64,000 bases of DNA from Clostridium sp. CAG:567 (GTDB lineage: Bacteria > Bacillota > Clostridia > TANB77 > CAG-508). This document shows positions 1-64,000 of the stretch, one piece after another. The stretch is taken from the NCBI GenBank assembly GCA_000437855.1, contig FR902170.1, forward strand, positions 28,692 through 92,691, given 5' to 3'. The translations under genes were made by a program, and so were the position numbers. The notes below the pieces were generated by a model. The model was not told the DNA's origin, made no database searches, and saw only the letters and a list, made by a program, of their open reading frames with translations. Within the stretch, counting starts at the first letter, position 1. Every line of letters begins with the position of its first letter.

Positions 1-1707
1 TCAGTATTAACAATAATTGTACTTGCAATTGGAATAATGGCAATTGTGAATGAATTAAACTTACATTATAAAATAGAAGAAATTAGTGAATATAATTATT
101 TTATTTTGGAACAAAATGGTAAATATGGAGTAATTGATAAAAGTGGTAATATTGTAATTGATGCAGATTATGAAGCAGTTCAAATTCCAAATCCATCTAA
201 GGATATATTTATATGTATAAAAGAATACAATCAAGATACAAAAGAGTATGCTACTGTTGTATATAATGGCAAGAAAGAAGAAATCCTATCAAATTATAAT
301 AATGTACAAGCAGTTGCGATTTTTACTAATATAAACTCAACACCTTATGAAAGAAGTGTATTAACTTATAAAGAAAATGGAAAATATGGGTTGATTGACT
401 TACAAGGAAAAGAAATAACTAAACCAATTTATGATGAGATTTCTAGTATTAATTATAAAGAAGGAACATTTTTAGTAAAACAAAACGAACAAGAAGGCAT
501 AATCAACATGAAAGGAAAGACTATTATTAAATGTGAGTATGAAAGTGTAACCTCTGATAATTATTATAATGAGGACCAAAATAATGAAAAAGCAGGTTTT
601 ATTGTTAGCAAAAAAACAGATGATGGATATAGATATGGATATATTAATTATAGAGGTTCTAAAATTGTAAAACCTATTTTTACACAATTAGAAAGAGTAA
701 CAGAAATAAGCGATGACAAAAATATATACTTTATAGCATTTAAGGATGGACAAGCAGGATTATTAAAAAATAACAAGGAAATAGTAAACTACGAATATGA
801 AGATATACAATATAATGTACTAAGTGATGTATTTATAATTCAAAGAAATGGAAAATACGGAGCTAATACAAGAGAAGGAAAAACAATTTTATATCCAGAA
901 TATTCAAGTGTTTATACCGGTGGAATATATATAAATGCTGTAAAAGATAATGTAATAGAAGTATTTGATTTACAAGGCAATAAAATAGAAACAGATATAA
1001 ACAGTAAAATAAAAACAGAGAATTCTAACTATTATATAACAATTGATAAAAATAATATTTATAAAGTCGTAGATGCAAATGAAAATGTAATTATAAATAA
1101 TGATTATAATTATATGGAGTATTTACCAGGAGATTATTTTATAGTAGCACGTGACTCAAAAAATGGTGTTGTAGATATTAATGGAAAATCTGTTATAGAA
1201 CTTAAATATGATAGTATTTCAAGAATTAATGAAACAAACATATTACAAGCAGAAACTAATAAATCAATAGAACTATATAATCTAAATATGAAAAAAATAA
1301 CAACAATGAGTAATGCAACTATAAAAGAAGTAAAAGATGATAAAGAGTATATATTATTATTTTCAGAAAATGATTTTAAATATCTTGACAAAGATGGAAA
1401 TATATTAAAAGCACAAGAATTATTTAAAGAAAACAATCTATTTGCTAAAAATGTAAATGGCAAGTGGGGATTTGTTGATAAAAATGGTAATTTAAAAGTA
1501 CAAAATAAATATGAAGTGGTAACAGACTTTAACAAATATGGATTTGCGGGAATAAAAAAAGATGGCAAATGGGGAGTAATAGATCAAGAAGGACATATAG
1601 TACAAGAACCAATATATGAGTTAAAATGGAACATGCCAGAATTTATAGGAAAATATTATAGAGTAAATGCATGGTATGGAGATGCTAGATTTAGTGATAA
1701 AGTATAA
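1..1707 (+). CDS. WG-repeat (KWG-type) protein, 5' end cut by window edge
   Basis: Frame 1 is open from nt 1 (SVLTIIVLAIGIMAIV looks like a membrane anchor). Many copies of the GKYG(V/L)ID..G..(I/V)I.P.Y repeat typical of WG_beta_rep proteins. Stop at 1705-1707. Confidence 0.6.
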   Translation, partial: SVLTIIVLAIGIMAIVNELNLHYKIEEISEYNYFILEQNGKYGVIDKSGNIVIDADYEAVQIPNPSKDIFICIKEYNQDTKEYATVVYNGKKEEILSNYNNVQAVAIFTNINSTPYERSVLTYKENGKYGLIDLQGKEITKPIYDEISSINYKEGTFLVKQNEQEGIINMKGKTIIKCEYESVTSDNYYNEDQNNEKAGFIVSKKTDDGYRYGYINYRGSKIVKPIFTQLERVTEISDDKNIYFIAFKDGQAGLLKNNKEIVNYEYEDIQYNVLSDVFIIQRNGKYGANTREGKTILYPEYSSVYTGGIYINAVKDNVIEVFDLQGNKIETDINSKIKTENSNYYITIDKNNIYKVVDANENVIINNDYNYMEYLPGDYFIVARDSKNGVVDINGKSVIELKYDSISRINETNILQAETNKSIELYNLNMKKITTMSNATIKEVKDDKEYILLFSENDFKYLDKDGNILKAQELFKENNLFAKNVNGKWGFVDKNGNLKVQNKYEVVTDFNKYGFAGIKKDGKWGVIDQEGHIVQEPIYELKWNMPEFIGKYYRVNAWYGDARFSDKV

Positions 1708-1716
1708 GGAGAAAAA

Positions 1717-2967
1717 ATGTATAAACAATTTGGAATAAATGAAGAAGTAATTGAATTAGCACATAAAACAGAAGAACAGGTTAAAGAACAATTTAAAAAA
1801 ATAGAAGAAGTATGTGAATATAATAGCTTAAAAATTTTATCTGCATTTCAAAAATATAATCTATCAGAAATGCACTTTAATAGTACAACAGGATATGGAT
1901 ATTCTGATGTTGGAAGAGAGACAATTGAAAAAATTTTTGCAGAAGTTTTGAATACAGAAGATAGTTTAGTAAGAGGACAATTTATTTCAGGGACTCATGC
2001 ACTAACAGTTGCTCTATTTGCATTCTTAAGGCCAAATGATATATTTTTAAGTATAAGTGGAAAACCTTATGATACATTAGATGAAGTTATAGGTATTGTA
2101 GATAATCCAAGTTCATTAAAATCTTATGGAGTAAAATATGAACAGATTGATATGATTGAAAATGACTTTGACTATGAGAAAGTAAAAGAAAGAGTATCAA
2201 AAAATGATATAAAATTAATTGAAATTCAACGTTCTAGAGGATATTCGTTAAGAGATAGTATTACATTAGATAAAATTCAAAAGGTAATAAAAACAATACG
2301 TGAAGTAAATGAAAAAGTTATAATAATGGTTGATAACTGTTATGGAGAGCTAGTAGAAAAAATAGAACCAACAGATTTGGGAGCAGATGTAATAGTTGGA
2401 TCTTTAATAAAAAATTTAGGTGGAGGAATTGCACCAAATGGGGCATACATAGCTGGAAAAAAAGAATTAGTTGAATTAGCTGCTGAAAGATTAACTGCAC
2501 CAGGTTTAGGAAAAGAAGTTGGACCAACTTTAGGAATGAATAAACAAATATTACAAGGTTTATTTTTTGCTCCACATGTTGTAGCAAGTAGTTTAAAAAC
2601 AGCAGTGTTTGCAAGTAAATTATTAGAAAATTTAGGTTATATTGCAAATCCAAAATTTGACCAAAAAAGAACAGATATTGTGCAAACAATTACTTTTGGA
2701 GACAAACAAAAACTTATAAAATTTTGTCAGGGAATACAAATAGGTTCTCCAATAGATAGCAACTCTATACCTGAGCCATGGGATATGCCAGGTTATACAG
2801 ATCAAGTAATTATGGCAGCAGGTGCATTTACACAAGGTTCGTCAATAGAATTATCATGTGATGCACCAATTAGAGAGCCATATATGGCCTTTATGCAAGG
2901 TGGACTTACTTATGAATATGGAAAACTTGGAGTATTAAAAGCAGTTAGTTATATGTTAGAAAATTAA
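1717..2967 (+). CDS. Aluminium-resistance / methionine gamma-lyase-like PLP enzyme family (YnbB-like)
   Basis: 416 aa. N-terminal EYNSLKILSAFQKY...TGYGYSDVGRE...SGTHAL pattern recalled from this family. AGGAG RBS upstream of the ATG. Confidence 0.7.
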   Translation: MYKQFGINEEVIELAHKTEEQVKEQFKKIEEVCEYNSLKILSAFQKYNLSEMHFNSTTGYGYSDVGRETIEKIFAEVLNTEDSLVRGQFISGTHALTVALFAFLRPNDIFLSISGKPYDTLDEVIGIVDNPSSLKSYGVKYEQIDMIENDFDYEKVKERVSKNDIKLIEIQRSRGYSLRDSITLDKIQKVIKTIREVNEKVIIMVDNCYGELVEKIEPTDLGADVIVGSLIKNLGGGIAPNGAYIAGKKELVELAAERLTAPGLGKEVGPTLGMNKQILQGLFFAPHVVASSLKTAVFASKLLENLGYIANPKFDQKRTDIVQTITFGDKQKLIKFCQGIQIGSPIDSNSIPEPWDMPGYTDQVIMAAGAFTQGSSIELSCDAPIREPYMAFMQGGLTYEYGKLGVLKAVSYMLEN

Positions 2968-2993
2968 TAACTATATATGAGAAGAGGTAAAAG

Positions 2994-4254
2994 ATGAAAA
3001 CGATTGTAATAGGTGGCGGACCAGCAGGAATGATGTCAGCTATTGAAGCAAGTAATATTCGGAAATAGTGTTATACTTTTAGAAAAAATGGATTCATTAG
3101 GAAAAAAACTATTAATAACTGGAAAAGGCAGATGTAATATTACAAGTTCACTTCCGATTGAAGATTTTATACAAAACGTACCAGGAAATGGTATATTTTT
3201 GTATAGTAGTTTTAATAATTTTACAAATAAAGATATAATAAAAATGCTTGAAGAAGAGGGTTTAAAAGTAAAAGAAGAAAGAGGACATAGAATTTTTCCA
3301 ATTACAGATAGCTCAAAAGATGTTTTAAATGTATTAGTAAGGTTATTAAAAAGGTCAAATGTAAAAATTGAAACAAATGCAAAAGTGGAGAAAATCTTAA
3401 CAGAGAATGAAAAAATTGTAGGAGTGCAGGCAGTTATAGATGGAAAAGTTAGAACTATAAATGCTGATAAAGTAATTTTAGCTACCGGTGGTATGAGTTA
3501 TCCGGTAACAGGTTCAAATGGTGATGGGTATGAACTAGCAAAAGAACTTGGACATACTATAACTAAGATTAAGCCATCACTAATACCATTAACAGCTCAA
3601 AGAGAATCACTAGAAATATGCAAAGAATTACAAGGACTTAGTTTAATAAATGTATCAATAAAATTGATAGACACACAAAAAAATAAAATAATATATGATG
3701 ATTTTGGAGAAATGTTATTTACACATTGGGGTGTATCAGGTCCAATAATTTTAAGTGGATCAGCACACTTACTAAGATATAAAAATGTTGAGGAATTATT
3801 AAAAGAAGGAAAAATTGAATTAAGCATAAATTTAAAACCAGCACTTACAGAAGAAAAACTAGAAAATAGAATATTAAGGGATTTTGAAGCACAAAAAAAT
3901 AAGGAATTTAAAAATAGTTTAAATGAATTATTACCTAAAAAGCTAATAGAACCTATAATTAGAATGTCTGGAATAGATGAAAATAAAAAAGTAAATTCTA
4001 TAACCAAACAAGAAAGAAAAAATTTAGTAAAGTTACTTCAAGATTTTAGAATAAAAATAAATGGATTTAGACCAATTAATGAAGCAATTGTAACCTCTGG
4101 AGGAATTTCTGTAAAAGAAATAAATCCTAAAACAATGGAATCAAAAATAATACATGGACTATATTTTGCAGGAGAGATTATTGATGTAGATGCATATACT
4201 GGAGGATTTAATTTGCAAATTGCATGGTCTACAGGGTATACAGCTGGAATGTAA
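2994..4254 (+). pseudogene. HI0933/YhiN/BaiN-type FAD-dependent oxidoreductase, interrupted by a +1 frameshift near nt 3060
   Basis: ATG 2994 (RBS GAAGAGG 2981-2987) encodes MKTIVIGGGPAGMMSAIEASNIRK*, i.e. the GxGxxG FAD fold, and stops at 3066-3068. The rest of the family (GNSVILLEK..LGKKLLITGKGRCNIT...GGFNLQ.AW.TG) runs in frame 1 from 3061. Deleting C3060 gives the continuous read AIEASNIGNSVILLEK. Confidence 0.8.
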
Positions 4255-4267
4255 GGAAAGGAAATTT

Positions 4268-4891
4268 ATGAAAACTATTACAAGCAACACAGAGGCTGAA
4301 GTTGTAGAAAAAAGATCAAAATTTATTGGTAATTTATATTATGTTGAATCAGTAGAACAAGCTGAAGAAAAAATAAAAGAAATAAAGAAAAAGTACAATG
4401 ACGCAAGACATAGTTGTTTTGCTTACCGTATTTGTGTACAAGATTCAGTTGTAGAAAAGTTTAGTGATGATGGTGAACCAAGTGGAACAGCAGGAGCGCC
4501 AATGTTAGGCTTACTTTCAAAATTAGATTTAGCAAATTGTCTTGCAATAGTAACTAGATACTTTGGAGGAATTCTGTTAGGAACTGGAGGTCTTGTAAGG
4601 GCATATACTGAAGCTACAAAACAAGCACTTGAAAAAGCCCAAATAGTTGATATTCAAAGTGGAGAAGAAATTTTAATAACTTTATCATATAACAAATTAG
4701 GAGAATTTCAGTATTATTGTCAAAAGAATGATATAAAAATAGTAAGCGTTGAGTACGAAGAAAATATAACTTGTAAAATACAGGTTACGACCGCACAAAA
4801 AGAAAAAATAGTAAATGAAACTATAAAAAAACAATATAATATAAGTAACATAGAAGTCACAAAGGAAATATATATAACGAATAATAACTAA
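4268..4891 (+). CDS. yigZ: YigZ / IMPACT-family protein (UPF0029)
   Basis: MKTITSN..EVVEKRSKFIG...H.CFAYRI...DDGEPSGTAGAPML motif. The ATG at 4268 has RBS AAGGAAAGG. The 4190 start in the ORF track overlaps the upstream gene and is unlikely. Confidence 0.7.
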   Translation: MKTITSNTEAEVVEKRSKFIGNLYYVESVEQAEEKIKEIKKKYNDARHSCFAYRICVQDSVVEKFSDDGEPSGTAGAPMLGLLSKLDLANCLAIVTRYFGGILLGTGGLVRAYTEATKQALEKAQIVDIQSGEEILITLSYNKLGEFQYYCQKNDIKIVSVEYEENITCKIQVTTAQKEKIVNETIKKQYNISNIEVTKEIYITNNN

Positions 4892-5014
4892 AAAAATACA
4901 AAAAATGGAAAAAATTTCCAAAAACCTATTGCAAAATTTTTATATTCATAATATAATCATGAAAGTAAAAAAAATGTAAAAATTTTACAAATTTAAAAAT
5001 AGGGGGAAATAGAA

Positions 5015-5833
5015 GTGAATGAAAAAATTACAGTATTAGTAGCAGATGACAATAGTGACTTTACTATGACATTATCAAATTATTTAGAAAAAGAGGAACA
5101 AATTCAGATTGTTGGAATTGCTAGAGATGGTAATGAAGCCTATGATATGGCAGTAAATTTAAAGCCAGATATATTACTACTTGATATAATAATGCCACAT
5201 CTTGATGGACTTGGAGTCTTAGAAAAATTAGGAGAAACTAATTTAGAAAAAAGACCATTATCAATTATATTATCTGCAGTAGGACAAGACAAAATAACTC
5301 AAAAAGCAATAGCACTAGGAGCACAATATTACATTGTAAAACCTTTTGATATTAATGTATTAATAAAAAGAATGAAGGAGTTAAAAAATTATCAACCTGT
5401 TCAGTTTAAAGGTGGATTTGTTACTAGAGAAATAAAGTCACAATATATAGACATTGCACCAGATCAAAAGAAAAACGAAGAAAACTTAGAAGCACTTGTA
5501 ACTAATATCATTCACGAAGTTGGAGTACCAGCTCATATAAAAGGATATCAATATTTAAGAGAAGCAATAATGATGGTAGTTAAAGATACCGAAGTAATAA
5601 ATCAAATTACAAAACAACTTTATCCAGAAATTGCATGTAAATATAAAACCACCCCAAGTAGAGTAGAAAGAGCAATCCGTCATGCAATAGAAGTAGCATG
5701 GGGAAGAGGAGAGCAAAGTGCAGTTGAAAACATATTTGGCTACACAGTATCAGCAGCCAAAGGAAAGCCAACCAATAGCGAATTTATAGCGATGATTAGC
5801 GACAAATTAAGGCTTGAATTAAAAAGTGCATAA
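5015..5833 (+). CDS. spo0A: Sporulation master regulator Spo0A
   Basis: REC domain (VLVADDN...[17 protein letters not shown]) plus the diagnostic Spo0A C-terminal domain ([17 protein letters not shown]..., [21 protein letters not shown]). GTG start with RBS AGGGGGA. Confidence 0.95.
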
Positions 5834-5840
5834 AAATAAT

Positions 5841-5880
5841 AGGACATACTCTAATTTAGAAAAAGAGTATGTCTTTCTTG
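5841..5880. terminator. Bidirectional hairpin terminator between spo0A and the convergent RHH gene
   Basis: GACATACTCT (5843-5852) pairs with AGAGTATGTC (5864-5873). T-rich tails on both strands. Confidence 0.6.
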
Positions 5881-5884
5881 TTGT

Positions 5885-6073
5885 TTATTCTTCTTCAAGA
5901 TTTTCAAGACCAAATTCAATAATTTGATTTATGACGCTATTAAAACTTATATTATTTTTTTCAGCAAGATCATTTATTTTATCAAAAGTTTTTCCACTTA
6001 TTCTTATAGTTCTAGTAATAGTATCATTCCTTTTAGAAAAGTTTAAAATTTTTAATTTTTCCATTTCAATCAC
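5885..6073 (-). CDS. Small ribbon-helix-helix (CopG/Arc-like) DNA-binding protein
   Basis: 62 aa. The pattern RTIRISGKTFDKINDLAEKNNISFNSVINQIIEFGL fits a beta-strand plus two helices, as in RHH proteins. Divergent from the nrdD-like gene. Confidence 0.4.
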   Translation of the reverse strand: MIEMEKLKILNFSKRNDTITRTIRISGKTFDKINDLAEKNNISFNSVINQIIEFGLENLEEE

Positions 6074-6167
6074 CTATTACATAGTGTACACAAAAACAAA
6101 TATATTATAAGTGTACAAAAATGTGTTTTTAACAAAAAATTGACTGCTTTGTTTAACAAAAACTCTA

Positions 6168-6196
6168 TTGACTAATAATTATATGGAATATATAAT
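6168..6196 (+). promoter_or_regulatory. Sigma-A-type promoter upstream of the nrdD-like gene
   Basis: TTGACT (6168-6173), 17 nt spacer, TATAAT (6191-6196). A second TTGACT at 6140-6145 is preceded by the same TTTAACAAAAA motif. Confidence 0.45.
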
Positions 6197-6226
6197 TAAC
6201 ATAGCTCAAAGCGAGGAGGATCAATA

Positions 6227-8398
6227 ATGTTAATTGAAGTTCCAGAAAAAGTTGCTAAAAAAATAGTTGTAAAAAGAGACGGAAAAAAGGTTGAGTTTGA
6301 TGGTGCAAAAATTGCACTTGCTATTCAAAAAGGATTTGGAGACATTGTAGGAAATGAAGATTCTAAAACAGCTAAATATAATGAGACAGATGTTAATAAA
6401 GTATACAGTAAGGTATTAGGAAGAATACAAAAAATAGATTCAGAAAAAATAAAAATTGAAGAAATTCAAGATTTAATAGAAGAAGAACTGAAAAATAACG
6501 GATACCAAGATGTATATGGTGCTTTTGCTAGCTATCGTGAAAAAAGAGCACAATCAAGGCAATTATTTTTTGATGAAAAAAAGCAACATAAATTTCTAAA
6601 AGCACTAGAAAACTTAGGACTTAAGTCAGCTAATGTAGAAGAAAACAAAAGAGAAAAAAATAATGATAGTGAAACAACTATGGGCAATATGTTTCAATAT
6701 GCAAGTGCAATCTCAAGGCAGTTTGCTATAACATATTTAATGAAAAAGAAATTTTCAGAAGCACATGAAAATGGAGACATATATATTCATGGAATGAACT
6801 TTATTCCAACAGGTACTACCAGTTCATGTCAAATTGATATAAGTAAATTATATGATGATGGTTTTTATATAGGAAATAATTATATAAAAGAGCCAAATGG
6901 AATAATTGCATACTCGAATTTAGCAACAGTTGCAATACAAGCAAATCAAAATGATCAATATGGTGAACAAAGTATACCTTCATTTGACTATTATATGGCA
7001 CCAGGAGTTCTTAAAACATTTAAAAAGCAGTTAAAACAATTGATTTTCGATTATTTAGAGTTAACAGATTTTGATAAATTTATAGCTGTAAATGGAATAG
7101 AAAGAGAAATTGATAAAATAAATACTATTGAGTTTGATTCAAATATATTTGATAAATATTGCAGAGATTCACAAGAGCTTAAAAGAATGTTTAAAATTGC
7201 TTATACTAAAGCGATTGAAAAAACTAAAAAACTAACAGATCAAGCAATGGAATCATTTATATATGACTTAAATACAATTCATTCAAGAGCAGGAAATAAG
7301 TTACCATTTTCATGTATCAATTTTGGAACAGATACATCACCAGAAGGTAGAATGGTAATTAAATCAATATTAAAAGCAATTAATAATGGACTTGGAAATG
7401 GAGAAGAATGTGCTTTTCCAGTAGCAATTTTTAAAATAAAAAAAGGTACAAACTATAATGAAAAAGATGTAAATTATGACTTGCTTGAATTGGCATGTTC
7501 TGTAACGGTAAAAAGAAAAAATATTAATTTTTCATTTTTAGATGCAGAATTTAATATAAATGATTATAAACAAGGAGACTATGATACAGAAGTTTCATAT
7601 ACAGGAATAGGTAATAGAATACTAGAAAATGTAGTTGATTCTAATAAAGCAATATCTGTTGGTAGAGGAGTTCTATCAGCAACAACAATAAATTTACCAA
7701 GATTAGGAATAAAGCATGGAACTATTTCAAATAATAAAACAGATTTAAAAGGATTCTTTTTTGAACTTGAAGAAAAAATGGACTTAGTAAAAGATCAATT
7801 GTTAGAAAGATATGAAATACAATGCAAAAAAAATATATATAATTTTCCTTTTTTACTAGAACAAAATGTTTGGATAGACAGTGAACGATTAAAAGACAAT
7901 GATAATTTGAGAAAAGCACTAAAGCATGGTATTTTAAATATAGGATTTAGTGGATTAGCAGAATGCTTGAAAGCTTTAACAGGAGAACATCAAGGAGAAT
8001 CAAAAGATGCTCAAAAACTAGGAATTAAAATTGTAGAATTCATGAGAAAAAAATGTGATGAATATTCTGAAAAGTATAATTTGAATTTTAATCTAGTTGC
8101 AACGCCTAAAGAGGAAATATCAAATAAATTTATTAAATTAGATCAGGCTATTTATGGAAAACTAAAGGGTATAACAGATAAAAATCGTTATACTAACTCT
8201 TTTCATATACCGGAAGGATATAAAATTTCTGTAATAGATAAAATAAAATTAGAATCACAATATCACTGCTTAACAAATGGTGGACATATTGAAATAGTAC
8301 AAATAAAAAATGGAGATACAAAAGATATAATGAGTGTTATAAAAACTATGAAAGAAAATGGAATTGGTTATGGAAAGATAATTAATATGGAGAAATAA
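6227..8398 (+). CDS. Anaerobic ribonucleotide reductase (NrdD) homologue with ATP-cone but no thiyl Cys and no glycyl-radical C-terminus (likely non-catalytic)
   Basis: ATP-cone (VVKRDGKKVEFDGAKIALAIQKGF). NrdD blocks IYIHGMNF...SSCQIDI, GRGVLSATTINLPRLGI, RYTNSFHIP and TNGGHIEIV are present. YTGIGNRIL stands where E. coli has TPMGCRSFL. The protein ends at GIGYGKIINMEK*, before any CxxC...CxxC / RVCGY region. Confidence 0.8.
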   Translation: MLIEVPEKVAKKIVVKRDGKKVEFDGAKIALAIQKGFGDIVGNEDSKTAKYNETDVNKVYSKVLGRIQKIDSEKIKIEEIQDLIEEELKNNGYQDVYGAFASYREKRAQSRQLFFDEKKQHKFLKALENLGLKSANVEENKREKNNDSETTMGNMFQYASAISRQFAITYLMKKKFSEAHENGDIYIHGMNFIPTGTTSSCQIDISKLYDDGFYIGNNYIKEPNGIIAYSNLATVAIQANQNDQYGEQSIPSFDYYMAPGVLKTFKKQLKQLIFDYLELTDFDKFIAVNGIEREIDKINTIEFDSNIFDKYCRDSQELKRMFKIAYTKAIEKTKKLTDQAMESFIYDLNTIHSRAGNKLPFSCINFGTDTSPEGRMVIKSILKAINNGLGNGEECAFPVAIFKIKKGTNYNEKDVNYDLLELACSVTVKRKNINFSFLDAEFNINDYKQGDYDTEVSYTGIGNRILENVVDSNKAISVGRGVLSATTINLPRLGIKHGTISNNKTDLKGFFFELEEKMDLVKDQLLERYEIQCKKNIYNFPFLLEQNVWIDSERLKDNDNLRKALKHGILNIGFSGLAECLKALTGEHQGESKDAQKLGIKIVEFMRKKCDEYSEKYNLNFNLVATPKEEISNKFIKLDQAIYGKLKGITDKNRYTNSFHIPEGYKISVIDKIKLESQYHCLTNGGHIEIVQIKNGDTKDIMSVIKTMKENGIGYGKIINMEK

Positions 8399-8400
8399 AA

Positions 8401-8928
8401 ATGGATGAATTTGATGTGGACCAAGCAGACAATAAAGAATATGTTTTAAATATGATAAAAAAAGACGGAAAATTATTAGACTTTGCATCTGCAAGATTAC
8501 AAGATGATGAAGAAGTTGTAATGGAAGCAGTAAAACAGAACCCAATATCTTTAGAATTTGCAAGTAAAAGGTTAAAAAATAATGAAAAAATAGTAATGGA
8601 ATCTGTATCTAGAGTGGGATGGACAGCATGTTATGCAAGTGAAAAATTAAGAGCTAATAGGGAAATAATGCTATCAGGGTTAAAGATAGATGGTCAAATT
8701 TTATACTATGCTTCAAAAGAAATAAGAGATGACAAAGAAGCTGTTTTGTCTGCGGTAACCAACAAAGGGTTAATATTAAAATATGCAAGTAATAGATTAA
8801 GACAAGATAAAGAAATTGTCTTAGCAGCTATAAAACAAGATAAAAGAGCAAAAGAATATATTGCATCAGAAGAGCTAAAAAAGGATGAAGATGTTCAAGC
8901 TATATTAAATCCTCCGCAGGAAAGTTAA
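8401..8928 (+). CDS. DUF4116 repeat protein
   Basis: Five repeats of the type L(K/R).D(K/E)E(I/V)V(L/M).AV.QN...L.(F/Y)AS..L. The ATG lies 3 nt after the nrdD-like stop, which suggests translational coupling. Confidence 0.6.
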   Translation: MDEFDVDQADNKEYVLNMIKKDGKLLDFASARLQDDEEVVMEAVKQNPISLEFASKRLKNNEKIVMESVSRVGWTACYASEKLRANREIMLSGLKIDGQILYYASKEIRDDKEAVLSAVTNKGLILKYASNRLRQDKEIVLAAIKQDKRAKEYIASEELKKDEDVQAILNPPQES

Positions 8929-8997
8929 AATAAAAAAATAAAAAGAAAATAGAATAATTTAAAAATAAACATCAAACAATAAGTAATGGTGATTAGA

Positions 8998-9243
8998 ATG
9001 AAAATATCATGGATTAAATATGATCAAGATAAAAAGAGTTTTCGTCTACCAGAAGCCTTAGGGTTTGATGTTTTTTATTTATCAGATTTAGAACAGACTG
9101 ATAAAAAAATGAAAGAATTAATAAAGAATAACTATGATACAATAGTTATTTCAAATGAAGTTGCTGGTTTTTCAGAAGATATTATAAAAAAATATCAAAA
9201 AAGTAAGAATATAAAAATAGTAATTTCTTTGGATAAAGAATAA
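8998..9243 (+). CDS. Small protein resembling V-type ATPase subunit F (ATP-synt_F fold), orphan
   Basis: FRLPEALGFDVFYL..EQTDKKMKELIKNNYDTIVISNEVAGFSEDIIKKY resembles Enterococcus NtpG FRLFGFDV....[32 protein letters not shown] (from memory). The ATG at 8998 has RBS GGTGA. The 8986 start is an alternative. Confidence 0.35.
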   Translation: MKISWIKYDQDKKSFRLPEALGFDVFYLSDLEQTDKKMKELIKNNYDTIVISNEVAGFSEDIIKKYQKSKNIKIVISLDKE

Positions 9244-9255
9244 TAAAAATATAAT

Positions 9256-9696
9256 ATGAAAAAAATAGACTATACTTTTGTATGTATTGGAACTAATAGA
9301 ATAATATCAGATTCATTTGGCCCTAGAGTAGGTAAAAAACTTAAGCAGGTCTTTTATAAAAATGAGAATATAAACGTTTATGGAACAATGGAAAATCCGA
9401 TTCATCTAAAAAATGTTGAATATTTTCTAAAAAAAATGGAAAATAAAAATCAAATAATTTTAATAGATTCTGCCATTGGAAGAAAGGAAGATATAGGAAA
9501 TACTTATGTAAATAGAGGTGGTATGGAAATAGGTAAAGCATTTAATCATAGTATATATATTCCTGCAAATATAAATATAAAAACTGTAATTGGTGCAAAA
9601 GAATATATGCCAAATTATAGTATATACCAAATAGAACAAATAGCAAATAAAGTTGCTTATAAAATTGTTCAGATTGTCTTTGAATTATCTGTATAA
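9256..9696 (+). CDS. yyaC: Putative spore protease YyaC (DUF1256)
   Basis: The N-terminal F(V)CIGT.R...DS.GP.VG motif is characteristic of YyaC. 146 aa. Confidence 0.7.
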   Translation: MKKIDYTFVCIGTNRIISDSFGPRVGKKLKQVFYKNENINVYGTMENPIHLKNVEYFLKKMENKNQIILIDSAIGRKEDIGNTYVNRGGMEIGKAFNHSIYIPANINIKTVIGAKEYMPNYSIYQIEQIANKVAYKIVQIVFELSV

Positions 9697-9752
9697 AAAA
9701 AACTAAAATGGAAAAAATTGAAATATAAACACATAAGAAAGGATAGGATAAA

Positions 9753-10106
9753 ATGAATACAGGTGATTTGAAAAATATTGTGGTAATAAAAGATTTGCCG
9801 TCTAATTTAATAGAAGAAGCAATAGTGGTTTTAAAGGAAAACCAAAAAATACCTAAATTAGAACCTGCATCAAAAGATAAAAAAGAAAACAGCTCGGAAA
9901 CACCAAAAATAAAAAACTCGAAAGATTATATAATTAAAGAAGCTCAAATGCTAATAGCAGATTATATTTCAAAAATTGAAAATAAAAATAAAAAAGAAAA
10001 TCAATCAATACAAAAATTAAATAAAAAATGTAAAAAGCTAAAATCTATAAATCAAGCATTAGTGGTTAGTCTGGCAATTAGCATACTGATAAATTTTATA
10101 TTTTAA
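9753..10106 (+). CDS. Hypothetical K/N-rich protein with C-terminal membrane anchor
   Basis: 117 aa ORF with RBS AAGGATAGGA. C-terminal hydrophobic ALVVSLAISILINFIF. No family recognised. Confidence 0.4.
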   Translation: MNTGDLKNIVVIKDLPSNLIEEAIVVLKENQKIPKLEPASKDKKENSSETPKIKNSKDYIIKEAQMLIADYISKIENKNKKENQSIQKLNKKCKKLKSINQALVVSLAISILINFIF

Positions 10107-10171
10107 GAATAAAACATTTCTTCCTCACATATAAATGAAACATAAAACTACAAAGGAAGAGGTGTATTTTT

Positions 10172-11125
10172 TTGGAAAGAATATTATCACAAGAAGAAAG
10201 AATAAGAAGAGCAGAGGAAATATACTACCGTAGAAAATTAAATAATGGTGATATTAGAATGCCTAGTTCTCAGGTTAGAGATAAAACTGAAAAAAGGCAA
10301 TTTTCTTTATATAGAAAGATGGCAATACAAATATTAATATGTATTTTAATTTACTTAATTTTTTCATTAATTAAAGAAGCAAATTATTTATTTTCTGAAA
10401 ATATTATAAATAAAACAAAAGAATTTTTAAATACAGACATTAATTTCACGATAATTTCTTCAAATATAAATGAGTTTTGGAAAAATAATAAAGATAAATT
10501 TAAAATTTTTACGAACAATGAAGAAACCAATTTAGAAAATACTAACAATGAACAAAACAATGATGATAATGAACAGAACAAGAAAGAAGACGAAAAAAAT
10601 AATAAAGAAAATAATAATCAAAATGAACAAGAGAATAATACAACCACAGGAATAGGTGGGGCAAGCTCTAATGAAAATACTCAAGTTGATGAAAAAACTA
10701 AAAAAAGTCAAATGGAACTCGATGCAGAATACATAAAAAAGAATTTTAAAATGCAATTACCAGTAAAAGCAAAAGTTACTTCAAGCTATGGAAAAAGAGA
10801 AGAGGATAAAATTGTTTCTGCAGATCATTATGGTATAGATTTGGGAGTGGTTATAGGAACTACTGTTGTTGCGGCGATGGAAGGTAAAGTTACATTAGTA
10901 TCAAATGAAGGAGAATATGGAACTCATGTAAAAATTGTAAATAAGGATATAACAACTATTTATGCACATTGCAGTAAAATTTTAGTGAAAAAAGGTGCAA
11001 AAATTAAAAAAGGACAAAAAATAGCTTTATCAGGAAATACTGGAAAAACTACAGGTCCACATTTGCACTTTGAAATAAGAAGAAGCACAAGGACAGTTGA
11101 TCCAGCTCTAGTGCTAAATTTTTAA
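10172..11125 (+). CDS. M23 (LytM-type) metallopeptidase, SpoIVFA-position partner of the M50 protease
   Basis: C-terminal HYGIDLG...GTHVKI...YAHCS...G.KI.KGQKIALSGNTGKTTGPHLHFEIR, with intact HxxxD and HxH. N-terminal TM and a low-complexity N/E/K linker. TTG start with RBS AAGGAAGAGGTG. Confidence 0.8.
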   Translation: MERILSQEERIRRAEEIYYRRKLNNGDIRMPSSQVRDKTEKRQFSLYRKMAIQILICILIYLIFSLIKEANYLFSENIINKTKEFLNTDINFTIISSNINEFWKNNKDKFKIFTNNEETNLENTNNEQNNDDNEQNKKEDEKNNKENNNQNEQENNTTTGIGGASSNENTQVDEKTKKSQMELDAEYIKKNFKMQLPVKAKVTSSYGKREEDKIVSADHYGIDLGVVIGTTVVAAMEGKVTLVSNEGEYGTHVKIVNKDITTIYAHCSKILVKKGAKIKKGQKIALSGNTGKTTGPHLHFEIRRSTRTVDPALVLNF

Positions 11126-11171
11126 AGTAATCTGTGTTTTATTTTACTAAAAGTTATAAAAGGAGTGAAGA

Positions 11172-11834
11172 ATGAGCGTAAAAATTGACCTAAAAATCTT
11201 TTTATTTGCAATTATATTTTATTTTACTAAACAAATTAAAATATATGCTTTATTGATGATATTAGCATTAGTACATGAATTAGGACACTTAGTGTGTGGA
11301 ATATGTTTGGGACTCAAATTAAAAAGTATAAAAATAACGCCAGTAGGATTTCAAATATTATTTAAAAATAATATACAGGATTATAATATTAAAATACAAA
11401 AAGGTAATGAAATTTGTATAAAAAAAATAGCAATTGCGTTTGCAGGGCCACTGGTTAATATATTTATTGCAATAATTGCTTTTTTTATGCCTGAAAACAT
11501 TGTGGCACAAAAAGAAACAATAATATATGCAAATTTGATGTTGGCAATATTTAATTTATTACCAATATATCCACTAGATGGTGGAAGAATAGTAAAAGAA
11601 ATAATAATGATAAAAGATGGAACAAAATTAGCTTATGAAAAAATAAATAATATATCTAAAGTAACAGTTATAATAATTACAATAATTACGTCTATAATAA
11701 TTTTAAAAATACATAATATAGCAATTTTAATAATATTAACATATTTATGGTATTTAAACATAAAAAATGAAAAGGAATATAAGGTAAAATGTAGAATAAT
11801 AAGTGCAGTAAAAGGAGGTTATGTTGACATATAG
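11172..11834 (+). CDS. M50 site-2 protease, SpoIVFB-like (no CBS domain)
   Basis: HELGH in TM helix 2 and NLLPIYPLDGGRI (NxxPxxxLDG) motifs. Polytopic membrane protein directly after the M23 gene, as in spoIVFA-spoIVFB. Confidence 0.7.
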   Translation: MSVKIDLKIFLFAIIFYFTKQIKIYALLMILALVHELGHLVCGICLGLKLKSIKITPVGFQILFKNNIQDYNIKIQKGNEICIKKIAIAFAGPLVNIFIAIIAFFMPENIVAQKETIIYANLMLAIFNLLPIYPLDGGRIVKEIIMIKDGTKLAYEKINNISKVTVIIITIITSIIILKIHNIAILIILTYLWYLNIKNEKEYKVKCRIISAVKGGYVDI

Positions 11835-11947
11835 ACAATTAATTATGAAATGTTAAAAATAATTGACAAAGTTCCACTTAAAATTGCTAGACTTTTTTGT
11901 GAAAATATAGTAACATAAAATCATAAAAAATAATTGGAGGATTAAAC

Positions 11948-12526
11948 ATGAAATTTGAAGAAAAATTAATTAAATTAAGAAAAGAAAAATTATTATCACA
12001 AGAAGAACTTGGAGAAAAGTTAGATGTTACAAGACAGACAATATCTAAGTGGGAACTTGGACAATCAAAACCAGATATGGAAAAACTTAAAGAGATTAGT
12101 ACTTTGTTTAATATAAGTATAGAAGAGTTGACAAATGATGAAATTGATATTAGTAAGAAAAATAAAGGTAATGGAAATAACAAAAATACAATTATTATAG
12201 TAATTGCAGTTATAGCTGTATTGGCAATATTAGTAATAGGAGTAAAAGTTATAGTATCAAATATAGTACTTAAAGAATATAACGATATAAAAGATCGTAC
12301 AATGCAAACACAAAAAGATATCATTGATTTATTTAATAATATAAAAGAAAACGTAATGGAACAACAAAATAATATTAATGAAGAAAAAAATGAGATAAAT
12401 AATTCTATAGAAAAACAAGAAGATGTTAAAAATAAAATAATAGAACAACAAGATAAAATGTTAGAAGAGTTTAATAAACTTGAAGAAAAAAATATATTAA
12501 GAAACGGAGCAAATATATGGAATTAA
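11948..12526 (+). CDS. XRE-family HTH protein with transmembrane segment and coiled-coil tail
   Basis: LRKEKLLSQEELGEKLDVTRQTISKWELGQSKPDMEKL is a classic HTH_3 motif, followed by the TM segment IIIVIAVIAVLAILVIGV. Confidence 0.8.
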   Translation: MKFEEKLIKLRKEKLLSQEELGEKLDVTRQTISKWELGQSKPDMEKLKEISTLFNISIEELTNDEIDISKKNKGNGNNKNTIIIVIAVIAVLAILVIGVKVIVSNIVLKEYNDIKDRTMQTQKDIIDLFNNIKENVMEQQNNINEEKNEINNSIEKQEDVKNKIIEQQDKMLEEFNKLEEKNILRNGANIWN

Positions 12527-13062
12527 TAATTATTTTTTCAATGATATTTTTATTTCTTATAATTGCAATTTTAAAAATGTATAATAAACTTATAAAACTA
12601 AGAAATAAAGTGAATCAATCTGAATCTGGAATAGATGTATATTTAAATCAAAGGTTTGATTTAATACCGAATTTAGTTGAATGTGTAAAATCATATACAA
12701 AGTACGAATCAGAAACTTTAAATAAAATTACAGAACTTAGAAGTGTATATAATCAAAACAAAGGACTAGACATAGAAAAAGCAACAGAACTTAATAATAT
12801 TATTAATAAAATTTTAGTAGTAGCAGAAAATTACCCTGAGCTTAAAGCGAGTGAGCAATATTTGAATTTACAAAAAAACTTGAGCAAGGTAGAGAGCCAA
12901 CTTCAAGCAGCAAGAAGAATTTACAATAATGATGTAACAAATTACAATACAAAAATAGAATCCATTCCAAATAATATAATTGCGGCAGTATTTGGATTTA
13001 AAAAAGCAGAACTATTTCAAATTGAAGAATACAAAAAAGAAAATATTAATATAAAATTATAA
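12517..13062 (+). CDS. lemA: LemA family protein
   Basis: N-terminal TM, then YNKLIKLRNKV..S.SGIDVYLNQRFDLIPNLVE..K.Y..E...L..ITELR and ...L..ARR.YN..V..YN, typical of LemA. Confidence 0.85.
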   Translation: MELIIIFSMIFLFLIIAILKMYNKLIKLRNKVNQSESGIDVYLNQRFDLIPNLVECVKSYTKYESETLNKITELRSVYNQNKGLDIEKATELNNIINKILVVAENYPELKASEQYLNLQKNLSKVESQLQAARRIYNNDVTNYNTKIESIPNNIIAAVFGFKKAELFQIEEYKKENINIKL

Positions 13063-13071
13063 GGTAGAAAT

Positions 13072-14019
13072 ATGAAAAAAGAATTTATAGAGTTATATAA
13101 TGAACTAACTAATAAAAAAGATAATGAATTATTGAAAATATGGGAAGATTCAAAAAAAGAAAAAATAAAAAGAAAAATAGTTATATTAGTAGTTCTTATT
13201 ATAGTTGATATATTAGTTGCATTGAGATTTAGTGAGGCAATTCGAAGTGTCAGAGATGTTTTTATAGTAATAGCAACAATACTTTTTTACGACTTAATTA
13301 TAGGAGTGATTGTAAATGCACTTATACAGAGCAAAACAAGAAAATATAATTCAGTATATAAGACAAAAGTAGTCGAAAAGATAATAAAAAACTTTTTTGA
13401 TGAGGTTGATTATATTCCAGAAAAGCCTCTACCTAGCAAAATATATGACGAAGGAAAATATGACGAAAACTATAATAGATATTATTCAGATGATTATGTG
13501 GATGCTAAATTAGACAATAAATATGATTTGAAAATGGCAGAGGTAAAAACAGTTTATGAAACTACGTATACAGATAGCGATGGACACACACATACAGATA
13601 GAGTGACAAGATTTCATGGCTTATTTATTAAAATTAAAATTGACAAGTCAATAAAAAATAATTTAACAATAAAACAAAATGGAACAATTCGAAAAAAAGA
13701 AAGATTAGAAATGGATTCATCAGAATTTGAAAAATATTTTGATGTAAGCTCAAATAATGATATAATTGGAATGCAAATTCTAACACATGATGTTATGGAA
13801 CTTTTATTAGAATATAGAAAGTACCTAAAATGTCCTTTTGATATTTGCATTTATGAAGACATAGTTTATATAAGAATACATTGCGGAACTATGTTTGAAG
13901 CTACAATTAGTTCAAAAGTGCTTATAGATAGAGAAAAGACTGAAGAATATTATAATATGTTAGAATTTATATATAAATTATCAAAAGAAGTAATAAAAAT
14001 GAGTGATGGTGATTACTAA
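13072..14019 (+). CDS. DUF3137-like membrane protein (usual LemA neighbour)
   Basis: Two TM helices followed by a roughly 220 aa domain (FHGLF..I....). Gene order LemA then DUF3137 is common. Confidence 0.5.
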   Translation: MKKEFIELYNELTNKKDNELLKIWEDSKKEKIKRKIVILVVLIIVDILVALRFSEAIRSVRDVFIVIATILFYDLIIGVIVNALIQSKTRKYNSVYKTKVVEKIIKNFFDEVDYIPEKPLPSKIYDEGKYDENYNRYYSDDYVDAKLDNKYDLKMAEVKTVYETTYTDSDGHTHTDRVTRFHGLFIKIKIDKSIKNNLTIKQNGTIRKKERLEMDSSEFEKYFDVSSNNDIIGMQILTHDVMELLLEYRKYLKCPFDICIYEDIVYIRIHCGTMFEATISSKVLIDREKTEEYYNMLEFIYKLSKEVIKMSDGDY

Positions 14020-14042
14020 AGTAAACTTTTTTTATGAAACAC

Positions 14043-14071
14043 TTGAAATTAAAGGAAAAAAATAGTATAAT
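14043..14071 (+). promoter_or_regulatory. Sigma-A promoter of rpsF-ssb-rpsR
   Basis: TTGAAA (14043-14048), 17 nt spacer, TATAAT (14066-14071). The leader contains the palindrome TTGCAATTAATTGCAG. Confidence 0.55.
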
Positions 14072-14144
14072 AGTAACGTTAAAAAGGAAAATATTCCTTA
14101 CTTGCAATTAATTGCAGGTTGTAATCCATGAGGAGGTGAATATA

Positions 14145-14426
14145 ATGAACAAATACGAAAGTGTTGTCATTATTGATCCAGCTGTAGAAGAAGATAAAGT
14201 AAAAGAATTATCTCAAAAATTTACAGATATAATCAATAATGATGGTAAAGTTGAAAAAGTTGAAGACCTTGGTAAGAAAAAATTAGCCTATGAAGTAAAG
14301 AAAAATAAAGAAGGTTACTATGTTGTTATCAACTTTGAAGCTAATCCAAACTTAATTTCTGAACTAGAAAGAAATTACAGAATTATGGATGAAGTAATTA
14401 AATTTATTACAATAAAAGCAGAATAA
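14145..14426 (+). CDS. rpsF: 30S ribosomal protein S6
   Basis: MNKYESVVIIDP...LAYEVKK...GYYV. RBS GAGGAGGTG. The 14112 start in the track is upstream of the RBS. Confidence 0.9.
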   Translation: MNKYESVVIIDPAVEEDKVKELSQKFTDIINNDGKVEKVEDLGKKKLAYEVKKNKEGYYVVINFEANPNLISELERNYRIMDEVIKFITIKAE

Positions 14427-14454
14427 TTTATTACAAAAAATGTGAGGTGTAAGA

Positions 14455-14883
14455 ATGAACAAAGTAATTTTAATGGGACGCTTAACAAGAGATCCAGAAG
14501 TAAGATACACACAAACAAACAACACATTAGTAGCTTCTTTTAGTTTAGCTGTAAATCGTAGATTTACTAGACCAGGAGAGGAAAGACAGGCAGATTTCAT
14601 TAATATAGTTGCATGGAGCAAATTAGGTGAATTCTGTAGCAAATATTTTAAAAAAGGTCAACAAGTTGGAATAATAGGAAGAATACAAACAAGAACTTGG
14701 GATGATGAACAAGGTCAAAAACGTTATGTAACAGAAGTTATTGCTGAAGAAGCATATTTTGCAGATAGTAAAAGAGAAGGAGAAGGAGCTGCAAACAGCT
14801 TTGACTCAACTTTTGGAACAATGCCTTCTACAGACTCTAGTTCTGATTTTGAAATTTCTTCAGGAGATGACCTACCATTTTAA
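14455..14883 (+). CDS. ssb: Single-stranded DNA-binding protein
   Basis: MNKVILMGRLTRDPEVRYT...ADFINIVAW..LGEF..KYFKKG and the acidic C-terminal DDLPF tail. Confidence 0.95.
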   Translation: MNKVILMGRLTRDPEVRYTQTNNTLVASFSLAVNRRFTRPGEERQADFINIVAWSKLGEFCSKYFKKGQQVGIIGRIQTRTWDDEQGQKRYVTEVIAEEAYFADSKREGEGAANSFDSTFGTMPSTDSSSDFEISSGDDLPF

Positions 14884-14904
14884 TTAGGATAGGGGGGAAA
14901 GAAA

Positions 14905-15183
14905 ATGGCAGACAAAAAAAATAATAAAAGAAATATGAGAAACAATGATGAAGACTATAATCCTAAATTTAGAAAAGCTAGAAAAAAGGTATGCCCATTA
15001 TGTGCAGATAAAAACTTAAAATTAGATTATAAAAATGCAGATCAATTAAGAAAATTCGTTAATGAAAAAGGAAAAATACTTCCAAGAAGAGCAACTGGAG
15101 CATGTGCAATTCATCAAAGAGATATTACACTAGCCGTTAAAAGAGCTAGACAAATAGCTATATTACCATACACAGCAGAATAG
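14905..15183 (+). CDS. rpsR: 30S ribosomal protein S18
   Basis: C.LC......LDYKN...LRKFV.E.GKILPRR.TG.CA.HQR....AVKRAR..A.LPY. Confidence 0.95.
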
Positions 15184-15186
15184 AAA

Positions 15187-15216
15187 AATACACCTTATTA
15201 AAGGTGTATTTTTTTG
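15187..15216 (+). terminator. Rho-independent terminator after rpsR
   Basis: AATACACCTT / AAGGTGTATT stem with ATTA loop, followed by TTTTT. Confidence 0.8.
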
Positions 15217-15295
15217 CATAATAAAACATTGTTTAGAAAAGTGTCAAATAGGGAATAATTTCAATAAAATAATATAGAAAATATAGGAGAATGTT

Positions 15296-16150
15296 ATGAA
15301 AATTGGAATTGCCTTATCTGGTGGAGGAATACGTGGAATAGCTCATGCAGGAGTATTAAAAGCACTTGAAGAAAATAATATTAAAATAGATGTTATAGGA
15401 GGAACAAGTGCAGGAGGAATGGTTGCAAGCTTATATGCCATGGGAATTGAACCTGAAGAAATACATATATTATTTAAGAAACACGCAAAAGAGATAATAG
15501 GGGTAAACAAAATGCCTTTTCTATCAAAATTATTAAAATATTCGTTCAATAAAAAAATGACACTTACAGGTTTTAATAATGGAGAAGCAATAGAAAAAGT
15601 ATATAATAAAATAGCTGAAGAAAGAAAAATAGAAAAAATCAATCAGATTCAAATGCCGCTGGTAATTACTACAGTAGATATTATGAAGCCAAAGGAATAT
15701 ATATTCACTAATAATATTCCTAGAAATGAAGAAGATAAATCAAAATATATTAAAGATGTTACAGTGGGAAAAGCAGTAAGAGCAAGTAGCAGTTTTCCGG
15801 CAGTATTTATGCCATGTAAAATTGACGAATATGCATTTATGGATGGAGGAGTTTTGGATAATGTACCAGTTGAAGAAGTAAGAAAACAAGGCGTAGACAA
15901 GGTTTTGGCAGTGAAATTCGATGCAGATAAAATTGAGAAAGATAGCAACTTAATGGATATTGCAATGAAAACAATTGATATTATGGGAAATAAAATATCT
16001 GAAGAAAGTTTAAAGAAAAGTGATTATGTATTAAATGTATATACAGATAAAGTTGGATTGTTAGACATAAAAAAATTAGACAAATGTTATGAATATGGAT
16101 ATCAAAGTGTGATGAAAAATATAAATGAAATAAAAAAAGCGCTACAATAA
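15296..16150 (+). CDS. Patatin-like phospholipase
   Basis: GIALSGGGIRGIAHAGVLKAL (oxyanion GGxRG), GTSAGG (GxSxG) and the DGG catalytic Asp motif (FMDGGVLDNVP). Confidence 0.85.
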   Translation: MKIGIALSGGGIRGIAHAGVLKALEENNIKIDVIGGTSAGGMVASLYAMGIEPEEIHILFKKHAKEIIGVNKMPFLSKLLKYSFNKKMTLTGFNNGEAIEKVYNKIAEERKIEKINQIQMPLVITTVDIMKPKEYIFTNNIPRNEEDKSKYIKDVTVGKAVRASSSFPAVFMPCKIDEYAFMDGGVLDNVPVEEVRKQGVDKVLAVKFDADKIEKDSNLMDIAMKTIDIMGNKISEESLKKSDYVLNVYTDKVGLLDIKKLDKCYEYGYQSVMKNINEIKKALQ

Positions 16151-16176
16151 CTGTGAACTTTTGCAATATATATAAT

Positions 16177-16216
16177 AAAAAGTGATGTAATTTAAAAATG
16201 TTACATCACTTTTTTA
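16177..16216. terminator. Bidirectional terminator hairpin
   Basis: AAAAGTGATGTAA / TTACATCACTTTT stem flanked by an A-run and a T-run, between convergent genes. Confidence 0.75.
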
Positions 16217-16219
16217 TAA

Positions 16220-17362
16220 TTATTTATTTTCAACTTTTTCAAGAGTTTCTTTTTTTACAAATAAAGAAAATACAAATATTCCTAATCCGAAAACAACAGT
16301 GAAAATTGAAATATATCCTCCAATATATGGAATTTGTTGTAATAACCATAGCACTGCCACTGAAGCAATAGAAAGTAAAATAAATTTGCCTTTAGTTTTA
16401 TTTTTTAATTTATTTGCAAAGTAGTTTCCAATTGCCATTCCTAAAATTGAAATAGTAATAGAAATAATCAATAGATAAACTATTAATAAAGCTAATCCAA
16501 CATAAGTTAAAAATCCTGTTATAAGTAAGAAAATTGATAAAAATGGAATAATTAATAATGATATAATTCCAATTGTAGCAGTTATGAATGATTTTTTGCT
16601 CATGCTATAAGTAGCTTTTTTAGCAAATCCTGGAGTAATGAATGTAGCTAATGCAATTACAACAACAGCATATAATAATAATGCAATGAAGCTTGTAATG
16701 TATTTTTGAACAAGTTCAGCAGTTGTTGGTTCTTCATGAGTAATTTTTGAGAAATTTATATTACCTACAATAATTCCGTCAGGAATTTCTAATTCTTCTT
16801 GAGCTGAATAATAAAAATCTCTACCAACTAAGTTTTGAGATTTATCTGCAAATGAAAAAGAACCTGCTATATATAAATCTCTTCCAACTTTTCCTTCAAA
16901 AGATGAATTAGATGAGTATAATTTTAAATCTCTTGCAATAAATGCATTTTTTGACAATGTAAATTCTCTAGATAAAACATAAACATCATTAATAGAACCA
17001 TTTATTGTAATTTGTTGAGCAATAGCAAATAGATTGCCAGATATTACTGCACTATCCTCAACAACTAAAGATTCTGCTAATACAAACAAATCACCACTAA
17101 CATGACCAGAAATAGTAACTTTTGTACCAAATAAAAAAGAATTTCCATTTATAGAGCCATTTAATAATAGTGAACTACCTCTTTCATATACATCTCCATT
17201 TGTATCTGAAATAGATATAGGTTGCTCTTCAACTTTTGCTGAAGATGTTGTAGCCAATACATTATTTTCTTGATCTGCAACTGAATCTTGAGCCATACAA
17301 ACAGAAGAAAATACTGTTAGCAAAATAGAAATTAAACATATAATTTTAAATGTTTTTTTCAT
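16220..17362 (-). CDS. Secreted/membrane protein with beta-helical (bactofilin/polymer-forming-like) repeat ectodomain and polytopic C-terminus
   Basis: Signal peptide MKKTFKIICLISILLTVFSSVCMA. Repeats of the type (I/V)SG.V.GDLF..A..(I/V) and G.(I/V).RDL(Y/K). About five C-terminal TM helices. Confidence 0.45.
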   Translation of the reverse strand: MKKTFKIICLISILLTVFSSVCMAQDSVADQENNVLATTSSAKVEEQPISISDTNGDVYERGSSLLLNGSINGNSFLFGTKVTISGHVSGDLFVLAESLVVEDSAVISGNLFAIAQQITINGSINDVYVLSREFTLSKNAFIARDLKLYSSNSSFEGKVGRDLYIAGSFSFADKSQNLVGRDFYYSAQEELEIPDGIIVGNINFSKITHEEPTTAELVQKYITSFIALLLYAVVVIALATFITPGFAKKATYSMSKKSFITATIGIISLLIIPFLSIFLLITGFLTYVGLALLIVYLLIISITISILGMAIGNYFANKLKNKTKGKFILLSIASVAVLWLLQQIPYIGGYISIFTVVFGLGIFVFSLFVKKETLEKVENK

Positions 17363-17419
17363 AAAAAACCTCCTTAATAATTGTAAGATTAATATATAAC
17401 ATTTATACTATAAAGTCAA

Positions 17420-18046
17420 TTATTTAAATGACTTACATAAATTATTAATACAACAATTTTCACAATTAGGATTTTGAGCTTTACAAACATGTCTGCCATG
17501 TAAAACCAAAATATGATTTGCATCAACATAATATTCTTTTGGAAATATTTTTAATAAATCCTTTTCGATTTTTTCTGGTTCTTTTTCGCTTGAAAATCCA
17601 ATACGATTAGAAAGTCTTTTAACATGAGTATCAACTGCAATTCCTTGAGGATTGTTAAAAGCTTCAAGCATTATTACATTAGCACTTTTTCGACCTATAC
17701 CAGGAATAGACATTAGTTCTTCCATTGTACATGGAACATTACCATTGAAATCGTTTATAATTTTTTGAGAAGCAAGTTTTAAATTCTTGGCTTTATTTCT
17801 ATAAAAGCCACATGAATGAATCATTTTTTCAATATTTTCTATTGGTAAATTTGCAAAATCCTCTGGGGTGTTGTATGTTGGAAAAATTTCTGCAGTTACT
17901 TTATTAACTCTTTCGTCAGTGCATTGAGCTGAAAGTGCAACTGCAACAAGAATCTCAAAAGGTGAGTTAAAGTTCAAACTACATTTAGCATTAGGATATT
18001 CCTTCTTTAATAATTCAAAAATTTTTATAACTATATCTTTTTTCAT
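17420..18046 (-). CDS. nth: Endonuclease III
   Basis: HhH-GPD (LMSIPGIGRKSANVI), catalytic region VDTHV.R and C-terminal C.....C..C.....C FeS cluster loop. Confidence 0.9.
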   Translation of the reverse strand: MKKDIVIKIFELLKKEYPNAKCSLNFNSPFEILVAVALSAQCTDERVNKVTAEIFPTYNTPEDFANLPIENIEKMIHSCGFYRNKAKNLKLASQKIINDFNGNVPCTMEELMSIPGIGRKSANVIMLEAFNNPQGIAVDTHVKRLSNRIGFSSEKEPEKIEKDLLKIFPKEYYVDANHILVLHGRHVCKAQNPNCENCCINNLCKSFK

Positions 18047-18186
18047 AAACTAAAATCCTTTACTTATATATATACATATTAAAACATAAAAACAAAAAAA
18101 TTACAAATATAACTAAGAACATAAAATGGTAACAAAATTAAATAAATAATAATATAATATACAAAAGAGAAGAGGAGGTAATAACG

Positions 18187-18336
18187 ATGTTTTGCGCATT
18201 GAAAAAAACAATTGGTGTATGTCTTATAGGCTTAGGAATAGGAATATTACTTGTTTTATTACTTCCAATATCAGGTTGGCTATTTACAATAGGTCTATTA
18301 ATTGTAATCGTTGGTCTAATGTGGTTATCATGTTAA
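18187..18336 (+). CDS. Unlisted 49-aa two-TM small membrane protein
   Basis: ATG 18187 preceded by AGAGGAGGT with about 8 nt spacing. MFCALKKTIGVCLIGLGIGILLVLLLPISGWLFTIGLLIVIVGLMWLSC*. Below the ORF-track length cut-off. Confidence 0.5.
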   Translation: MFCALKKTIGVCLIGLGIGILLVLLLPISGWLFTIGLLIVIVGLMWLSC

Positions 18337-18355
18337 GAAGGAGAGTGGATAGTAA

Positions 18356-18433
18356 ATGACGATTGTTGTGAAAAAAGTTCCAAAATGTTTAAGAGGTATT
18401 GTTAAATTACTATTTGGAATAAAAGAAAAATGA
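18356..18433 (+). CDS. spoVM: Stage V sporulation protein M (25 aa amphipathic helix peptide)
   Basis: MTIVVKKVPKCLRGIVKLLFGIKEK* versus B. subtilis SpoVM MKFYTIKLPKFLGGIVRAMLGSFRKD (from memory). RBS GAAGGAGAG. It lies next to rpmB, as in B. subtilis. Confidence 0.7.
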   Translation: MTIVVKKVPKCLRGIVKLLFGIKEK

Positions 18434-18440
18434 CACACAA

Positions 18441-18476
18441 AAAAGAGGCTATTGTTTACATAGCCTTATTTTTTAT
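18441..18476. terminator. Bidirectional terminator between spoVM and rpmB
   Basis: AGGCTAT (18446-18452) / ATAGCCT (18460-18466), A-run before and T-run after. Confidence 0.7.
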
Positions 18477-18495
18477 GTATATTACAACTCACAAA

Positions 18496-18693
18496 CTAAG
18501 CTCTAGCAACTTTCCCAGAACGTAAGCATTTTGCACAAGCGTGTATTGTTTGAGTTTCACCATTAACAACAGCTTTAACTGTTCTTAAGTTTGGTTTAAA
18601 AGCTCTAGTTGTTCTTCTACTAATGTGAGAACGAGCAATACTAAGTTTGTTTCCATGAGCTAATGATTTTCCACAAATATCACATTTTGCCAT
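18496..18693 (-). CDS. rpmB: 50S ribosomal protein L28
   Basis: MAKCDICGK....GN..S.ARSH...RT.R.FKPNL. Confidence 0.95.
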   Translation of the reverse strand: MAKCDICGKSLAHGNKLSIARSHISRRTTRAFKPNLRTVKAVVNGETQTIHACAKCLRSGKVARA

Positions 18694-18826
18694 TGAACTG
18701 CACCTCCTATGTGAAATCTAAAATTGACTAAGTATAAGTTTAACACATATTGCAATAAAATACAAGTGTTTTGTGAAAATTCATAACAAAAGTTACCAGA
18801 AGAAGCTATTATTACTAGTAATTTTA

Positions 18827-19519
18827 TTATGTATTAATTAAATCTTTAATAACTTCGCTAGCTAAAACTAAACCAGCAACAGACGGAACAAAACTAATGC
18901 TGGCAGGAGTTCTTTTATTAGTTTCATCAAAACGTTTTGGCTCTTCTTTAGAATAAACCACCTTTAAATGTTTAATACCACGCTTACTAAGTTCTTTTCT
19001 CATAACTTTAGCCAATGGACATACTGAAGTTTTTGAGATGTCAGAAATTTCGAATTTTGTAGGATCTAATTTATTTCCAGTTCCCATAGAGCAAATAATA
19101 GGAATTTTACGTTTAAAACATTCTTCTACTAAATTGATTTTAGAAGTAACACAATCAATTGCATCAATTACATAATCAAAATTGGTATTTAAAATTTCAT
19201 CTGCATGTGAAGCATCATAAAACATTTGATATGTAGTTACTCTTAAGGTAGGATTTATTCTAAGTAGTCTTTCTTTTTCAACTTCAACTTTAGGCATTCC
19301 GATAGTGGTAGTATCTGCAATAAGCTGACGATTTATATTTGTAATATCAACAACATCTTTATCAATTAAAGTAAGAGAGCCAACTCCACTACGTGCTAAG
19401 GCTTCAATTACATAAGAACCGACACCACCACAGCCAAATACTGCAACATGAGATTTTTTTAATTTAGATATATTGTCTATTCCAATTAAATATTCAGTTC
19501 TATTAAGCCAATTATTCAT
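18827..19519 (-). CDS. tcdA: tRNA threonylcarbamoyladenosine dehydratase (ThiF/E1-like, TcdA/YrvM)
   Basis: RTEYLIG......L..S.VAVFGCGGVGSY..EALARSGVG.LTLID.D.V..TN.NRQ. Confidence 0.8.
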   Translation of the reverse strand: MNNWLNRTEYLIGIDNISKLKKSHVAVFGCGGVGSYVIEALARSGVGSLTLIDKDVVDITNINRQLIADTTTIGMPKVEVEKERLLRINPTLRVTTYQMFYDASHADEILNTNFDYVIDAIDCVTSKINLVEECFKRKIPIICSMGTGNKLDPTKFEISDISKTSVCPLAKVMRKELSKRGIKHLKVVYSKEEPKRFDETNKRTPASISFVPSVAGLVLASEVIKDLINT

Positions 19520-19683
19520 TTTTTATACTCCATTTTAATAATTTAAAAACTTTATTTTAACAGTAATATTATAGCATTTTATAAAAATAACTGTCAACAT
19601 GTTCCGAACAAAAATTTGTAAAAATGCTTGCAAATTTTTTATTTTATGATAAAATGTGTTTGATGTAAAAAAGGAGAGTAAAA

Positions 19684-20301
19684 ATGTTAGCATATATTAA
19701 AGGAATTTTAGAAATTAAAACAAAAGGATATATAGTAGTAGAAGCAGGTGGATTAGGTTATAAAATATTTATGCCAGAATCTACAATAGCAAAGACTGGA
19801 AATATTGGAGATAAAGTACAAATACATACATTTATGAGAGTTAGAGAAGATGATGTTAGCTTATATGGCTTTTTAACAAATGAAGAATTGCGTATGTTTG
19901 AATTATTATTAAGTGTTAGCGGAATAGGTGCAAAAGGTGCATTAGGAATATTATCTAATATAACACCATCACAATTTGCACTAGCAGTTATATCAAACGA
20001 TGTAGCAATATTAAAAAAAGTGCCGGGAATTGGACCTAAAACAGCTCAAAGGGCAATATTAGAATTAAAAGATAAATTGAAAAAAGACCAAGAAATAGCA
20101 GTTGCAGAAGGAGAAGAGGCTTCAAATATTGAAAAAGTTATAAAAGAGGATGAAAAGGTTGCAGAAGCAATAAGTGCATTACAAGTGCTTGGTTATAGCA
20201 AACGTGAAATAGTAGAAGCATTACAAAATGTAGAATTAACTTCATTATCAGTAGAAGATATTATACGAAAAGGACTTGCTAACTTATCTAAGAAATTATA
20301 A
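19684..20301 (+). CDS. ruvA: Holliday junction helicase subunit RuvA
   Basis: MLAYIKG.L.........V.E.GG.GY.I..P, HhH motifs (LLSVSGIGAKGAL, VPGIGPKTAQRAILELK), C-terminal domain III. Confidence 0.9.
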   Translation: MLAYIKGILEIKTKGYIVVEAGGLGYKIFMPESTIAKTGNIGDKVQIHTFMRVREDDVSLYGFLTNEELRMFELLLSVSGIGAKGALGILSNITPSQFALAVISNDVAILKKVPGIGPKTAQRAILELKDKLKKDQEIAVAEGEEASNIEKVIKEDEKVAEAISALQVLGYSKREIVEALQNVELTSLSVEDIIRKGLANLSKKL

Positions 20302-20486
20302 TAGTAATATAATGTTTTTATAATATTTATATTATATTAATTTACTCGGCACGTCGCTTGCACTTTGAATATATTTTTTCTCGACTAAAGCACGAAAAAA
20401 TATATGTCAAAGTCGCTGTACCTACTCTAAAAATATTAATTTTAAAATTTATTTATAATAATATAGTAAAACATTATATTACTATT
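20300..20486. repeat. Hairpin-nested intergenic element, copy 1 (full length)
   Basis: Perfect 19-bp inverted repeat AATAGTAATATAATGTTTT (20300-20318) / AAAACATTATATTACTATT (20468-20486) starting inside the ruvA stop codon. The GC-richer core contains AATTTACTCGGCACGTCGC, an inner 19-bp hairpin (ACTTTGAATATATTTTTTC / GAAAAAATATATGTCAAAGT) and AAAGTCGCTGTACCTACTCTAA, which is shared with copy 2. Confidence 0.6.
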
Positions 20487-20516
20487 AATAATAAAGAATA
20501 AAAGGAGCTTTGAACA

Positions 20517-21758
20517 ATGGACATGAGTAAACCACTTGCTTATAGAATGAGTCCAAAAACATTAGATGGCTATGTAGGGCAAGAACACATTTTAGGAAAA
20601 GATAAAATTTTATATCGTACAATAAAAGCAGATAGATTATCTAGTATTATACTTTGGGGGCCACCTGGATGTGGTAAAACTTCACTTGCTAGAGTTATTA
20701 GTAATACAACGAAATGTAAGTTTTTAAAAATAAATGCGGTAACATCAGGAATATCAGATATAAAAAATGCGGTTGAAACAGCACAAAATGCTTTGTTAAA
20801 CCCATCTGGAAAATGTATTTTATTTATAGACGAAATTCATCGTTTTAATAAATTACAACAAGACGCATTACTTCCTTATGTGGAAAATGGAACTATAATT
20901 TTAATAGGAGCTACTACAGAAAATCCATATTTTGAAGTAAATAAAGCTTTAATATCAAGATCAATGGTATTTCATTTACAACCACTAAAAGATGAAGACA
21001 TATTTAAAGTATTAAAAAAATCTTTAACATCTGAGGACGGATTAGGAAATTACAACATAAAAATAGAAGATAGTACATTAAAAAAACTTGCAATAACATC
21101 TGGTGGAGATGTAAGAACCGCTTTAAATGGGTTAGAAGTTGCAGTTTTGACAACTCAAATGGACTCGAATGGAATAATAAATATTACAGATGAAATATTA
21201 AAAGAATGTGTACAAACAAGAAAAGCTGTATTTGATAAAAAAGGTGATAGTCATTATGATAATATTAGTGCATTTATAAAATCAATGCGTGGTAGTGACG
21301 TTGATGCTGCATTATTTTACTTGGCAAGAGCATTAAATGCAGGTGAGGACCCTGTATTTATGGCAAGAAGAATAGTTATAGCAGCTGCAGAAGATGTTGG
21401 AATGGCAAATCCAAATGCATTAGTAGTAGCAACATCAGCAATGCAAGCAGTAACTATGGTAGGAATGCCAGAAGCCAGAATTATTTTAGCAGAAGCAACA
21501 GTTTATGTTGCAACATCAAAAAAATCAAATGCTGCTTATTTAGGAATTAATAAAGCATTAGAAGATGTTGCTAATAAAGACACTGGAACAATACCAATGC
21601 ACATTAGAAATGCACCTGCAGAAGGAATGTCAAAAGAAGGATATGGAGTAGGTTATAAATATCCACATGATTATCCAAACCATTGGGTAGAACAACAATA
21701 CTTGCCAGATAAAATGTTAGGTACGAAATATTATATAAAAGATGATACAGTTGAATAA
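20517..21758 (+). CDS. rarA: Replication-associated recombination protein A (RarA/MgsA AAA+ ATPase)
   Basis: PLAYRMSPKTLD.YVGQEH..G....L...I......S.ILWGPPGCGKTSLA, DEIHRFNK.QQD.LLP.VE.G, C-terminal MgsA domain (HYD..SAF.KS.RGSD.DAAL.YLAR). Confidence 0.9.
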   Translation: MDMSKPLAYRMSPKTLDGYVGQEHILGKDKILYRTIKADRLSSIILWGPPGCGKTSLARVISNTTKCKFLKINAVTSGISDIKNAVETAQNALLNPSGKCILFIDEIHRFNKLQQDALLPYVENGTIILIGATTENPYFEVNKALISRSMVFHLQPLKDEDIFKVLKKSLTSEDGLGNYNIKIEDSTLKKLAITSGGDVRTALNGLEVAVLTTQMDSNGIINITDEILKECVQTRKAVFDKKGDSHYDNISAFIKSMRGSDVDAALFYLARALNAGEDPVFMARRIVIAAAEDVGMANPNALVVATSAMQAVTMVGMPEARIILAEATVYVATSKKSNAAYLGINKALEDVANKDTGTIPMHIRNAPAEGMSKEGYGVGYKYPHDYPNHWVEQQYLPDKMLGTKYYIKDDTVE

Positions 21759-21794
21759 AAAAATACCAGATTAAAATTAATCTGGTATTTTATA
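21759..21794. terminator. Bidirectional terminator
   Basis: AAATACCAGATT / AATCTGGTATTT stem between convergent rarA and the SPFH gene. Confidence 0.75.
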
Positions 21795-22697
21795 TTATTT
21801 TTTATCTTTAATAACTTCTGTAATAGCACCTAAACTGCTTAATGTATTTGTTGCTTCAAATGGAATAAATACTTTATTAGCTTCTCCATTAGCAACTTCT
21901 TTTAAAGTTTCTAATGATTTTAATTGAACTAATTTTTCATCAGGTTTAGCTTTCATCATTGCATCATAAACCATGTGAATTTCTTGTGCTTTAGCTTCAG
22001 CAACTTGTTTTATAGCTTCAGCCTCACCAATTGCTCTTCTTATTTTAGCTTCTTTGTCAGCCTCAGCCTCTAAAATAGCAGCTTCTTTTTTACCTTCTGC
22101 TAAAGTAATAGCAGATTGTCTTTCACCTTCAGCTTGTAAAATTAAAGCTCTTTTATTTCTCTCAGCATTCATTTGTTTTTCCATTGCATCTCTAATGTCT
22201 GCTGGAGGAGTAATATCTTTAATTTCAACTCTATCAACTTTACAACCCCATTGATCTGTTGCTTCATCAAGAATAACTCTTAATCTATCGTTAATAGCAT
22301 CTCTAGAACTAAATGTATCATCTAAGTCCATTTTACCAACAATATCACGAATTGTAGTAATTGCAAGGTATTCAATACCTTTCTTTAAATTTTGAATTTC
22401 ATAAACTGCTCTTGCAGGATCTGTAATTTTGTAGAACACAACAGTATCAATAGTGATAGTAACGTTATCTTGAGTAATAACACCTTGTGGTGGAATATCC
22501 ATTGTTTGTTGTTTTAAACTTACTATGCTACGTACATGGTCTACAAATGGAATAATAACTGTAAGACCGGCATCAGCTACTTTATGAAATTTACCAAGTC
22601 TTTCAATAATATAAACTTCAGATTGTTTTACTACTTTAATTGTATTAAATGCAATAATTAAAATAATAACTAATAATGCGATTAAAACCCACAACAT
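21795..22697 (-). CDS. SPFH/band-7 (stomatin-like) membrane protein
   Basis: N-terminal TM, V.Q.E..IIERLGK......GL..IIPF.D, then an A/E/K-rich coiled coil. Lies downstream of an NfeD gene. Confidence 0.85.
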   Translation of the reverse strand: MLWVLIALLVIILIIAFNTIKVVKQSEVYIIERLGKFHKVADAGLTVIIPFVDHVRSIVSLKQQTMDIPPQGVITQDNVTITIDTVVFYKITDPARAVYEIQNLKKGIEYLAITTIRDIVGKMDLDDTFSSRDAINDRLRVILDEATDQWGCKVDRVEIKDITPPADIRDAMEKQMNAERNKRALILQAEGERQSAITLAEGKKEAAILEAEADKEAKIRRAIGEAEAIKQVAEAKAQEIHMVYDAMMKAKPDEKLVQLKSLETLKEVANGEANKVFIPFEATNTLSSLGAITEVIKDKK

Positions 22698-22739
22698 AAT
22701 AAAAATCCTCCTTAAAAATATATAAATAAATATTAATGA

Positions 22740-23195
22740 CTAAACTTTTTGTTCAATTTTTAAATTAGTAAGGTCAGTTGAAACTACAGCTTTTACACCG
22801 TCGATATTTAAAATTAATACTTCAGTTCCCTCACTAATGATTTCTTCGTTAGTAGATTTTGCAGTCCATACCTGACCATCTATTTTAATTTGACCAACTC
22901 CTAAAGTTGGATTGATTTCTTTGATAACAATTGCCTTTTTACCAATAATAGAAAAGGCATTAGTAACCAAAGTATTATCAGTTTTTGCAAGTTTTTTTGC
23001 TAAAGGTCTTGTTAAAAAAATAAATAATACAGATGTAACTACAAATACTGCGGTTTGAATAATTATGTTATCAGTAAAAAAGCTGGTCAGCATAGCACAT
23101 AAACTACCTAAACTTAACCAAAAGATCAGAAAGCCTACAGTAGCTATTTCGGCAATAACAAAAATACCTGCTAAAATTAACCAAAAATACCACAT
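22740..23195 (-). CDS. NfeD family membrane protein
   Basis: Three N-terminal TM helices plus a C-terminal OB-like G.GQIKIDGQ.W.A. Classic NfeD-SPFH operon. Confidence 0.8.
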   Translation of the reverse strand: MWYFWLILAGIFVIAEIATVGFLIFWLSLGSLCAMLTSFFTDNIIIQTAVFVVTSVLFIFLTRPLAKKLAKTDNTLVTNAFSIIGKKAIVIKEINPTLGVGQIKIDGQVWTAKSTNEEIISEGTEVLILNIDGVKAVVSTDLTNLKIEQKV

Positions 23196-23366
23196 AAATA
23201 ATTCTCCTTTAATCTTATAACATCTTTATTATACTATATTCTAAAGCAAAATGGAATATGTTTTTTAAAAAAAATGTAACATCTTGCCAATTTTTATCTT
23301 TTGTGATATAACAATAATCAAATACAAGGTATTCTGAATAATATATAATACTGAGGTGGGATAGGA

Positions 23367-24593
23367 ATGAAAGAAGAAGCTATTTCAAAATTAAAAAGAT
23401 ACAATCAAGAACATATATTAAAATATGATTTAAATAATAAGCAACAAGAGGAATTAGAAAAACAAATAGAAAATATAGACTTTGAGCAATTAAAAAGCTT
23501 ATATGAAAGCACAAAAGAAGAAAAATGTATAGAGGAAAAGAGAATAGAACATATTCCATATACAGATAAAACAAAATTAACGAAAGAAGAACAGCTAAGC
23601 CTATTTGAAATAGGAGAACAAATTATAAAACAAGGACATTATGCAGTTATAACAATGGCAGGAGGACAAGGAACTAGGTTAGGGCATAATGGACCTAAAG
23701 GTACGTATGCCTTAGATACTATAAATGGCAAAAAATACATATTTGAAATAATTATAGACAGACTAAAAAAAGCTGAAAAACAATATAATGTTACAATTCC
23801 TTGGTATGTAATGACAAGTAAAGAAAATCACCAAGATACTATTTTGTTCTTAGAAAAAAACAATTATTTTGGGTATAATAAAGATAAAATTAAATTTTTT
23901 AAACAAGGAGAATTACCATTAATAGATACACAAGGAAAAATAATTTTAGATGAAAATGCTAAAATAAAAGAAGCAGCAGATGGAAATGGTGGAATATATG
24001 AAGCATTATCAAAATCAGGTATGCTACAAGAATTAAAACAAAATCAAATAGAATGGATTTTTATAAGTGGAATAGACAATATTTTATCAAACTTTGTAGA
24101 TCCAATTTTATTGGGATTAACAATTAAAGAAAATAATGTAATTGCTTCAAAATCAGTAGCAAAAGCTAATCCACAAGAAAAGGTGGGAGTATTTTGCAAA
24201 ATGAATGGAAAGCCTAAAATAATAGAATACATTGATTTACCTGAAGAAATGGCAGAAGAATTAGATGAAAATGGAGAGTTAATGTATGGAGAAGTTAATA
24301 TAGGTACATACTTATATAACAGAAGTGTATTAGAAAATTTAGCAAATGCTAAATTACCATACCACGCAGCTTTTAAGAAATCAGGATATTTAAATGCAAA
24401 TGGTAAATTTATAGAGCCTGATGAGCCAAATGTGTTTAAGTTTGAAACTTTTATATTTGATGCTTTTACAAGATATGATGATATGACAATAATGAGAGTA
24501 AAAAGAGAAGATGAGTTTGCGCCAGTAAAAAATCGTACAGGAAACGACAGCCCAGAAACAGCTGTTAAATTATACAATGAAAAATATAAATAA
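23367..24593 (+). CDS. Eukaryotic-type UDP-sugar / UDP-GlcNAc pyrophosphorylase (UDPGP/UAP1 family)
   Basis: AVITMAGGQGTRLGHNGPKGTY pyrophosphorylase loop, ...PWYVMTS..., ...ADGNGGIY..., ...E(Y)..L family blocks. Confidence 0.75.
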   Translation: MKEEAISKLKRYNQEHILKYDLNNKQQEELEKQIENIDFEQLKSLYESTKEEKCIEEKRIEHIPYTDKTKLTKEEQLSLFEIGEQIIKQGHYAVITMAGGQGTRLGHNGPKGTYALDTINGKKYIFEIIIDRLKKAEKQYNVTIPWYVMTSKENHQDTILFLEKNNYFGYNKDKIKFFKQGELPLIDTQGKIILDENAKIKEAADGNGGIYEALSKSGMLQELKQNQIEWIFISGIDNILSNFVDPILLGLTIKENNVIASKSVAKANPQEKVGVFCKMNGKPKIIEYIDLPEEMAEELDENGELMYGEVNIGTYLYNRSVLENLANAKLPYHAAFKKSGYLNANGKFIEPDEPNVFKFETFIFDAFTRYDDMTIMRVKREDEFAPVKNRTGNDSPETAVKLYNEKYK

Positions 24594-24608
24594 AGGAGAA
24601 ATTTTATT

Positions 24609-25865
24609 ATGGAAAATGTAATAGGTTTAGTAATGGCAGCAGGAATAGATGACAGAATGAAATCAAAAAAATCAAAATTAGCACAAGAACTATATGGAAA
24701 GGCTGTTATAAAAAGAGTTGTTGACAGCATGAAAAAAGCCGGAATAGAAGATGTTACAGTTATAGTTGGTGAAAACAGAGACGAAATAGAAGGAATTTTA
24801 AAAGATGAAGTAACATACTTAGAACAAAAGGGCTGTTTAGGAACAGGTCATGCAATAATGCAAGCAACAAGCTATTTGGAAAGTAAAACAGGAAGAGTAG
24901 TAATTGCAAATGGAAATATACCATTAATCACTCCTGAAACTATTAAAGAATTGGTAGAAAAATCTGAAAAAGAAAATGAAGCGGTTACAATACTTACGGG
25001 AATTATAAGTGAACCAACAGGATATGGAAGAGTTATTAGAGAAAATAATAGAATCACAGAAATTATAGAAGAAAAAGAATTAACAGAAGATGAAAAAAAG
25101 GTATTAGAAGTAAATGCAGGTGTATATTGCTATGAAATTTCTGAATTAACTAAAGTAATTGGAACATTAAAGAAAAACAGTATGGGACTATATTATTTAA
25201 CAGATACTATAAAAATGTTAGTTGCATCAGGAAAAAATATAGGAGGAGTTTTAGTAGAAGACAATACAGAAATTTTAAGCCTTAATACAAAACTTCAATT
25301 AGAAATGCTAACAAGAATTTTAAGAATAAAAATTAACACAATGCACATGAATAATGGTGTAACAATAGAAGATATAAACACAACATATATATATGAAGAT
25401 GTAGAAATAGGAATGGATACAGTAATTCACCCAAATACAACAATCAAATCTGGAGTTGTAATTGGTGAAGATTGCAACATTGGACCAAATGCGTATATTC
25501 GTGAAGGCTGTAAATTAGCAGACAAAGTAAAAGTTGGAAGCTTTGTAGAAATTAAAAAAGCAATTATTGCAGATGGATCTAAAGTACCACACTTATCATA
25601 TATGGGTGACTGTGAAATAGGAACAAAATGTAATATTGGATGTGGAACAATCACATGTAATTATGATGGAAAGAATAAACATAAAACAAAAATAGGAGAT
25701 AACTGCTTTATAGGATCAAACGTAAACTTAGTGGCACCAGTAACATTAGGAGATCATGTACTAGTAGCAGCAGGTTCAACAATTACCCAAGATGTACCAT
25801 CAGAAGCACTAAGTATAGCAAGAGAGAGACAAACAAATAAAGAAGAATGGAACAAAAATAAATAA
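24609..25865 (+). CDS. GlmU-like bifunctional protein with intact LbH acetyltransferase domain and degenerate N-terminal GxGTR loop
   Basis: The C-terminus matches GlmU closely (GDCEIGTKCNIGCGTITCNYDGKNKHKTKIGDNCFIGSN..LVAPV..GD...AAGSTIT.DVP..AL.IAR.RQ.NKE.W). LGTGHA and NGN.PLI are present. The first loop reads MAAGIDDRMKS instead of LAAGKGTRMKS. Confidence 0.8.
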   Translation: MENVIGLVMAAGIDDRMKSKKSKLAQELYGKAVIKRVVDSMKKAGIEDVTVIVGENRDEIEGILKDEVTYLEQKGCLGTGHAIMQATSYLESKTGRVVIANGNIPLITPETIKELVEKSEKENEAVTILTGIISEPTGYGRVIRENNRITEIIEEKELTEDEKKVLEVNAGVYCYEISELTKVIGTLKKNSMGLYYLTDTIKMLVASGKNIGGVLVEDNTEILSLNTKLQLEMLTRILRIKINTMHMNNGVTIEDINTTYIYEDVEIGMDTVIHPNTTIKSGVVIGEDCNIGPNAYIREGCKLADKVKVGSFVEIKKAIIADGSKVPHLSYMGDCEIGTKCNIGCGTITCNYDGKNKHKTKIGDNCFIGSNVNLVAPVTLGDHVLVAAGSTITQDVPSEALSIARERQTNKEEWNKNK

Positions 25866-25909
25866 TATCAGTTTATAAAAATTTCTTTAACTGATATAAA
25901 TGTCACTAA

Positions 25910-25944
25910 GAGGGACAGATCTTAAAATAAAAGATCTGTCCCTC
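25910..25944. terminator. Perfect 14-bp hairpin between convergent genes (possible terminator, no clear U-tract)
   Basis: GAGGGACAGATCTT (25910-25923), AAAATAA loop, AAGATCTGTCCCTC (25931-25944). Confidence 0.45.
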
Positions 25945-25988
25945 AACTTGTCAAAAGTATCAGTTGAAGAAACGGTTTCGAACTGATA

Positions 25989-26360
25989 TTATTGTTGGTC
26001 GCCAGGTATAAAATAATCTATTACACCATAAACTATAGCGCCAACTATTGCAGCCATCCAAGAAACTGTATAACCTGCAACAAAATATTGAGTTACATAT
26101 AATACTATAGCTGAGAGTACAAATCCCACAAATCCTTTACCAAAAGAACTAGCATGTAGACCAGTAAATTTTGTAATTAAGTAGTCGATAACAGTAAGAA
26201 CAATTGCAGCAGCAGCTAGAGCCCAGAAACTACTTATTCTAAATCCAGGTGTAAAAAAAGCAGTGATACCAAGAACAATTGCAGCTGTTACTAATCTACC
26301 AATAATTTGCCATACGGTACTTTTTGTATTAGGTTGAGTACTAGTATTTGCATTTGACAT
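25989..26360 (-). CDS. Four-TM phage-holin-4-like (YvlD-type) membrane protein
   Basis: The start at MSNANT.. is preceded by AAGGAGGA. ...LVTAAIVLGITAFFTPGFRISSFWALAAAAIVLTVIDYL... is typical of the PF04020-like family. Confidence 0.55.
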   Translation of the reverse strand: MSNANTSTQPNTKSTVWQIIGRLVTAAIVLGITAFFTPGFRISSFWALAAAAIVLTVIDYLITKFTGLHASSFGKGFVGFVLSAIVLYVTQYFVAGYTVSWMAAIVGAIVYGVIDYFIPGDQQ

Positions 26361-26516
26361 GTCTAAATCCTCCTTAACTTTAAGAATTTCCAAAAATGAA
26401 TTTACATGGTTTTCTAATTTTATTATTTACTTAAAAATAAAAATTATTCAAATAATGAATAATTTTTTTTGTTTTGACTCAAAATTATATAAAAATAATA
26501 TGAGAGGAAATTAAAA

Positions 26517-27191
26517 ATGATAATAACTTTAATAAGAACCATTGTATTATACATACTTGTTTTAGTAGTTATGAGATTAATGGGAAAAAGAGAAATAGGA
26601 CAATTGCAACCATTCGAGCTTGCAATTTCAATTATGATTGCAGATTTAGCATCAATACCTATGACAGATGTTGGCATACCAATTACAAATGGAATTATAC
26701 CGATTTTAGGACTTTTGCTAATGCATCTTGTAATTTCTATTATAAATATTAAAAGTATAAGAGGAAGAGAAATTTTATGTGGAAGACCAACTATTTTGAT
26801 ATACAGAGGTAAAATAGATGAAAAAGCACTAAAAAAAGAAAGATTTACAATAAATGAACTAGAAGAAAGACTAAGAGGAAATAATGTAGTAAATTTAGGA
26901 GATGTTGAATATGCAATATTAGAAACAAGTGGGCAGGTCACAGTTATACAAAAACCAAATAAACGTACAACTACACCAGAAGATTTTAATATAGAACCAG
27001 AGTATGAAGGACTTCCTTATGATTTAGTAATTGATGGAAAGACTTTAAATGAAAATTTAAGAAAAATTGGAAAAAATGAAATATGGTTAAAAAAGCAGGT
27101 TGAAAAATTCAATATGATACCTGAAGAGGCCTTAATAGTAACTTATGATGGTAAAGGGCAAATATTCTGCCAGAAAAAGGCTGAGAAATGA
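26517..27191 (+). CDS. DUF421 (YetF-like) membrane protein
   Basis: IRT.VLY..V...MRLMGKREIGQL.PFELA..IMIA..A plus a C-terminal soluble domain. Followed by the usual DUF4363 partner. Confidence 0.7.
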   Translation: MIITLIRTIVLYILVLVVMRLMGKREIGQLQPFELAISIMIADLASIPMTDVGIPITNGIIPILGLLLMHLVISIINIKSIRGREILCGRPTILIYRGKIDEKALKKERFTINELEERLRGNNVVNLGDVEYAILETSGQVTVIQKPNKRTTTPEDFNIEPEYEGLPYDLVIDGKTLNENLRKIGKNEIWLKKQVEKFNMIPEEALIVTYDGKGQIFCQKKAEK

Positions 27192-27203
27192 AAGGAATAA
27201 AGT

Positions 27204-27593
27204 ATGTATAAAGAACTGATTATTATAATTATAATAATAATGTTAGTTATAGTAGGAAACATTATAACTCAAAATAACACAAATAAGACAGTAGAAACAA
27301 TAAGCGAAGAACTTGATGTGTTCAAAAATGAAATTTCGAATAAAAATGTAAGGCAGGAGGATGCACAAAATCATATAGGCAAAATAAATGACACTTGGGA
27401 CAAAAGGTCAGAAACTTTAGCTTATTATATAGAACATGATGAACTAGAAAAAGTAACCACAGAGCTTACAAAATTGAAAGCTGATGTAGAAACAGAAAAT
27501 TATGAGTTTGCAATAGAAAATTTAGATAATTGTATATTTATATTAGAGAATATAAAAGATAAATCTGCTTTAAAAATAGTAAATATATTTTAA
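27204..27593 (+). CDS. DUF4363-like small membrane-anchored protein
   Basis: N-terminal TM plus a helical domain (W....E.L.YYIEHDELEK....L..L). Position after DUF421. Confidence 0.5.
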   Translation: MYKELIIIIIIIMLVIVGNIITQNNTNKTVETISEELDVFKNEISNKNVRQEDAQNHIGKINDTWDKRSETLAYYIEHDELEKVTTELTKLKADVETENYEFAIENLDNCIFILENIKDKSALKIVNIF

Positions 27594-27611
27594 TGATAGT
27601 TAAATAAGTGC

Positions 27612-28349
27612 TTACAAGCTGACATAATAACCTGATGACTGTTTTACTATAAATTCGGCAGCTTTTAATGCACCTTCAGCAAAAATACTACGTGAATATG
27701 CTGTATGTTTAATTTCAAGGCATTCATTTTCATTAAAAAACATAACACTATGTTCACCAATAATGTTTCCGCCACGAATACTAGAAAATCCAATTTCATT
27801 TGGATTTCTTTTTTCATGCTTTTGCATTCTATCTAATTTATAAAAATATTTATTATTATTTGCAGATTGAATTGCATCTGCAATTGACAATGCGGTCCCG
27901 CTTGGACTATCAGTTTTTTCACTGTGATGTGTTTCGATTATTTCAATTTCTGAATTTGGCAATTTTTGTGACAAATTACTTACAATATCTTTCATTAAAG
28001 AAATTTCATAAGACATATTAGCTGAGAGAAAAATAGGAATCTCATCAGAAGCTTCTAAAATTTGATCCTTTTGTTCTTGGTTAAAACCTGTTGTGGCTAT
28101 GACAAGTGCAATCTTTTTGCTTTTAGCAAAATTAAGAAAATTTATTGTTGATTCTGGTGCAGAGAAATCTATAACAACATTAGGTAATTCAAAAATATTA
28201 TTAAAATCATTATAAACAGGAAAACCAAGATTATGAATTATATGTCTGTCGAATCCACCTAATAAATACATATTAGGATGTTTTTTTATTTGTTTTGCAA
28301 CTTCAGTTCCCATTTTTCCATTAATACCATTTATTAATATTTTTATCAT
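27612..28349 (-). CDS. dapB: 4-hydroxy-tetrahydrodipicolinate reductase
   Basis: MIKILINGINGKMG (NAD fold) and IIETHHSEKTDSPSGTAL (E.HH..K.DAPSGTA motif). The start at M5 of the listed ORF follows GGAGG. Confidence 0.85.
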   Translation of the reverse strand: MIKILINGINGKMGTEVAKQIKKHPNMYLLGGFDRHIIHNLGFPVYNDFNNIFELPNVVIDFSAPESTINFLNFAKSKKIALVIATTGFNQEQKDQILEASDEIPIFLSANMSYEISLMKDIVSNLSQKLPNSEIEIIETHHSEKTDSPSGTALSIADAIQSANNNKYFYKLDRMQKHEKRNPNEIGFSSIRGGNIIGEHSVMFFNENECLEIKHTAYSRSIFAEGALKAAEFIVKQSSGYYVSL

Positions 28350-28459
28350 AAAAACCTCCAAGAATATAATTTTAGGGACGAAGTAAAATCATATTTTATG
28401 TTAGAAAGTAAATAATGATTTTAACTACGTCCCAGTAATTATAATATATTCAATTAAAT

Positions 28460-29011
28460 TTATATTATTCTAAAAACAACCAAACTTAAAAATACATAAG
28501 CATATTTATAGAAAGTTTTTGAATGGAAAATTTGTGATAAGTGACGAGATATTTCAAAAATAGCACTATATTTATCAGCAAAAGTTACTACAACTGTTTC
28601 TTTATAGTGAGGAATTTTAATAGTAACTGGCCACATGTGATTAACTATTACGTCTTTTTCAATATCATTTAAATTAAATATTTGAGTTGCATTTCTTAAA
28701 GCAATTTTAGGGTGCATAAATGCATGTTGACCTTTCCAGCTTTTATCTTCTCTAATGTGAGTATGCCAGTCATATAAAAATAAATCATGAAGCATTGCAC
28801 CACGAGTAGCTGATATGTAATCTAAATTTAAACGTTTACAAACTATATATGTGTAATAAGCAACTTGCATACAGTGCTTATAACAAGAAGTACCTGCATG
28901 TTGATTATATATTTTCATTTCTTGAACTTTTGAACTTTTTAATAAGTCATTTATAATAGAGAAAAATTCTTCTAATGAAGTATTTTTAGCTATTAAATCT
29001 TTTGTTATCAT
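28460..29011 (-). CDS. HD-domain phosphohydrolase
   Basis: H...V........C......D......GAMLHDLFLYDWH: His...HD...D metal-binding pattern. Confidence 0.7.
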   Translation of the reverse strand: MITKDLIAKNTSLEEFFSIINDLLKSSKVQEMKIYNQHAGTSCYKHCMQVAYYTYIVCKRLNLDYISATRGAMLHDLFLYDWHTHIREDKSWKGQHAFMHPKIALRNATQIFNLNDIEKDVIVNHMWPVTIKIPHYKETVVVTFADKYSAIFEISRHLSQIFHSKTFYKYAYVFLSLVVFRII

Positions 29012-29271
29012 AAGGTAAAATCCCCTTTTCTTAATATACTTAAATTATATCACAGTAACATCAAAAATGATACTAATTTAATATAATTTTAATAAATTGA
29101 CAGAAGTCAACAAATCCATTAAGACATGCATGCATGAAAACATGACTAATGATTTCATGCTTGAAATCATTAATAGAGTGGTAAGAGAGCAGACAAACGA
29201 AATTCAAGAAATGATTGAAGAGGTTGTTCAGGAGATTGCAAATGCAGCCTCTTTTTGCTATTAAATTAAAT

Positions 29272-30156
29272 CTATATCAAATTAAATTTTTGCATTTCAG
29301 TTTCTAAAATTTTCTGTTTTTCTAAAGACATTGTAACTAAAGGTAAACGAACTTTCATACTATCATAGCCCATCATAGACAAAGCAGATTTTACAGGAAT
29401 AGGGTTGGTTTCACAAAATAGACTATCTATTAAAGAAATTGATTTTATTTGAGAGTCCTTTGATAAAGTATAATTACCACTCAGGTAATCAAAAACCATA
29501 TTATGAACAAGTTTAGGAGCAATATTTGAAAGTACAGAAATAACACCAATTCCGCCTAAAGATAAAATAGGGAGGGTTTGGTCATCATTGCCAGAATAAA
29601 TATGTAAATTATCTCTACATAAACTGGCAATTTTAGCTATTTGAGATATATTACCACTTGCTTCTTTTATAGCTACAATATTAGAAATTTTAGAAAGTTC
29701 TAAACAAGTTTTTGGTTCTATGTTTAAACCTGTTCTACTAGGAACATTATATAAAATAATTGGCAAAGAAGTATTTTTAGCTATTTCTGTGTAATGCATA
29801 ATTAAGCCATTTTGAGTAGTTTTATTATAATATGGTGTAACAAGTAGTAAACCATCTGCACCAATGCTTTCAGCATATTTACTAAATTCAATTACATCTT
29901 TTGTGTTATTTCCACCTGCACCGACAATAACAGGAATTTGTCTATGTACATTATCAATAGCAAATTTAGCAACTTGCTTTTTTTCTTCTAAGGTCATTGT
30001 AGAAGATTCACCAGTTGTACCAAGAATAATAAGAGCATCAGTACCTTGTTGAATTTGAAAATCAATAAGTTTTTTTAATATGTCAAAATCGACGCCATCT
30101 TCAGTAAAAGGGGTAACTAAGGCTGTACCACAACCAATAAATATATTCTTTTTCAA
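29272..30156 (-). CDS. dapA: 4-hydroxy-tetrahydrodipicolinate synthase
   Basis: GCGTALVTPF...D...L..LI.FQI..G.DALI.LGTTGES.T...EK, YNVPSRTG, AIKEASG (Schiff-base Lys). The likely TTG start at 30156 follows GGAGGT. The listed 30210 ATG adds an unlikely N-terminal extension. Confidence 0.88.
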   Translation of the reverse strand: MKKNIFIGCGTALVTPFTEDGVDFDILKKLIDFQIQQGTDALIILGTTGESSTMTLEEKKQVAKFAIDNVHRQIPVIVGAGGNNTKDVIEFSKYAESIGADGLLLVTPYYNKTTQNGLIMHYTEIAKNTSLPIILYNVPSRTGLNIEPKTCLELSKISNIVAIKEASGNISQIAKIASLCRDNLHIYSGNDDQTLPILSLGGIGVISVLSNIAPKLVHNMVFDYLSGNYTLSKDSQIKSISLIDSLFCETNPIPVKSALSMMGYDSMKVRLPLVTMSLEKQKILETEMQKFNLI

Positions 30157-30235
30157 AACAATACCTCCATATTTTTTTATATAATATGTAGGCACAACAA
30201 AAAATGCCAACTAAAAATTAGTTGACATTTATAAT

Positions 30236-31177
30236 TTATTTTAAAAATCCACTTATAATTTGCTCTTCAGCTTCTTTTTCTGTAAGACCAAGAGTCATAA
30301 GTTTAATAAGTTGTTCTCCTGCAATTTTTCCAATGGCAGCTTCATGAAGCAAACTTGCATCAATATCATTTGCTACTATTTTAGGAGTAGAAGTAACTTT
30401 TGCCTTATCCATAATAATTGCATCACATTCAACATGTCCAAAGCATTTGTTATTTCCATTAACATTTGAACTAAATTCTTGAACAGAGTTGTCTCTTGCA
30501 ATAGCACGAGAAGCAACATGTACACTAGAATTTTCACCATTTAAGTCAATATCAAAAATGCTTTTAGCTATTTGATTTGCAGAAGTCATAACTCTTTCTG
30601 TAATAACTAAACTTGTATTATCGCCAAGTTCACCTTTAGTTTCACGAACTGTAGAAGAAACACCTTCAATTTGAATAGTTTCCATTTCTAATGTAGAACC
30701 TTCTTCAAGATTTACAATTGTTTGTGGGTTTAAAATTCTATCTCCAGTTCCATTACCTTCTCCATAATGTTTTTCAATGTATTTTACCTTAGCTCCTTTT
30801 GATAAGTGGAATGTATGAATACCATCATGTTCTGAAGTTTCACAAGAGCTGTTATGAATACCACAACCTGCTACAATTACAACATCAGCATTTTCTCCAA
30901 CATAAAAATCATTGTATACAACATCATTAAAACCTGCTTCAGTTAATATAACTGGAATGTGTACACTTTCATTTTTAGTATTTGGTTTAATAATAATATC
31001 AATACCAGGTTTGTCTTGTTTTGTGACAATATCAATATTGGCAGTAGTATTTCTAGCAACACCTTTACCATTTTCACGAATATTGTATGCACCAATTGGA
31101 GTTTTTTCGATATCAGCAATGGTTTTTAATAGATTTTTTTCAATTGTATCTAATTTATTTTCAATTTCATTACTCAT
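30236..31177 (-). CDS. SufB/SufD-family FeS-cluster assembly scaffold (short form)
   Basis: Beta-helix core with ...H....G.....K.......G........Q.....T...SR.I..D......F......N..C.GH.ECD......A...T.P.I.....DA.L.HEA.IGKI..EQL.YL...GL.E.EA...I..GF. The start at MSNEIEN follows AAGGAGGT. Lies downstream of sufC. Confidence 0.75.
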   Translation of the reverse strand: MSNEIENKLDTIEKNLLKTIADIEKTPIGAYNIRENGKGVARNTTANIDIVTKQDKPGIDIIIKPNTKNESVHIPVILTEAGFNDVVYNDFYVGENADVVIVAGCGIHNSSCETSEHDGIHTFHLSKGAKVKYIEKHYGEGNGTGDRILNPQTIVNLEEGSTLEMETIQIEGVSSTVRETKGELGDNTSLVITERVMTSANQIAKSIFDIDLNGENSSVHVASRAIARDNSVQEFSSNVNGNNKCFGHVECDAIIMDKAKVTSTPKIVANDIDASLLHEAAIGKIAGEQLIKLMTLGLTEKEAEEQIISGFLK

Positions 31178-31178
31178 A

Positions 31179-31904
31179 TTAGTTACCTCCTTTTTCAAGC
31201 ATCACTTTACATGGCTTTTGAGTGTTTTTTAAAAGTAGGGGAAGAACCTCTTCTTTTTGACCAACGGCTTGTACTTTTCCATCAACAAGTAAAATAATTT
31301 CATCTGCAATATTTAAAATTTTTTCTTGATGAGAAATAATAACTATTGAAGAATTACTAATTTCAGAATGCATTTTTTCAAATACAGAAATTAAGCTATT
31401 AAAGCTCCATAAATCAATACCAGCCTCAGGTTCATCAAACACTGTAAGTTTGGATTTTTTAGCTGCAAGCATAGCAATTTCAATACGTTTTAATTCTCCA
31501 CCAGAAAGTGAATTACTAACTTCTCTGTTTAAATAGTCTTTTGCACATAAACCTACATCAGAAAGATAATTACATGCTTCTGAAACATTTATAGTATTAC
31601 CAGAACTTAATTCTATTAAATCTCTAACAGTTAAACCTTTGAATTTTACTGGTTGTTGAAATGCAAAACCAATTCCAAGTTTAGCCCTATCAGTAATTCC
31701 CATAGCAGTAATGTCTTTTCCATCAAAAAAAATACTACCAGAATCGGGTTTTAAAATTCCCATAATAATCTTAGCAAGAGTGGATTTACCAGAGCCATTA
31801 GGACCAGTTATTGCAACTAACTTGCTATTATCTATTTTTAAACTTATGTTATCTAAAATTTGTTTATTGTCTCTGAAATAAGAAACATTTTTAAGCTCTA
31901 ACAT
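31179..31904 (-). CDS. sufC: FeS-cluster assembly ATPase SufC
   Basis: Walker A GPNGSGKSTL, signature LSGGE.KR.EI, Walker B LTVFDEPEAGIDL, H-loop ISH. Confidence 0.9.
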   Translation of the reverse strand: MLELKNVSYFRDNKQILDNISLKIDNSKLVAITGPNGSGKSTLAKIIMGILKPDSGSIFFDGKDITAMGITDRAKLGIGFAFQQPVKFKGLTVRDLIELSSGNTINVSEACNYLSDVGLCAKDYLNREVSNSLSGGELKRIEIAMLAAKKSKLTVFDEPEAGIDLWSFNSLISVFEKMHSEISNSSIVIISHQEKILNIADEIILLVDGKVQAVGQKEEVLPLLLKNTQKPCKVMLEKGGN

Positions 31905-32094
31905 AATTTTACCTCCTTAAAATTTAGCACATATATTGTACCACAAAATAAGCAAAAATACTAGATTTTAATAATATTTAGTAAAAATAAGGCTTAAAGA
32001 GTAATAAATTAAGCAAAAGTTATTGCAAATTCTGGAAAAATATATTATTATAATACTACAAATCAAAAGAAAAATAATAGAAAGAGGCACAAAT

Positions 32095-32187
32095 ATGACA
32101 AAAGCCAGAACTGTTGCAAGAGTAAAGAGAGCTACATTTTTAACAAATAAGCAAGCTAAGAAATTAGCTTTATTAGTGATATATTAA
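32095..32187 (+). CDS. Conserved 30-aa basic leader ORF, copy A (could instead be a structured leader RNA)
   Basis: ATG 32095 preceded by AGAAAGAGGCAC. MTKARTVARVKRATFLTNKQAKKLALLVIY*. A paralogous copy at 51473 differs by an in-frame 3-nt indel. It contains the conserved hairpin AAGCTAA-GAAA-TTAGCTT (32153-32170). Confidence 0.4.
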   Translation: MTKARTVARVKRATFLTNKQAKKLALLVIY

Positions 32188-32188
32188 A

Positions 32189-32220
32189 AGCAGACTATGT
32201 ATAAAGGTAGTCTGCTTTTG
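32189..32220 (+). terminator. Hairpin plus T-run immediately after leader ORF A (attenuator-like)
   Basis: GCAGACTA (32190-32197) / TAGTCTGC (32208-32215) followed by TTTTG. Confidence 0.6.
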
Positions 32221-32275
32221 TGTGCTTTAAACAGATTTTAATATTAAAAATAAATAAAGAAAATTAAAGAAAGGG

Positions 32276-32294
32276 TATGACAAAATAAGTCATA
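32276..32294 (+). promoter_or_regulatory. Dyad TATGAC-N7-GTCATA just upstream of the RBS of pilin-like gene A
   Basis: Embedded in the conserved block AAAGAAAGGGTATGAC..GTCATAAAAAGGTG. The paralogous copy B reads TATGAT-N7-ATCATA, a compensatory change that keeps the dyad. Confidence 0.5.
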
Positions 32295-32313
32295 AAAAGG
32301 TGAAAACTAAAAA

Positions 32314-33642
32314 ATGAAAATAAATAGTAAAAAAGGCAAAACAAATTACTTAAATCAAAAAGGTATTACTCTAATAGCATTAGTAGTAACAATAGTTGTT
32401 CTTTTGATTTTAGCGGGGGTAAGTATAAACACTCTATTTGGAGATAATGGAATAATTAAAAAGGCACAAGATGCCCAAAACAGAATGAATAACGCACAAG
32501 AAAGTGATTTAAATGCACTAAATGAATTAGATGAATTTATATATGATGCAACAGGAAAATTACCAAGTACGGAAGATACGACACCATATTATCCAGATGG
32601 AACATTTTCAAAAGTAAGTAGGACAAATTTAAGTAATGGCTTAGTAATACAAGATGCAAATAAAAATGAATATGTATGGATAGAGGTACCAAAAAGCTTG
32701 TATGAAAATAGTAGTTATAATACAAAAACAACAACAGCAGATCAAAAACCGGCAAATTCAGAAGATTATGGTAAAATAGAATATTGCTTACATAAATATA
32801 CAGAAACTTATAGAAATGGTACAAGTTTTTCAGACACATATTATTCAGATGAAATGACAGGATTAACAAAAATAAAATACAATGAACTAAAACAAAAAAT
32901 GTTAAAAAGTGTATATGAAAATGGAGGCTTTTGGATAGGAAGATATGAAGCAGGAATAGCGGGAAATAGAACTTCTGGAAATATAGATTTAGAAACAGCA
33001 CCAGCTCCATTATCAACATCAAAAACAGGAACAGAAGAAAATCCAGTATATCCATATACTTATGTAACATGTAGCCAAGCACAAACACTAGCAAGTAAAT
33101 TATCAACAGGAAAAGGTTATACAAGTAGTTTAATGTTTGGAGTACAATGGGATTTAATCTTAAAACATATAGAAACAAAAGAAGTAAAAAAAGGAACAAC
33201 ATTAGAAACAATACAAAGTGCTCTAAAAGATGATAGCTCATCTTGGGGAAATTACTATAATGCAAGTTTTGAAATAAACAGAGGAAAATATGCCAAGTTT
33301 GGAGCAATAAGTACATGGTATAATTATAATAATGAAAATGGATTAGAAAATTGTGTAACATACGCAAATGGAACAAGTACAAAAGTACAAGCAACTTCGA
33401 AGAGTAGTGCAATATTATTAACAACAGGAGCAAGTGATACATGTAAAAAAATGAATATATATGACTTGGCTGGAAATGTAAGGGAATGGACATTAGAACG
33501 TTACTCTGGACGAACATCTCGTTGCGCTGATCGAGGAGGTTGTTACGCTTCAAGCTCTAGCTATTCAGTTTCTGGCCATACCTACATGGATGATACGTCC
33601 GGCACCCCAAACCTTGGCTTCAGGCTCTCACTTTATAAGTAG
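32314..33642 (+). CDS. Pilin-like N-terminal anchor fused to an FGE-sulfatase/SUMF1-type (C-type-lectin fold) domain, with a composition-shifted C-terminal 44 codons
   Basis: The N-terminus KG-ITLIALVVTIVVLLILAGVSI resembles a prepilin leader plus hydrophobic helix. C-terminal domain blocks are GGFWIGRYE, MFGVQWD, YDLAGNVREWT, RGG....., LGFRL. Confidence 0.75.
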   Translation: MKINSKKGKTNYLNQKGITLIALVVTIVVLLILAGVSINTLFGDNGIIKKAQDAQNRMNNAQESDLNALNELDEFIYDATGKLPSTEDTTPYYPDGTFSKVSRTNLSNGLVIQDANKNEYVWIEVPKSLYENSSYNTKTTTADQKPANSEDYGKIEYCLHKYTETYRNGTSFSDTYYSDEMTGLTKIKYNELKQKMLKSVYENGGFWIGRYEAGIAGNRTSGNIDLETAPAPLSTSKTGTEENPVYPYTYVTCSQAQTLASKLSTGKGYTSSLMFGVQWDLILKHIETKEVKKGTTLETIQSALKDDSSSWGNYYNASFEINRGKYAKFGAISTWYNYNNENGLENCVTYANGTSTKVQATSKSSAILLTTGASDTCKKMNIYDLAGNVREWTLERYSGRTSRCADRGGCYASSSSYSVSGHTYMDDTSGTPNLGFRLSLYK

Positions 33643-33794
33643 CTACTTAAAACTGGATTGATGGACCAGAGAAAGTGAATAAGGTTATGATTTTAGTGCT
33701 AATGTATTTAATACAACTTTAGCTAAAGATAAAACTTATAAAAGGGAAAAATATCAGAATCAAAGTGTATTAAGCAAGAAAATGTAAACAAATA

Positions 33795-33824
33795 AAAACC
33801 TGAAGCCAAGAGGCCTCAGGTTTT
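33795..33824. terminator. Bidirectional terminator overlapping the arginase stop
   Basis: AAAACCTGA (33795-33803) / TCAGGTTTT (33816-33824) with a 12-nt GC-rich loop. Confidence 0.65.
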
Positions 33825-34854
33825 AAAATTTTTCAATCCATTTATTTAAAATATTTGTAGCAATTTCTTTTGTAACATTATTTTTATCAAATAATGGATT
33901 ATATTCAACTAAATCAGCTGATTTAATAATATTACTATACTTTGTAATCTCATCTGCTAAAGCATAAGTTTCTTCTAAATTAATGCCATTTTTAGCTGGA
34001 ATTGAAACACCAGGGGCAACAGTAGGATCTATTAAATCTAAATCAAAACTAATATGTACTCCATCTGTTCCGTTTGAAGCAATAGCAAAAGCTTTTTTAC
34101 AAATTTCTTCAACTCCATATTTTTTAATATCTTCAGTAGAAAATACAGTAACACCTGCATCTAATACATTACCCCATTCCCATGGATCAATATCTCTACC
34201 ACCAACAATAACAGCATTTTTGAAATTGTAAAATGGACCATCATGAAAATCAGCTAATATACTTTTTTCATAATGTGTAGCAACTGCTAGAGGCAAACCG
34301 TGTAAGTTACCAGTAACAGAAGTAGGGTAGGTATTGAAATCAGCATGTGAATCAAACCATATAATTCCCATATTTTTGTTTTCTTTTATAGAACCTAAGC
34401 TTGAACCAATTGCAGTAATATGGTCTCCACCTACAAGTAAAGGAAATTCACCATTTTGAATAACTTTACGAGTTATGTTGTATAACTTTTGATTAAATTC
34501 ATTGATTTCTTCTAAGTTTCTTTTTTCGTTTTTTGAATCTAGCGCTTTAACTGCTAAAACTAAGTTATGCATTTTTGTGTAGTATGCATCCTTTTCTGCA
34601 TTATTCATATTTTCTTCAAAATGAATTTCATGCATTTCTAGTAACAAATCATCAAATTTTGATACAAAACTATTAATATCATTTGAATCGGAATTTGAGT
34701 GAGATTCTTCACTTTTTTTGCTACCTTTCAAAATATAATTTTGAGAAATATTGCTTGGTTTTAAACCTTCTGTTAAGGCTTGTGCCCCAAGCTCAGCACC
34801 ATCAATCTTTAGACCTAAGTCAGTGCATGCACTTATAATTGATATTTTTTTCAT
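33823..34854 (-). CDS. Arginase/ureohydrolase family enzyme with an N-terminal insertion
   Basis: GGDH(I)TAIG, IWFDSHADFNT and HISFDLDLIDP Mn-binding motifs. There is an extra roughly 70-80 aa acidic/helical segment after residue ~45. Confidence 0.8.
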   Translation of the reverse strand: MKKISIISACTDLGLKIDGAELGAQALTEGLKPSNISQNYILKGSKKSEESHSNSDSNDINSFVSKFDDLLLEMHEIHFEENMNNAEKDAYYTKMHNLVLAVKALDSKNEKRNLEEINEFNQKLYNITRKVIQNGEFPLLVGGDHITAIGSSLGSIKENKNMGIIWFDSHADFNTYPTSVTGNLHGLPLAVATHYEKSILADFHDGPFYNFKNAVIVGGRDIDPWEWGNVLDAGVTVFSTEDIKKYGVEEICKKAFAIASNGTDGVHISFDLDLIDPTVAPGVSIPAKNGINLEETYALADEITKYSNIIKSADLVEYNPLFDKNNVTKEIATNILNKWIEKF

Positions 34855-35089
34855 TTTAAACCCTTCTTTAAACTTTCACTAACATGATGATGATAATTAT
34901 CAAACATCAGAAGTATGGCAAAAATTATATCAATAAGCTAAAAAAAAGTCTAGTGTTTTAATAAAAAAGTCCTTCTTTTATGGAAGGATTTTTTATTGTA
35001 TAGGAAAATGTTATATACAAGGGTTAAGTTACACTGAATTGTGTGTATTTGTATAGCAAAATGCACGTATGAAGAAGCAACTATTCATA

Positions 35090-37444
35090 TTATTTAATTT
35101 CAACTACAGTTACTCCCATTTCACCCTCACCAAATGTACCTATACGAAAACTCTTTACATGAGGATTTTTTTTCAAAAATGAATGAATGCCTTCGCGAAG
35201 CTTACCAGTGCCTTTTCCGTGAACAATTCTAACAGGTGAAATGTTTGCAGATGCACAATTGTCTAAATATTTATCAATAACATAAATTGCTTCATCAACA
35301 TTTTGACCAATAACATTTATTTCAGGAGAAACAGTTTTGGCTTTTGATTCTTTATTTGTAGTAACTTTTCCAGATTCTTTAACTTTAACACTATTAGTTA
35401 AACTCTTTCTTAAATCTGAAAGTTTAATATTCATTTTCATGTTGCCAACTTGAACTTGGACCTCATTGGATTTATTAATTTTATTACCAACAATATATCC
35501 ATTTGAACCAAGAGAAGCAATGTAAACATTTAAGCCATCTTTTACATCTGACTCAGCTAATGCTTCAAAACTATTATTTGGCTCAGTATAATGAATAGAA
35601 TTTATAGCTTTTAATTTATCATTTAGTTTATTTCTTAAATTATTTGCCTGTTTTATATCAGAAGAACTATTAAGCTCATGTATAATTTCTGTAGCTTCTT
35701 CTTTAGCGGAAAGCAAAATATCACGTGCTTCTAATTTAGCATCTTCAAGCAATTGTGCTCTTTTTTCTAAAACATCATCTTGTTTTTGTTCTAAACTTTT
35801 TCTTAAAAGCTCAACTTGTCTTAAATTTTTTTCAGTTTCTTCTTTTTGTTTTTCAATTTCTAACTTATTATCATAAATACTTTTTAATAACTCCTCAATT
35901 GGTATTTTATCATCTTTTAAATGACTATTTGCTACATTTAGTATTTGTTCATTTAAACCAAGTCTTTTACTAATAGCAAAAGCATTGCTTTTTCCAGGAA
36001 TACCAACTAATAGCTTATATGTTGGTTTTAGATTTTCTATATCAAATTCAAAACTTGCATTTTCAAATCCATCTGTTATTAATGCATATTCTTTTAATTC
36101 TTGGTAGTGTGTAGTGCAACAAACTATGCTTCCAATATCTTTTAAATAACTTAAAATACTAATTGCAAGTGCAGCACCTTCTAAAGGGTCTGTGCCAGAA
36201 CCCAGTTCATCTAATAAAACCAAACTATTATTATCAGTTATATTAGTAATTTCAACAATATTTTTTATATGTGCAGAAAATGTACTAAGAGATTCTTGTA
36301 TACTCTGCTCATCACCAATATCAGCAAATATATGCGAAAAAACACTTATGCTACTACTTTCACTACAAGGAATAGGAATACCGGAATAAGCCATTAAAAG
36401 TAGTAATCCAACAGTTTTTAAGGCAACAGTTTTTCCACCTGTATTTGGACCAGTAATTAAAAGCGAAACATAGCTTTTACCTAAAGAAATATCTATAGGA
36501 ACAACCTTATCCTTGTCAATTAAAGGATGTTTTGCTTTATATAAATCAATGTATTTGTTATTATTTAAAACAGGAATAATTCCAAAACTGTCAATTCCAA
36601 AATTAGCTTTTGCAAAAATCAAATCAATACTAGCAATAAGAGCTAAATTGTTTTTTAATTGATCAACATATTCATATAATGAAGAAGAAAGTATTTGCAA
36701 AATTCTTTCAATCTCAATATCTTCTTCAATTTTTATATGATTAATTTTATTATTTAGTTCAAATATACTTGTTGGCTCAATATATAAAGTAGAACCACTA
36801 CTAGAAGTATCATGAATAAATCCTTTTATATAACTTCTATATTCTTCTTTAACAGGTATAACATATCTATTATTACGAATTGTAACAATTGGTTCCATTA
36901 TATATTTAGCATAAGTACTAGAATGAATAAATCCATTTAACTTATCTTTAACTTCTTGCTCAAAGTTTTTTCTGTTTCTTCGTAAGCTAGCAAGCTTACT
37001 AGATGCATTATCAGCAACAGTGTTTTCATCAATTATTTTATCAAAAATATTTTTTTCAATAGAAGGGTTTGAATAAAGAAAGCTAAAATATTTTTCTAGA
37101 TATTCAAAAGTAACAGAAGAATCATCATAAAAATATTCTTTTAATTCTCTGCACATTTTTAAAAGCACAGCAAAATTAAGTAATCCTTTTATAGATAAAG
37201 TTTGATTACTTTCTAAAACTTTAATATATTTTTCTAATTCTTCAGTTTCGTAAAATGGTGGAATACCTTTTTGATGTAAAAGGGTATCAGCTTGTTTTGT
37301 TTCGTTAAGCAAAACATCAACTTGTTCATAAGAAAAATTAGGGACTAATTGCTCACACAAATTTTTCCCTAAATAAGTTTTACAATATCCACCTAAATTT
37401 TTTATTATTTCATTATATTCTAATTTATTTAAAATAGCGTCCAT
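35090..37444 (-). CDS. mutS2: Endonuclease MutS2 (MutS-family ATPase with C-terminal Smr domain)
   Basis: Walker A ITGPNTGGKTV, DELGSGTDP, long coiled coil, C-terminal Smr (E.NVIGQNVDEA....DKYLD.........RIVHGKGTG.LR..I..FLK..P.V). Confidence 0.9.
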   Translation of the reverse strand: MDAILNKLEYNEIIKNLGGYCKTYLGKNLCEQLVPNFSYEQVDVLLNETKQADTLLHQKGIPPFYETEELEKYIKVLESNQTLSIKGLLNFAVLLKMCRELKEYFYDDSSVTFEYLEKYFSFLYSNPSIEKNIFDKIIDENTVADNASSKLASLRRNRKNFEQEVKDKLNGFIHSSTYAKYIMEPIVTIRNNRYVIPVKEEYRSYIKGFIHDTSSSGSTLYIEPTSIFELNNKINHIKIEEDIEIERILQILSSSLYEYVDQLKNNLALIASIDLIFAKANFGIDSFGIIPVLNNNKYIDLYKAKHPLIDKDKVVPIDISLGKSYVSLLITGPNTGGKTVALKTVGLLLLMAYSGIPIPCSESSSISVFSHIFADIGDEQSIQESLSTFSAHIKNIVEITNITDNNSLVLLDELGSGTDPLEGAALAISILSYLKDIGSIVCCTTHYQELKEYALITDGFENASFEFDIENLKPTYKLLVGIPGKSNAFAISKRLGLNEQILNVANSHLKDDKIPIEELLKSIYDNKLEIEKQKEETEKNLRQVELLRKSLEQKQDDVLEKRAQLLEDAKLEARDILLSAKEEATEIIHELNSSSDIKQANNLRNKLNDKLKAINSIHYTEPNNSFEALAESDVKDGLNVYIASLGSNGYIVGNKINKSNEVQVQVGNMKMNIKLSDLRKSLTNSVKVKESGKVTTNKESKAKTVSPEINVIGQNVDEAIYVIDKYLDNCASANISPVRIVHGKGTGKLREGIHSFLKKNPHVKSFRIGTFGEGEMGVTVVEIK

Positions 37445-37542
37445 AATTATAACCTCACGTACATATTATGCCATAAAATACGTGAAAAAACAAGAAAAAC
37501 AACATACTCAGGACAAAAAAAGAATAAAATGCTTAAAAATAC

Positions 37543-37571
37543 TTGCAATTGCTATAAAAGTAGGGTATAAT
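37543..37571 (+). promoter_or_regulatory. Sigma-A promoter of the rimP-nusA-infB operon
   Basis: TTGCAA (37543-37548), 17 nt spacer, TATAAT (37566-37571). Confidence 0.6.
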
Positions 37572-37592
37572 AATAATGCATATTGAATTACA

Positions 37593-37621
37593 AGAAGAGT
37601 GGGAACAAATCCCACTCTTCT
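37593..37621 (+). promoter_or_regulatory. 12-bp leader hairpin in the rimP-nusA 5' UTR
   Basis: AGAAGAGTGGGA / TCCCACTCTTCT with ACAAA loop. A second structure follows: AGACGTT...AACGTCT (about 37633-37700) enclosing AACTGA/TCAGTT. Confidence 0.45.
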
Positions 37622-37711
37622 ATCATGAAGAGAGGAGAAAAGACGTTAATTGGTAGCAAAATGAGTTAAAAACTGACAAGATATCAGTTAAAGAAACGTC
37701 TAAAAACTAAC

Positions 37712-38203
37712 ATGGAAGAAAAAATTGAAACTTTAATTAGTGAAACAATAGAAAAGCTTGGATATGAGCTTTATGATGTTATTTACGAAAAAGAGGCAAA
37801 AGACTTTTACTTACGAATTTTTATAGACACACCAAATGGTATTAGTTTAGATGATTGCGAAAAAGTAAATGATGCGATAAACCCTATATTAGATGAAGCA
37901 AATTATATAAAAGATCAATATTTTTTAGAAGTTTCTTCACCAGGTGTGGAAAGAAGGCTTAGAAAAAATAAGCATTTTGAAGCAAGTATTGGTAAAGAAG
38001 TTGATATCAATTTATATAGTCCTATAACCTTGAAACAAGATGAAATAAATGAAAAAAAGAAAAAAAATAATACAACTAAAAATATATCAGGAATTTTAAA
38101 AAGTTTTGATGAAAATAATATAACATTAGAAATAGAATCAAATGAAGAAATAAAAATAGAAAGAAAAAATATTTCAAATATAAAAATTAAATTTAATTGG
38201 TAA
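37712..38203 (+). CDS. rimP: Ribosome maturation factor RimP
   Basis: ...GYELYDV.Y.KE....LRIFID...GI.LDDCEKV......LD.......Y.LEVSSPG.ER.L. Position upstream of nusA. Confidence 0.9.
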   Translation: MEEKIETLISETIEKLGYELYDVIYEKEAKDFYLRIFIDTPNGISLDDCEKVNDAINPILDEANYIKDQYFLEVSSPGVERRLRKNKHFEASIGKEVDINLYSPITLKQDEINEKKKKNNTTKNISGILKSFDENNITLEIESNEEIKIERKNISNIKIKFNW

Positions 38204-38222
38204 TAAGGGAGGAATTTGAAAA

Positions 38223-39344
38223 ATGAAAAAGAAGGCAAATATACTTGCAATTGATAATACTGAATTAATGATGGCTTTAGACGAACTTGAAAAAGAAAAA
38301 GGAATAAAAAAAGAAGCAATATTAGAATCTATAGAAACTGCTTTAGTAACAGCATATAAAAGAAACTTTGATTCAGAAGAAAATGTTAAAGTTACTATGG
38401 ATGGACAAACAGGAGAAATCCATATATATGCTGTAAAAGATGTTGTAGAAGAAGTAGAAAATCCTAATACACAAATTTTATTATCAGATGCAAAAAATAT
38501 AGACAGCAAATTATTAGTTGGAGATAAAGCTGAAATTGAATTAATGCCTAAAAACTTTGGAAGAATAGCAGCTCAAACAGCAAAACAAATTATAGTTCAA
38601 AAAATTAGAGAAGAATCTAGAAATTTAGTATTTGATGAATTTAATGAAAGAAAAGGCGAAATAGTTTCTGGTATAGTTCAAAAAGCAGATGGTAACATAG
38701 TAGTATTAGATTTAGGAAAATTAGAAGCTGTTATGCCAGCTAAAGAACAAGTTCCAACAGAACATTACCATGTAAATGACAAAATTAGAGCATATATTAT
38801 GAATGTAGAAAAAGGATTAAAAGGTGCTCCACAAGTTACTGTTTCAAGAGCTTGTAGCGATTTTGTAAGAAAATTATTTGAACTTGAAATTCCTGAAATT
38901 TATGAGGGAGTTATTGAAATAAAAAGTGTATCAAGAGATGCTGGAAACAGAAGCAAAGTTGCAGTATATTCACCTAATGAAAATATTGATCCAGTTGGTT
39001 CTTGTGTTGGACAAAAGGGAATTCGTATTCAAAACATTATAAATGAACTTCATGGAGAAAAAATTGATGTTATTGAATGGAATCAAGATCCAGCAATATA
39101 TATTTCTGCAGCACTACTACCTGCGCAGGTTATGGCAGTTGATGCTCATGAAGATGAAAAATTTGCACAAGTAATTGTACCAGATGATCAATTATCATTA
39201 GCAATTGGCAAAGCTGGTCAAAATGCAAGACTTGCAGCTAGACTAACAGGATGGAAAATAGACATAAAGAGTGAAACTCAATTTAGAGAAATGTTATCAA
39301 AACAACAAGAAGAGTCAGATGAAGAAACAAAAACAGAGGAATAA
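38223..39344 (+). CDS. nusA: Transcription termination/antitermination factor NusA
   Basis: L..L..EKGI.KE....IE.AL..AYK, S1 domain (GEIVSG.V), KH domains (DPVG.CVG.KG.RIQ.I..EL.GEKID.I.W..D). Confidence 0.95.
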   Translation: MKKKANILAIDNTELMMALDELEKEKGIKKEAILESIETALVTAYKRNFDSEENVKVTMDGQTGEIHIYAVKDVVEEVENPNTQILLSDAKNIDSKLLVGDKAEIELMPKNFGRIAAQTAKQIIVQKIREESRNLVFDEFNERKGEIVSGIVQKADGNIVVLDLGKLEAVMPAKEQVPTEHYHVNDKIRAYIMNVEKGLKGAPQVTVSRACSDFVRKLFELEIPEIYEGVIEIKSVSRDAGNRSKVAVYSPNENIDPVGSCVGQKGIRIQNIINELHGEKIDVIEWNQDPAIYISAALLPAQVMAVDAHEDEKFAQVIVPDDQLSLAIGKAGQNARLAARLTGWKIDIKSETQFREMLSKQQEESDEETKTEE

Positions 39345-39380
39345 TGAATAAAAAGTATAAATACATTAAAAATAAAGGAT

Positions 39381-39653
39381 GTGAACATTTTGAAAAAAAT
39401 ACCTAGTAGAACTTGTATTGGATGTGGAACACAAAAAAGCAAAACAGAACTTATACGTATAGTAAAAACTCAATCAGGTGAAATAAAACTTGATAAAACA
39501 GGTAAATTACCAGGTAGAGGTGCATATATATGTGATAAATCAGAATGTTTGAATTTAGCAATACGTTCTAAAAAATTAGAAAAAACATTTGAAACTAAAA
39601 TAGAAGAGAGTGTTTATGAAAGTCTAAAAAATACTATAAATCAAGGAGTATAA
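39381..39653 (+). CDS. ylxR: YlxR/RnpM (DUF448) RNA-binding protein
   Basis: IPSRTCIGCG..K.K.ELIRIV......I..D..GK.PGRGAYIC. The true start is probably TTG 39390, about 10 nt after AAAGGA, rather than GTG 39381. Confidence 0.8.
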   Translation: MNILKKIPSRTCIGCGTQKSKTELIRIVKTQSGEIKLDKTGKLPGRGAYICDKSECLNLAIRSKKLEKTFETKIEESVYESLKNTINQGV

Positions 39654-39656
39654 AAT

Positions 39657-39980
39657 TTGGTTAATAATCAAAAAATATGTGGTTTAATAGGACTAGCAAC
39701 TAAAGCTGGAAAAATAGTGGCTGGAACAGATGCATGTATACAGGAAATAGAAAAAAGAAATGTTAAATTATTAATATTAGCAGTAGATGCATCTGATAGA
39801 ACTAAAAATACATTTAAAGAAAAATGTAAAGAATTTAATATTAATATATACGAAAAACTTACAATTAATGAAATTAGTAATTCAATTGGAAAATCCAATA
39901 AGGCTGTTTTGGGAATTAAAGATATTGGTTTTGCAAAGGCGATGAACAAAATAATTAATGGGGGTGAAATGATTGGGTAA
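39657..39980 (+). CDS. ylxQ: L7Ae-family RNA-binding protein YlxQ
   Basis: GLA.KAGK.V.G.......I......LLILA.DAS..T......C......I. Position between ylxR and infB. Confidence 0.75.
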
Positions 39981-42939
39981 ACTTAAAGTACATGAACTTG
40001 CTAAAGAATTAGGTTTAGAAAGTAAAGAACTAATAAAAAAAGCAAAAGAAGTAGGTATTGAGGTAACAAGTCATTTAAGTTCTTTGGAAGAAGAGCAAAT
40101 ACAAAAAATAAAAAATATTTTTGAGAATAAGGGAGTAAAATCACAAAAAAGTATGGAGCAAGAAAAAAATAAAGAAAAGAAAGAAAAAAATACTAAAAAA
40201 GAAGCTACACCAGTTATTATAAGACGTGAAGTTATATTAGCTGATGAGGAAAAACAAGAAAAGAAACAAGAAAAAACAGAAAGAAAAGATGTTGGTTTTG
40301 TTGAAAGAAAAAACAATAAAGATTTTAATATTGTTTATAGAAAACAACCTGTAAAACCAATGACTGTAAGTGAGCTATTTGGATTAAAAACAAATAAAAA
40401 AGAAGAAAAAGCTCCTGAACCAATAAAAGAAGAGAAAAAAGAAGAACCTAAAGTAGAAGAAAAAAAGGTTGAAGAAAAGAAAGAAGAAATTAAACAAGAA
40501 ACAAAACCTGTAGAAGTAAAACCTACAGTTACTTCAAATGCAGAAAATAAAAACAATTACCCTAATCGTGAAAAAACAAATAATCAATACCAAGGAAATC
40601 GTTATGAAAATCGCCAAAATAATAATTCAGGATCAAACAATTACCAAAACCGTTATGATAATAATCGTCCAAATAGATTTGGAAATAATCAAAATAACGG
40701 AAACTATGAAAATCGTCAAAGAGACAATAGGTTTGACAATCGCCAAGGCAATAATAACCGTCAAAATGGAGATAATAAATTTAATAACCAAAATAGAAAC
40801 GGACAAAGACCATTTAATAGAAATAATAATGGAAGACCTTTAGACAATTATGGAATTGACAAAAATATTAAAGATATAATGGCTACTGAAATAGTTGAAA
40901 AGGAAGATAAAAGAGACATAAGTACAAGAGCAATAGATAAAGAAAAAGCAAACCGCTATGAAGATAATAAAGCTAAAAAAGGAGTTAAAGTTAAAAAAGG
41001 TGATCGTTTTAGTGAAGAGTTTAATGAAGGAAAATTAAAAGATTTAAAGCAAGTAGATAAATTATCTCGTATGTTTAATGAACAAGATGGCGGAATGCTT
41101 GATTACTATGACCTTACAACAGCAAGAGGAAAGAAAAATAAACGTAAACCACAAAAAGACGAAGAAAGAACAAAACAAAAAATATTTGAATTAACAGAAA
41201 TTACAATTCCAGAAATGATTACAGTAAAAGATTTAGCTGCAGAAATGAAAAAGACAAGTGGAGAAGTTATAAAAAAATTATTTAACTACGGAATTATGGC
41301 TACAATTAATAACACAGTTGACTTTGATACAGCATTTTTAGTAGCTCAAGAATTTGGAATTACAGCAAATAAAAAAGAAGAAGTAAAAGAAGAAGATATT
41401 TTATTTGATGATACTGAAGACACAGCAGAAGAATTAGAACCAAGACCACCAGTAGTTGTTGTTATGGGGCACGTTGATCATGGTAAAACATCACTTTTGG
41501 ATGCTATTCGTAGTACAAATGTTATTGAAGGTGAAGCAGGAGGAATTACTCAACATATTGGTGCTTATAAAGTAAATATAAGTGGAAGAGAAATAACATT
41601 CTTAGATACGCCTGGTCATGAAGCATTTACAGCAATGCGTGCTAGAGGTGCTCAAATTACAGATATTGCAATTCTTATTGTTGCAGCAGATGATGGTGTT
41701 ATGCCACAAACAGTTGAAGCTATAAACCATGCAAAAGCAGCAGGAATTCCAATTATTGTTGCAATTAATAAAATTGATTTGCCAGGAGCAAATGTTGAAA
41801 AAATAAAACAAGAGTTAATGGAATATGAACTAGTTCCAGAAGAATGGGGTGGAGATACAATTTATGTTCCAATATCTGCTAAGAAGAAAATAAACATTGA
41901 TAATTTATTAGAAATGGTATTATTAGTAGCTGATATGAAAGAATTAAAAGCAAACCCTAATAAACAAGCTAAAGGAACAGTTATTGAAGCAAGACTTGAC
42001 AAATCAAAAGGACCTATTGCATCAATGCTTGTACAAAGAGGAACTTTAGATGAAGGCGACACAATTGTTGTTGGTAAATCTATTGGTAGAATTCGTGTAA
42101 TGAAAAATGACAAAGGTCAAAGAGTTAAAAAGGCAGGACCTTCAACACCTGTTGAAATTATGGGATTAACAGAAGTTCCAGAAGCAGGCGATACTTTCTA
42201 TGAAGTAAAAGACGAAAAAATGGCTAAACACTTAATTGAAAGAAGAAAACGTCAAGAAAGAGAACAAATAATAAATGAAAATAGTAAAGTTACATTAAGT
42301 AACCTATTTGAAAAAATGGAAAGTGAAAACCTAAAACAATTAAACATTATAGTAAAAGCAGATGTACAAGGTACAGCTCAAGCATTAAAACAATCACTTG
42401 AAAAATTATCTAATGACGAAGTAAAAGTTAAGGTAATACATGCTGTAGCAGGAGCTGTAACAGAATCTGATGTTCAACTTGCAAAAGCAGGAAAATGTAT
42501 TATTATTGCATTTAACGTAAGACCAGTTAATACTGCAAAAGACATGGCTGAAAAAGAAGGAGTAGAAATTAAACAATACTCTGTTATATATCAAGCAATT
42601 GAAGATGTTCAAGCAGCTATGAAAGGAATGCTAGATCCAGTATATGAAGAAAAAGTAATAGGTAATGCAGTTGTAAGACAAACATTTAAAGTTTCAGGAG
42701 TTGGAACAATTGCTGGTGTATTTGTACTAGATGGAAAGATTGAAAGAAATGCAGGAGTTAGGGTAATACGTGAAAATGTAGTAATACATGATGGAAAATT
42801 AATATCATTAAAAAGATTCAAAGATGATGCAAAAGAAGTTACAAAAGGCTTTGAATGTGGTCTTCAAATTGAAAATTATAATGATGTTAAAGAAGACGAT
42901 ACATTAGAATTTTATGTAATGGAAGAAGTTAAACGTTAA
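39973..42939 (+). CDS. infB: Translation initiation factor IF-2 (long form with K/E-rich and N/R/Q-rich N-terminal expansion)
   Basis: N-terminal [15 protein letters not shown] domain [30 protein letters not shown]-terminal IF2 domains. TTG start overlapping the ylxQ end. Confidence 0.95.
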
Positions 42940-42953
42940 AAGGAGAGAAAATA

Positions 42954-43313
42954 ATGCCAAAGAATGAGGCAAGACTTAACAGAGTTAATGAAGAATTAAA
43001 AAAAGAAATTAGCCATGTACTTACTTTTGAGCTTAAAAACTCAAAAGTAACAGGGCTAATTAGTGTAACAAAAGCTAAAATAACACCTGATTTTAAATAT
43101 GCAAAAATCTACGTAAGCATTTTAAACTCTAAAAGCATTGGAAAAACTATGGAAGGATTAAAAGAATCTTCAGGATTTATTCGTAGCCAAGTTGCAAAAA
43201 ATATCAATTTAAGAATTACACCAGAGCTTATATTTGAATTAGATGATTCATTAGAATATGGTGCAAAAATTGATAGTATTTTAAATGAATTGAAAAAAGA
43301 AAAGAATAAATAA
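42954..43313 (+). CDS. rbfA: Ribosome-binding factor A
   Basis: R..RVNEELKKEIS.....E.K........V.V..V..T.D...AK.YVS, ...R..PEL.F..D.S. Confidence 0.9.
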   Translation: MPKNEARLNRVNEELKKEISHVLTFELKNSKVTGLISVTKAKITPDFKYAKIYVSILNSKSIGKTMEGLKESSGFIRSQVAKNINLRITPELIFELDDSLEYGAKIDSILNELKKEKNK

Positions 43314-43328
43314 GAATAGAGGTAAAAA

Positions 43329-44276
43329 ATGACTTTAGATAATATTTTAGAACAAATTAATAAAGCAGAAAAAATAGTAATATTAACACATGAAAATCCA
43401 GATGGAGATGCAATGGGAAGCAGTTTGGCTATGTACCATGCGCTAAAGGCTTATGGAAAAAATCCAGACTTAGTAATTCCAGAACATCCAAAGGTATTTG
43501 ATTGTTTACCAGGAATAAATGAAATAAAAACTGAAACAAATATAGAACACTATGACTTAGCAATTTCACTTGATTGTGCATCAATAAAAATGTTAAATGG
43601 TTTTGCACAATATTTTGAAAATGCAAAAGAAAAGGTGTGTATTGATCATCATGGTACAAATACAATGTTTGGAGACTATAACTATGTTAATCCTGATGCG
43701 CCAGCTTGTGCACAGATTTTATTAGTAATTCTAGAATATTTTGGAATAGAAATTACAAAAGAAATTGGTACATGTATATTAGCAGGAATTATAACAGATA
43801 CAGGTGGATTCAAATATCAAGGGGTTACAGCAGAAACTTTTGAATTTGTAGCATGGCTTTTAAATAAGGGAGTTAATGTATCAAAAGTATATCACCAAGT
43901 ATTACAAACAAAAACAAAAGCTAATTTTGAGTTACATAGAATTGCAAATAATAGAATTGAATTTTTAGCAGATGGGAAAATTGCATATACATATATAACA
44001 GAAGAAGATGAAAAAAATGTACATGCTGAAAGTGGAGACCATGAAGGAATTGTTGAAATAGGAAGAGATGTTGAAGGCGTTGAAGTTTCAATATTTATAC
44101 GTCAAACAGAAAGAGGATGTAAAGTATCACTTCGCTCAAATGATTATGTGAATGTTTCTGATGCATGTGTTGTATTTGGCGGAGGAGGACATCCAAGAGC
44201 AGCAGGGTGCATAATTCAAAGCAATATGGAACAAGTAAAAGATAAAGTAATAAAAGAAGTAATGAGATTATTATAA
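43329..44276 (+). CDS. nrnA: DHH-family phosphoesterase NrnA (oligoribonuclease / pAp phosphatase)
   Basis: H.NPDGDA.GS, DHHGTN and GGGGHPRAAG (DHHA1) motifs. Position between rbfA and truB. Confidence 0.8.
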   Translation: MTLDNILEQINKAEKIVILTHENPDGDAMGSSLAMYHALKAYGKNPDLVIPEHPKVFDCLPGINEIKTETNIEHYDLAISLDCASIKMLNGFAQYFENAKEKVCIDHHGTNTMFGDYNYVNPDAPACAQILLVILEYFGIEITKEIGTCILAGIITDTGGFKYQGVTAETFEFVAWLLNKGVNVSKVYHQVLQTKTKANFELHRIANNRIEFLADGKIAYTYITEEDEKNVHAESGDHEGIVEIGRDVEGVEVSIFIRQTERGCKVSLRSNDYVNVSDACVVFGGGGHPRAAGCIIQSNMEQVKDKVIKEVMRLL

Positions 44277-44277
44277 T

Positions 44278-45150
44278 ATGGATGGAATTTTAATAATTAA
44301 TAAACCAAAGCAATATACATCACATGATGTGGTGGCAAAAGTAAAAAAAATATGTGGTGAAAAAGTGGGACATACAGGAACATTAGATCCGATGGCAACT
44401 GGTGTGTTACCACTTCTTCTTGGTCAAGGAACTAAACTTTCAAAATATTTAATAAATCATGATAAAACATATATAGCTACAATTCAACTTGGAAAGAAAA
44501 CAGATACTTTAGACAGTGAAGGAAGTATACTAGAAGAAAGACTTGTTGATGGAAAACTATTGAATAAAGAAAATGTGCAACGAGTTTTAGAATGTCAAAT
44601 AGGAAAGCAAATACAAACACCACCAATTTATTCTGCAATTAAAGTGAATGGAAAAAAACTATATGAATATGCGAGAAAAGGTGTAGAAGTTGAAATACCA
44701 AAAAGAGAAATAGAAATATATAATATTGAATTATTAGATATAAATGAAAAAGACAAAACAATTGAATTTAGAGTACATTGCTCAAAAGGAACATATATTA
44801 GAACTTTGTGTGAGAATATTGCAGAAAAATTAGGAACAATAGGGTATATGAAAGAATTAAATAGAGTTCAAGTTGGGCAGTTTAATTTAAATCAGGCTAT
44901 TACAGTTGAAGAACTAGAAAAAAATAAGGAAAATGAAAAGTTCTTGAATCAACATTTAATAACAGTGCAAAACTTTTTTGAAAAATATCCAATCGTTGAA
45001 TTAAAAGAGGAAAAATTAAAATTATTTCTAAATGGAGTACAATTAACAAATAATAACGATGATGGCTTATACCAAATAAAGGTTAACAATGTAGTTGTAG
45101 GAATAGGAACAATAAAAAATAAATTATTAAAAAGAGAAATAATATACTAA
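44278..45150 (+). CDS. truB: tRNA pseudouridine-55 synthase TruB
   Basis: GIL.INKP...TSHDVV.KV......KVGHTGTLDP.ATGVLP...G..TK and YSA.KV.GK.LYE.AR.G. Confidence 0.9.
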   Translation: MDGILIINKPKQYTSHDVVAKVKKICGEKVGHTGTLDPMATGVLPLLLGQGTKLSKYLINHDKTYIATIQLGKKTDTLDSEGSILEERLVDGKLLNKENVQRVLECQIGKQIQTPPIYSAIKVNGKKLYEYARKGVEVEIPKREIEIYNIELLDINEKDKTIEFRVHCSKGTYIRTLCENIAEKLGTIGYMKELNRVQVGQFNLNQAITVEELEKNKENEKFLNQHLITVQNFFEKYPIVELKEEKLKLFLNGVQLTNNNDDGLYQIKVNNVVVGIGTIKNKLLKREIIY

Positions 45151-45186
45151 AAGTAGTATCTAGATTATAAAGATACTACTTTTTTA
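45151..45186. terminator. Bidirectional terminator after truB
   Basis: AAGTAGTATCT / AGATACTACTT stem followed by TTTTT. The convergent gene ends at 45187. Confidence 0.75.
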
Positions 45187-46065
45187 TTAATAAAAATAAC
45201 AATCATTTAGATTTATTTCTTCAGAATAACTACCATCATAAATAGTTTTATTTGCATCAGCATTTTGTAAAGGAACTTGTAATACAACCTGATATGAATA
45301 GTCTTCATTTAATTCATTAATGATATGAATTGTAAAAGAAACTTCATTTTTTATAGATGATAAAGGTATAGAAGAACGTTTTAATATTGAACCATCAAAA
45401 GATAGACTATCTTCAATATTATTTATAACATGCCCATTTTTTATATTTTGATTTAAATAACGAAGAGTAATTGGCAAAATAAAGTGATTGTCAATACTAG
45501 GTTCCGAAACAATATCATTTAATAGAGAATCCGTACTATCAACTATATTAAAATTAATTTTACTTTGTTGTTCATTAGAAATTGCAAGTTCATCATCTGA
45601 TATTAAACCGAAATTTAAAATTGGAATATAATTTAAATTTAAGTTACCAGTATTAGTATTTGAAAAATTTATTTTATCAATATAGATTTTAGAAATACTA
45701 TATTTGGCTGAAGTATCGACGACTTGTAGATTTTCCTCTAAATTATTTTCTAAGTTATTTTTTACATTATTTATACCTAAGTATAAAGCAATATCAGTAT
45801 ATTGACTTACATTAACATCCCACATTGCCTTTCCTTCAGAATTATTTATACCAGTTGCACTACTGTAACAGTATATTTTATCTAAATAAAATATAGAAGA
45901 TTTTTTTTCAAAATTAGAAACGCTATTTGAGAAGTTTAGTTTTCTAACCAAATTTGGAATGAAAAAAATAGATATAATAATGATAGTTATAAGACTAAAA
46001 GTAATTAAAACAATTTTGGCCCAATTGCATTTAAGAAATGTTATAAAATTATTTTTATTTTTCAT
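45187..46065 (-). CDS. Hypothetical membrane-anchored extracytoplasmic protein
   Basis: 292 aa. N-terminal TM (IVLITFSLITIIIISIFFI), then an N/S-rich beta-type sequence. No family recognised. Confidence 0.45.
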   Translation of the reverse strand: MKNKNNFITFLKCNWAKIVLITFSLITIIIISIFFIPNLVRKLNFSNSVSNFEKKSSIFYLDKIYCYSSATGINNSEGKAMWDVNVSQYTDIALYLGINNVKNNLENNLEENLQVVDTSAKYSISKIYIDKINFSNTNTGNLNLNYIPILNFGLISDDELAISNEQQSKINFNIVDSTDSLLNDIVSEPSIDNHFILPITLRYLNQNIKNGHVINNIEDSLSFDGSILKRSSIPLSSIKNEVSFTIHIINELNEDYSYQVVLQVPLQNADANKTIYDGSYSEEINLNDCYFY

Positions 46066-46209
46066 ATAAACTCCTAAATTATTTGATAAAATTAAGATAT
46101 CATAAACAAGAAAAAAAGAAAATAGATTTTGATAAAAATAAACTTGAATTATTGAAAAAAAGTAAAAGATATAATATTATAAATATAAATTTATTGAAAG
46201 GGTAATTTT

Positions 46210-47826
46210 ATGTCGAAAATAAAAGAATTTTTAAAAGGGATAGTTTCGAATTACAAAAACAGTTTTAAACAATATACAGCAACTAATATAATAATATTAT
46301 TAACAACTTTATTTTTTGTATTTGCATTAGAAAATTTACCAACAATAACAGATAAATTGTTAACAGTAATAGTTATATGTGCTGTGAATTTTTTTACTTG
46401 TGAAACATATTTTAAGAAAATGAGCCAAAGGGGAATAGCCTACATAGTAAGTATAGGAGTAGCAATAGGATTAGAAAAACTAATGTATACAGAAAATCTT
46501 TCAGCTGTTAGGTTTGGAATAGGATATATAATAATAATATTTTTAATTGGATTAATACAAGTAATAAGAAATTCAGAAGTTGACGTGGGAGAATATGTTG
46601 TAAAAACATTTAAAAATCTTTTTGGTGTTGGAATAATATATTCAATTTTAAACATTGGCTTAACATTAATATTATTTATATTTATTGCATTGATTTTAAA
46701 TGATACAAATAACTTCAACTTGATAGGAAGATTGCAAATTGCATTGTTAGGGTTATGGATGTTACCAGCAAGTTTAGTTGCTATAACAGATGTAAAAAAT
46801 GAAGTTTCAAAATTTATAAAAGCAATTATATTATATATAATGTTGCCACTAACAATATTAGCTACGGCAATAATTTATATGTATATGGCTAAAATAATTA
46901 TAATAAGAGAAATACCAGCAAATTCAATATTTAGAATATTAGCAGGGTTGTTTATTGTAGCATTTCCTGTATGGACGGCAATACATGCATTTAGAGAAGA
47001 AGCAAAAATAATAGAAAAATTTTGCAAAATATTGCCAATATCTTTTATTCCATTTGTATTATTACAAATTTATTCGATATATGCTCGTATTGATGGAAAT
47101 GGACTTACACCAAGTAGATATATAGGAATAATGTTTATAGTATTTGAAATAATAGCAATATTTTTGTCTTTATATAAAGAAAGGAAATATTTAATACATA
47201 CAATAACAGCAGTATCAGTGATAATAGCAATATCTACAATGCTTCCAATTGTGAATGTACAATCAGCTTCTAATATAAGTCAATCAAACAGATTAAAAAA
47301 GGCTTGGAGAACAGGACAAAGTTTTGATGAATTATCAGATGAAAATAAAGAAATAGCTAAAAGTGCTTATGATTACTTAAAAAGACAAAATGATTCTGAT
47401 AAATATATACCAAACTATGTAAGTGAAGATGAAATGGATAAAAGTACAAAAGATAATAGAAACTATTATAATGATTATGTACAATATAAAAATGTTGAAT
47501 ACTCAAAATCTTATGGTAAGGAAGAACCAATCATACCAATTGGAGGATATAGGTATTTGCAAGCAATTGCTGCATCAGAATATAACCAAAAACTTGAAAA
47601 TTTTAGAAATATTAAATTCATAGGTTCAGTTACAATTAACTTAGAAGAATATATTTCTAAAGTGATAGAAGAGAATAACGAAAAGGGATACGTAGAAACA
47701 AATAATGTAATAAAAATAGATGAAAACAGAGACTTTTATATAACAAATTTACGAATGAGATATACTGATCAAAAACCGACGAAAATTAGTTATTTTACAA
47801 TAAAAGGATATGTACTACAAAAGTAA
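46210..47826 (+). CDS. Polytopic membrane protein with C-terminal soluble domain (possibly DUF4153-like)
   Basis: 538 aa with about ten predicted TM helices in the first 350 aa, then a K/E/Y-rich domain. The family call is tentative and from memory. Confidence 0.45.
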   Translation: MSKIKEFLKGIVSNYKNSFKQYTATNIIILLTTLFFVFALENLPTITDKLLTVIVICAVNFFTCETYFKKMSQRGIAYIVSIGVAIGLEKLMYTENLSAVRFGIGYIIIIFLIGLIQVIRNSEVDVGEYVVKTFKNLFGVGIIYSILNIGLTLILFIFIALILNDTNNFNLIGRLQIALLGLWMLPASLVAITDVKNEVSKFIKAIILYIMLPLTILATAIIYMYMAKIIIIREIPANSIFRILAGLFIVAFPVWTAIHAFREEAKIIEKFCKILPISFIPFVLLQIYSIYARIDGNGLTPSRYIGIMFIVFEIIAIFLSLYKERKYLIHTITAVSVIIAISTMLPIVNVQSASNISQSNRLKKAWRTGQSFDELSDENKEIAKSAYDYLKRQNDSDKYIPNYVSEDEMDKSTKDNRNYYNDYVQYKNVEYSKSYGKEEPIIPIGGYRYLQAIAASEYNQKLENFRNIKFIGSVTINLEEYISKVIEENNEKGYVETNNVIKIDENRDFYITNLRMRYTDQKPTKISYFTIKGYVLQK

Positions 47827-47860
47827 TAATAAAAATAATGAAATTTGGTAAAAAAATCAA

Positions 47861-47889
47861 TTGTAATTTTATATGCTTTATGATAATAT
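47861..47889 (+). promoter_or_regulatory. Extended -10 promoter upstream of the structured RNA candidate
   Basis: TTGTAA (47861-47866), 17 nt spacer ending in TGA, TAATAT (47884-47889). Confidence 0.45.
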
Positions 47890-47919
47890 ATATCTAATAA
47901 TTAAATAGAATTTATTTTT

Positions 47920-48097
47920 CCCTGCATAGTGCGTGTAGACTGGAATTTTAGAACCAACAAATTCTAAACGGGAATCTGCCTTTAAATGTGGCGTGTAAGC
48001 TTACCAACTATTGTAAGAAACCCAGGAGCATTTAACAAGATACCCACCTGTGTAAGCAGGTCCTTAAAATTTCATTCACCTTACGGCTAAGGCGGGG
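47920..48097 (+). ncRNA. ssrS: Structured ncRNA candidate with 6S RNA-like architecture
   Basis: GC-enriched island of about 178 nt in an AT-rich spacer. Closing stem CCCTGC..TAG (47920-47929) / CTA..GCGGGG (48087-48097). Second stem 47942-47951 / 48064-48073. An asymmetric central loop has an 18-nt single strand on the 5' side and a small hairpin (48046-48061) on the 3' side. The apical arm is 47970-48045 (GGGAATC/GATACCC, TTAAATG/CATTTAA, CTTAC/GTAAG). Confidence 0.5.
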
Positions 48098-48116
48098 CTT
48101 TGATTTATATAATTTT

Positions 48117-48151
48117 AAGGACTAGATGAAAAGCTTAAATATCTAGTCCTT
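48117..48151 (+). terminator. Hairpin following the ncRNA candidate (weak U-tract)
   Basis: AAGGACTAGAT (48117-48127) / ATCTAGTCCTT (48141-48151). Confidence 0.5.
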
Positions 48152-48206
48152 TAAGCTATATAAAATTATTGAAAAACAAAATAAGTAAATGATATAATAT
48201 AACAAG

Positions 48207-49073
48207 GTGAAAAAAATGAAACAAATTGAATTAATAAGATTTGGAGAAAATGCTTTAAAACAAGAAAACATACAAGATGCAGGTATAAAAGCAAGAATGC
48301 TTTTACAACATATATTAAATCAAACTAGACAAGAAATAATTATTAATAGTGAAAAAATTGTAAATCAGAATCAAATTGATGAATATGAAAAAAGCATAAA
48401 TAAAATAATAAATGGATTACCAATACAATACATAACTCATAATCAACAGTTTATGGGACTTGAGTTTTATGTAGATGAAAATGTTTTAATTCCACAACCA
48501 GACACTGAAGTTTTAGTTGAACAAACAATAAAAATTATAAATCAATTATCAAAAAACGGAAAAAAAGTTGAAGTATTGGATTTATGTACAGGAAGTGGAG
48601 CAATAGCAATTTCAATTGGCCATTATTGTAATGATTTGGAAATAACTGCAACAGATATCAGTCTAAAAGCACTTGAAATAACTAAAAAAAATGCAAAAAC
48701 AAATGAAGTGATAAATTTAGAGATTTTAAAATCCGATTTGTTTAATGAATTGTCAGAAAAAAAGTTTGATGTTATAGTATCAAATCCACCATATATTGAA
48801 ACTGAAACAATAAAAAAGTTGAGCAAAGATGTACAAGCAGAACCACATATAGCCTTAGATGGTGGGAAAGATGGATTAGAATTTTATAGAAAAATATTAA
48901 ATGAGTCACATAAATACCTAAGGCCAAATGGATATTTATTACTAGAAATAGGATATAACCAAGGAAAAATTGTTACAAAATTAGAGTGTAACAATTTAAA
49001 ATTAATAACAAATGAACCAATAAAAGATTTTGAAGGAAATAATAGAGTTGTTGTTTTTCAAAAGGAGGGCTAA
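48207..49073 (+). CDS. prmC: Release-factor glutamine N5-methyltransferase PrmC (HemK)
   Basis: SAM motif VLDLCTGSGAIAIS and catalytic VSNPPYI. GTG 48207 or ATG 48216 as start. Confidence 0.85.
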   Translation: MKKMKQIELIRFGENALKQENIQDAGIKARMLLQHILNQTRQEIIINSEKIVNQNQIDEYEKSINKIINGLPIQYITHNQQFMGLEFYVDENVLIPQPDTEVLVEQTIKIINQLSKNGKKVEVLDLCTGSGAIAISIGHYCNDLEITATDISLKALEITKKNAKTNEVINLEILKSDLFNELSEKKFDVIVSNPPYIETETIKKLSKDVQAEPHIALDGGKDGLEFYRKILNESHKYLRPNGYLLLEIGYNQGKIVTKLECNNLKLITNEPIKDFEGNNRVVVFQKEG

Positions 49074-49961
49074 ATGTCTTTTTCAGGTGAAGTAAAAGAA
49101 GAAATAAGTAAATTAAGCAATTTAGCAAACAAAGAAGCAGTAAAATATGAATTACTTGGATATATAATAACTAATAATATATCAGCAGAGAAAAATAAAA
49201 TAAAATTTTGTACCGAAAGTGAATACAGTATAAATCGATTTAGTAAATTATTAAATAATTTACAATACTCAAATCATAAAATAGAAATAATCGGAAAGAA
49301 ATTTTGTATTAGTGTAAATAAGCCAGATATTTCAGAAATTACATATATGAACAATACAGTGATGTTAGAAGGCATAATTAACAAAGTTAGTAATCAAGAA
49401 ATACTAGAAAAAGCATTTGTAAGAGGAAGTTTTTTAGGAGGAGGATCAGTAAATAACCCTAAAAATAATTATCACTTAGAAATAATTTTTTCATCTGAAG
49501 AAAATGCAAGTATAATACTTGAAATTTTAAGTAAATATGAGATAAATTTTAAAAAAATAGAAAAGAAAAACGGACAAGCAATATATACAAAAGATGGAGA
49601 ACAAATTTCAAAATTTTTAGCACTAATTGGGGCAAGCACAGCTGTGCTTAAATTTGAAGAAATACGTGTATATAGAGAAATTAGAAACAATGTTAATAGA
49701 AAAGTAAATTGTGAAACAGCAAATTTAAATAAAACAGTTGAAGCTGCAATAAAACAAATAGAAGATATAAACTTTCTAAAACAAATAGGACAGTTTGAAA
49801 AAATGCCTGAACAATTACAAGAAGTGGCAGAGTTAAGAATTAAAAATCCAGAAGCAACTTTAAGTGAAATAGGAAAAATGCTATCAAAACCAATAGGAAA
49901 ATCAGGAGTAAATCATCGCTTTCAAAACATAGAACAATTTGTTTCTAAATTTAAACAATAG
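49074..49961 (+). CDS. whiA: DNA-binding protein WhiA
   Basis: MSFS..VKEE.......  ...E...........F..RG.FL.GGS...P...YHLE (LAGLIDADG-like halves) plus a C-terminal HTH (L.E....R..NP..TL.E.G.......K.SGVNHR). Confidence 0.9.
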   Translation: MSFSGEVKEEISKLSNLANKEAVKYELLGYIITNNISAEKNKIKFCTESEYSINRFSKLLNNLQYSNHKIEIIGKKFCISVNKPDISEITYMNNTVMLEGIINKVSNQEILEKAFVRGSFLGGGSVNNPKNNYHLEIIFSSEENASIILEILSKYEINFKKIEKKNGQAIYTKDGEQISKFLALIGASTAVLKFEEIRVYREIRNNVNRKVNCETANLNKTVEAAIKQIEDINFLKQIGQFEKMPEQLQEVAELRIKNPEATLSEIGKMLSKPIGKSGVNHRFQNIEQFVSKFKQ

Positions 49962-49972
49962 AGTAGACACAA

Positions 49973-50064
49973 AGATTAACAGTTATATTATTTTTGAAGC
50001 CGGAAAGTCGCTGTTCCTACTCTAACAATTTAATTAAATCTAAAAATTATATAACTGTTAATCT
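49973..50064. repeat. Hairpin-nested intergenic element, copy 2 (right-half core)
   Basis: Perfect 16-bp inverted repeat AGATTAACAGTTATAT (49973-49988) / ATATAACTGTTAATCT (50049-50064), extendable by 6 more bp after one mismatch. The core GCCGGAAAGTCGCTGTTCCTACTCTAACAATTTAATTAAA matches the copy 1 right half (AAAGTCGCTGTACCTACTCTAAAAATATTAATTTTAAA). Confidence 0.6.
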
Positions 50065-50088
50065 AAAAAATAAGAAAGGAATAAAATT

Positions 50089-51258
50089 ATGCGAAGAAAA
50101 CAAATTGGACTATACATACACATCCCATTCTGTAAGCAAAAATGTAGTTATTGTGATTTTTGCTCTTATGCAAATAAAGAAAGCTTTATAAAAAGGTATA
50201 TTCAATGTGTATTAAAAGAAATTATAGAAGTTGGAAATAATAATAAAATTGATTTTGAAAATGGCAAAGATGATTTGTTTTTAGTTAAAACAATATATAT
50301 TGGCGGTGGAACGCCATCATTAATTGATAGTAAATATATTGTTCAAATTATAGAAGATATAAAACTAAATTTTGAAATTGACGAAAAAGCAGAAATTACA
50401 ATAGAAGTTAATCCTGGAACAGTCACTTTGGAAAAATTAGAAGATTACAAAAGGGCTGGAATAAATAGACTAAGTATAGGTTTACAATCTACACATGAAC
50501 ATTTATTAAAAGAAATTGGAAGAATACACACATATTTAGACTTTTTAGATACTTTCAGATTTGCAAGAGAAGCGGGATTTGAAAATATAAATGTGGATTT
50601 AATGATAGGAATTCCAAACCAAACGTTAGAAGAAGTAAAAGACTCAATAGAAGAAATAGTATCAATGGAACCTGAGCATATTTCTGTATATTCATTGATA
50701 TTAGAAGAAGGTACACCATTATTTAAAAAGGTGGAAGAAGGATTAGAACTACCAGATGAAGAACTAGAAAGGAAAATGTATTGGAATGTAAAACGAATTT
50801 TAGAGGCAAATGGATATAATCACTATGAAATATCCAATTTTGCAAAACAAGGCTATGAATCAAAACACAATTTAGACTGTTGGAATCAAAAGGAATATAT
50901 AGGTTTTGGAATAGCTGCACATTCATATACAAATGGAATTAGATATTCAAACATAGAAAATATAGAACAATATATAAAAAATTATGATGAAGACAAAACA
51001 GAAGAAAATTTAGTATTCCATGAAAAACAAGATATGGAAGCAATGCAAAAAGAATATATGCTATTAGGTCTAAGAAAGATAGATGGAGTTAGTATACAAG
51101 AATTTAAAATAAAATTTGTAGCAAACCCGGTTTTTTTATATCATAGTGAACTTGAAAAACTTGTGAATGAAGAATTACTAGAAATAGATGGAGACCAAAT
51201 TAAGCTAACTAACAAAGGCTTAGACCTAGCAAATATAGTATGGGAAGAATTTATTTAG
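50089..51258 (+). CDS. hemW: Radical-SAM heme chaperone HemW (HemN-like, YggW family)
   Basis: LYIHIPFC..KC.YCDF (CxxxCxxC), GGGTPS, HemN_C-like C-terminus. This is the usual position upstream of hrcA-grpE-dnaK. Confidence 0.85.
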   Translation: MRRKQIGLYIHIPFCKQKCSYCDFCSYANKESFIKRYIQCVLKEIIEVGNNNKIDFENGKDDLFLVKTIYIGGGTPSLIDSKYIVQIIEDIKLNFEIDEKAEITIEVNPGTVTLEKLEDYKRAGINRLSIGLQSTHEHLLKEIGRIHTYLDFLDTFRFAREAGFENINVDLMIGIPNQTLEEVKDSIEEIVSMEPEHISVYSLILEEGTPLFKKVEEGLELPDEELERKMYWNVKRILEANGYNHYEISNFAKQGYESKHNLDCWNQKEYIGFGIAAHSYTNGIRYSNIENIEQYIKNYDEDKTEENLVFHEKQDMEAMQKEYMLLGLRKIDGVSIQEFKIKFVANPVFLYHSELEKLVNEELLEIDGDQIKLTNKGLDLANIVWEEFI

Positions 51259-51281
51259 AATTAAAATATAAGTAGTTTTAA

Positions 51282-51374
51282 AGTAGACAGATAAAAGCAA
51301 AAGTAGGAACGGAAGTAATTATTGAAACGACAGGACTAACAAAAGAAGAAATGGAGAAATTGAAAGAAATGTAA
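51282..51374 (+). pseudogene. Possible 3' remnant of an Rpn/PD-(D/E)XK transposase-like gene
   Basis: A 30-codon open stretch SRQIKAKVGTEVIIETTGLTKEEMEKLKEM* resembles the ...TGLS.EEIE.L C-termini of Rpn-family proteins (from memory). No start or RBS. Confidence 0.2.
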
Positions 51375-51472
51375 GAATAAAAATTTAATCAAATCACTTG
51401 AAATTGTTTTATAAGTAGTATAAGATAAATACAGTAGAAATCTAAAGAAAAGAGTAGAAAGAGGCACAAAAT

Positions 51473-51595
51473 ATGAAGAAAGCTAAAACCTTTGCAGGAG
51501 TAGAGAAAGCCACAACATTAACAAATAACAAACAAGCTAAGAAATTAGCTTTATTAAGCATATACAAGACAGATATTAAATATGAAAATATTTAG
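51473..51595 (+). CDS. Conserved basic leader ORF, copy B (40 aa)
   Basis: ATG 51473 preceded by AGAAAGAGGCAC. MKKAKTFAGVEKATTLTNNKQAKKLALLSIYKTDIKYENI*. It has the same AAGCTAA-GAAA-TTAGCTT hairpin (51534-51551) as copy A. Confidence 0.4.
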   Translation: MKKAKTFAGVEKATTLTNNKQAKKLALLSIYKTDIKYENI

Positions 51596-51612
51596 TATCT
51601 GTCTTTGTTTGT
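51567..51612 (+). terminator. Hairpin plus T-rich tail overlapping the end of leader ORF B
   Basis: AGACAGATA (51567-51575) / TATCTGTCT (51596-51604) followed by TTGTTTGTG. Confidence 0.5.
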
Positions 51613-51753
51613 GTTCTAAGAGATTTATCATTATATGATAAATTGCAGAAGAAGACAAATATGCGACTTACTAGAATTTCTAGCAGTTCGCACTGCATAT
51701 AAATTCTTGGAATCCGTTTTTGTGTGCCTAAAAATAAAAATTAAAAGAAAGGG

Positions 51754-51772
51754 TATGATAAAAAATATCATA
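51754..51772 (+). promoter_or_regulatory. Dyad TATGAT-N7-ATCATA upstream of the RBS of pilin-like gene B
   Basis: Same conserved block as copy A (AAAGAAAGGGTATGAT..ATCATATAAAAGGTG). Confidence 0.5.
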
Positions 51773-51791
51773 TAAAAGGTGCAAAGAAAAA

Positions 51792-53555
51792 ATGAAAACA
51801 AAGAACAAAAGAAATTATTCAAAACAAAATGGCATTACGCTAATTGCACTAGTAGTAACTATTGTAGTATTACTAATACTAGCAGGAGTAAGTATAAATG
51901 CACTATTTGGAAATACAGGAATAATACAAAAAGCAAAAGATGCTCAAAACAAAATGGATCAAGCAACACAAAATGACTTAGACTCAATAAACGGCTTAAA
52001 TGAATGGATAGATGGAAAAATAAATGGCACAACAGGAGAAGAAAGCAAACCTGTAACAAATCCATATGCTGACCAACAATGGACAATGGCATATGTATGC
52101 AATAATGGAACTTGGAGTAATACTCCATTAACTTCAGCAAATGGAGATACAATTCCAGAAGGTACACAAATTGTAGCTAAATTTTATGCTACTGGCGAAA
52201 AAATAACACCACCATCACTAAATGCTAGTAGCAGTAAAACAATACCATTTTCAGAAGGTGAGACGTATAAAGTAGTAATTGAAGGAACAGGAGAAATGGG
52301 AATATTAATAGATGCAACAAGTATTAGTGATATAAAATCAGCAAGTGGTTGGCAAATCCAAACAGTTTCATATTTTGCATGGTTACAAGGTGGAATGCAA
52401 GGTAATGCGGTATCTTGTATAACACCATATATTACAGAATTAACAATATGTGATGGAATAACAAATGTAGGCAATTTTGCTATGGCAGGAGCAACAAGTT
52501 TAAGTAAAGTTACATTAGGTAATAGTCTAAAAACAATAGGAAATTATAGTTTTAGTGGTAATAATGAGCTAAGTGAAATATCAATTCCTGATACAGTAAC
52601 AAGTGTAGGAAAAAATGCATTCAGTAGAGAGTATGGAAATATTACTAGTATAATAGTTCCAAATGAAGCAATTGCAAAGATAGTAAACGGTTCATATCAT
52701 GGAGGAACAGCCAAAGTAGTAATAGCAAATGAAAATAAGATTGCACAAAATACAATAAATGCAGAAGAAGTGGCTAATCATCCAGTAGTATATAGTGGAA
52801 AAGAAGTGACAGGATATACTTGTGATAATAGTGCAGGAGTAAACAAATGGAAAATATATCATTCAGATGGGAAAAATATATATTTAATAGCAGATAATTA
52901 TATAACAGGAAAATATATACCAGCAAAAGATGGAGCAACAATGACCGCAAGTTCAACAACCAATGCATATTATTTTAATGACACCTTATTAAATAAATAT
53001 ACAGGAGCAGTAAGTATAACAGATGCAAATATAACCCCATGGCTAAGTTATTTGAAATCAAGTTATGGTGGAAGTGATAATACAAATAATAAAAATATTA
53101 ATATGAAAGCAACAGCATATTTATTAGATACAGAAATATGGAAAGGATTTAAAAACTCAACAAAAGCAAAATATGCAATAGGAGCACCAACTTTAGATAT
53201 GTTTGTAGCATCATATAACACAAGATTTGCAAAACAAATAGAAACAATAGTGCAAGAAGCAGGATACAAACTAAAATTCACAGATGGAGATTCATATGAA
53301 TATTCTCTAGCTACCTATGATTATTTAACAGCACATCAATATAAAGACAATTATGCAAATCATATGTGGCTTGCCAGTCCGACAGCCCGCAGCAGCGACT
53401 ATTTGGTGGGCGTGAACTGCTACGGTAATGTCTACTACTACTACTACAATGACGTCAGCGGTTGTTTGGGCGTGCGTCCGCTAGTTTGTCTAGAATCTGG
53501 AGTCTCTCTCGAAAAACAAGAAGTAAATGGAGAAATTGTATATAACATAAAATAG
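51792..53555 (+). CDS. Pilin-like N-terminal anchor fused to BspA-type leucine-rich repeats and a C-terminal lectin-like domain with a composition-shifted end
   Basis: The N-terminus NG-ITLIALVVTIVVLLILAGVSI is nearly identical to gene A for about 45 aa. LRR block: I..LTI.DGIT.VG..A..G...L..VTLG.SLKTIG..SF.....L.EISIPD.VT.VG..AF. C-terminus: HMWLASP......YLVGVN..G.V.........GVRPLV.L. Confidence 0.75.
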   Translation: MKTKNKRNYSKQNGITLIALVVTIVVLLILAGVSINALFGNTGIIQKAKDAQNKMDQATQNDLDSINGLNEWIDGKINGTTGEESKPVTNPYADQQWTMAYVCNNGTWSNTPLTSANGDTIPEGTQIVAKFYATGEKITPPSLNASSSKTIPFSEGETYKVVIEGTGEMGILIDATSISDIKSASGWQIQTVSYFAWLQGGMQGNAVSCITPYITELTICDGITNVGNFAMAGATSLSKVTLGNSLKTIGNYSFSGNNELSEISIPDTVTSVGKNAFSREYGNITSIIVPNEAIAKIVNGSYHGGTAKVVIANENKIAQNTINAEEVANHPVVYSGKEVTGYTCDNSAGVNKWKIYHSDGKNIYLIADNYITGKYIPAKDGATMTASSTTNAYYFNDTLLNKYTGAVSITDANITPWLSYLKSSYGGSDNTNNKNINMKATAYLLDTEIWKGFKNSTKAKYAIGAPTLDMFVASYNTRFAKQIETIVQEAGYKLKFTDGDSYEYSLATYDYLTAHQYKDNYANHMWLASPTARSSDYLVGVNCYGNVYYYYYNDVSGCLGVRPLVCLESGVSLEKQEVNGEIVYNIK

Positions 53556-53569
53556 TAGCACTATTTTTG

Positions 53570-53608
53570 AGTAGTACTTCAATTTAAGGAAGTACTACTT
53601 TATTTTTG
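53570..53608 (+). terminator. Rho-independent terminator after pilin-like gene B
   Basis: AGTAGTACTTC / GAAGTACTACT stem followed by TTATTTTTG. Confidence 0.75.
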
Positions 53609-53683
53609 TATAATTATATGCTTTTTATTACATTTGTATAGTCGTTTTTGTTATAGAATTTCACATAAATTTCACACAATTTT

Positions 53684-53710
53684 TTAGCAATATGTATTGA
53701 CAATTGCTAA
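53684..53710 (+). promoter_or_regulatory. CIRCE-like inverted repeat overlapping the hrcA -35 (degenerate)
   Basis: TTAGCAATA-N9-AATTGCTAA. The outer TTAGCA/TGCTAA arms match CIRCE (TTAGCACTC-N9-GAGTGCTAA) but the inner positions differ. TTGACA at 53697-53702 lies inside it. Confidence 0.4.
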
Positions 53711-53734
53711 AAATGGATATAATATATATGCAGT

Positions 53735-53761
53735 TTAGCAGATAAGAACTGAGAGTGCTAA
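53735..53761 (+). promoter_or_regulatory. CIRCE operator (HrcA binding site), left arm degenerate
   Basis: TTAGCAGAT-AAGAACTGA-GAGTGCTAA. The right arm is a perfect CIRCE half. The left arm matches 6 of 9 positions. 29 nt upstream of the hrcA start. Confidence 0.65.
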
Positions 53762-53789
53762 AACATATAAAGAGTTAGAAGGTGAAAAT

Positions 53790-54795
53790 GTGTTAGATAA
53801 TAGAAAAAAACAAATCTTACAAGCAATAATAGAAGAATATATTAACACAGCAGAACCGGTTAGCTCAGGAGCACTAGTACAAAAATATAATTTAGACTAT
53901 AGCAGTGCAACAATCAGAAATGAAATGGCAGACTTAGAAAAAAGTGGTTACTTAGATAAACCACATACCTCAAGTCGGCAGAGTTCCATCAGCAAAAGGT
54001 TACAGGCTATATGTAGACGAACTATTAAAAGATGAGGACATCAGCTTAGAAGAAATAAAATACATACAATCTAAATTAGAAACTAGAGTTAATGAAATAG
54101 AAGAGTTAACTAAAATAGCCACAAATACATTATCAGAAGTAACACATTATACATCAGTTGCAATTGGACCTAAAACAAATCTTCAAAACATAGAAGAAGT
54201 AAAATTTGTTTTGCTAGGAACTAGAATGTTAATGGCAGTTATACTTACAGATACCGGAATTATAAAAGAAACAATTATTAAATTTGATGAAGATATTACA
54301 GAAGAACAAGTAAATACATTAAATTTCATATTTAATAATAAGCTTAAAGGAAAGCCTATAGACGAAATAGATAGACCTTTAGAAGAATACATCTTTTCAG
54401 AAATGAACTATAGTTTAAATGTTATAAAACCAATAATGCAACAACTTGATAAAGTAATAAATGAAGAAGCAAAAGTTTATTTAGAAGGAACCAACAAAGT
54501 ATTCGAGCTTCCAGAATTTAAAAGTCTAGAAGTAGCTAAAAACTTTGTAAATCTAATAGACACAAAACAAGTTATGTTAGACTTATTAAATACGGGATTT
54601 GCAAAAGATATAAATGTGTATATTGGTGATGAAAATGAAAATGAACAATTAAAAGATTTCAGTATAATAACATTTAAGCATAGATATCAAGATAAAGACT
54701 TAGGAACTATTGGAATTATAGGACCAAAAAGAATGGATTACTCAAAAGTTATTTCGGTTATGAAATATATTAGTAAAAAATTAAATGGACAATAA
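53790..54795 (+). pseudogene. hrcA: Heat-inducible repressor HrcA, interrupted by a +1 frameshift at about nt 53976
   Basis: Frame 0 gives [27 protein letters not shown].......[25 protein letters not shown], then nonsense and a stop at 54033-54035. Frame 1 is open from 53977 and reads [17 protein letters not shown]...VAIGPK... through to the listed 54211-54795 ORF. Deleting C53976 restores [14 protein letters not shown]. Confidence 0.85.
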
Positions 54796-54811
54796 AGAAA
54801 GGAGAAATGAA

Positions 54812-55345
54812 ATGGCAGAAGGAAAACATGCAATGGAAAAAGGTAAAAAAGAAGTCAAACAAGAAACTAAAGAATCAAAACAAAATGATGAAATAATTGA
54901 AATAAAAAAAGAAAATGAAACTCTTAAAATTCAATTAGATGAAACAAATGACAGATTAAAAAGAATTGCTGCTGAATTTGATAATTATAAAAAAAGAAAT
55001 GAAAAAGAGAAAGTTGGAATGTATAGCTCGGTTATGGCTGATGTAGTATCTAACTTTTTACCAGTAATAGATAATCTAGAAAAAGCAGTAGCAAGCCAAA
55101 CAGAAGATGAAGGCTATAAACAAGGGGTAGAACTTGTTTTAAAACAATTTAAAGATGTACTAAAAGCAAATGGAGTAACTGAAATTGAAGCAGTTGGAAA
55201 AACTTTTGATCCAGAACTTCATGAAGCTGTAAGTTTAGTAGTAGATGAAAACTTAGGAGAAAAAGAAGTAAAAGAAGAGTATAGAAAAGGCTATAAAATA
55301 GGTGATAAAGTTATTCGTCACTCGATGGTAGTTGTAGCCAATTAA
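54812..55345 (+). CDS. grpE: Nucleotide exchange factor GrpE
   Basis: Coiled coil, then R..AEFDN.KKR..KE, ...LP.IDNLE.A and FDP..HEA.......  ...V.....KGY....KVIR...V.V. The ATG at 54812 follows AGGAGA. Confidence 0.9.
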   Translation: MAEGKHAMEKGKKEVKQETKESKQNDEIIEIKKENETLKIQLDETNDRLKRIAAEFDNYKKRNEKEKVGMYSSVMADVVSNFLPVIDNLEKAVASQTEDEGYKQGVELVLKQFKDVLKANGVTEIEAVGKTFDPELHEAVSLVVDENLGEKEVKEEYRKGYKIGDKVIRHSMVVVAN

Positions 55346-55464
55346 ACAAATGAAAAGCATCGTCTAACTTTGTTAAACTTCATAAATTTTCTTTCGATAT
55401 ACATTTGTATAATCTCAAGAAAATTTACTCGTTTGCCTCGTTATACTCGCTTTTGATTTGTTTA
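55343..55464. repeat. Hairpin-nested intergenic element, copy 3 (divergent core)
   Basis: 15/16-bp inverted repeat TAAACAAATGAAAAGC (55343-55358, beginning with the grpE stop) / GCTTTTGATTTGTTTA (55449-55464). Inner hairpin TAAATTTTCTT / AAGAAAATTTA. AAAATTTACTCGTTTGCCTCG resembles the copy 1 left core TTAATTTACTCGGCACGTCG. Confidence 0.5.
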
Positions 55465-55517
55465 GTAATTAAATAGATATTAATTTTAAAATATATATAA
55501 ATTTAGAAAGGAAGTAA

Positions 55518-57343
<1,826 letters not shown>

Positions 57344-57344
<1 letters not shown>

Positions 57345-58501
57345 TGGCTACAAAAAAGGACTATTATGAGGTATTAGGCGTAAATAAAAATGCAACTGAT
57401 GAAGAATTAAAAAAGGCATATAGAAAACTTGCAAAACAATACCATCCAGATGCTAACCCTGATAACAAAGAAGAGGCAGAGAAAAAGTTTAAAGAAGTAA
57501 ATGAAGCTTATGAAACTTTGTCAAACCCTCAAAAAAGAAAGATGTATGACCAATTTGGAGCAGATGGACCTCAAGGCTTCGGAGGCGGAGCCGGAGGACC
57601 ATTTGGTGGTACATATACATATTCAACAGGTTTTGATGGATTTAGTGATTTTGGAGATTTAGGAGATATATTTTCTTCTTTCTTTGGTGGAGGATTTGGA
57701 GGTTCTTCTAGAGGTACAAGAAAAAATGGACCTAAAAAAGGTGCAGATTTACGCTATGATATAGATATAAGTTTTGAAGAATCTTTCTTAGGAACAGAAA
57801 GATATGTAACAATAAATAGAAATGAAACTTGCAATACTTGCCATGGAGAAGGAACGAAACCAGGAACACATCCTGAAACATGTAGTGTATGTCATGGAAG
57901 TGGACAGATTAAACAAGTACAAACTACAATACTTGGACAAATGCAAACAACTAGAACATGTACAAATTGCCATGGTACAGGTAAAGTTATTACAAATCCT
58001 TGTGAAACTTGTAAAGGTAAAGGAACAGTTAGAAATCAGGTACGTTTAACGGTAAAAATTCCTGCGGGTGTTGATGATGGTCAAACAATAGTAATGCAAG
58101 GAGAAGGCGAGCCAGGAACAAATGGTGGACTAAAGGGAGATTTATATGTATTGATACATGTAAAAAGACATAGCATTTATAGCAGAAAAGGCAATAATGT
58201 CCTTTGTGATGTACCAATTACATTTACTCAAGCTACATTAGGAGCAGAACTTAAAATACCAATGGTGGATGGAACAACTGAAACTTATAAAATTCCAGAC
58301 GCAACTCAAACTGGTACAAAGTTTGTTATAAGAAATAAAGGATTTAAAGGTGTAAACAGTAGTGCACAAGGTGACTTTGTATTTACTGTACAAGTACAAG
58401 TTCCTAAAAAATTAACATCAGAACAAAGAGACTTGCTAATGCAACTTGCAAAAACTATGAATGAACAGCCACCAATTAAGAAAAAAGGTTTGTTTGGATA
58501 A
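57344..58501 (+). CDS. dnaJ: Co-chaperone DnaJ
   Basis: J domain (DYYEVLGV...A...[15 protein letters not shown]), G/F region, four CxxCxGxG zinc-finger repeats. Confidence 0.95.
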
Positions 58502-58523
58502 AATTTAATTATATATTAACTAT

Positions 58524-58568
58524 AAAAAACCACTAATATATACAGTAAATGTTATTAGTGGTTTTTAT
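58524..58568 (+). terminator. Rho-independent terminator of the dnaK operon
   Basis: AAAAACCACTAATA / TATTAGTGGTTTTT stem with T-tail. Confidence 0.75.
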
Positions 58569-58665
58569 ATGTTGGAAAACCTTAAAAATTTATTAAAATA
58601 CTTTGCTTTTTTGGGAATATATTATATAATATACATGTTAAAATTTATCCAAGGGAGGATATTTT

Positions 58666-61311
58666 ATGGGAAACAAACAGAAGCACTCAAGTGATACTAA
58701 ACAATATAAAATAAAAAGAAGTAGAAGAGAAAATAAGGCAGATACAATAAAAGTAAGAAAGCATCCAAAACTTAGAAAAGTAATACTAATATTTATAATA
58801 TTAGTTCTTTTATTAATGCTTGTAGGTGGAGGTGTATTGGCTGGAATATTCTTTAGTGATAAATGGGCGATTACTAGAGAAGAACTAATTGCAAGTGGAA
58901 ACTCAGAAGTATATGATTCAGAAGGAAAACAAATAGCTGTATTATCAGCTTCAGAAGGAAATGAAAATAGAAAAGTAATTACATTAGATCAAATGGGAAA
59001 ATACACTGCAAATGCATACATAGCAATAGAGGATAAAAGATTTTATGAGCATTCTGGAGTAGATATTTTAAGAACTGGAAAAGCAACATTGAGCTATTTA
59101 CTAAATAAAGGAAGTTCGGATGTTGGTGGAGGAAGTACAATTACACAACAATTAGTAAAAAACATAATGAAAGATAAAGCTGATACTGGAACCGCTGGAA
59201 TTGAAAGAAAGATTCGTGAAATGTCAAGAGCGTATAAAATTGAAAGTATGCTAACTAAAAACCAGATTATTGAAAAATATTTAAATATAATATTTGTTGG
59301 TGGAAATGATCTTCATGGTGTAGAATATGGTGCACAATATTATTTCGCAAAATCAGCAAAAGACTTGGATTTAGCAGAGTCTGCATTTTTAGCAGGAATA
59401 AATGATGGACCAAACATGTATGATCCTTATGACAAAGAAAATGACCATAGTGAATTAATAGAATCAAGAACTAAATTAGTATTACGTTTTATGAAAGAAC
59501 AAAACAGAATTAGTGATAATCCTGAAGAGGCAGAAAAACTTTATAATGAGGCAGTAGAAAAAGTTGAAAAAGGCTTAAAATTCAAAAAAGGAAAAATACA
59601 AATTGGTGAGATTTCATACTTTGTATATGAAGCTGTTAATGATGCAGCAAAAGATTTAGCAGAAGCAAAAGATATAGACTTTAAAGAAGCAAAAGCTATG
59701 ATTCAATCTGGAGGGTATAAACTATATACAACACAAGTAACATCAATTCAAAATGCTGTTTTAAAAGAAATGGCAAAAGAAAGTTATGTACAAACTAAAA
59801 ATAGTGGTAAGAAAGATGAAAATGGAAAGAAAATAGTATATAGAACTCAAGCTGGAACAACAATTATAGAACCAACAACAGGAAAAGTTGTTGCAATGGG
59901 TGGAGCACTAGGAAGTGATCAAGGAACAAATCATAATTATGCAATGAGTGAAAGACAAACAGGTTCATCAATAAAACCACTTGTTGACATTGCACCTGGA
60001 TTAGAAGAAAAAGCAATAACAGCTTCAACAGTTTTTGACGATACAAGAACACAGTTTAAAGGATTAACTTATATTCCTAAAAATGCAGGGGGATATCAAG
60101 GTTTATGTACAGTTAGAAAAGCTATTGAGGTTTCATCAAATATAGTAAATATGAAAGTACTATATACAGTTGGAATTAATAAAGCAATTGATTATTTACA
60201 TGAATTTGGACTTACAACATATACAAAAGAAGAAGACTCAATGCTTACATTAGGAATTGGTGGAGCGACACATGGATCAAGTACATTACAAATGGCAGCT
60301 GCGTATGCAACATTAGCAAATAAGGGCGTATATATAGAACCAACATTTTATACAAAATTAACAGACAGTGAAGGAAAAACTGTTGTAGAACCAAAACAAG
60401 AAAACAGAAGAGTTATTTCAGAAGCAAATGCTTTTATTATATCAGATATATTAACAGATGTTGTTACAGGTTATAGTGGAACTGCAAATGCTTGTGCAAT
60501 ATCTGGAATGGATGTAGCTTGTAAAACAGGAACTACAGATAGTGATACAAATGTATGGCTTTGTGGATACACGCCATATTATGCAGGTGCAACATGGTAT
60601 GGATTTGATGCAGGAGAAATTGAATTATATCAAATTTGGGCAGCTAGAAGTATATGGGCTAATATAATGAAAAATGTACATAAAGGATTAGAGAAAAAAC
60701 GTTTTAAAAAGCCAGATGGTGTTGTAACAGCTGTGGTTTGCAGAGACAGTGGCAAAATAGCAACAAAAGACTGTAATAGAACATATACTGAATATTTTAC
60801 TAAGGGAAATACACCAAAAGCATGTGATGGTCATGAGGTAGTAAAAATATGTAAAGAATCTAAAAAAGTTGCAACAGAATATTGCTTAGAGACTGAAGAA
60901 AAAGTATATACAGCAAAACCAGAAAAAGAAAATAATAGTAACTGGACAGTCTTAGGAAAAGACAAATATGCAGTACCAACTGAAAAATGTAGTATTCACA
61001 CAGAAGAGAATAGTACAATAATAATACCAAATTTAGTAGGTAAAACAGAAGCTGAAGCGAAAGCAAACTTGTCAATACTAAATGTTCAAATTATTTATGA
61101 AACACATGAAGATCAAGATGATGGAATAGTTATTAAACAAAGCCTAGAAGAGGGAGCAAAGGTTATTAGAGGTACTAATATTGTAATTACAGTAAACAGA
61201 AAACAAACTACACCACCAGACTTAAACACGGAAAAACTACCAGAGGAAAACAATGAAAATAATGAAAATAATGAAAACAATAGTACATCGGGTAACACAA
61301 CAACCCCATAA
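58666..61311 (+). CDS. Class A penicillin-binding protein (GT51 glycosyltransferase + transpeptidase + PASTA domain)
   Basis: N-terminal TM. GT51 motifs AIEDKRFYEHSGVD, GGSTITQQLVKN and RKIRE. Transpeptidase motifs GSSIKP, SSN and KTGT. PASTA-like IPNLVGKTEAEAK...L. The tail holds four tandem 9-nt units (61249-61284, about 3.5 exact copies; NENNENNENNEN). Confidence 0.88.
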   Translation: MGNKQKHSSDTKQYKIKRSRRENKADTIKVRKHPKLRKVILIFIILVLLLMLVGGGVLAGIFFSDKWAITREELIASGNSEVYDSEGKQIAVLSASEGNENRKVITLDQMGKYTANAYIAIEDKRFYEHSGVDILRTGKATLSYLLNKGSSDVGGGSTITQQLVKNIMKDKADTGTAGIERKIREMSRAYKIESMLTKNQIIEKYLNIIFVGGNDLHGVEYGAQYYFAKSAKDLDLAESAFLAGINDGPNMYDPYDKENDHSELIESRTKLVLRFMKEQNRISDNPEEAEKLYNEAVEKVEKGLKFKKGKIQIGEISYFVYEAVNDAAKDLAEAKDIDFKEAKAMIQSGGYKLYTTQVTSIQNAVLKEMAKESYVQTKNSGKKDENGKKIVYRTQAGTTIIEPTTGKVVAMGGALGSDQGTNHNYAMSERQTGSSIKPLVDIAPGLEEKAITASTVFDDTRTQFKGLTYIPKNAGGYQGLCTVRKAIEVSSNIVNMKVLYTVGINKAIDYLHEFGLTTYTKEEDSMLTLGIGGATHGSSTLQMAAAYATLANKGVYIEPTFYTKLTDSEGKTVVEPKQENRRVISEANAFIISDILTDVVTGYSGTANACAISGMDVACKTGTTDSDTNVWLCGYTPYYAGATWYGFDAGEIELYQIWAARSIWANIMKNVHKGLEKKRFKKPDGVVTAVVCRDSGKIATKDCNRTYTEYFTKGNTPKACDGHEVVKICKESKKVATEYCLETEEKVYTAKPEKENNSNWTVLGKDKYAVPTEKCSIHTEENSTIIIPNLVGKTEAEAKANLSILNVQIIYETHEDQDDGIVIKQSLEEGAKVIRGTNIVITVNRKQTTPPDLNTEKLPEENNENNENNENNSTSGNTTTP

Positions 61312-61326
61312 AATAGGAGGATGCTT

Positions 61327-62727
61327 ATGGCAATACAATTATATAATACATTAACTAAAACAAAAGAAGACTTTAAACCAATAGAAGGAAATACAGTTCG
61401 AATGTATTCTTGTGGACCTACAGTATATAGCTATGCACATATTGGTAATTTTAGAACTTATGTTTTTATGGATACTTTAAGAAGAGTACTAGAATATAAT
61501 GGCTATGAATTAAAACATGTAATGAATATTACAGATGTAGGACATTTGGAGTCTGACGCTGATGAAGGCGAAGATAAAATGGAAAAAGCAGCAAGAAAAG
61601 AAAATAAGGATCCTTATGAAATTGCTAATTTTTATACACATAAATTTTTTATTGATATGGCAAGATTAAATATTGAAAAACCTGAAATTATTGCAAAAGC
61701 TACAGATCATATACAAGAAATGCTAGAATTTGTTCAAGGATTAATAAAGAACGGATATGCTTATGAAACAAGCAAAGGAATATATTTTGATATATCAAAA
61801 TTAGATAAATATCCAGTTTTATCTAATAGAAAGTTAGATGACCAAATTGCAGGAGCAAGGGTTGATGTTGATACTGAAAAGAAAAATCCTTATGACTTTG
61901 CTTTATGGATAAAAGCACCTGAAAACCATATTATGAAATGGGAGAGTCCTTGGGGATTATCATATCCTGGATGGCATATAGAGTGCTCTGCAATGGGAAG
62001 AAAATATCTTGGAGATCAATTTGATATTCATACAGGTGGAATTGATCATATTCCAACACATCATGAAAATGAAATTGCACAAAGTAAAGGGCTAACAGGA
62101 AAAATACCTGCTAAAACATGGATGCATGTTGAATTTTTACAAGTTGATGGTGGAAAGATGTCAAAGTCTTTAGGAAATACTTACATATTAGACCAACTAC
62201 AAGAAAAAGGAATTGAACCACTTGCATATAAGTTGTTCTGCTTTACAGCACACTATCGTACAAAATTAAATTTTACATTTGACACTGCTTTAGCAACTCA
62301 AAAAGCTTTAACAAGACTAAGAGAAGGATTTGTAAAACATCAACAAGGAACAGAAAATATAGATGAACAAGAAATAAAGGAATATGAAAATAAATTTTTG
62401 GAAACAATAAATGATGATTTGAATATGCCTGCTGCAATGGGAATTGTATGGGAAATAGTAAGAAATGAACATAAATCAAATCACTTTGCAGAACTTCTAT
62501 TAAAATTTGATAAAGTACTTGGATTAGATTTAGAAAATAGTAAAAAATATTTAGAAGAAAGTAAAAATGTAGAATTACCAGAAGATATTCAAGATTTGAT
62601 TGAAAAAAGAAAAGAAGCTAGAGAAAATAAAGATTGGTCATTATCAGACCGAATAAGAGATGAATTAAAAGAAAAAGGATATATAGTTAAAGATACAAAA
62701 GAAGGAATGACAATAGAAAAAGTGTAA
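61327..62727 (+). CDS. cysS: Cysteine--tRNA ligase
   Basis: CGPTVY.YAHIGNFR (HIGH), KMSKSLGN, C-terminal DALR/anticodon domain. The ATG at 61327 is 6 nt after AGGAGG; the 61321 ATG abuts the RBS. Confidence 0.92.
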   Translation: MAIQLYNTLTKTKEDFKPIEGNTVRMYSCGPTVYSYAHIGNFRTYVFMDTLRRVLEYNGYELKHVMNITDVGHLESDADEGEDKMEKAARKENKDPYEIANFYTHKFFIDMARLNIEKPEIIAKATDHIQEMLEFVQGLIKNGYAYETSKGIYFDISKLDKYPVLSNRKLDDQIAGARVDVDTEKKNPYDFALWIKAPENHIMKWESPWGLSYPGWHIECSAMGRKYLGDQFDIHTGGIDHIPTHHENEIAQSKGLTGKIPAKTWMHVEFLQVDGGKMSKSLGNTYILDQLQEKGIEPLAYKLFCFTAHYRTKLNFTFDTALATQKALTRLREGFVKHQQGTENIDEQEIKEYENKFLETINDDLNMPAAMGIVWEIVRNEHKSNHFAELLLKFDKVLGLDLENSKKYLEESKNVELPEDIQDLIEKRKEARENKDWSLSDRIRDELKEKGYIVKDTKEGMTIEKV

Positions 62728-62743
62728 AAGAAGGGAAATTAAA

Positions 62744-63817
62744 GTGGAAGAAGAAGTAAAAATTTCATTTTGGAAAAAACTAAAAATAAGTATATTTGGA
62801 TTAGAAGAATATCAAAAATTAATTGTACAAAAAACAAGAAAAACAATATTTTATGTAATTATCTTAATGCTAATTTTTGCCTTCTTCTTAAGCTTTGCGT
62901 TGACATATAAATTTAGTCAAAAGGTAACAGAAGTAAAAAAATATATTGAAGAAAATATAGAAACTTTGGAATTTGATAATGGAAAATTATCAGTTTCTGG
63001 TAAGGAAAGTAATGTTATTCAAACGGACAAACTATATGATGGCAAAATTATTATAGATACTGAAGAAAATATAAGCAATGAAAAATTAGAAAAATATAAA
63101 GATGATATAAAAAGTTATTATAATGGAATTATAATTCTAAGAGACACAGTAATGATTAGAAGTATTACAGGTACATTTACAACAATATCATTAGAAGAAG
63201 TTTCAGATAAATTTAATTTAGTAAAATTAAATAAACAAGACATAATAAGTGTTTTTTCTTCGAATAATGTTTATAGTATATATATATCTTTCTATATAGT
63301 GATGTTTGTTTACATGTTTATTATATATTTATCAACTACATTACTAGATGCTATATTATATTCTTTTTTAGGATATATAACAGGAATTTCGGTTAACTTA
63401 AGAATCAGATATAAAAATGTATACAATGTTGCTATATATAGTATGACTTTACCAATTATATTAAATTTAATTTATATGATTGTTAATATTTTAACAGGTT
63501 ATACAATTAAATATTTTTCTATTTTATATATGGCAATTACATGCATTTATGTTATTGCTGCAATATTGATAATTAGATCTGAAATAATAAAAAAACAAAT
63601 AGAGCTTTCAAAGATTTTAGAAGAGCAAGAAAAAGTTAGACAAGAAATAGAGGAGAAAGAAAGACAAAAAAAGGAAGAAGAAGAAAAGGAAAAAAATCGT
63701 AAAAAAGACGAGAAAGAAAGACAAGAACAAAAGAAGAAAAAACAAGAAAATAAAAAAACACCTAAAACTGGAGAAAATCCAGAGCCACAAGCTAATATAA
63801 AAACAGAGGAGTTTTAA
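62744..63817 (+). CDS. DUF1189-like polytopic membrane protein with K/E-rich tail
   Basis: N-terminal F...L..S.F....Y..L......K.I.Y...L.LI, several TM helices, and a C-terminal EEKERQKKEEEEKEK low-complexity tail. GTG start. Confidence 0.5.
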   Translation: MEEEVKISFWKKLKISIFGLEEYQKLIVQKTRKTIFYVIILMLIFAFFLSFALTYKFSQKVTEVKKYIEENIETLEFDNGKLSVSGKESNVIQTDKLYDGKIIIDTEENISNEKLEKYKDDIKSYYNGIIILRDTVMIRSITGTFTTISLEEVSDKFNLVKLNKQDIISVFSSNNVYSIYISFYIVMFVYMFIIYLSTTLLDAILYSFLGYITGISVNLRIRYKNVYNVAIYSMTLPIILNLIYMIVNILTGYTIKYFSILYMAITCIYVIAAILIIRSEIIKKQIELSKILEEQEKVRQEIEEKERQKKEEEEKEKNRKKDEKERQEQKKKKQENKKTPKTGENPEPQANIKTEEF

Positions 63818-63838
63818 GAATAAAGGAGAAACTTTAAA

Positions 63839-64000
63839 ATGAGCAATGATAACAAGCCAAAGCAAAACAAAAAAACATCTATTTATTTTATAATTGCTGG
63901 TATTATACTGATTATAGCCATAGTAGCAGGTATTTTTTGGATGAATTCTAAAAAAGATAAAGAGGAAAAAACTATTAGCTATACAGACCTTATTAAACAA
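63839..64000 (+). CDS. 5' part of a membrane protein gene, possibly ftsH (runs off the window)
   Basis: ATG 63839 follows AAAGGAGA. MSNDNKPKQNKKTSIYFIIAGIILIIAIVAGIFWMNSKKDKEEKTISYTDLIKQ. The TM followed by ISY.(D/E)(L/F) resembles FtsH N-termini. Only 54 codons are visible. Confidence 0.3.
   Translation, partial: MSNDNKPKQNKKTSIYFIIAGIILIIAIVAGIFWMNSKKDKEEKTISYTDLIKQ

Follow-up and report, generated by a model that had tools for sequence, protein, structure and literature searches.

A class III ribonucleotide reductase homologue that has lost its catalytic elements and kept its ATP-cone

Introduction

Why would a genome keep a ribonucleotide reductase that appears unable to reduce ribonucleotides? 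The question is raised by a gene of Clostridium sp. CAG:567, situated in a stretch of 64,000 nucleotides of contig FR902170.1 (positions 28,692 to 92,691) that is here called the window. An initial annotation, made by reading the DNA alone, had described its product as a catalytically dead homologue of NrdD, the class III ribonucleotide reductase (RNR), and we have named it NrdDx, a name coined here for this nrdD-derived pseudoenzyme. ATP-cones serve ribonucleotide reductases as a universal on/off switch, and outside of the RNRs they have, to our knowledge, a working role in the repressor NrdR. A dead NrdD that still carries such a cone could thus be anything from a decaying gene to a sensor, and we have compared it with its relatives, its genome and its genus to decide between these readings.

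Results

NrdDx is homologous to NrdD and has an ATP-cone, as the initial annotation had proposed. Apart from the match to the cone (Table 1), the Pfam family NRDD (PF13597) is recovered at 1.6e-135, covering profile positions 3-504 of 562 only, and TIGR02487 is passed with 415.9 against a cut-off of 326.35. The NCBIfam model PRK07111 gives 739.7 bits, which is below its cut-off of 764, and covers positions 3-684 of 746. The alpha/beta barrel is complete, with a Foldseek TM score of 0.89-0.90 to the core of the NrdD of Prevotella copri (PcNrdD). In this AF2 model (pLDDT 76) the barrel is intact, and it appears to survive as a scaffold.

NrdDx ends with the final strand of the barrel. Its alignment to PcNrdD (PDB 8p23) stops at chain residue 677 of 743, at the boundary between the core and the glycyl-radical domain (GRD), which comprises residues 676-739 (PMC11226230). 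The Zn ribbon and the glycyl-radical domain are therefore absent, and neither the ribbon nor an RxxGY loop is present in NrdDx. The C-terminal truncation that had been suggested is thus real, and as homologues stop at the identical position in more than 30 independent assemblies it is not an assembly error; a hidden frameshift at the stop is equally at odds with a truncation point that is conserved across the clade. There is no GRD-like sequence 3' of the stop in any frame. We could not find a free glycyl-radical ORF in the genome, which is 100% complete, by tblastn with fused and free GRDs, by a six-frame motif scan or with PF01228, and its only carriers of a Gly_radical domain are pyruvate formate-lyase (PFL, contig C5) and the true NrdD (contig C20).

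Table 1. Features of the NrdDx locus (positions in the window).
Feature	Position	Strand	Basis or remark
spo0A, conserved upstream neighbour	5015..5833	+	TIGR02875, 365.8 bits; synteny
Promoter of NrdDx gene, sigma-A-type TTGACT-17-TATAAT	6168..6196	+	promoter scan 11/12
RBS of NrdDx, GAGGAGG	6212..6218	+	8 nt 5' of ATG at 6227; read from sequence
NrdDx gene (nrdD-derived pseudoenzyme)	6227..8398	+	723 aa; Pfam NRDD and ATP-cone
ATP-cone, residues 13-108	6263..6550	+	PF03477, 2.9e-14
NxN active-site flap, degenerate REKNND	6650..6667	+	active relatives RENAN[IV]D
Triphosphate-binding HxHD motif, degenerate (YIHG)	6782..6793	+	active relatives all HIHD
Beta1 strand TTSSCQ, catalytic Cys replaced by Ser200	6815..6832	+	residue counting on T4 and P. 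copri alignments
Helical insert, residues 271-330	7037..7216	+	model helices 286-297 and 305-311
Finger loop YTGIGNR, no thiyl-radical Cys	7598..7618	+	active relatives YMGCRTR
GRGVLS, Val482 at Asn435 of PcNrdD (N311 of T4)	7661..7678	+	alignments to T4, P. copri NrdD, relatives
NrdDx ORF end point	8396..8398	+	P. copri alignment end; model strand 715-721; same end in 33 non-redundant homologues
DUF4116 repeat protein gene, 175 aa	8401..8928	+	PF13475, 2.9e-46

The thiyl-radical Cys (C416 of PcNrdD, C290 of T4) is missing as well. The Cys residues of NrdDx are only 201, 312, 363, 395, 424, 533, 580, 610 and 681, and under no alignment does one of them come to lie in the finger loop. The initial annotation had seen a change from Cys to Asn here; the loss of the Cys stands, while the Asn depends on the alignment. 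A gapped alignment to T4 places Asn463 at the position. Aligned without gaps to P. copri NrdD, and to full-length relatives that are 63-72% identical, NrdDx has Ile461 there, which is the more likely substitute. Four further losses had been missed. Ser200 corresponds to the catalytic C171 of PcNrdD and C79 of T4 (TTTC[CM]Q in active relatives), the phosphate-binding motif has become YIHG, the flap REK-NN, and Val482 has replaced an Asn. Among the truncated homologues, below called the dead clade, the first His of HxHD is Tyr in 28 of 33 members, and the flap, which is invariant in 28 active relatives, is variable and contains indels; the roles of the flap and of Asn435 in PcNrdD are taken from PMC11226230. 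The ATPxE loop is retained in NrdDx itself (ATPKE) and is variable across the dead clade. With the GRD and both catalytic Cys residues lost and the HxHD motif and the flap degenerate, NrdDx is predicted to be without RNR chemistry, able neither to hold a radical nor to bind a substrate in the manner of an RNR.

The ATP-cone has fared very differently. Residues K7, R8, D9, R11, Y83, R87 and R91 of the PcNrdD cone correspond to K16, R17, D18, K20, Y103, R107 and R111 of NrdDx, and the nucleotide-contacting residues are kept in 32-33 of the 33 members of the dead clade. Constraint is in fact reversed, with catalytic elements that drift and an ATP-cone and an insert (residues 271-330) that are tighter than in active relatives. 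Column entropy in the cone is 0.65 bits in the dead clade versus 1.18 in active relatives, two groups that differ in taxonomic span but have similar overall mean identities (0.70 and 0.75). In the insert it is 0.51 versus 1.22 bits, with a mean pairwise identity of 0.81 versus 0.53, and for region 511-525 it is likewise lower in the dead clade (0.47 versus 0.85 bits). The core 331-450, on the other hand, has an entropy of 1.20 in the dead clade versus 0.41 in active relatives, and the Cys loop is hypervariable, 1.22 versus 0.27. In the dead clade constraint is relaxed on the s-site hairpin and on loop 2, the linker helix is under tighter constraint than in the working enzymes, and the barrel motifs YTNSFH, TNGGH and GTD stay invariant. 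The insert is a candidate for a new interaction surface.

Intact orthologues of NrdDx are present in about 20 of 24 genomes of the same genus; the orthologue of genome G002 has an in-frame TAA and that of G018 is broken. The dN/dS of NrdDx is 0.06-0.08 against orthologues that are 90% identical and 0.12-0.13 at 81% identity, and by region omega is 0.02-0.23, so that every region is below 0.25. The dead clade keeps intact ORFs of about 720 aa down to a pairwise identity of 59%. In the phylogenetic tree its 33 non-redundant sequences form one clade, the sister of which is a full-length protein, P0007, that is followed by nrdG. In 11 of the 12 sequence windows compared P0007 lies nearer to the dead clade than do the other active relatives, and in one it is equal; it is therefore not a mosaic, which rules out that a recombinant has faked the sister relationship. 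Judged from its sequence, NrdDx is a pseudoenzyme that has lost its catalytic residues and has retained purifying selection and conservation across species.

The loss has happened more than once. Three genomes of the genus (G003, G010 and G022) have no match to this first type of NrdDx and carry instead a dead NrdD of independent origin, which comes from a P. copri-like lineage and shows the same losses, and two independent origins within the genus are thus well supported. Among the 150 nearest clusters at 50% identity, 33 are complete ATP-cone proteins without Cys or GRD, and the tree of near relatives requires at least seven changes between alive and dead.

The signals 5' of the gene are indirect evidence that the protein is made. 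Its TTGACT-17-TATAAT promoter is kept 5' of 22 of 25 orthologous genes, where the flanking DNA has diverged. The DUF4116 gene starts 3 nt past the NrdDx stop with a GGAG immediately 5' of it, and is probably translationally coupled to the NrdDx gene. It is present in one copy in the source genome, and the pairing of the two genes, conservation of which had been left to be surveyed, recurs in about 30 loci. The operonic fusion that had been claimed is accordingly correct as regards adjacency; DUF4116 has however an orthologue in 24 of 24 genomes of the genus, those without NrdDx included, and does therefore not depend on NrdDx. This rules out a pair that is obligate for DUF4116, which is a conserved neighbour with an unproven functional link. 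On the other side the gene adjoins spo0A, as had been stated, and its position is fixed between spo0A and yyaC / spoIVFA-FB-like genes. A divergent RHH-like ORF at 5885-6073 was considered as a dedicated regulator and rejected, as it has no Pfam match and tblastn recovers it in only two related loci, L026 (36% identity) and L070 (partial match). A role in anti-phage defence was rejected too, as PADLOC had no match for NrdDx, DUF4116, an 85-aa ORF or the RHH-like ORF. Across the orthologous upstream regions compared, GTGTACA repeats show no conservation.

A complete nrdD-nrdG, the existence of which the initial annotation had asked about, is located on contig C20. The only NrdG-like matches in the genome are on C20 and C5, and the window is free of nrdG, as had been noted. 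An nrdG stands only beside the C20 nrdD; none of the truncated loci has one, and every full-length relative examined does. Neither NrdR nor a class I or II RNR is present in the source genome or the genus, and the single NrdD is therefore the only source of dNTPs and lacks the usual transcriptional control. Control of NrdDx by NrdR can be discarded for the same reason, and no NrdR-box-like palindrome was seen on reading the region 5' of the gene. This active NrdD is only about 25-29% identical to NrdDx, and over the genus it is either of the C20 type or of the P. copri type, with type 1 NrdDx unchanged.

Discussion

Selection acts on NrdDx across the genus and is tightest in the domain that binds ATP and dATP, which points to NrdDx being, probably, a nucleotide sensor. 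We consider it rather likely that it is an ATP/dATP-sensing pseudoenzyme which stems from a formate-type class III RNR and is read out by a partner. An ancestral nrdD-nrdG operon lost the Zn-ribbon/glycyl-radical domain together with nrdG, after which the loop of the thiyl Cys, the Cys on beta1, HxHD, ATPxE, the NxN flap and loop 2 were freed from constraint. The ATP-cone, complete in its ligands, meanwhile came under tighter constraint together with the linker helix and the insert, with the barrel as a scaffold. Going by its conserved ligand residues the cone may still bind ATP and dATP, and the ratio of dATP to ATP would then be turned into a conformational or oligomeric change, in the same way as cones drive conformational and oligomeric switching in active NrdDs (PMC11226230, PMC12662201). 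A partner could read this change through the conserved insert. The DUF4116 protein, the single active NrdD/NrdG, or sporulation or replication machinery encoded nearby would be candidates. With little constraint left on the s-site hairpin and loop 2, and with a degenerate NxN flap, which is normally the output element of the cone, the signalling route should differ from that of active NrdD.

One alternative is that NrdDx serves the live class III RNR as a regulatory pseudo-subunit. Through its cone it would form hetero-oligomers with the C20 NrdD that depend on dATP and ATP, or it would titrate NrdG, and in either way it would tune the synthesis of dNTPs; this would be a special case of the sensor model in which the partner is named. 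It is not far-fetched in a genus that has no NrdR and no class I or II RNR and gets its dNTPs from a single NrdD, and dATP-bound cones of PcNrdD do build tetramers by docking on the core of a second dimer (PMC11226230), with one docking helix roughly aligned to the well-conserved region 511-525. NrdDx and nrdDG are however on different contigs, the low identity of NrdDx to the active NrdD makes heterodimers unlikely, and without a GRD there is no known handle for NrdG. The active partner moreover varies in the genus and NrdDx type 1 is constant, and we regard this explanation as improbable.

Still more doubtful is a neo-functionalised enzyme or ligand binder, in which the barrel would have taken on a non-radical activity that is new, or a new small-molecule ligand. 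The purifying selection over the whole barrel and the invariance of several of its motifs are what one would expect from it, but the elements of the former active site are the least conserved and contain indels, no new invariant cluster of polar residues that sets the dead clade apart is seen at them, and the best conserved parts are the cone and the surface insert. A split enzyme that is given its GRD in trans has a precedent in related gut Bacilli, where the GRD of close relatives (loci L050-L063, 55-57% identity) has an ORF of its own, about 60 aa long and placed between nrdD and nrdG; a split enzyme is ruled out by the missing thiyl Cys, and the searches for a GRD mini-ORF in the genome gave only the tails of PFL and the true NrdD. 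A decaying pseudogene or an assembly artefact would fit the truncation, the PRK07111 score below the equivalog cut-off and the two damaged orthologues, but is likewise ruled out by a dN/dS of about 0.07, by the intact orthologues, by the conserved promoter and RBS and by the shared end point.

Returning to a sensor read out by a partner, we tentatively hypothesize that dead NrdDs with an intact ATP-cone are a recurrent, so far undescribed class of sensors, which might here provide the read-out that the dNTP pool otherwise lacks, by way of the live RNR or of Spo0A-controlled sporulation or replication. In the literature on catalytically inactive or GRD-less NrdD and on DUF4116 we found no description of NrdDx. 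For the read-out one route could be dATP-dependent hetero-oligomers of NrdDx with the live RNR. In another, the status of DNA precursors could be coupled to Spo0A-controlled decisions, given the fixed genomic place of the gene.

If this is true, repeatedly evolved NrdD shells with a cone under tight selection represent a second reuse of the ATP-cone sensor, after NrdR, and would be the first pseudoenzyme family found for a glycyl-radical enzyme in the literature as searched. Genes of this type pass TIGR02487 and Pfam NRDD, and pipelines therefore annotate them as 'anaerobic ribonucleoside-triphosphate reductase', which inflates the RNR counts of gut Clostridia and could lead reconstructions of their metabolism astray. 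The family is also a natural experiment that separates the parts of NrdD that serve allostery from those that serve catalysis.

The closest known system is the formate-type class III NrdD with an ATP-cone (P. copri, PDB 8P23; PRK07111 type), which has the same order of ATP-cone, linker and ten-stranded barrel. P. copri NrdD is 34-37% identical to NrdDx, with the core TM score given above and with cone ligands that are identical or conservatively replaced, and the nearest active relatives are 61-72% identical. Compared with the P. copri type, NrdDx is without Zn ribbon, GRD, thiyl Cys, beta1 Cys and the nrdG partner, it or its clade is degenerate in HxHD, NxN, loop 2 and ATPxE, and the pattern of constraint is inverted. 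The two-piece NrdDs of L050-L063 are close sequence relatives with a large subunit that also ends before the Gly loop, but they keep YMGCRTR, HIHD, RENAN and every other catalytic motif, and besides these the Zn ribbon, nrdG and the small ORF for the GRD, none of which NrdDx has. An autonomous glycyl-radical mini-protein has its counterpart in GrcA/YfiD, the spare-part protein of PFL.

Inactive RNR homologues that are selected for non-catalytic roles exist in class I, in the betaherpesvirus R1 homologues (M45/UL45) and in yeast Rnr4. Like NrdDx they are RNR subunits that have lost catalytic residues and are retained by selection, but they belong to another RNR class and to a eukaryotic or viral setting, and we know of no retention of the ATP-cone as a conserved module in them. 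In that respect NrdDx is more like NrdR, the ATP-cone transcriptional repressor of nrd genes, a protein of some 150 aa that binds DNA through a Zn-ribbon domain. Both would be non-catalytic proteins in which an ATP-cone does the work of reading ATP and dATP, and they differ in that NrdDx is without a DNA-binding domain and retains a barrel of 600 aa.

Results

According to Pfam, NrdDx consists of an ATP-cone (residues 13-108) and an NRDD barrel that covers just profile positions 3-504 of 562. The NCBIfam model PRK07111 aligns over its positions 3-684 of 746 with 739.7 bits, which is under the equivalog cut-off of 764, but TIGR02487 is passed, so that pipelines would still name the protein NrdD. 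The closest solved structure is that of Prevotella copri NrdD (PcNrdD, 8p23), where chain positions 8-677 of 743 align with query residues 13-718. The core domain of PcNrdD is 123-671, its glycyl-radical domain (GRD) 676-739, and its working parts are C416, C171, N435, G711, the NxN flap (114-116), HxHD (157-160), the 577-581 loop and loop 2 (304-311) (PMC11226230). Since the 8p23 chain numbering is that of the paper plus 4, NrdDx ends five residues after its alignment with the chain runs out (query 718, chain 677), at the boundary between core and GRD. The AlphaFold2 model (pLDDT 76.4, pTM 0.72) has its C-terminal end in a strand at 715-721, and superposes on the PcNrdD core with a TM of 0.89-0.90. 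The truncation proposed in the initial annotation is not an assembly error, nor is the stop an artefact, because the gene ends at this very point in more than 30 assemblies that are independent of each other.

The finger loop has the sequence YTGIGNR, and no alignment placed a Cys there; the nine Cys of the protein are all outside the loop. The initial annotation had the thiyl Cys exchanged for Asn, and the loss of the Cys stands, but Asn463 is opposite it (C290) only in a gapped alignment with T4 NrdD, whereas the ungapped alignments, with PcNrdD and with 63-72% identical full-length relatives (YMGCRTR), have Ile461 at the thiyl position. Four further changes had been overlooked: the beta1 Cys (Pc C171, T4 C79) is replaced by Ser200, HxHD by YIHG, RENAN in the NxN flap by REK-NN and Asn435 (T4 N311) by Val482. 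NrdDx has lost the canonical substrate contacts and is unable to host a glycyl or thiyl radical or to pass one on.

It was worthwhile to search for a free GRD, because the 55-57% identical relatives from gut Bacilli MAGs are true split enzymes with the GRD on its own ORF of about 60 aa. In these loci (L050-L063 and L077, from 'uncultured Bacilli/Tenericutes' MAGs) the large ORF terminates past the Zn ribbon (...CPGCGRKEF...CGC, then stop), the small ORF bears FERIRRVTGYLAG and nrdG is next; unlike NrdDx, the split enzymes keep all catalytic motifs. In the genome under study (1.24 Mb, 100% complete) the Gly_radical domain occurs only in an NrdD on contig C20 and in another protein (PFL) on contig C5, and no free GRD mini-ORF was found in the genome by tblastn and a motif scan, so the domain is not supplied by a separate small ORF. 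The C20 gene is the complete nrdD that had been sought elsewhere in the genome (719 aa, with CMGCRS, CxxC...CxxC and RRTCGY), and nrdG follows it.

A search of 27 related genomes found no class I or II RNR (PF02867), and the one live NrdD is therefore the sole dNTP source; organisms of this genus rely on class III RNR alone. NrdR is absent from the genus, as judged from this whole genome and 40 relatives: the ATP-cone matches are all in frames of at least 650 aa, bar two contig-end or broken fragments, and NrdR-sized matches are confined to other families of the order (family f2, and genome G026). NrdDx is the sole ATP-cone protein in the cell besides the live NrdD. In one relative (G024, 94% complete) the orthologue of NrdDx was the only NrdD-like or ATP-cone match and a live NrdD was not found. 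The MAG probably has a gap here, but the case is noteworthy since without a live RNR the cell would need deoxynucleoside salvage.

The Nei-Gojobori dN/dS of NrdDx is 0.064-0.080 against orthologues of about 90% identity (dS 0.58-0.72) and 0.12-0.13 against one of 81%, with no region above 0.25, which shows strong purifying selection. A TTGACT-17-TATAAT promoter is kept upstream in diverged flanking DNA. NrdDx is a maintained gene, and probably expressed. In several species 80-110 nt separate the promoter from the start, and the 5' leader is long.

Features in the window and in related genomes
Feature	Position	Strand	Remarks
NrdDx ORF	6227..8398	+	723 aa
Promoter TTGACTAA...(A)TATATAAT	6168-6196		almost invariant, 22/25 orthologous loci; also upstream of orthologues in L026-L076
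85-aa ORF	8986-9243		conserved downstream block; weak ATP-synt_F match (3.3e-05)
yyaC (DUF1256)	9256-9696		conserved downstream block
M23 peptidase	10172-11125		conserved downstream block; resembles spoIVFA
M50 peptidase	11172-11834		conserved downstream block; resembles spoIVFB
HI0933-like flavoprotein ORF	3043-4254		TTG start; Pfam profile matched only from position 23
62-aa ORF, divergent	5885-6073	-	no Pfam or PADLOC match; not conserved beside orthologues
Type-2 dead NrdD, G003	L081 4358-6541	-
Type-2 dead NrdD, G010	L082 4513-6684	+
Type-2 dead NrdD, G022	L083 4334-6514	-
Split nrdD locus (example)	L050 8325-8530		~60-aa GRD ORF
DUF4116 orthologue, G007	C2 51896-52418		broken by TAA

Column entropy in bits served as the measure of constraint, for 28 active relatives (16 fused, 12 split) on one side and 33 dead proteins on the other. 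Overall divergence is similar (mean identities 0.75 and 0.70), but constraint is reversed between regions. The NxN flap of the dead clade contains indels, while its cone windows within 76-120 go down to 0.12-0.47 bits, and the equivalents of the PcNrdD nucleotide contacts K7, R8, D9, R11, Y83, R87 and R91 are kept in 32-33 of the 33 dead proteins. The catalytic and specificity machinery is thus drifting, whereas constraint on the cone, on the linker and on one surface element is tighter than in working enzymes, and the ATP-cone is the most constrained module of NrdDx.

Column entropy (bits) in active and dead NrdDs
Region	Active	Dead
ATP-cone	1.18	0.65
Helical insert 271-330	1.22	0.51
Core 331-450	0.41	1.20
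Loop 2 window (346-360)	0.00	1.51
Cys loop	0.27	1.22
Residues 601-723	0.59	1.23

The organism groups with 'Clostridium sp. CAG:508' and uncultured gut Clostridia MAGs (human, rabbit), and orthologues of NrdDx (~720 aa, 56-91% identity) are found in about 20 of 24 genomes of the genus. The best 120 database homologues separate cleanly. Those of ~785 aa all have TTTCCQ, YMGCRTR, GRGNLS and a RRITGYLVG tail, with one 757-aa outlier that keeps the motifs and terminates past the Zn ribbon; those of 681-736 aa all lack the tail and have a variable finger loop, with I, T, Y, N, S, D, E, L, Q or G at the Cys position and only rarely C. In the tree the truncated proteins that group with the query form one starred clade (n=33 non-redundant sequences) whose sister is a full-length homologue, P0007 (787 aa, followed by nrdG), and this pair is nested among full-length NrdDs. 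That P0007 is a mosaic was rejected on testing. nrdG is always 3' of full-length and split relatives and never 3' of truncated genes.

G003, G010 and G022, of the same genus, gave no NrdDx match, and exactly these genomes bear a second type of dead NrdD (723-727 aa, ~35% identical to the query), from a P. copri-like lineage. It retains the Zn ribbon and terminates ahead of the Gly loop. Independent losses have also removed nrdG, the NxN flap, the ATPxE loop, the thiyl Cys (VMGSRIR, VMRGRTR) and the initial His of HxHD (IFVHD, IYVHN); full-length siblings (QRITGYLVG, with nrdG) are found in G019, G005 and G028. In G022 the gene is directly 5' of prs, the same placement as live nrdDG in the genome under study. 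At least two origins of dead NrdD in this genus are well supported, one for the query clade next to P0007, the other for type 2 next to L086/L087. Both trees also separate a third dead clade from that of the query, but its independence depends on where P0007 is placed. Of the 150 cluster representatives (50% identity) nearest to the query in a library of 1.8 billion proteins, 33 are complete proteins with an ATP-cone but neither the Cys nor the GRD, and a maximum-likelihood tree of 81 sequences requires at least seven alive/dead changes across starred branches, a count that is provisional because the method was quick and long branches are present.

The truncated genes have a fixed neighbourhood: UPF0029, spo0A, a variable slot, NrdDx, DUF4116, a variable slot, the 85-aa ORF, yyaC, a 117-aa ORF and the M23 and M50 peptidases. 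The downstream block together with spo0A upstream is a sporulation-gene neighbourhood. The DUF4116 gene is single-copy in the genome and starts 3 nt past the NrdDx stop here, 13-420 nt in other species. It has an orthologue in 24 of 24 genomes of the genus, those without NrdDx included, and in G022 the place of NrdDx, 3' of spo0A and 5' of DUF4116, is taken by unrelated genes. DUF4116 is conserved as a neighbour without depending on NrdDx. It is broken in G007 and shortened to frames of ~120 aa in G013, G018 and G021, and thus dispensable or decaying in some species.

Discussion

The pattern of constraint is the one expected if the retained function runs via the ATP-cone, and is contrary to what a neo-enzyme reusing the old pocket would show. 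The cones of PcNrdD (PMC11226230) and S. thermophilus NrdD (PMC12662201) drive conformational or oligomeric changes in response to nucleotides. NrdDx would bind ATP/dATP, might by analogy respond with a change of the same kind, and could signal to a partner via either the cone or the conserved surface of residues 271-330; the DUF4116 protein is a candidate for that partner.

We found no literature on a catalytically dead NrdD, on a GRE pseudoenzyme such as this one or on what DUF4116 does. Dead RNR subunits are already known in class I, the herpesvirus R1 homologues and yeast Rnr4, and NrdDx is therefore not categorically new.

Follow-up and report, generated by a model that had tools for sequence, protein, structure and literature searches.

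A DGR variable-region-like block, static within its species, at the 3′ end of a pilin-like surface protein gene from a gut Clostridia genome

The window, meaning here the whole 64-kb stretch of DNA that was analysed, carries on its forward strand a gene for a pilin-like surface protein with a compositionally aberrant 3′ end. The features discussed below are located as follows, in window coordinates.

32314–33642, + strand: gene for a pilin-like surface protein of 442 amino acids; open reading frame with about 8000 homologues, member of a family of DGR targets
32353–32421, + strand: N-terminal prepilin-like segment KGITLIALVVTIVVLLILAGV, residues 14–36; Pfam N_methyl match with E = 8e-4, below the cut-off
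33427–33627, + strand: C-terminal FGE-sulfatase-like (C-type-lectin-type) segment, residues 372–438; motifs NIYDLAGNVxEWT, RGG and GFR
33499–33635, + strand: block resembling a DGR variable region (VR); 51% G+C and 20% A, homologous to DGR variable regions, static in the species
33613–33635, + strand: conserved 3′ end of the block, CTTGGCTTCAGGCTCTCACTTTA; the homology between template repeat (TR) and VR stops at the equivalent point in relatives
33643–33725, + strand: non-coding stretch 3′ of the stop codon, conserved among dispersed paralogues in the alignments

In contigs of the same species recovered by exact-protein look-up, the gene was always found between sufC and an arginase gene. The N_methyl profile scored 19.3 bits on the window protein, the cut-off being 21.2, and it matched 26 of 40 relatives, while the prepilin-like segment appeared near-invariant in the family alignment (A1). 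A putative class III signal peptide, KG/ITLIALVV, could be read from the translation, with Ala at the place of the canonical Glu+5. One variant of the protein carries the source name ‘pseudopilin PulG’. At the other end of the protein, the FGE-sulfatase profile PF03781 was matched with E = 6e-4 over profile positions 169–253 of 255, reaching 20 bits against a gathering score of 23.3, and this match recurred in 24 of the 40 relatives with a best E of 4.4e-5. A search with the family profile returned no PDB sequences at E ≤ 0.01, and the AlphaFold model built from a 40-sequence alignment was poor (mean pLDDT 41.7). The block constitutes the last 48 codons before the stop and lies within the FGE-sulfatase match, between the RGG and GFR motifs; the translation of 33499–33630 reads RYSGRTSRCADRGGCYASSSSYSVSGHTYMDDTSGTPNLGFRLS. 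Positions 33614–33641 are identical in an alternative allele of the locus (L232), and the conserved 3′ end of the block may, by analogy with the Bordetella phage model, have a role in priming or recognition. Past the stop, a weak inverted repeat occupies 33653–33669, with 4 bp of pairing in the window and a 7-bp stem with a 3-nt loop in four related loci (L149, L152, L010 and L234). The strength of this hairpin was considered as a marker of decay and rejected, since the stem is equally weak at an active target of the family (L235, see below).

An earlier reading of this DNA, made from the letters alone, had drawn attention to the block by its base composition, and a recount reproduced its figures exactly: A 27, C 37, G 29 and T 37 in 33501–33630, or 66 G+C of 130, compared with 54 A and 39 G+C among the 120 nt of 33361–33480. 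Likewise, the same 15 of the 44 codons of 33499–33630 were found to end in C, and four of the five arginine codons of the block are CGT or CGA, whereas all seven further upstream in the gene are AGA or AGG. The block is exceptional at the scale of the whole window, which averages 27.9% G+C with a standard deviation of 5.3% in 130-nt windows, giving the block a z of 4.3; only 0.08% of the 130-nt windows of the 64 kb are as G+C-rich, and those with at least 48% G+C form just two clusters, at 33477–33649 and 53342–53521. Within the gene, the fraction of codons ending in C amounts to 15/44 in the block versus 20/395 upstream (Fisher p = 7e-8), that of A-ending codons falls from 224/395 upstream to 9/44, and the overall A fraction is 0.20 in the block versus 0.46 upstream. 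Serine, glycine, tyrosine, threonine and arginine are the amino acids abundant in the block.

The window protein belongs to a large family of surface proteins. A homologue search with it returned 7993 proteins, the best 120 of which are 61–100% identical to it, nearly all of them over 86–100% of the query length, and its membership is apparent from this full-length similarity and from the shared N-terminal hydrophobic pilin-like segment and C-terminal scaffold. The family was found at 79 loci in GTDB genomes, the hosts being uncultured gut Clostridia (CAG:508, CAG:245 and Hadza MAGs), and related genomes often contain eight to nine or more paralogues, dispersed or in tandem, with near-identical backbones. 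Alignment gave the C-terminal consensus EWTLEYTAxTxxPCAxRGGxYxxxGSxxPASxRxxxxTTxSxxxxGFRxSLYK, in which the positions denoted x vary among N, Y, S, D, G, C, F, H, T and I, the range expected from randomised AAC and AAT codons. Hypervariability across the family is confined to the part homologous to the window block. At the DNA level, seven paralogues of one genome, together with L010 from another, differ at the first two bases of NNC and NNT codons over an invariant backbone. The last 170 nt of most paralogues have 44–55% G+C, versus 27–31% for the respective locus or genome, and a conserved subgroup with a comparable loop that is not hypervariable has 29–35% (L187, L188, L192, L196, L199 and L206). 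No relatives were found in viral contigs by the family search, and the family is not phage-borne in the viral contig collection searched. Additional VR matches seen at four loci (L172, L173, L198 and L222) were discarded as templates, being the 3′ ends of neighbouring paralogues.

Two relatives have a member of the family beside a full DGR cassette. At L165, a family member is followed by genes for a MutS_I protein (E = 5.9e-10), bAvd (1.1e-18) and an RVT_1 reverse transcriptase (RT; 2.8e-21, interrupted by one frameshift in the MAG concerned), then by a repeat and an SSB-like ORF. The repeat, 137–145 nt in length, is the template of the 3′ block of the target, and 23 of the 28 TR/VR mismatches fall at an adenine of the template (p = 4e-7). 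The same architecture of target, MutS_I, bAvd, RVT_1 and TR is found at L235, placed between asnS and uvrB, whose target protein (P0020) is 69% identical to the window protein; there, 25 mismatches separate the TR (13441–13580) from the VR (11246–11385) over 140 positions, and 23 of these lie at template adenines (Fisher 8e-10). Four variants of this type of target (P0020–P0023) are identical over the 415 positions outside the block and differ at 12–16 of the 48 inside it, a pattern of textbook DGR activity. The genes MutS_I, bAvd and RT and the TR lie on one strand throughout in the cassettes of L165, L230 and L235, a small SSB-like ORF lies 3′ of the template in every cassette observed, and the cassettes are inserted between housekeeping genes (e.g. 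asnS/uvrB) or beside rpsB.

These cassettes also account for the composition of the block. At L165 and L235, the templates have 41–42% G+C and the variable regions 49–51% in genomes of about 29%, and the scaffold arginines of the templates are encoded by CGA and CGT. Avoidance of adenine in the template and A-to-N changes upon copying yield the whole compositional signature, including the switch in arginine codons. The sequence-only reading had attributed the G+C jump to loss of adenines, which holds for a part of it; the remainder is already present before any A-to-N change, since the scaffold codons of the templates avoid A.

The window block can be aligned as DNA with those of its closest relatives, and about 80 nt past the stop are conserved as well. 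Its boundaries could be placed by comparison with two kinds of sequences. Between the start codon and 33498, the window gene shares 89% identity with a paralogue (L233), and from 33499 the two diverge. In L235 and L165, the TR/VR identity ends directly after the equivalent ...TTCAGG/CGA...TCACT. The extent initially assigned to the block thus proves near base-exact, its 5′ limit at the point of divergence from L233 and its 3′ limit where TR/VR homology ends. Homology to blocks of the same family with verified templates beside RT, bAvd and MutS-like genes (L165 and L235) supports the origin as a DGR variable region that had been proposed for it, and a DGR origin of the compositional signature appears well supported by these sequence comparisons. 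No cognate template was found for the block itself, adenine-specific mismatches being documented for its relatives L165 and L235. Compared ungapped with the template of L235, it has 37 mismatches at bases other than A, with apparent codon-length differences by eye, which means that it is not derivable from this template, the closest one found. It also departs from four near-invariant scaffold residues of the family, P403, G415, A419 and R422. The backbone differences from its relatives are of all types, with no bias from G:C to A:T, and are therefore uninformative on amelioration.

A cognate template and RT were sought in several sequence sets. The statement that the 64 kb hold neither RT nor TR was borne out, as no ORF of a YxDD-type RT and no template-like copy could be found; the window is likewise devoid of Avd and MutS-like genes and of tRNA genes. 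When both strands were scanned for the template with a sliding A-tolerant comparison, the best hits in the window were A-rich noise with at least 26 mismatches in 50. Downstream of the window, 10 kb contain ftsH, a sortase gene and a gene for a large surface protein, and no RT, so that the portion of the genome covered by the search for RT and TR amounts to about 74 kb. Anchored A-tolerant patterns for the template gave 0 matches in viral contigs and 0 in GTDB representative genomes, from which the species' own allele is also absent. In the metagenome collection, a two-anchor pattern with a free middle retrieved the block itself twice and nothing else, a weak result with two copies present; unanchored A-tolerant IUPAC patterns (C to M, G to R, T to W) were swamped by poly-A at contig ends. 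The RTs P0388 and P0288, at L230 and L243, were examined as a possible source and dismissed, their templates being unrelated to either of the two window blocks.

Within the species, the block was static. An exact-match look-up, which is biased towards identical copies, placed the 442-residue protein in 103 indexed blocks of the assembly collection, and contigs from many unrelated human gut samples carry it at one and the same position of the chromosome; the sequence of the block itself recurs in several hundred contigs, again from numerous gut samples. Samples rich in the species include ERZ18533954 and ERZ505191, with contigs at about 31–33x coverage. No difference in the block exists among P0001–P0006, P0008 and most other members of the cluster, and it remained unchanged in all of the 144, 65 and 101 contigs carrying the variants P0001, P0121 and P0123, respectively, with its reading frame intact in all copies. 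The variant P0008 differs from the window protein at 33 alignment positions, including substitutions and inserted residues, none of them in the block, and the nearest is R390K, five codons upstream. Codon 390, which varies among K, R, N and S, lies at this same distance upstream of the template homology. In a strain that is 99.0% identical over 4.8 kb (L228; about 0.7% diverged), the block shows a single synonymous change and evolves at the background rate. Counted over pairs of window-type alleles, 12 of 987 positions differ in the block and 46 of 8295 outside it. The only in-block substitutions among the protein variants of the species are D427V, T428P, P432S and N433H, each a single-position variant, and three of the four (D427V, T428P and N433H) fall at adenines. 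The strain-level hypervariability confined to the block that the sequence-only reading had proposed to look for was not seen, variation being at background level in P0001–P0006, P0008 and L228. Stasis of this kind is common in the family: in several further lineages, as many as 12 differences were counted outside the block and 0 within it.

A second class of alleles (L232) has flanks 97.5–97.9% identical to those of the window, a different sequence over about 1 kb of the gene end, and no arginase gene. Its differences, inspected by eye, lie at third codon positions and include codon-length shifts, and this allele arose by allelic replacement, not by adenine mutagenesis. A contig in which the block is joined to a foreign 5′ part (L229) was set aside as most likely chimeric; its name gives a coverage of 1.2.

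Taken together, we consider the block at 33499–33635 to be probably a fossil or dormant variable region of a remote DGR. Of the two states, active or fossil, that had initially been left side by side, the fossil or dormant one is favoured by the lack of strain variation beyond background and of any TR or RT in the data searched. According to this interpretation, in the relatives the template of a chromosomal cassette with MutS-like, bAvd and RT genes, a TR of about 140 nt and a small SSB-like ORF, would be transcribed, and the template RNA would be reverse-transcribed with misincorporation opposite adenines. The resulting cDNA would replace the last ~140 nt of pilin-like genes of the FGE fold, in which some 20 AAC and AAT codons between the RGG and GFR motifs would be randomised; an A-avoiding template scaffold and A-to-N changes would leave behind an A-poor block, rich in NNC and NNT codons and with CGN arginine codons, of about 50% G+C in a genome of 28%. 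The window copy would once have been written in this way by a DGR and would no longer be rewritten. Its G+C content still equals that of active variable regions, which indicates that such a fossil is either young or under selection.

Loss of such elements can be observed in the relatives. The cassette of L235 is missing from two conspecific loci, L233 and L234, which have flanks 97–98.5% identical and a target allele that is different and inverted. In addition, four loci of a common lineage (L246–L249, on contigs of up to 845 kb) contain decayed cassettes, which have lost bAvd and the TR by deletion and in which a truncated RT is joined to the MutS-like ORF, while the adjacent target has a frameshift inside its variable region. 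These cases of decay and absence make a fossil left after loss of the element a concrete explanation, which may be extended to the window by precedent, and the stasis of its block might reflect, as in the related lineage, a cognate template or RT that has been lost or has decayed.

The main competitor of a fossil or dormant region is a remote target that still works, with a matching cassette elsewhere in the genome of ~1.3–1.5 Mb, rare or tightly controlled firing and one favoured allele prevailing in the human populations sampled, and we regard it as rather unlikely, with a body of observations on either side. For DGRs outside phages, PMC5758913 documents remote targets that lie over 100 kb away from the RT, and some gut DGRs have been described as ‘tightly controlled’ (bioRxiv 10.1101/2024.11.15.621889). 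The eight to nine or more paralogues with near-identical backbones in related genomes imply one template serving many targets, the ~51% G+C and the intact frame have been kept in all copies of the block, and the species contains several alleles of another VR-like gene of the window, with its block at 53364–53483; a near-identical variant of that gene, with three substitutions, lies on a contig of 1,301,874 bp. Among the rare variants of the first block, D427V, T428P and N433H each result from an A-to-N change, which could also be compatible with rare DGR activity. Nevertheless, retrohoming rewrites all template adenines together and the variants found differ singly, the block of L228 keeps to the background rate, and the template is missing from the window, the viral contigs, the GTDB representatives and, in the weak search, the metagenome collection. 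Moreover, the backbone of the block is shared by no paralogue among the best 120 homologues, and a template maintained for a single static target would be unusual in the family. A more elaborate version, in which an unseen DGR would serve two unrelated pilin-like targets in trans, one of the FGE type at 33.5 kb and one of the LRR/‘GVRP’ type at 53.4 kb, with retrohoming so rare or so controlled that one allele of the first target prevails in human gut populations, and with D427V, T428P and N433H as traces of partial or low-error events, seems to us speculative and distinctly improbable.

Explanations that dispense with a retroelement fare considerably worse. Acquisition of the 3′ end from a G+C-richer donor by recombination or horizontal transfer would fit a locus that does recombine, as the ~1-kb replacement with loss of the arginase gene between similar flanks in L232 illustrates, and in which the residues that separate P0008 and P0122 from the window protein form contiguous blocks. 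It is nonetheless very improbable, given that dozens of paralogues and orthologues from genomes of 27–31% G+C show an identically placed G+C jump, that this jump coincides with the TR/VR homology in L165 and L235, where templates account for the composition, and that the recombinant L232 has a similar G+C-rich block, recombination moving such blocks and not making them. Hardly credible is the notion that the composition is a by-product of a binding loop rich in Gly, Ser, Tyr, Cys and Arg under ordinary selection. The richness of the block in S, G, Y, T and R agrees with it, but synonymous choice shifts too, in the arginine codons and in the drop of A-ending codons, the shift at the codon level persists after conditioning on amino-acid content, and the subgroup with a comparable loop and no hypervariability stays at 29–35% G+C. 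A fossil or dormant DGR variable region is the reading that we retain.

The Mtd/Brt/Avd system of Bordetella phage BPP-1 is the reference DGR; it is carried by a phage, has one target next to it, and possesses a defined IMH as well as a G+C-rich hairpin. The systems of the present family have in common with it the adenine-specific mutagenesis of a 3′ VR of ~130–140 nt, a nearby template and variable codons of the AAC type, and they differ in the downstream inverted repeat, which is weak here even at an active target. A closer counterpart is the DGR of Treponema denticola, with the FGE-type variable protein TvpA and seven remote targets, as summarised by Wu et al. (2018; PMC5758913). Both have the VR at the C-terminus of an FGE-sulfatase-type C-type-lectin fold, between RGG and GFR-like motifs, and both combine one chromosomal non-phage cassette with several dispersed paralogous targets, the number of elements being variable among strains. 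The T. denticola element has an HRDC accessory gene whereas the relatives of the window gene have MutS-like and bAvd genes; furthermore, the targets of the present family bear a type IV pilin-like N-terminus, and the window copy stands without template or RT in the DNA searched. The same work defines DGRs of architecture D, among them that of Legionella, by a MutS-like gene (MSL) together with avd, and the cassettes of L165, L230 and L235, with MutS_I, bAvd, RT and TR on a single strand, resemble this type. They differ from it in the SSB-like ORF after the template, of which no mention was found in the portion of PMC5758913 consulted, whereas the window itself contains no cassette gene at all.

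Pilus-associated targets of gut DGRs are already known from Bacteroides (bioRxiv 10.1101/2024.11.15.621889). These resemble the present ones in their human gut habitat, in the occurrence of Avd and Msl and in the C-terminal VRs on adhesive pilus-type proteins, and there too some elements are very active and others quiet. They belong, however, to another phylum, they involve type V pilins and not proteins with a type IV pilin-like N-terminus, and they are borne on ICEs, whereas the cassettes described here sit among housekeeping genes (asnS/uvrB, rpsB). The type of system is already known, and the window feature adds no new mechanism.

Our observations indicate that composition alone can flag DGR targets with no retroelement in view, the cue being an A-poor, NNC-rich 3′ block of about 50% G+C in a surface-protein gene of an AT-rich genome, although this cue by itself cannot separate active targets from frozen ones. 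The family context, with eight to nine or more, perhaps dozens, of pilin-like targets in a small genome, turnover of cassettes within a species and decayed cassettes, may be of interest to DGR specialists, and the family as a whole bears on the gain, loss and ‘freezing’ of hypermutation systems in gut Clostridia.

Only one other block of the window is G+C-rich, besides the static variable-region-like block at 33499-33635, and it lies inside a second pilin-like gene on the forward strand:

53364-53483, + strand: second G+C-rich block, inside ORF 51792..53555, near its 3' end and 24 codons ahead of the stop

The G+C content of this block reaches 54%, it encodes the peptide MWLASPTARSSDYLVGVNCYGNVYYYYYNDVSGCLGVRPL, and the ORF also carries BspA-type leucine-rich repeats. 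Among homologues of this ORF the interval from WLASP to GVRP is hypervariable, and several alleles of the gene occur within the species, with an S534G substitution, a cluster of six changes at 531-537 and, in the protein variants P0142-P0144, a differing second half. It looks like a second DGR-type variable region, distinct from the first. As with the block at 33499-33635, the searches turned up no template for it.

A variable codon, the x in GNV-x-EWTLE, lies upstream of the block at 33499-33635:

33481-33483, + strand: codon 390 (AGG)

Within this species the codon specifies K, R, N or S, and across the target family a wide range of residues is found there, among them W, Y, S, D, A, L, C and F. 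Since the position lies five codons 5' of the start of template homology in both L235 and L165, two relatives with complete cassettes, the retroelement does not account for its variability. On the other side of the block, the DNA following the stop codon is conserved:

33643-33725, + strand: conserved non-coding DNA, about 80 nt, with equivalents in L149-L157, L010 and L234

This stretch is kept across species and among dispersed paralogues. It contains an inverted repeat, CTGGTTCAATGAACCAG in relatives, which is weak in the window and likewise at the active L235 target. At L233 a run of 18 N (11391-11408) occupies the exact site of the downstream inverted repeat of L234, and may represent masking or an assembly gap.

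Two further contigs bear on the locus itself, the first carrying an alternative allele:

L232 3347-4876: alternative allele, compared with window 32314-35090

In this strain, whose flanks are 97.5-97.9% identical to the window, the gene is a different allele over its final ~1 kb; mutS2 lies immediately 3' of the target gene, and the arginase-family gene (window 33823..34854) is missing. In L229 (1-1153), the 3' end of the window's gene, from 33415 onward, is preceded by 5' sequence of a distant member of the family, at 93% identity to L183. The junction could reflect real recombination, or L229, with a coverage of 1.2 according to its contig name, is probably an assembly chimera formed at the conserved LLTTGASD...NIYDLAGNV stretch.

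Cassettes are also absent or decayed in some relatives. At the asnS-uvrB locus of one species, strains differ in whether they carry the DGR cassette: L235 has it, whereas L233/L234 lack it and have a target allele that is 78% identical and in the opposite orientation. Decay is seen in a common gut lineage:

L246-L249 7596-10664: decayed DGR cassettes
L249 3501-6923: second cassette, opposite strand, truncated too

In this lineage bAvd is deleted, the RT N-terminus is fused to the MutS-like ORF, the RT is split into pieces of 227 and 107 aa, the template is deleted, and the adjoining target bears a frameshift inside its variable region.

Every cassette observed of this DGR lineage has an ORF of 79-85 aa located 3' of the template repeat:

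L165 13926-14171: Pfam SSB match, E = 5e-8
L235 13751-14008
L230 11319-11573
L243 11366-11605: Pfam SSB match
L246 10413-10664

No mention of this small ORF as a DGR accessory gene was found in the passages of the literature consulted.

RT-bearing contigs of this lineage are mostly 1-8 kb in the table of RT homologues, and many members of the RT-homologue clusters are truncated, which suggests that the cassettes are points where assemblies break, and that the DGR is therefore often missed in metagenome bins.

Target-family paralogues number at least 8 in CAKOTK01 (L149-L158) and at least 9 in CAKPKE01 (L163-L195), each one small genome, and at least 3 in the complete 1.55 Mb chromosome OV788638.1 (L200/L214/L224), some of them being arranged in tandem. 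The 3' blocks of the CAKOTK01 paralogues have one backbone in common, which suggests that many targets are served by one template.

Follow-up and report, generated by a model that had tools for sequence, protein, structure and literature searches.

DGRs with Avd and MutS-like (MSL) accessory genes were surveyed by Wu et al. in 2018 (PMC5758913), and non-adjacent and remote targets are known in such cellular DGRs. DUF6273-domain proteins are DGR targets in gut phages, including Faecalibacterium prophages (PMC11792537) and the phages nd4 and nd12, where tentaclins and target2 are of this type (PMC10743442). At the Toutatisvirus hotspot there are genomes in which targets persist without a DGR (bioRxiv 10.1101/2024.10.15.618418). 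The DGR of Bordetella phage BPP-1 comprises Mtd, TR, Brt, Avd and IMH (PMC3240598), and the tip adhesins of Type V pili are diversified by DGRs in Bacteroides (bioRxiv 10.1101/2024.11.15.621889).

We analyzed a 64-kb stretch of DNA from Clostridium sp. CAG:567, an uncultured Clostridia bacterium of the gut (the window), in which an earlier note had proposed a DGR variable region (VR) at the 3' end of a pilin-like gene with leucine-rich repeats (LRRs). That proposal is supported by template repeats (TRs) in relatives, adenine-specific mismatches, variation among orthologs and a DGR cassette in a more distant relative. Overall, our data indicate that positions 53367-53484 of the forward strand are probably the VR of a DGR target from whose side the TR segment was deleted in the lineage of the window, so that the VR was orphaned and is no longer diversified. 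The locus resembles the BPP-1 system in the flow of information from TR to VR, in A-specific mutagenesis, and in having a G+C-rich element at the VR 3' end, past which VR and TR diverge in sequence. It differs in that the target has no sequence similarity to that of BPP-1, a C-type lectin (CLec) fold is not demonstrated here, and the IMH function in the window is putative. As in the Bacteroides pilus systems, a DGR of a gut commensal acts on a pilus-associated adhesive protein, but the phylum, pilus class and target domain family are different, the window protein having a weakly type IV-like prepilin N-terminus.

The proposed region was conspicuous for its composition. Recounting of 53371-53510 returned exactly the tally given in the earlier note (A 26, C 36, G 38, T 40), as it did the 20 of 33 codons that end in C (NNC) in 53373-53471, a block translated as ASPTARSSDYLVGVNCYGNVYYYYYNDVSGCLGVRPLVCL in the frame of the open reading frame (ORF) at 51792-53555. 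The highest G+C of any 120-nt window in the 64 kb was at 53365-53484 (0.558, or 55.8%), ~5 sd above the mean (0.279, or 27.9%; sd 0.054), and the runner-up, at 33508-33627, was the other block of the earlier note. The A fraction reached a minimum around the block of 0.183, at 53367, versus a mean of 0.426, and just three 120-nt windows in the 64 kb had an A fraction below 0.183. NNC codons accounted for 20 of the 40 codons within 53367-53484 versus 33/547 elsewhere in the gene (Fisher p = 1e-12), and the CCG, CGC and CGT codons of the gene were confined to the block. The block described earlier is therefore real, but its coordinates were slightly short, as the unit homologous to the repeats of relatives is 53367-53484 (118 nt, from TGG CTT GCC to CCG CTAG). 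The G+C-rich, A-poor, NNC-rich composition of the block is the mark left by its template: A is avoided in the scaffold of the TR, and the adenines that are there have been randomised. The small size of the block is all that would favor a chance compositional fluctuation in an A+T-rich gene, and that explanation, to which we give practically no credence, is already refuted by a deviation that ranks first of ~64,000 windows, by the codon statistics, and by the conservation and patterning of the block across orthologs.

The target gene (51792-53555, forward strand) is chromosomal, lies among housekeeping genes (hemN, hrcA-grpE-dnaK), and encodes a 587-aa protein with a prepilin-like N-terminus, a BspA-type LRR region and a C-terminal variable-protein domain; >5,600 homologs of this protein were found in gut metagenomes. 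The LRRs (aa 214-297, 52431-52682) matched Pfam LRR_5 (PF13306) with E = 3e-15 and 56.5 bits. The match of aa 10-33 (51819-51890) to the prepilin-type methylation/transmembrane motif N_methyl was weak (E = 8e-4) and below the gathering score, at 19.3 bits versus a cutoff of 21.2. The N-terminus, KQNGITLIALVVTIVVLLILAG, is without Glu at +5, and 36/50 homologs also matched the N_methyl model weakly. There was, in addition, a partial NCBIfam match to the LRR adhesin HupY/LrrG. The target is a pilin-like, LRR-containing surface protein, presumably an adhesin.

The C-terminal globular domain (aa 316-587, 52737-53552) was modeled by AlphaFold2 with a mean pLDDT of 87.9. In the model the VR lies on beta-strands close to the end of the domain, where residues 209-236 form strands that fall within the VR-encoded residues 211-250. 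The domain appears weakly DUF6273-like. The top Foldseek matches in BFVD were DUF6273 phage proteins (E 1e-3 to 2e-2), and PF19789 (DUF6273) was matched weakly by 12/50 homologs (best E = 2.9e-4). The target in the more distant relative, L027, scored 22.2 bits versus a cutoff of 23.5, and the window protein had no PF19789 match at E <= 1. In common with the DUF6273 targets of gut phages are the position of the VR, at the C-terminal end of the domain and on beta-strands, and a W-x-SP ... G-x-RP scaffold; the RT of phage nd12 is the nearest phage RT to the family described below (42% identity). The differences are that the window target is chromosomal, has a prepilin-like N-terminus and LRRs and is no phage tail or capsid-decoration protein, that it falls below the Pfam DUF6273 threshold, and that the TR segment of relatives has no DNA match in the records of these phages. 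The CLec fold suggested in the earlier note was not confirmed, as a PDB sequence search found nothing and Foldseek gave no significant solved-structure match for either the 272-aa or the 152-aa model; solved CLec-fold variable proteins include Mtd (1YU0), TvpA and 4EPS. For this reason we leave that fold unconfirmed rather than rejected; that Foldseek did not recover the fold expected of DGR targets counts against an orphaned VR.

Comparison of orthologs revealed that strains and species vary almost only in the block. The protein column entropy peaked at aa 521-560, where the variable residues were N/D/S/Y/C/G/H/F/I/V/R/A/T, as expected from AAC codons, and in the DNA alignment the first two bases of these codons changed while the third stayed C. 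A TR query predicted from this variation, with AAC at every variable codon, matched exactly one metagenome contig, L026, which carries an ortholog plus a TR whose homology begins ~80 nt past the stop codon of the gene. The same layout was repeated in three independent short-read contigs (L028, L035 and L037), and the TR flanks were conserved (GGGTATGGTTG upstream, CTAGCTTCTAAAAAACTGTGG downstream). An A-rich cognate repeat, for which the earlier note had proposed a search, is thus found in relatives, adjoining the orthologous gene. The pattern GGCGTGCGTCCGCTNGTTTGTCT had no match in a genome collection, since GGC/GGT and GTT/ATT differences exist among the orthologs, and a second pattern had the VR of one Clostridia MAG (L019) as its sole true match. 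A match of that pattern in L018 was due to chance and lay in a Desulfobulbaceae response-regulator gene. Two scans of viral contigs returned nothing, or chance 17-mer matches.

The differences between VR and TR were concentrated at TR adenines. In same-contig comparisons, mismatches at A sites versus non-A sites numbered 16/0 (L035), 14/0 (L027), 14/1 (L026) and 14/1 (L037); in L028 they numbered 16/5, with all five non-A mismatches at the IMH-like end. The TRs of L035 and L037 were identical, and their VRs were different. When the window VR was compared with the TR of L026, a heterologous pair, there were 16 substitutions at A, three at non-A positions and a 6-nt insertion (Fisher p = 2.6e-7). 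The three non-A differences of the window VR from that TR were all common to a sister allele, L011, and point to a lineage-specific TR that is now missing; ACA, TAT and GGT are among the non-A features of the window VR, as are the extra 6 nt.

These alignments also bear on whether the block could be a small hypervariable cassette that was horizontally acquired or shuffled by recombination, and kept by gene conversion among paralogous adhesin genes and positive selection, rather than derived from a DGR. The target gene is indeed a mosaic, much more diverged than its flanks, with 151/315 of the differences between the window and L007 lying within it, and it was found in at least three genomic contexts; recombination therefore clearly acts on it. 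Recombination, however, leaves the A-poor, NNC composition unaccounted for, as well as the restriction of differences from an adjacent non-coding repeat to the adenines of that repeat in four same-contig pairs (0-1 non-A out of 14-16) and the Avd/RT cassette that adjoins the homologous gene in L027. This explanation is already contradicted by the TR alignments and we regard it as very improbable.

The VR (53367-53484), as defined by alignment to the TRs of L026, L028 and L035, is 118 nt in the window and 112 nt in relatives. Every adenine-templated variable codon (AAC, AAT, TAC or ATG in the TR) is within 53382-53465. The five consecutive TAC codons, which the earlier note had found suggestive of templating, are accounted for by the TR codons AAC AAC TAC AAC TAT via A-to-T changes at first positions, apart from the extra 6 nt. 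At the VR 3' end is a G+C-rich 14-mer, GGGCGTGCGTCCGC (53468-53481), that is nearly invariant among VRs (a single GGC-to-GGT change was seen, in L007), and also the same in three TRs (L026, L035 and L037), while the TR of L028 has GGGTGTCCGCCCCG in its place. Based on its likeness to the IMH of phage BPP-1 (PMC3240598), it may be an IMH-type element. The A-poor sequence past the VR/TR homology (53485-53510) is a candidate for the VR-specific part of the homing signal. It is conserved in all orthologs, reading TTTGTCTAGAATCTGG after the VR versus CTTCTAAAAAACTGTGG after the TR, and the third-position A of its CTA, GAA and GGA codons never varies, which suggests that adenine mutagenesis may stop near 53484. 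The VR occupies the 3' part of the target ORF, ending 71 nt ahead of the stop codon. Since the VR and its IMH-like end are wholly intact and in frame in the window, the block would still be able to act as a recipient, a point against the orphan reading.

The protein components that were sought were present in relatives. L027 has a full cassette (target, MutS_I-domain gene, bAvd, TR and RT) downstream of prmC, whiA and hemN, a neighborhood partly common with the window; an acetyltransferase gene and an AAA_14/DUF4143 gene lie between hemN and the target. In L029 and L032, cassettes with an RT, bAvd and a small MutS_I-domain protein adjoin the TR. The RT of the family is compact (~317 aa) and its homologs have IGAMTSQ and YQDD motifs (IGxxxSQ, YxDD type), while Avd matches NF033474. 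These cassettes resemble the Avd+MSL DGRs (PMC5758913) in the bAvd and small MutS_I-domain protein beside the TR, the IGxxxSQ RT, the adenine-specific mismatches, and the VR at the 3' end of the target ORF. They differ in that the RT of the relatives is convergent with the Avd-TR unit, and in that several relatives have a stand-alone target and TR, with the window having the target only. In the TR-bearing contigs L035 and L037 there was no RT or Avd within 6-10 kb, and the family therefore works in trans. The RNA flanks of their TRs are conserved with those of the master cassettes in L027 and L032. The TRs of the master cassettes in L029 and L032 differ from the window VR at many non-A positions. 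In a search for the RT that serves the stand-alone TRs, these two cassettes had different TR scaffolds, so that neither was assignable as cognate. The TR-containing intergenic region of L032 folded no more stably than shuffled sequence (z = +1.0), and for this reason we make no structural claim on the TR RNA.

In the window itself, none of the DGR components was found apart from the target. The earlier note was correct that the window has no RT or TR. An ungapped scan for a TR matching either block, run on the two strands with candidate A positions free to mismatch, gave poly-A-rich noise only, tblastn searches of the 64 kb for RT, Avd and MutS-like proteins gave noise only (E >= 0.1), and no DGR-RNA elements, TR, RT, Avd or MutS-like gene were present anywhere in it. 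Two ORFs near the other block that were considered as RTs (33823-34854 and 35090-37444) encode an arginase-family protein and MutS2. Alignment of the window with L004, L026 and L028 revealed a junction at 53553-53559 where the ~333-nt hairpin, TR and 3' RNA segment of relatives are missing. The junction consists of the stop codon TAG followed by TAG|CACT, and is ambiguous by the 3-nt TAG repeat. In the window, the stop codon directly adjoins the terminator found at the end of the TR region of relatives, an intrinsic terminator of the form GTAGTACTTC-N8-GAAGTACTAC then a T-run (53557-53607, forward strand) with 96-98% identity to the end of the TR segment in L026 and L035. By eye, a similar ending is seen for the TR-RT intergenic region in L027, L029 and L032, an unscored likeness that may reflect homology.

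The same junction was present in L001-L003, L005-L015, L019 and L036, whereas L004 retains the final 51 nt of the TR segment, with its deletion lying between AACATAAAATAG and AACAAAAAATAG. The contigs thus form a deletion series, from the full segment in L028 and L035 through the 51-nt remnant in L004 to none in the window, and we infer that the direction of change was loss of the TR segment and not gain. Collapse of the VR/TR repeat during assembly was rejected as the cause of the junction because the 3' end of the gene, between VR and TR, is kept, and the junction shares only TAG.

With the TR segment deleted and no RT, Avd or MutS-like gene in the 64 kb, the VR is most likely an orphan. The earlier note had listed a fossil VR among its options, and the evidence favors an orphaned, static VR of this kind. 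The exact protein of the window was found in 11 contigs (six shown, each from a separate sample), including L004, whose flanks are 1.1-1.6% diverged from those of the other carriers and the window, with no differences in the VR. Carrier samples include ERR10825153, ERR14205960, ERR11473321, ERR11565447, ERR14205694 and ERZ16021050, and TR-bearing samples include ERZ28614142 and ERZ4560756. Similarly, protein P0039 is identical across strains with flanks 0.2-0.8% diverged. Such identity of VR alleles in many samples despite 0.2-1.6% flank divergence favors stasis, and the block is probably frozen at present. Against this, the window and L011 have flanks that are 99.3% identical, yet their VRs have 15 differences in 116 nt, and VR alleles differ among conspecific strains that all have this TR-less junction. 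To account for this, the deletion must have happened repeatedly, or alleles must have recombined, or diversification must have gone on after the deletion.

Diversification after the deletion would be expected if the block were a live remote target, rewritten in trans from a cognate TR (stand-alone or in a master cassette) elsewhere in the genome, such that loss of the adjacent TR was irrelevant. We consider this rather unlikely, but it has several points in its favor. The TR modules of L035 and L037 show that RT action in trans is normal here, as they have no RT or Avd within 6-10 kb and yet VR/TR pairs that are perfect or nearly so, with VRs that differ under an identical TR. Their RNA flanks are shared with master cassettes, and remote DGR targets are documented (PMC5758913). 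The alleles of the window and L011 have their three non-A features in common, as if from one TR, the VR 3' end is intact, and the search for a TR or RT covered 64 kb of the genome. The recurrence of identical alleles argues against a live target, however, as does the VR/TR pattern appearing once only, as a VR, in the sister-species representative MAG (L019). The master-cassette TRs of L029 and L032, as described above, depart from the window VR at many non-A positions. Lastly, none of the 112-nt TRs could template the 118-nt VR, although that the window VR exceeds every TR seen by 6 nt is also a difficulty for an orphaned VR.

We hypothesize that, in the orphaned-VR scenario, a 112-nt TR-containing RNA would have been reverse-transcribed by the ~317-aa RT with Avd and the MutS-like accessory protein, with template adenines copied unfaithfully. 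The cDNA would then have taken the place of the VR near the 3' end of the target gene, so that AAC-type codons for surface residues of the C-terminal DUF6273-like domain were rewritten. In the window lineage, the TR-bearing segment beside the gene would have been deleted, leaving a VR written in the fairly recent past.

This locus shows that composition alone can reveal a DGR target from which all other components are missing and which RT-anchored searches would miss; the signature is a run of NNC codons, rich in G+C and poor in A, within an A+T-rich genome. The locus also offers a graded set of natural states, running from a full cassette in a relative through a TR-only module and a 51-nt remnant to an empty site, with which one could study how DGR targets become inactive and for how long a frozen VR survives. 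In other respects it adds one more DGR to the human gut, in which such elements abound.

As the stand-alone TR modules indicate, a single RT in gut Clostridia can act in trans on several TRs. We tentatively suggest, as a possibility that falls well short of likely, that this lineage uses a modular DGR, in which modules of target, hairpin, TR, conserved 3' RNA and terminator, with no RT or Avd, depend on a separate master cassette (Avd, MutS-like gene and RT, with its own TR) that acts on them in trans, while recombination brings them into the adhesin locus and removes them from it. The window VR would then belong to a module that was orphaned only lately, or else it would still be rewritten from a TR located elsewhere in the genome, and adhesin hypervariation would be turned on or off from strain to strain by the presence or absence of the TR.

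The G+C-rich block at 53373–53510, which the earlier note had read as a variable block of a diversity-generating retroelement (DGR), lies in frame at the 3' end of ORF 51792–53555. On recount its composition was exactly as described: A 26, C 36, G 38, and T 40 for nt 53371–53510, with 20 of the 33 codons at 53373–53471 ending in C. The 120 nt at 53365–53484 have a G+C content of 55.8%, versus a window mean of 27.9% (sd 5.4%), and rank first among all 120-nt windows of the 64 kb; second is the other block of the earlier note (33508–33627, 52.5%). NNC codons account for 20/40 in the block versus 33/547 in the remainder of the gene (Fisher p = 1e-12), and within the gene CCG, CGC, and CGT codons are confined to the block, which encodes ASPTARSSDYLVGVNCYGNVYYYYYNDVSGCLGVRPLVCL.

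The target protein (587 aa) has a weak prepilin-type motif at its N-terminus (N_methyl 19.3 bits, under threshold) and BspA-type leucine-rich repeats (LRR_5, E = 3e-15), while its C-terminal ~270 aa had no Pfam match. Its gene has housekeeping neighbours, with prmC, whiA, and hemN upstream and hrcA, grpE, dnaK, and dnaJ downstream. Among the sources of contigs carrying it are human gut and faecal metagenomes; only one named genome has it, a MAG of an uncultured Clostridia bacterium that comes from an assembly of a Hadza gut metagenome. Two related contigs, L011 (4930–5991) and L012, have an IS-type transposase gene (HTH_38 + rve, 353 aa) between a DUF4153 gene and prmC that is not in the window, where the corresponding site is at ~47830–47850.

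Variation among orthologs was concentrated in the block. The target protein has >5,600 homologs, and in an alignment of 31 close ones column entropy was maximal at aa 521–560 (1.16 and 1.54 bits) and low over most of the protein, with several 20-aa blocks at ≤0.25 bits and the last 27 aa almost unchanging. Residues in the variable columns (N, D, S, Y, C, G, H, F, I, V, R, A, and T) are the set reachable from AAC. The window and three related contigs, L011, L007, and L014, have a constant DNA scaffold in common (TGGCTTGCCAGTCCG.CAGCC..C..CAGC..C ...) and vary at the first two codon positions, the third staying C. In L016, where a more distant homolog has a different genomic setting, the block is A+T-rich and degenerate. 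Of the 315 differences between the window and L007 over 21.6 kb, 151 fall inside the 1.76-kb target gene, LRR region included; this excess over the surroundings between same-species strains points to recombination or diversifying selection that is not limited to the variable region (VR, 53367–53484).

The A-rich cognate repeat called for by a DGR was found in relatives, beside the orthologous gene. A template repeat (TR) was predicted by placing A at each variable column (…CCG.CA GCC AAC AAC AGC AAC…), and a scan of the metagenome collection with the pattern CCAGTCCGNCAGCCAACAACAGCAAC gave a single match, in contig L026. There the orthologous gene is followed by a short hairpin and a 112-nt repeat, with homology starting ~80 nt past the stop codon; every variable codon reads AAC, AAT, or TAC in the repeat, and 3' of the repeat are CTAGCTTCTAAAAAACTGTGG… and the same terminator that follows the window's stop codon. 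The L026 assembly is error-prone; the arrangement recurs in three short-read contigs, L028, L035 (149-kb scaffold), and L037 (66-kb contig). A search with the TR translated as a pseudo-ORF led to ~20 related TR “proteins” that follow the pattern WLASPSANNxNNxMNVNYNGNVNNNNYNNNNxGxRPLASKKLWLYLLR. In public collections such non-coding TRs are routinely called as ORFs of 50–90 aa (P0121–P0141; …WLASPSANN…RPLASKKLWLYLLR), some labelled DUF6273 by precomputed Pfam, and because of this annotation artefact TRs can be found by protein search.

Differences between VR and TR were concentrated at TR adenines, as the DGR reading had predicted. In same-contig pairs, the numbers at TR A and non-A positions were 16 and 0 in L035 (Fisher p = 2e-10), 14 and 0 in L027 (a more distant relative), 14 and 1 in both L026 and L037, and 16 and 5 in L028, where all five non-A differences are in the final 14 nt (TR GGGTGTCCGCCCCG, VR GGGCGTGCGTCCGC). 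The TRs of L035 and L037 are identical and their VRs differ, which directly demonstrates TR-driven diversification. Comparison of the window VR with the L026 TR gave 16 differences at A, 3 at non-A (TCA>ACA, TAC>TAT, and GGC>GGT), and two 3-nt insertions (Fisher p = 2.6e-7). The window's five TAC codons align with the TR codons AAC AAC TAC AAC TAT through A-to-T changes, which do not account for the extra 6 nt. The sister allele in L011 has all three of the non-A differences and other A-site choices; this pattern points to copying of both alleles from one lineage-specific TR, absent among the TRs found.

The enzymes of the system were located in L027. Following prmC, whiA, and hemN, as in the window, this contig has an acetyltransferase gene and an AAA_14/DUF4143 gene, and then a cassette of a pilin-like target (DUF6273-like C-terminus), hairpin, MutS_I-domain protein, bAvd, and TR, with an RVT_1 reverse transcriptase (RT) on the opposite strand that is split by one frameshift in the assembly. 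Intact homologs of the RT (>2,000, ~317 aa) have the motifs IGAMTSQ and YQDD, and the Avd matches NCBIfam DivGenRetAVD. Contigs L029 and L032 share this convergent arrangement, and the RNA regions flanking their TRs are conserved. A DGR class with MutS-like accessory genes has been described (PMC5758913), and the closest phage RT, at 42% identity, is that of phage nd12, whose DGR targets DUF6273 proteins (PMC10743442). In L029 (7567–10087), two MutS_I-domain genes flank the RT. In L032 (4917–7657, 12527–16966), the cassette sits among Mob_Pre relaxase, ParE, HEPN/NTase, IS transposase, and phage-type integrase genes, and the master cassette may therefore itself be mobile.

The C-terminal 272 aa of the target gave a confident AlphaFold2 model (pLDDT 87.9), with predicted strands at residues 209–236 within the VR-encoded stretch (model residues 211–250). 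In Foldseek, no solved structure reached E ≤ 1e-3, and the top one was the Thomasclavelia ramosa IgA peptidase 9qa6 (E = 7e-3); the best BFVD matches were DUF6273 phage proteins (E 1e-3 to 2e-2), and 12 of 50 homologs had weak DUF6273 matches. The model of a 152-aa truncation was poor (pLDDT 68.6) and had no match. The DGR reading of the earlier note holds: the block belongs to a DGR target in the Avd + MutS-like class, and the variable domain is DUF6273-like. Such DGRs are already well documented in gut phages and bacteria; particular here are the chromosomal pilin-like LRR host protein, the stand-alone target and TR modules in relatives, and the position of the window as the end point of a series from complete cassette to empty site.

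The stand-alone modules (L035 7750–8160, L037 2123–2540, L028, and L026) consist of target, hairpin, TR, conserved 3' RNA, and terminator. Neither RT nor Avd was found within 6–10 kb of those in L035 and L037, and trans action therefore appears normal in this family; the modules imply an RT that would work in trans on more than one TR.

The window itself has neither TR nor RT, as the earlier note had stated: searches of the 64 kb for a TR and for the conserved RNA elements of its segment found none, and tblastn with the cassette RT, Avd, and MutS-like proteins found nothing. The stop codon (53553–53555) is joined straight to the terminator (53557–53607), which in L026, L028, L035, and L037 are separated by ~333 nt of hairpin, TR, and 3' RNA region. 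Contig L004, which encodes a protein identical to the window's, keeps the last 51 nt of this segment, its deletion being bounded by two copies of AACA(T/A)AAAATAG; all other context-matched contigs (L001–L003, L005–L015, L019, and L036) have the window's junction. Assembly collapse was ruled out: the stretch that separates VR from TR in relatives, the 3' end of the gene, is retained, and the two sides of the junction have no more than TAG in common.

We consider it probable that the window VR is orphaned and currently static, because the same alleles occur across samples despite diverged flanks. Eleven contigs encode exactly the window's protein (the six shown each from a different sample), with no VR difference in L004, whose flanks are 1.1–1.6% off the other carriers, and protein P0039 (605 aa) is identical across four samples with 0.2–0.8% flank divergence. 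These identities also make it rather unlikely that the VR is a live remote target with its TR elsewhere in the genome, although the trans action implied by the relatives would permit this and it would account for VR differences at near-identical flanks. Between the window and L011, both TR-less at the same junction, flanks are 99.3% identical and the VR has 15 differences in 116 nt; with L007, flanks are 98.4–98.7% identical and the VR differs at 31 of 116 positions. These differences count against a simple single-loss history. Recombination of alleles between strains is plausible, since the gene is mosaic and found in several genomic contexts. Targets persisting without a DGR have already been noted in phages (bioRxiv 10.1101/2024.10.15.618418).

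The other block, 33499–33630, occupies the very 3' end of a further N_methyl pilin-like gene (32314–33642), whose C-terminus weakly matches FGE-sulfatase (E = 6e-4). No TR for it was found within the 64-kb window, and the ORFs beside it do not encode an RT but an arginase-family protein and MutS2. A second DGR target, using a different TR, is the probable reading.

Just downstream of the target gene, hrcA (53790–54795) needs a +1 frameshift at ~53973–53976 (..TCA AGT C GGC AGA GTT...): frame 0 hits a stop at 54035, and frame +1 gives canonical HrcA sequence. Sequencing error was ruled out, because the extra C is also in the same-species samples L007, L010, and L011 and the sister species L014 (~88% identical flanks). 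Conserved programmed frameshifting at a rare CGG codon could account for this, as could a split gene that has been conserved.
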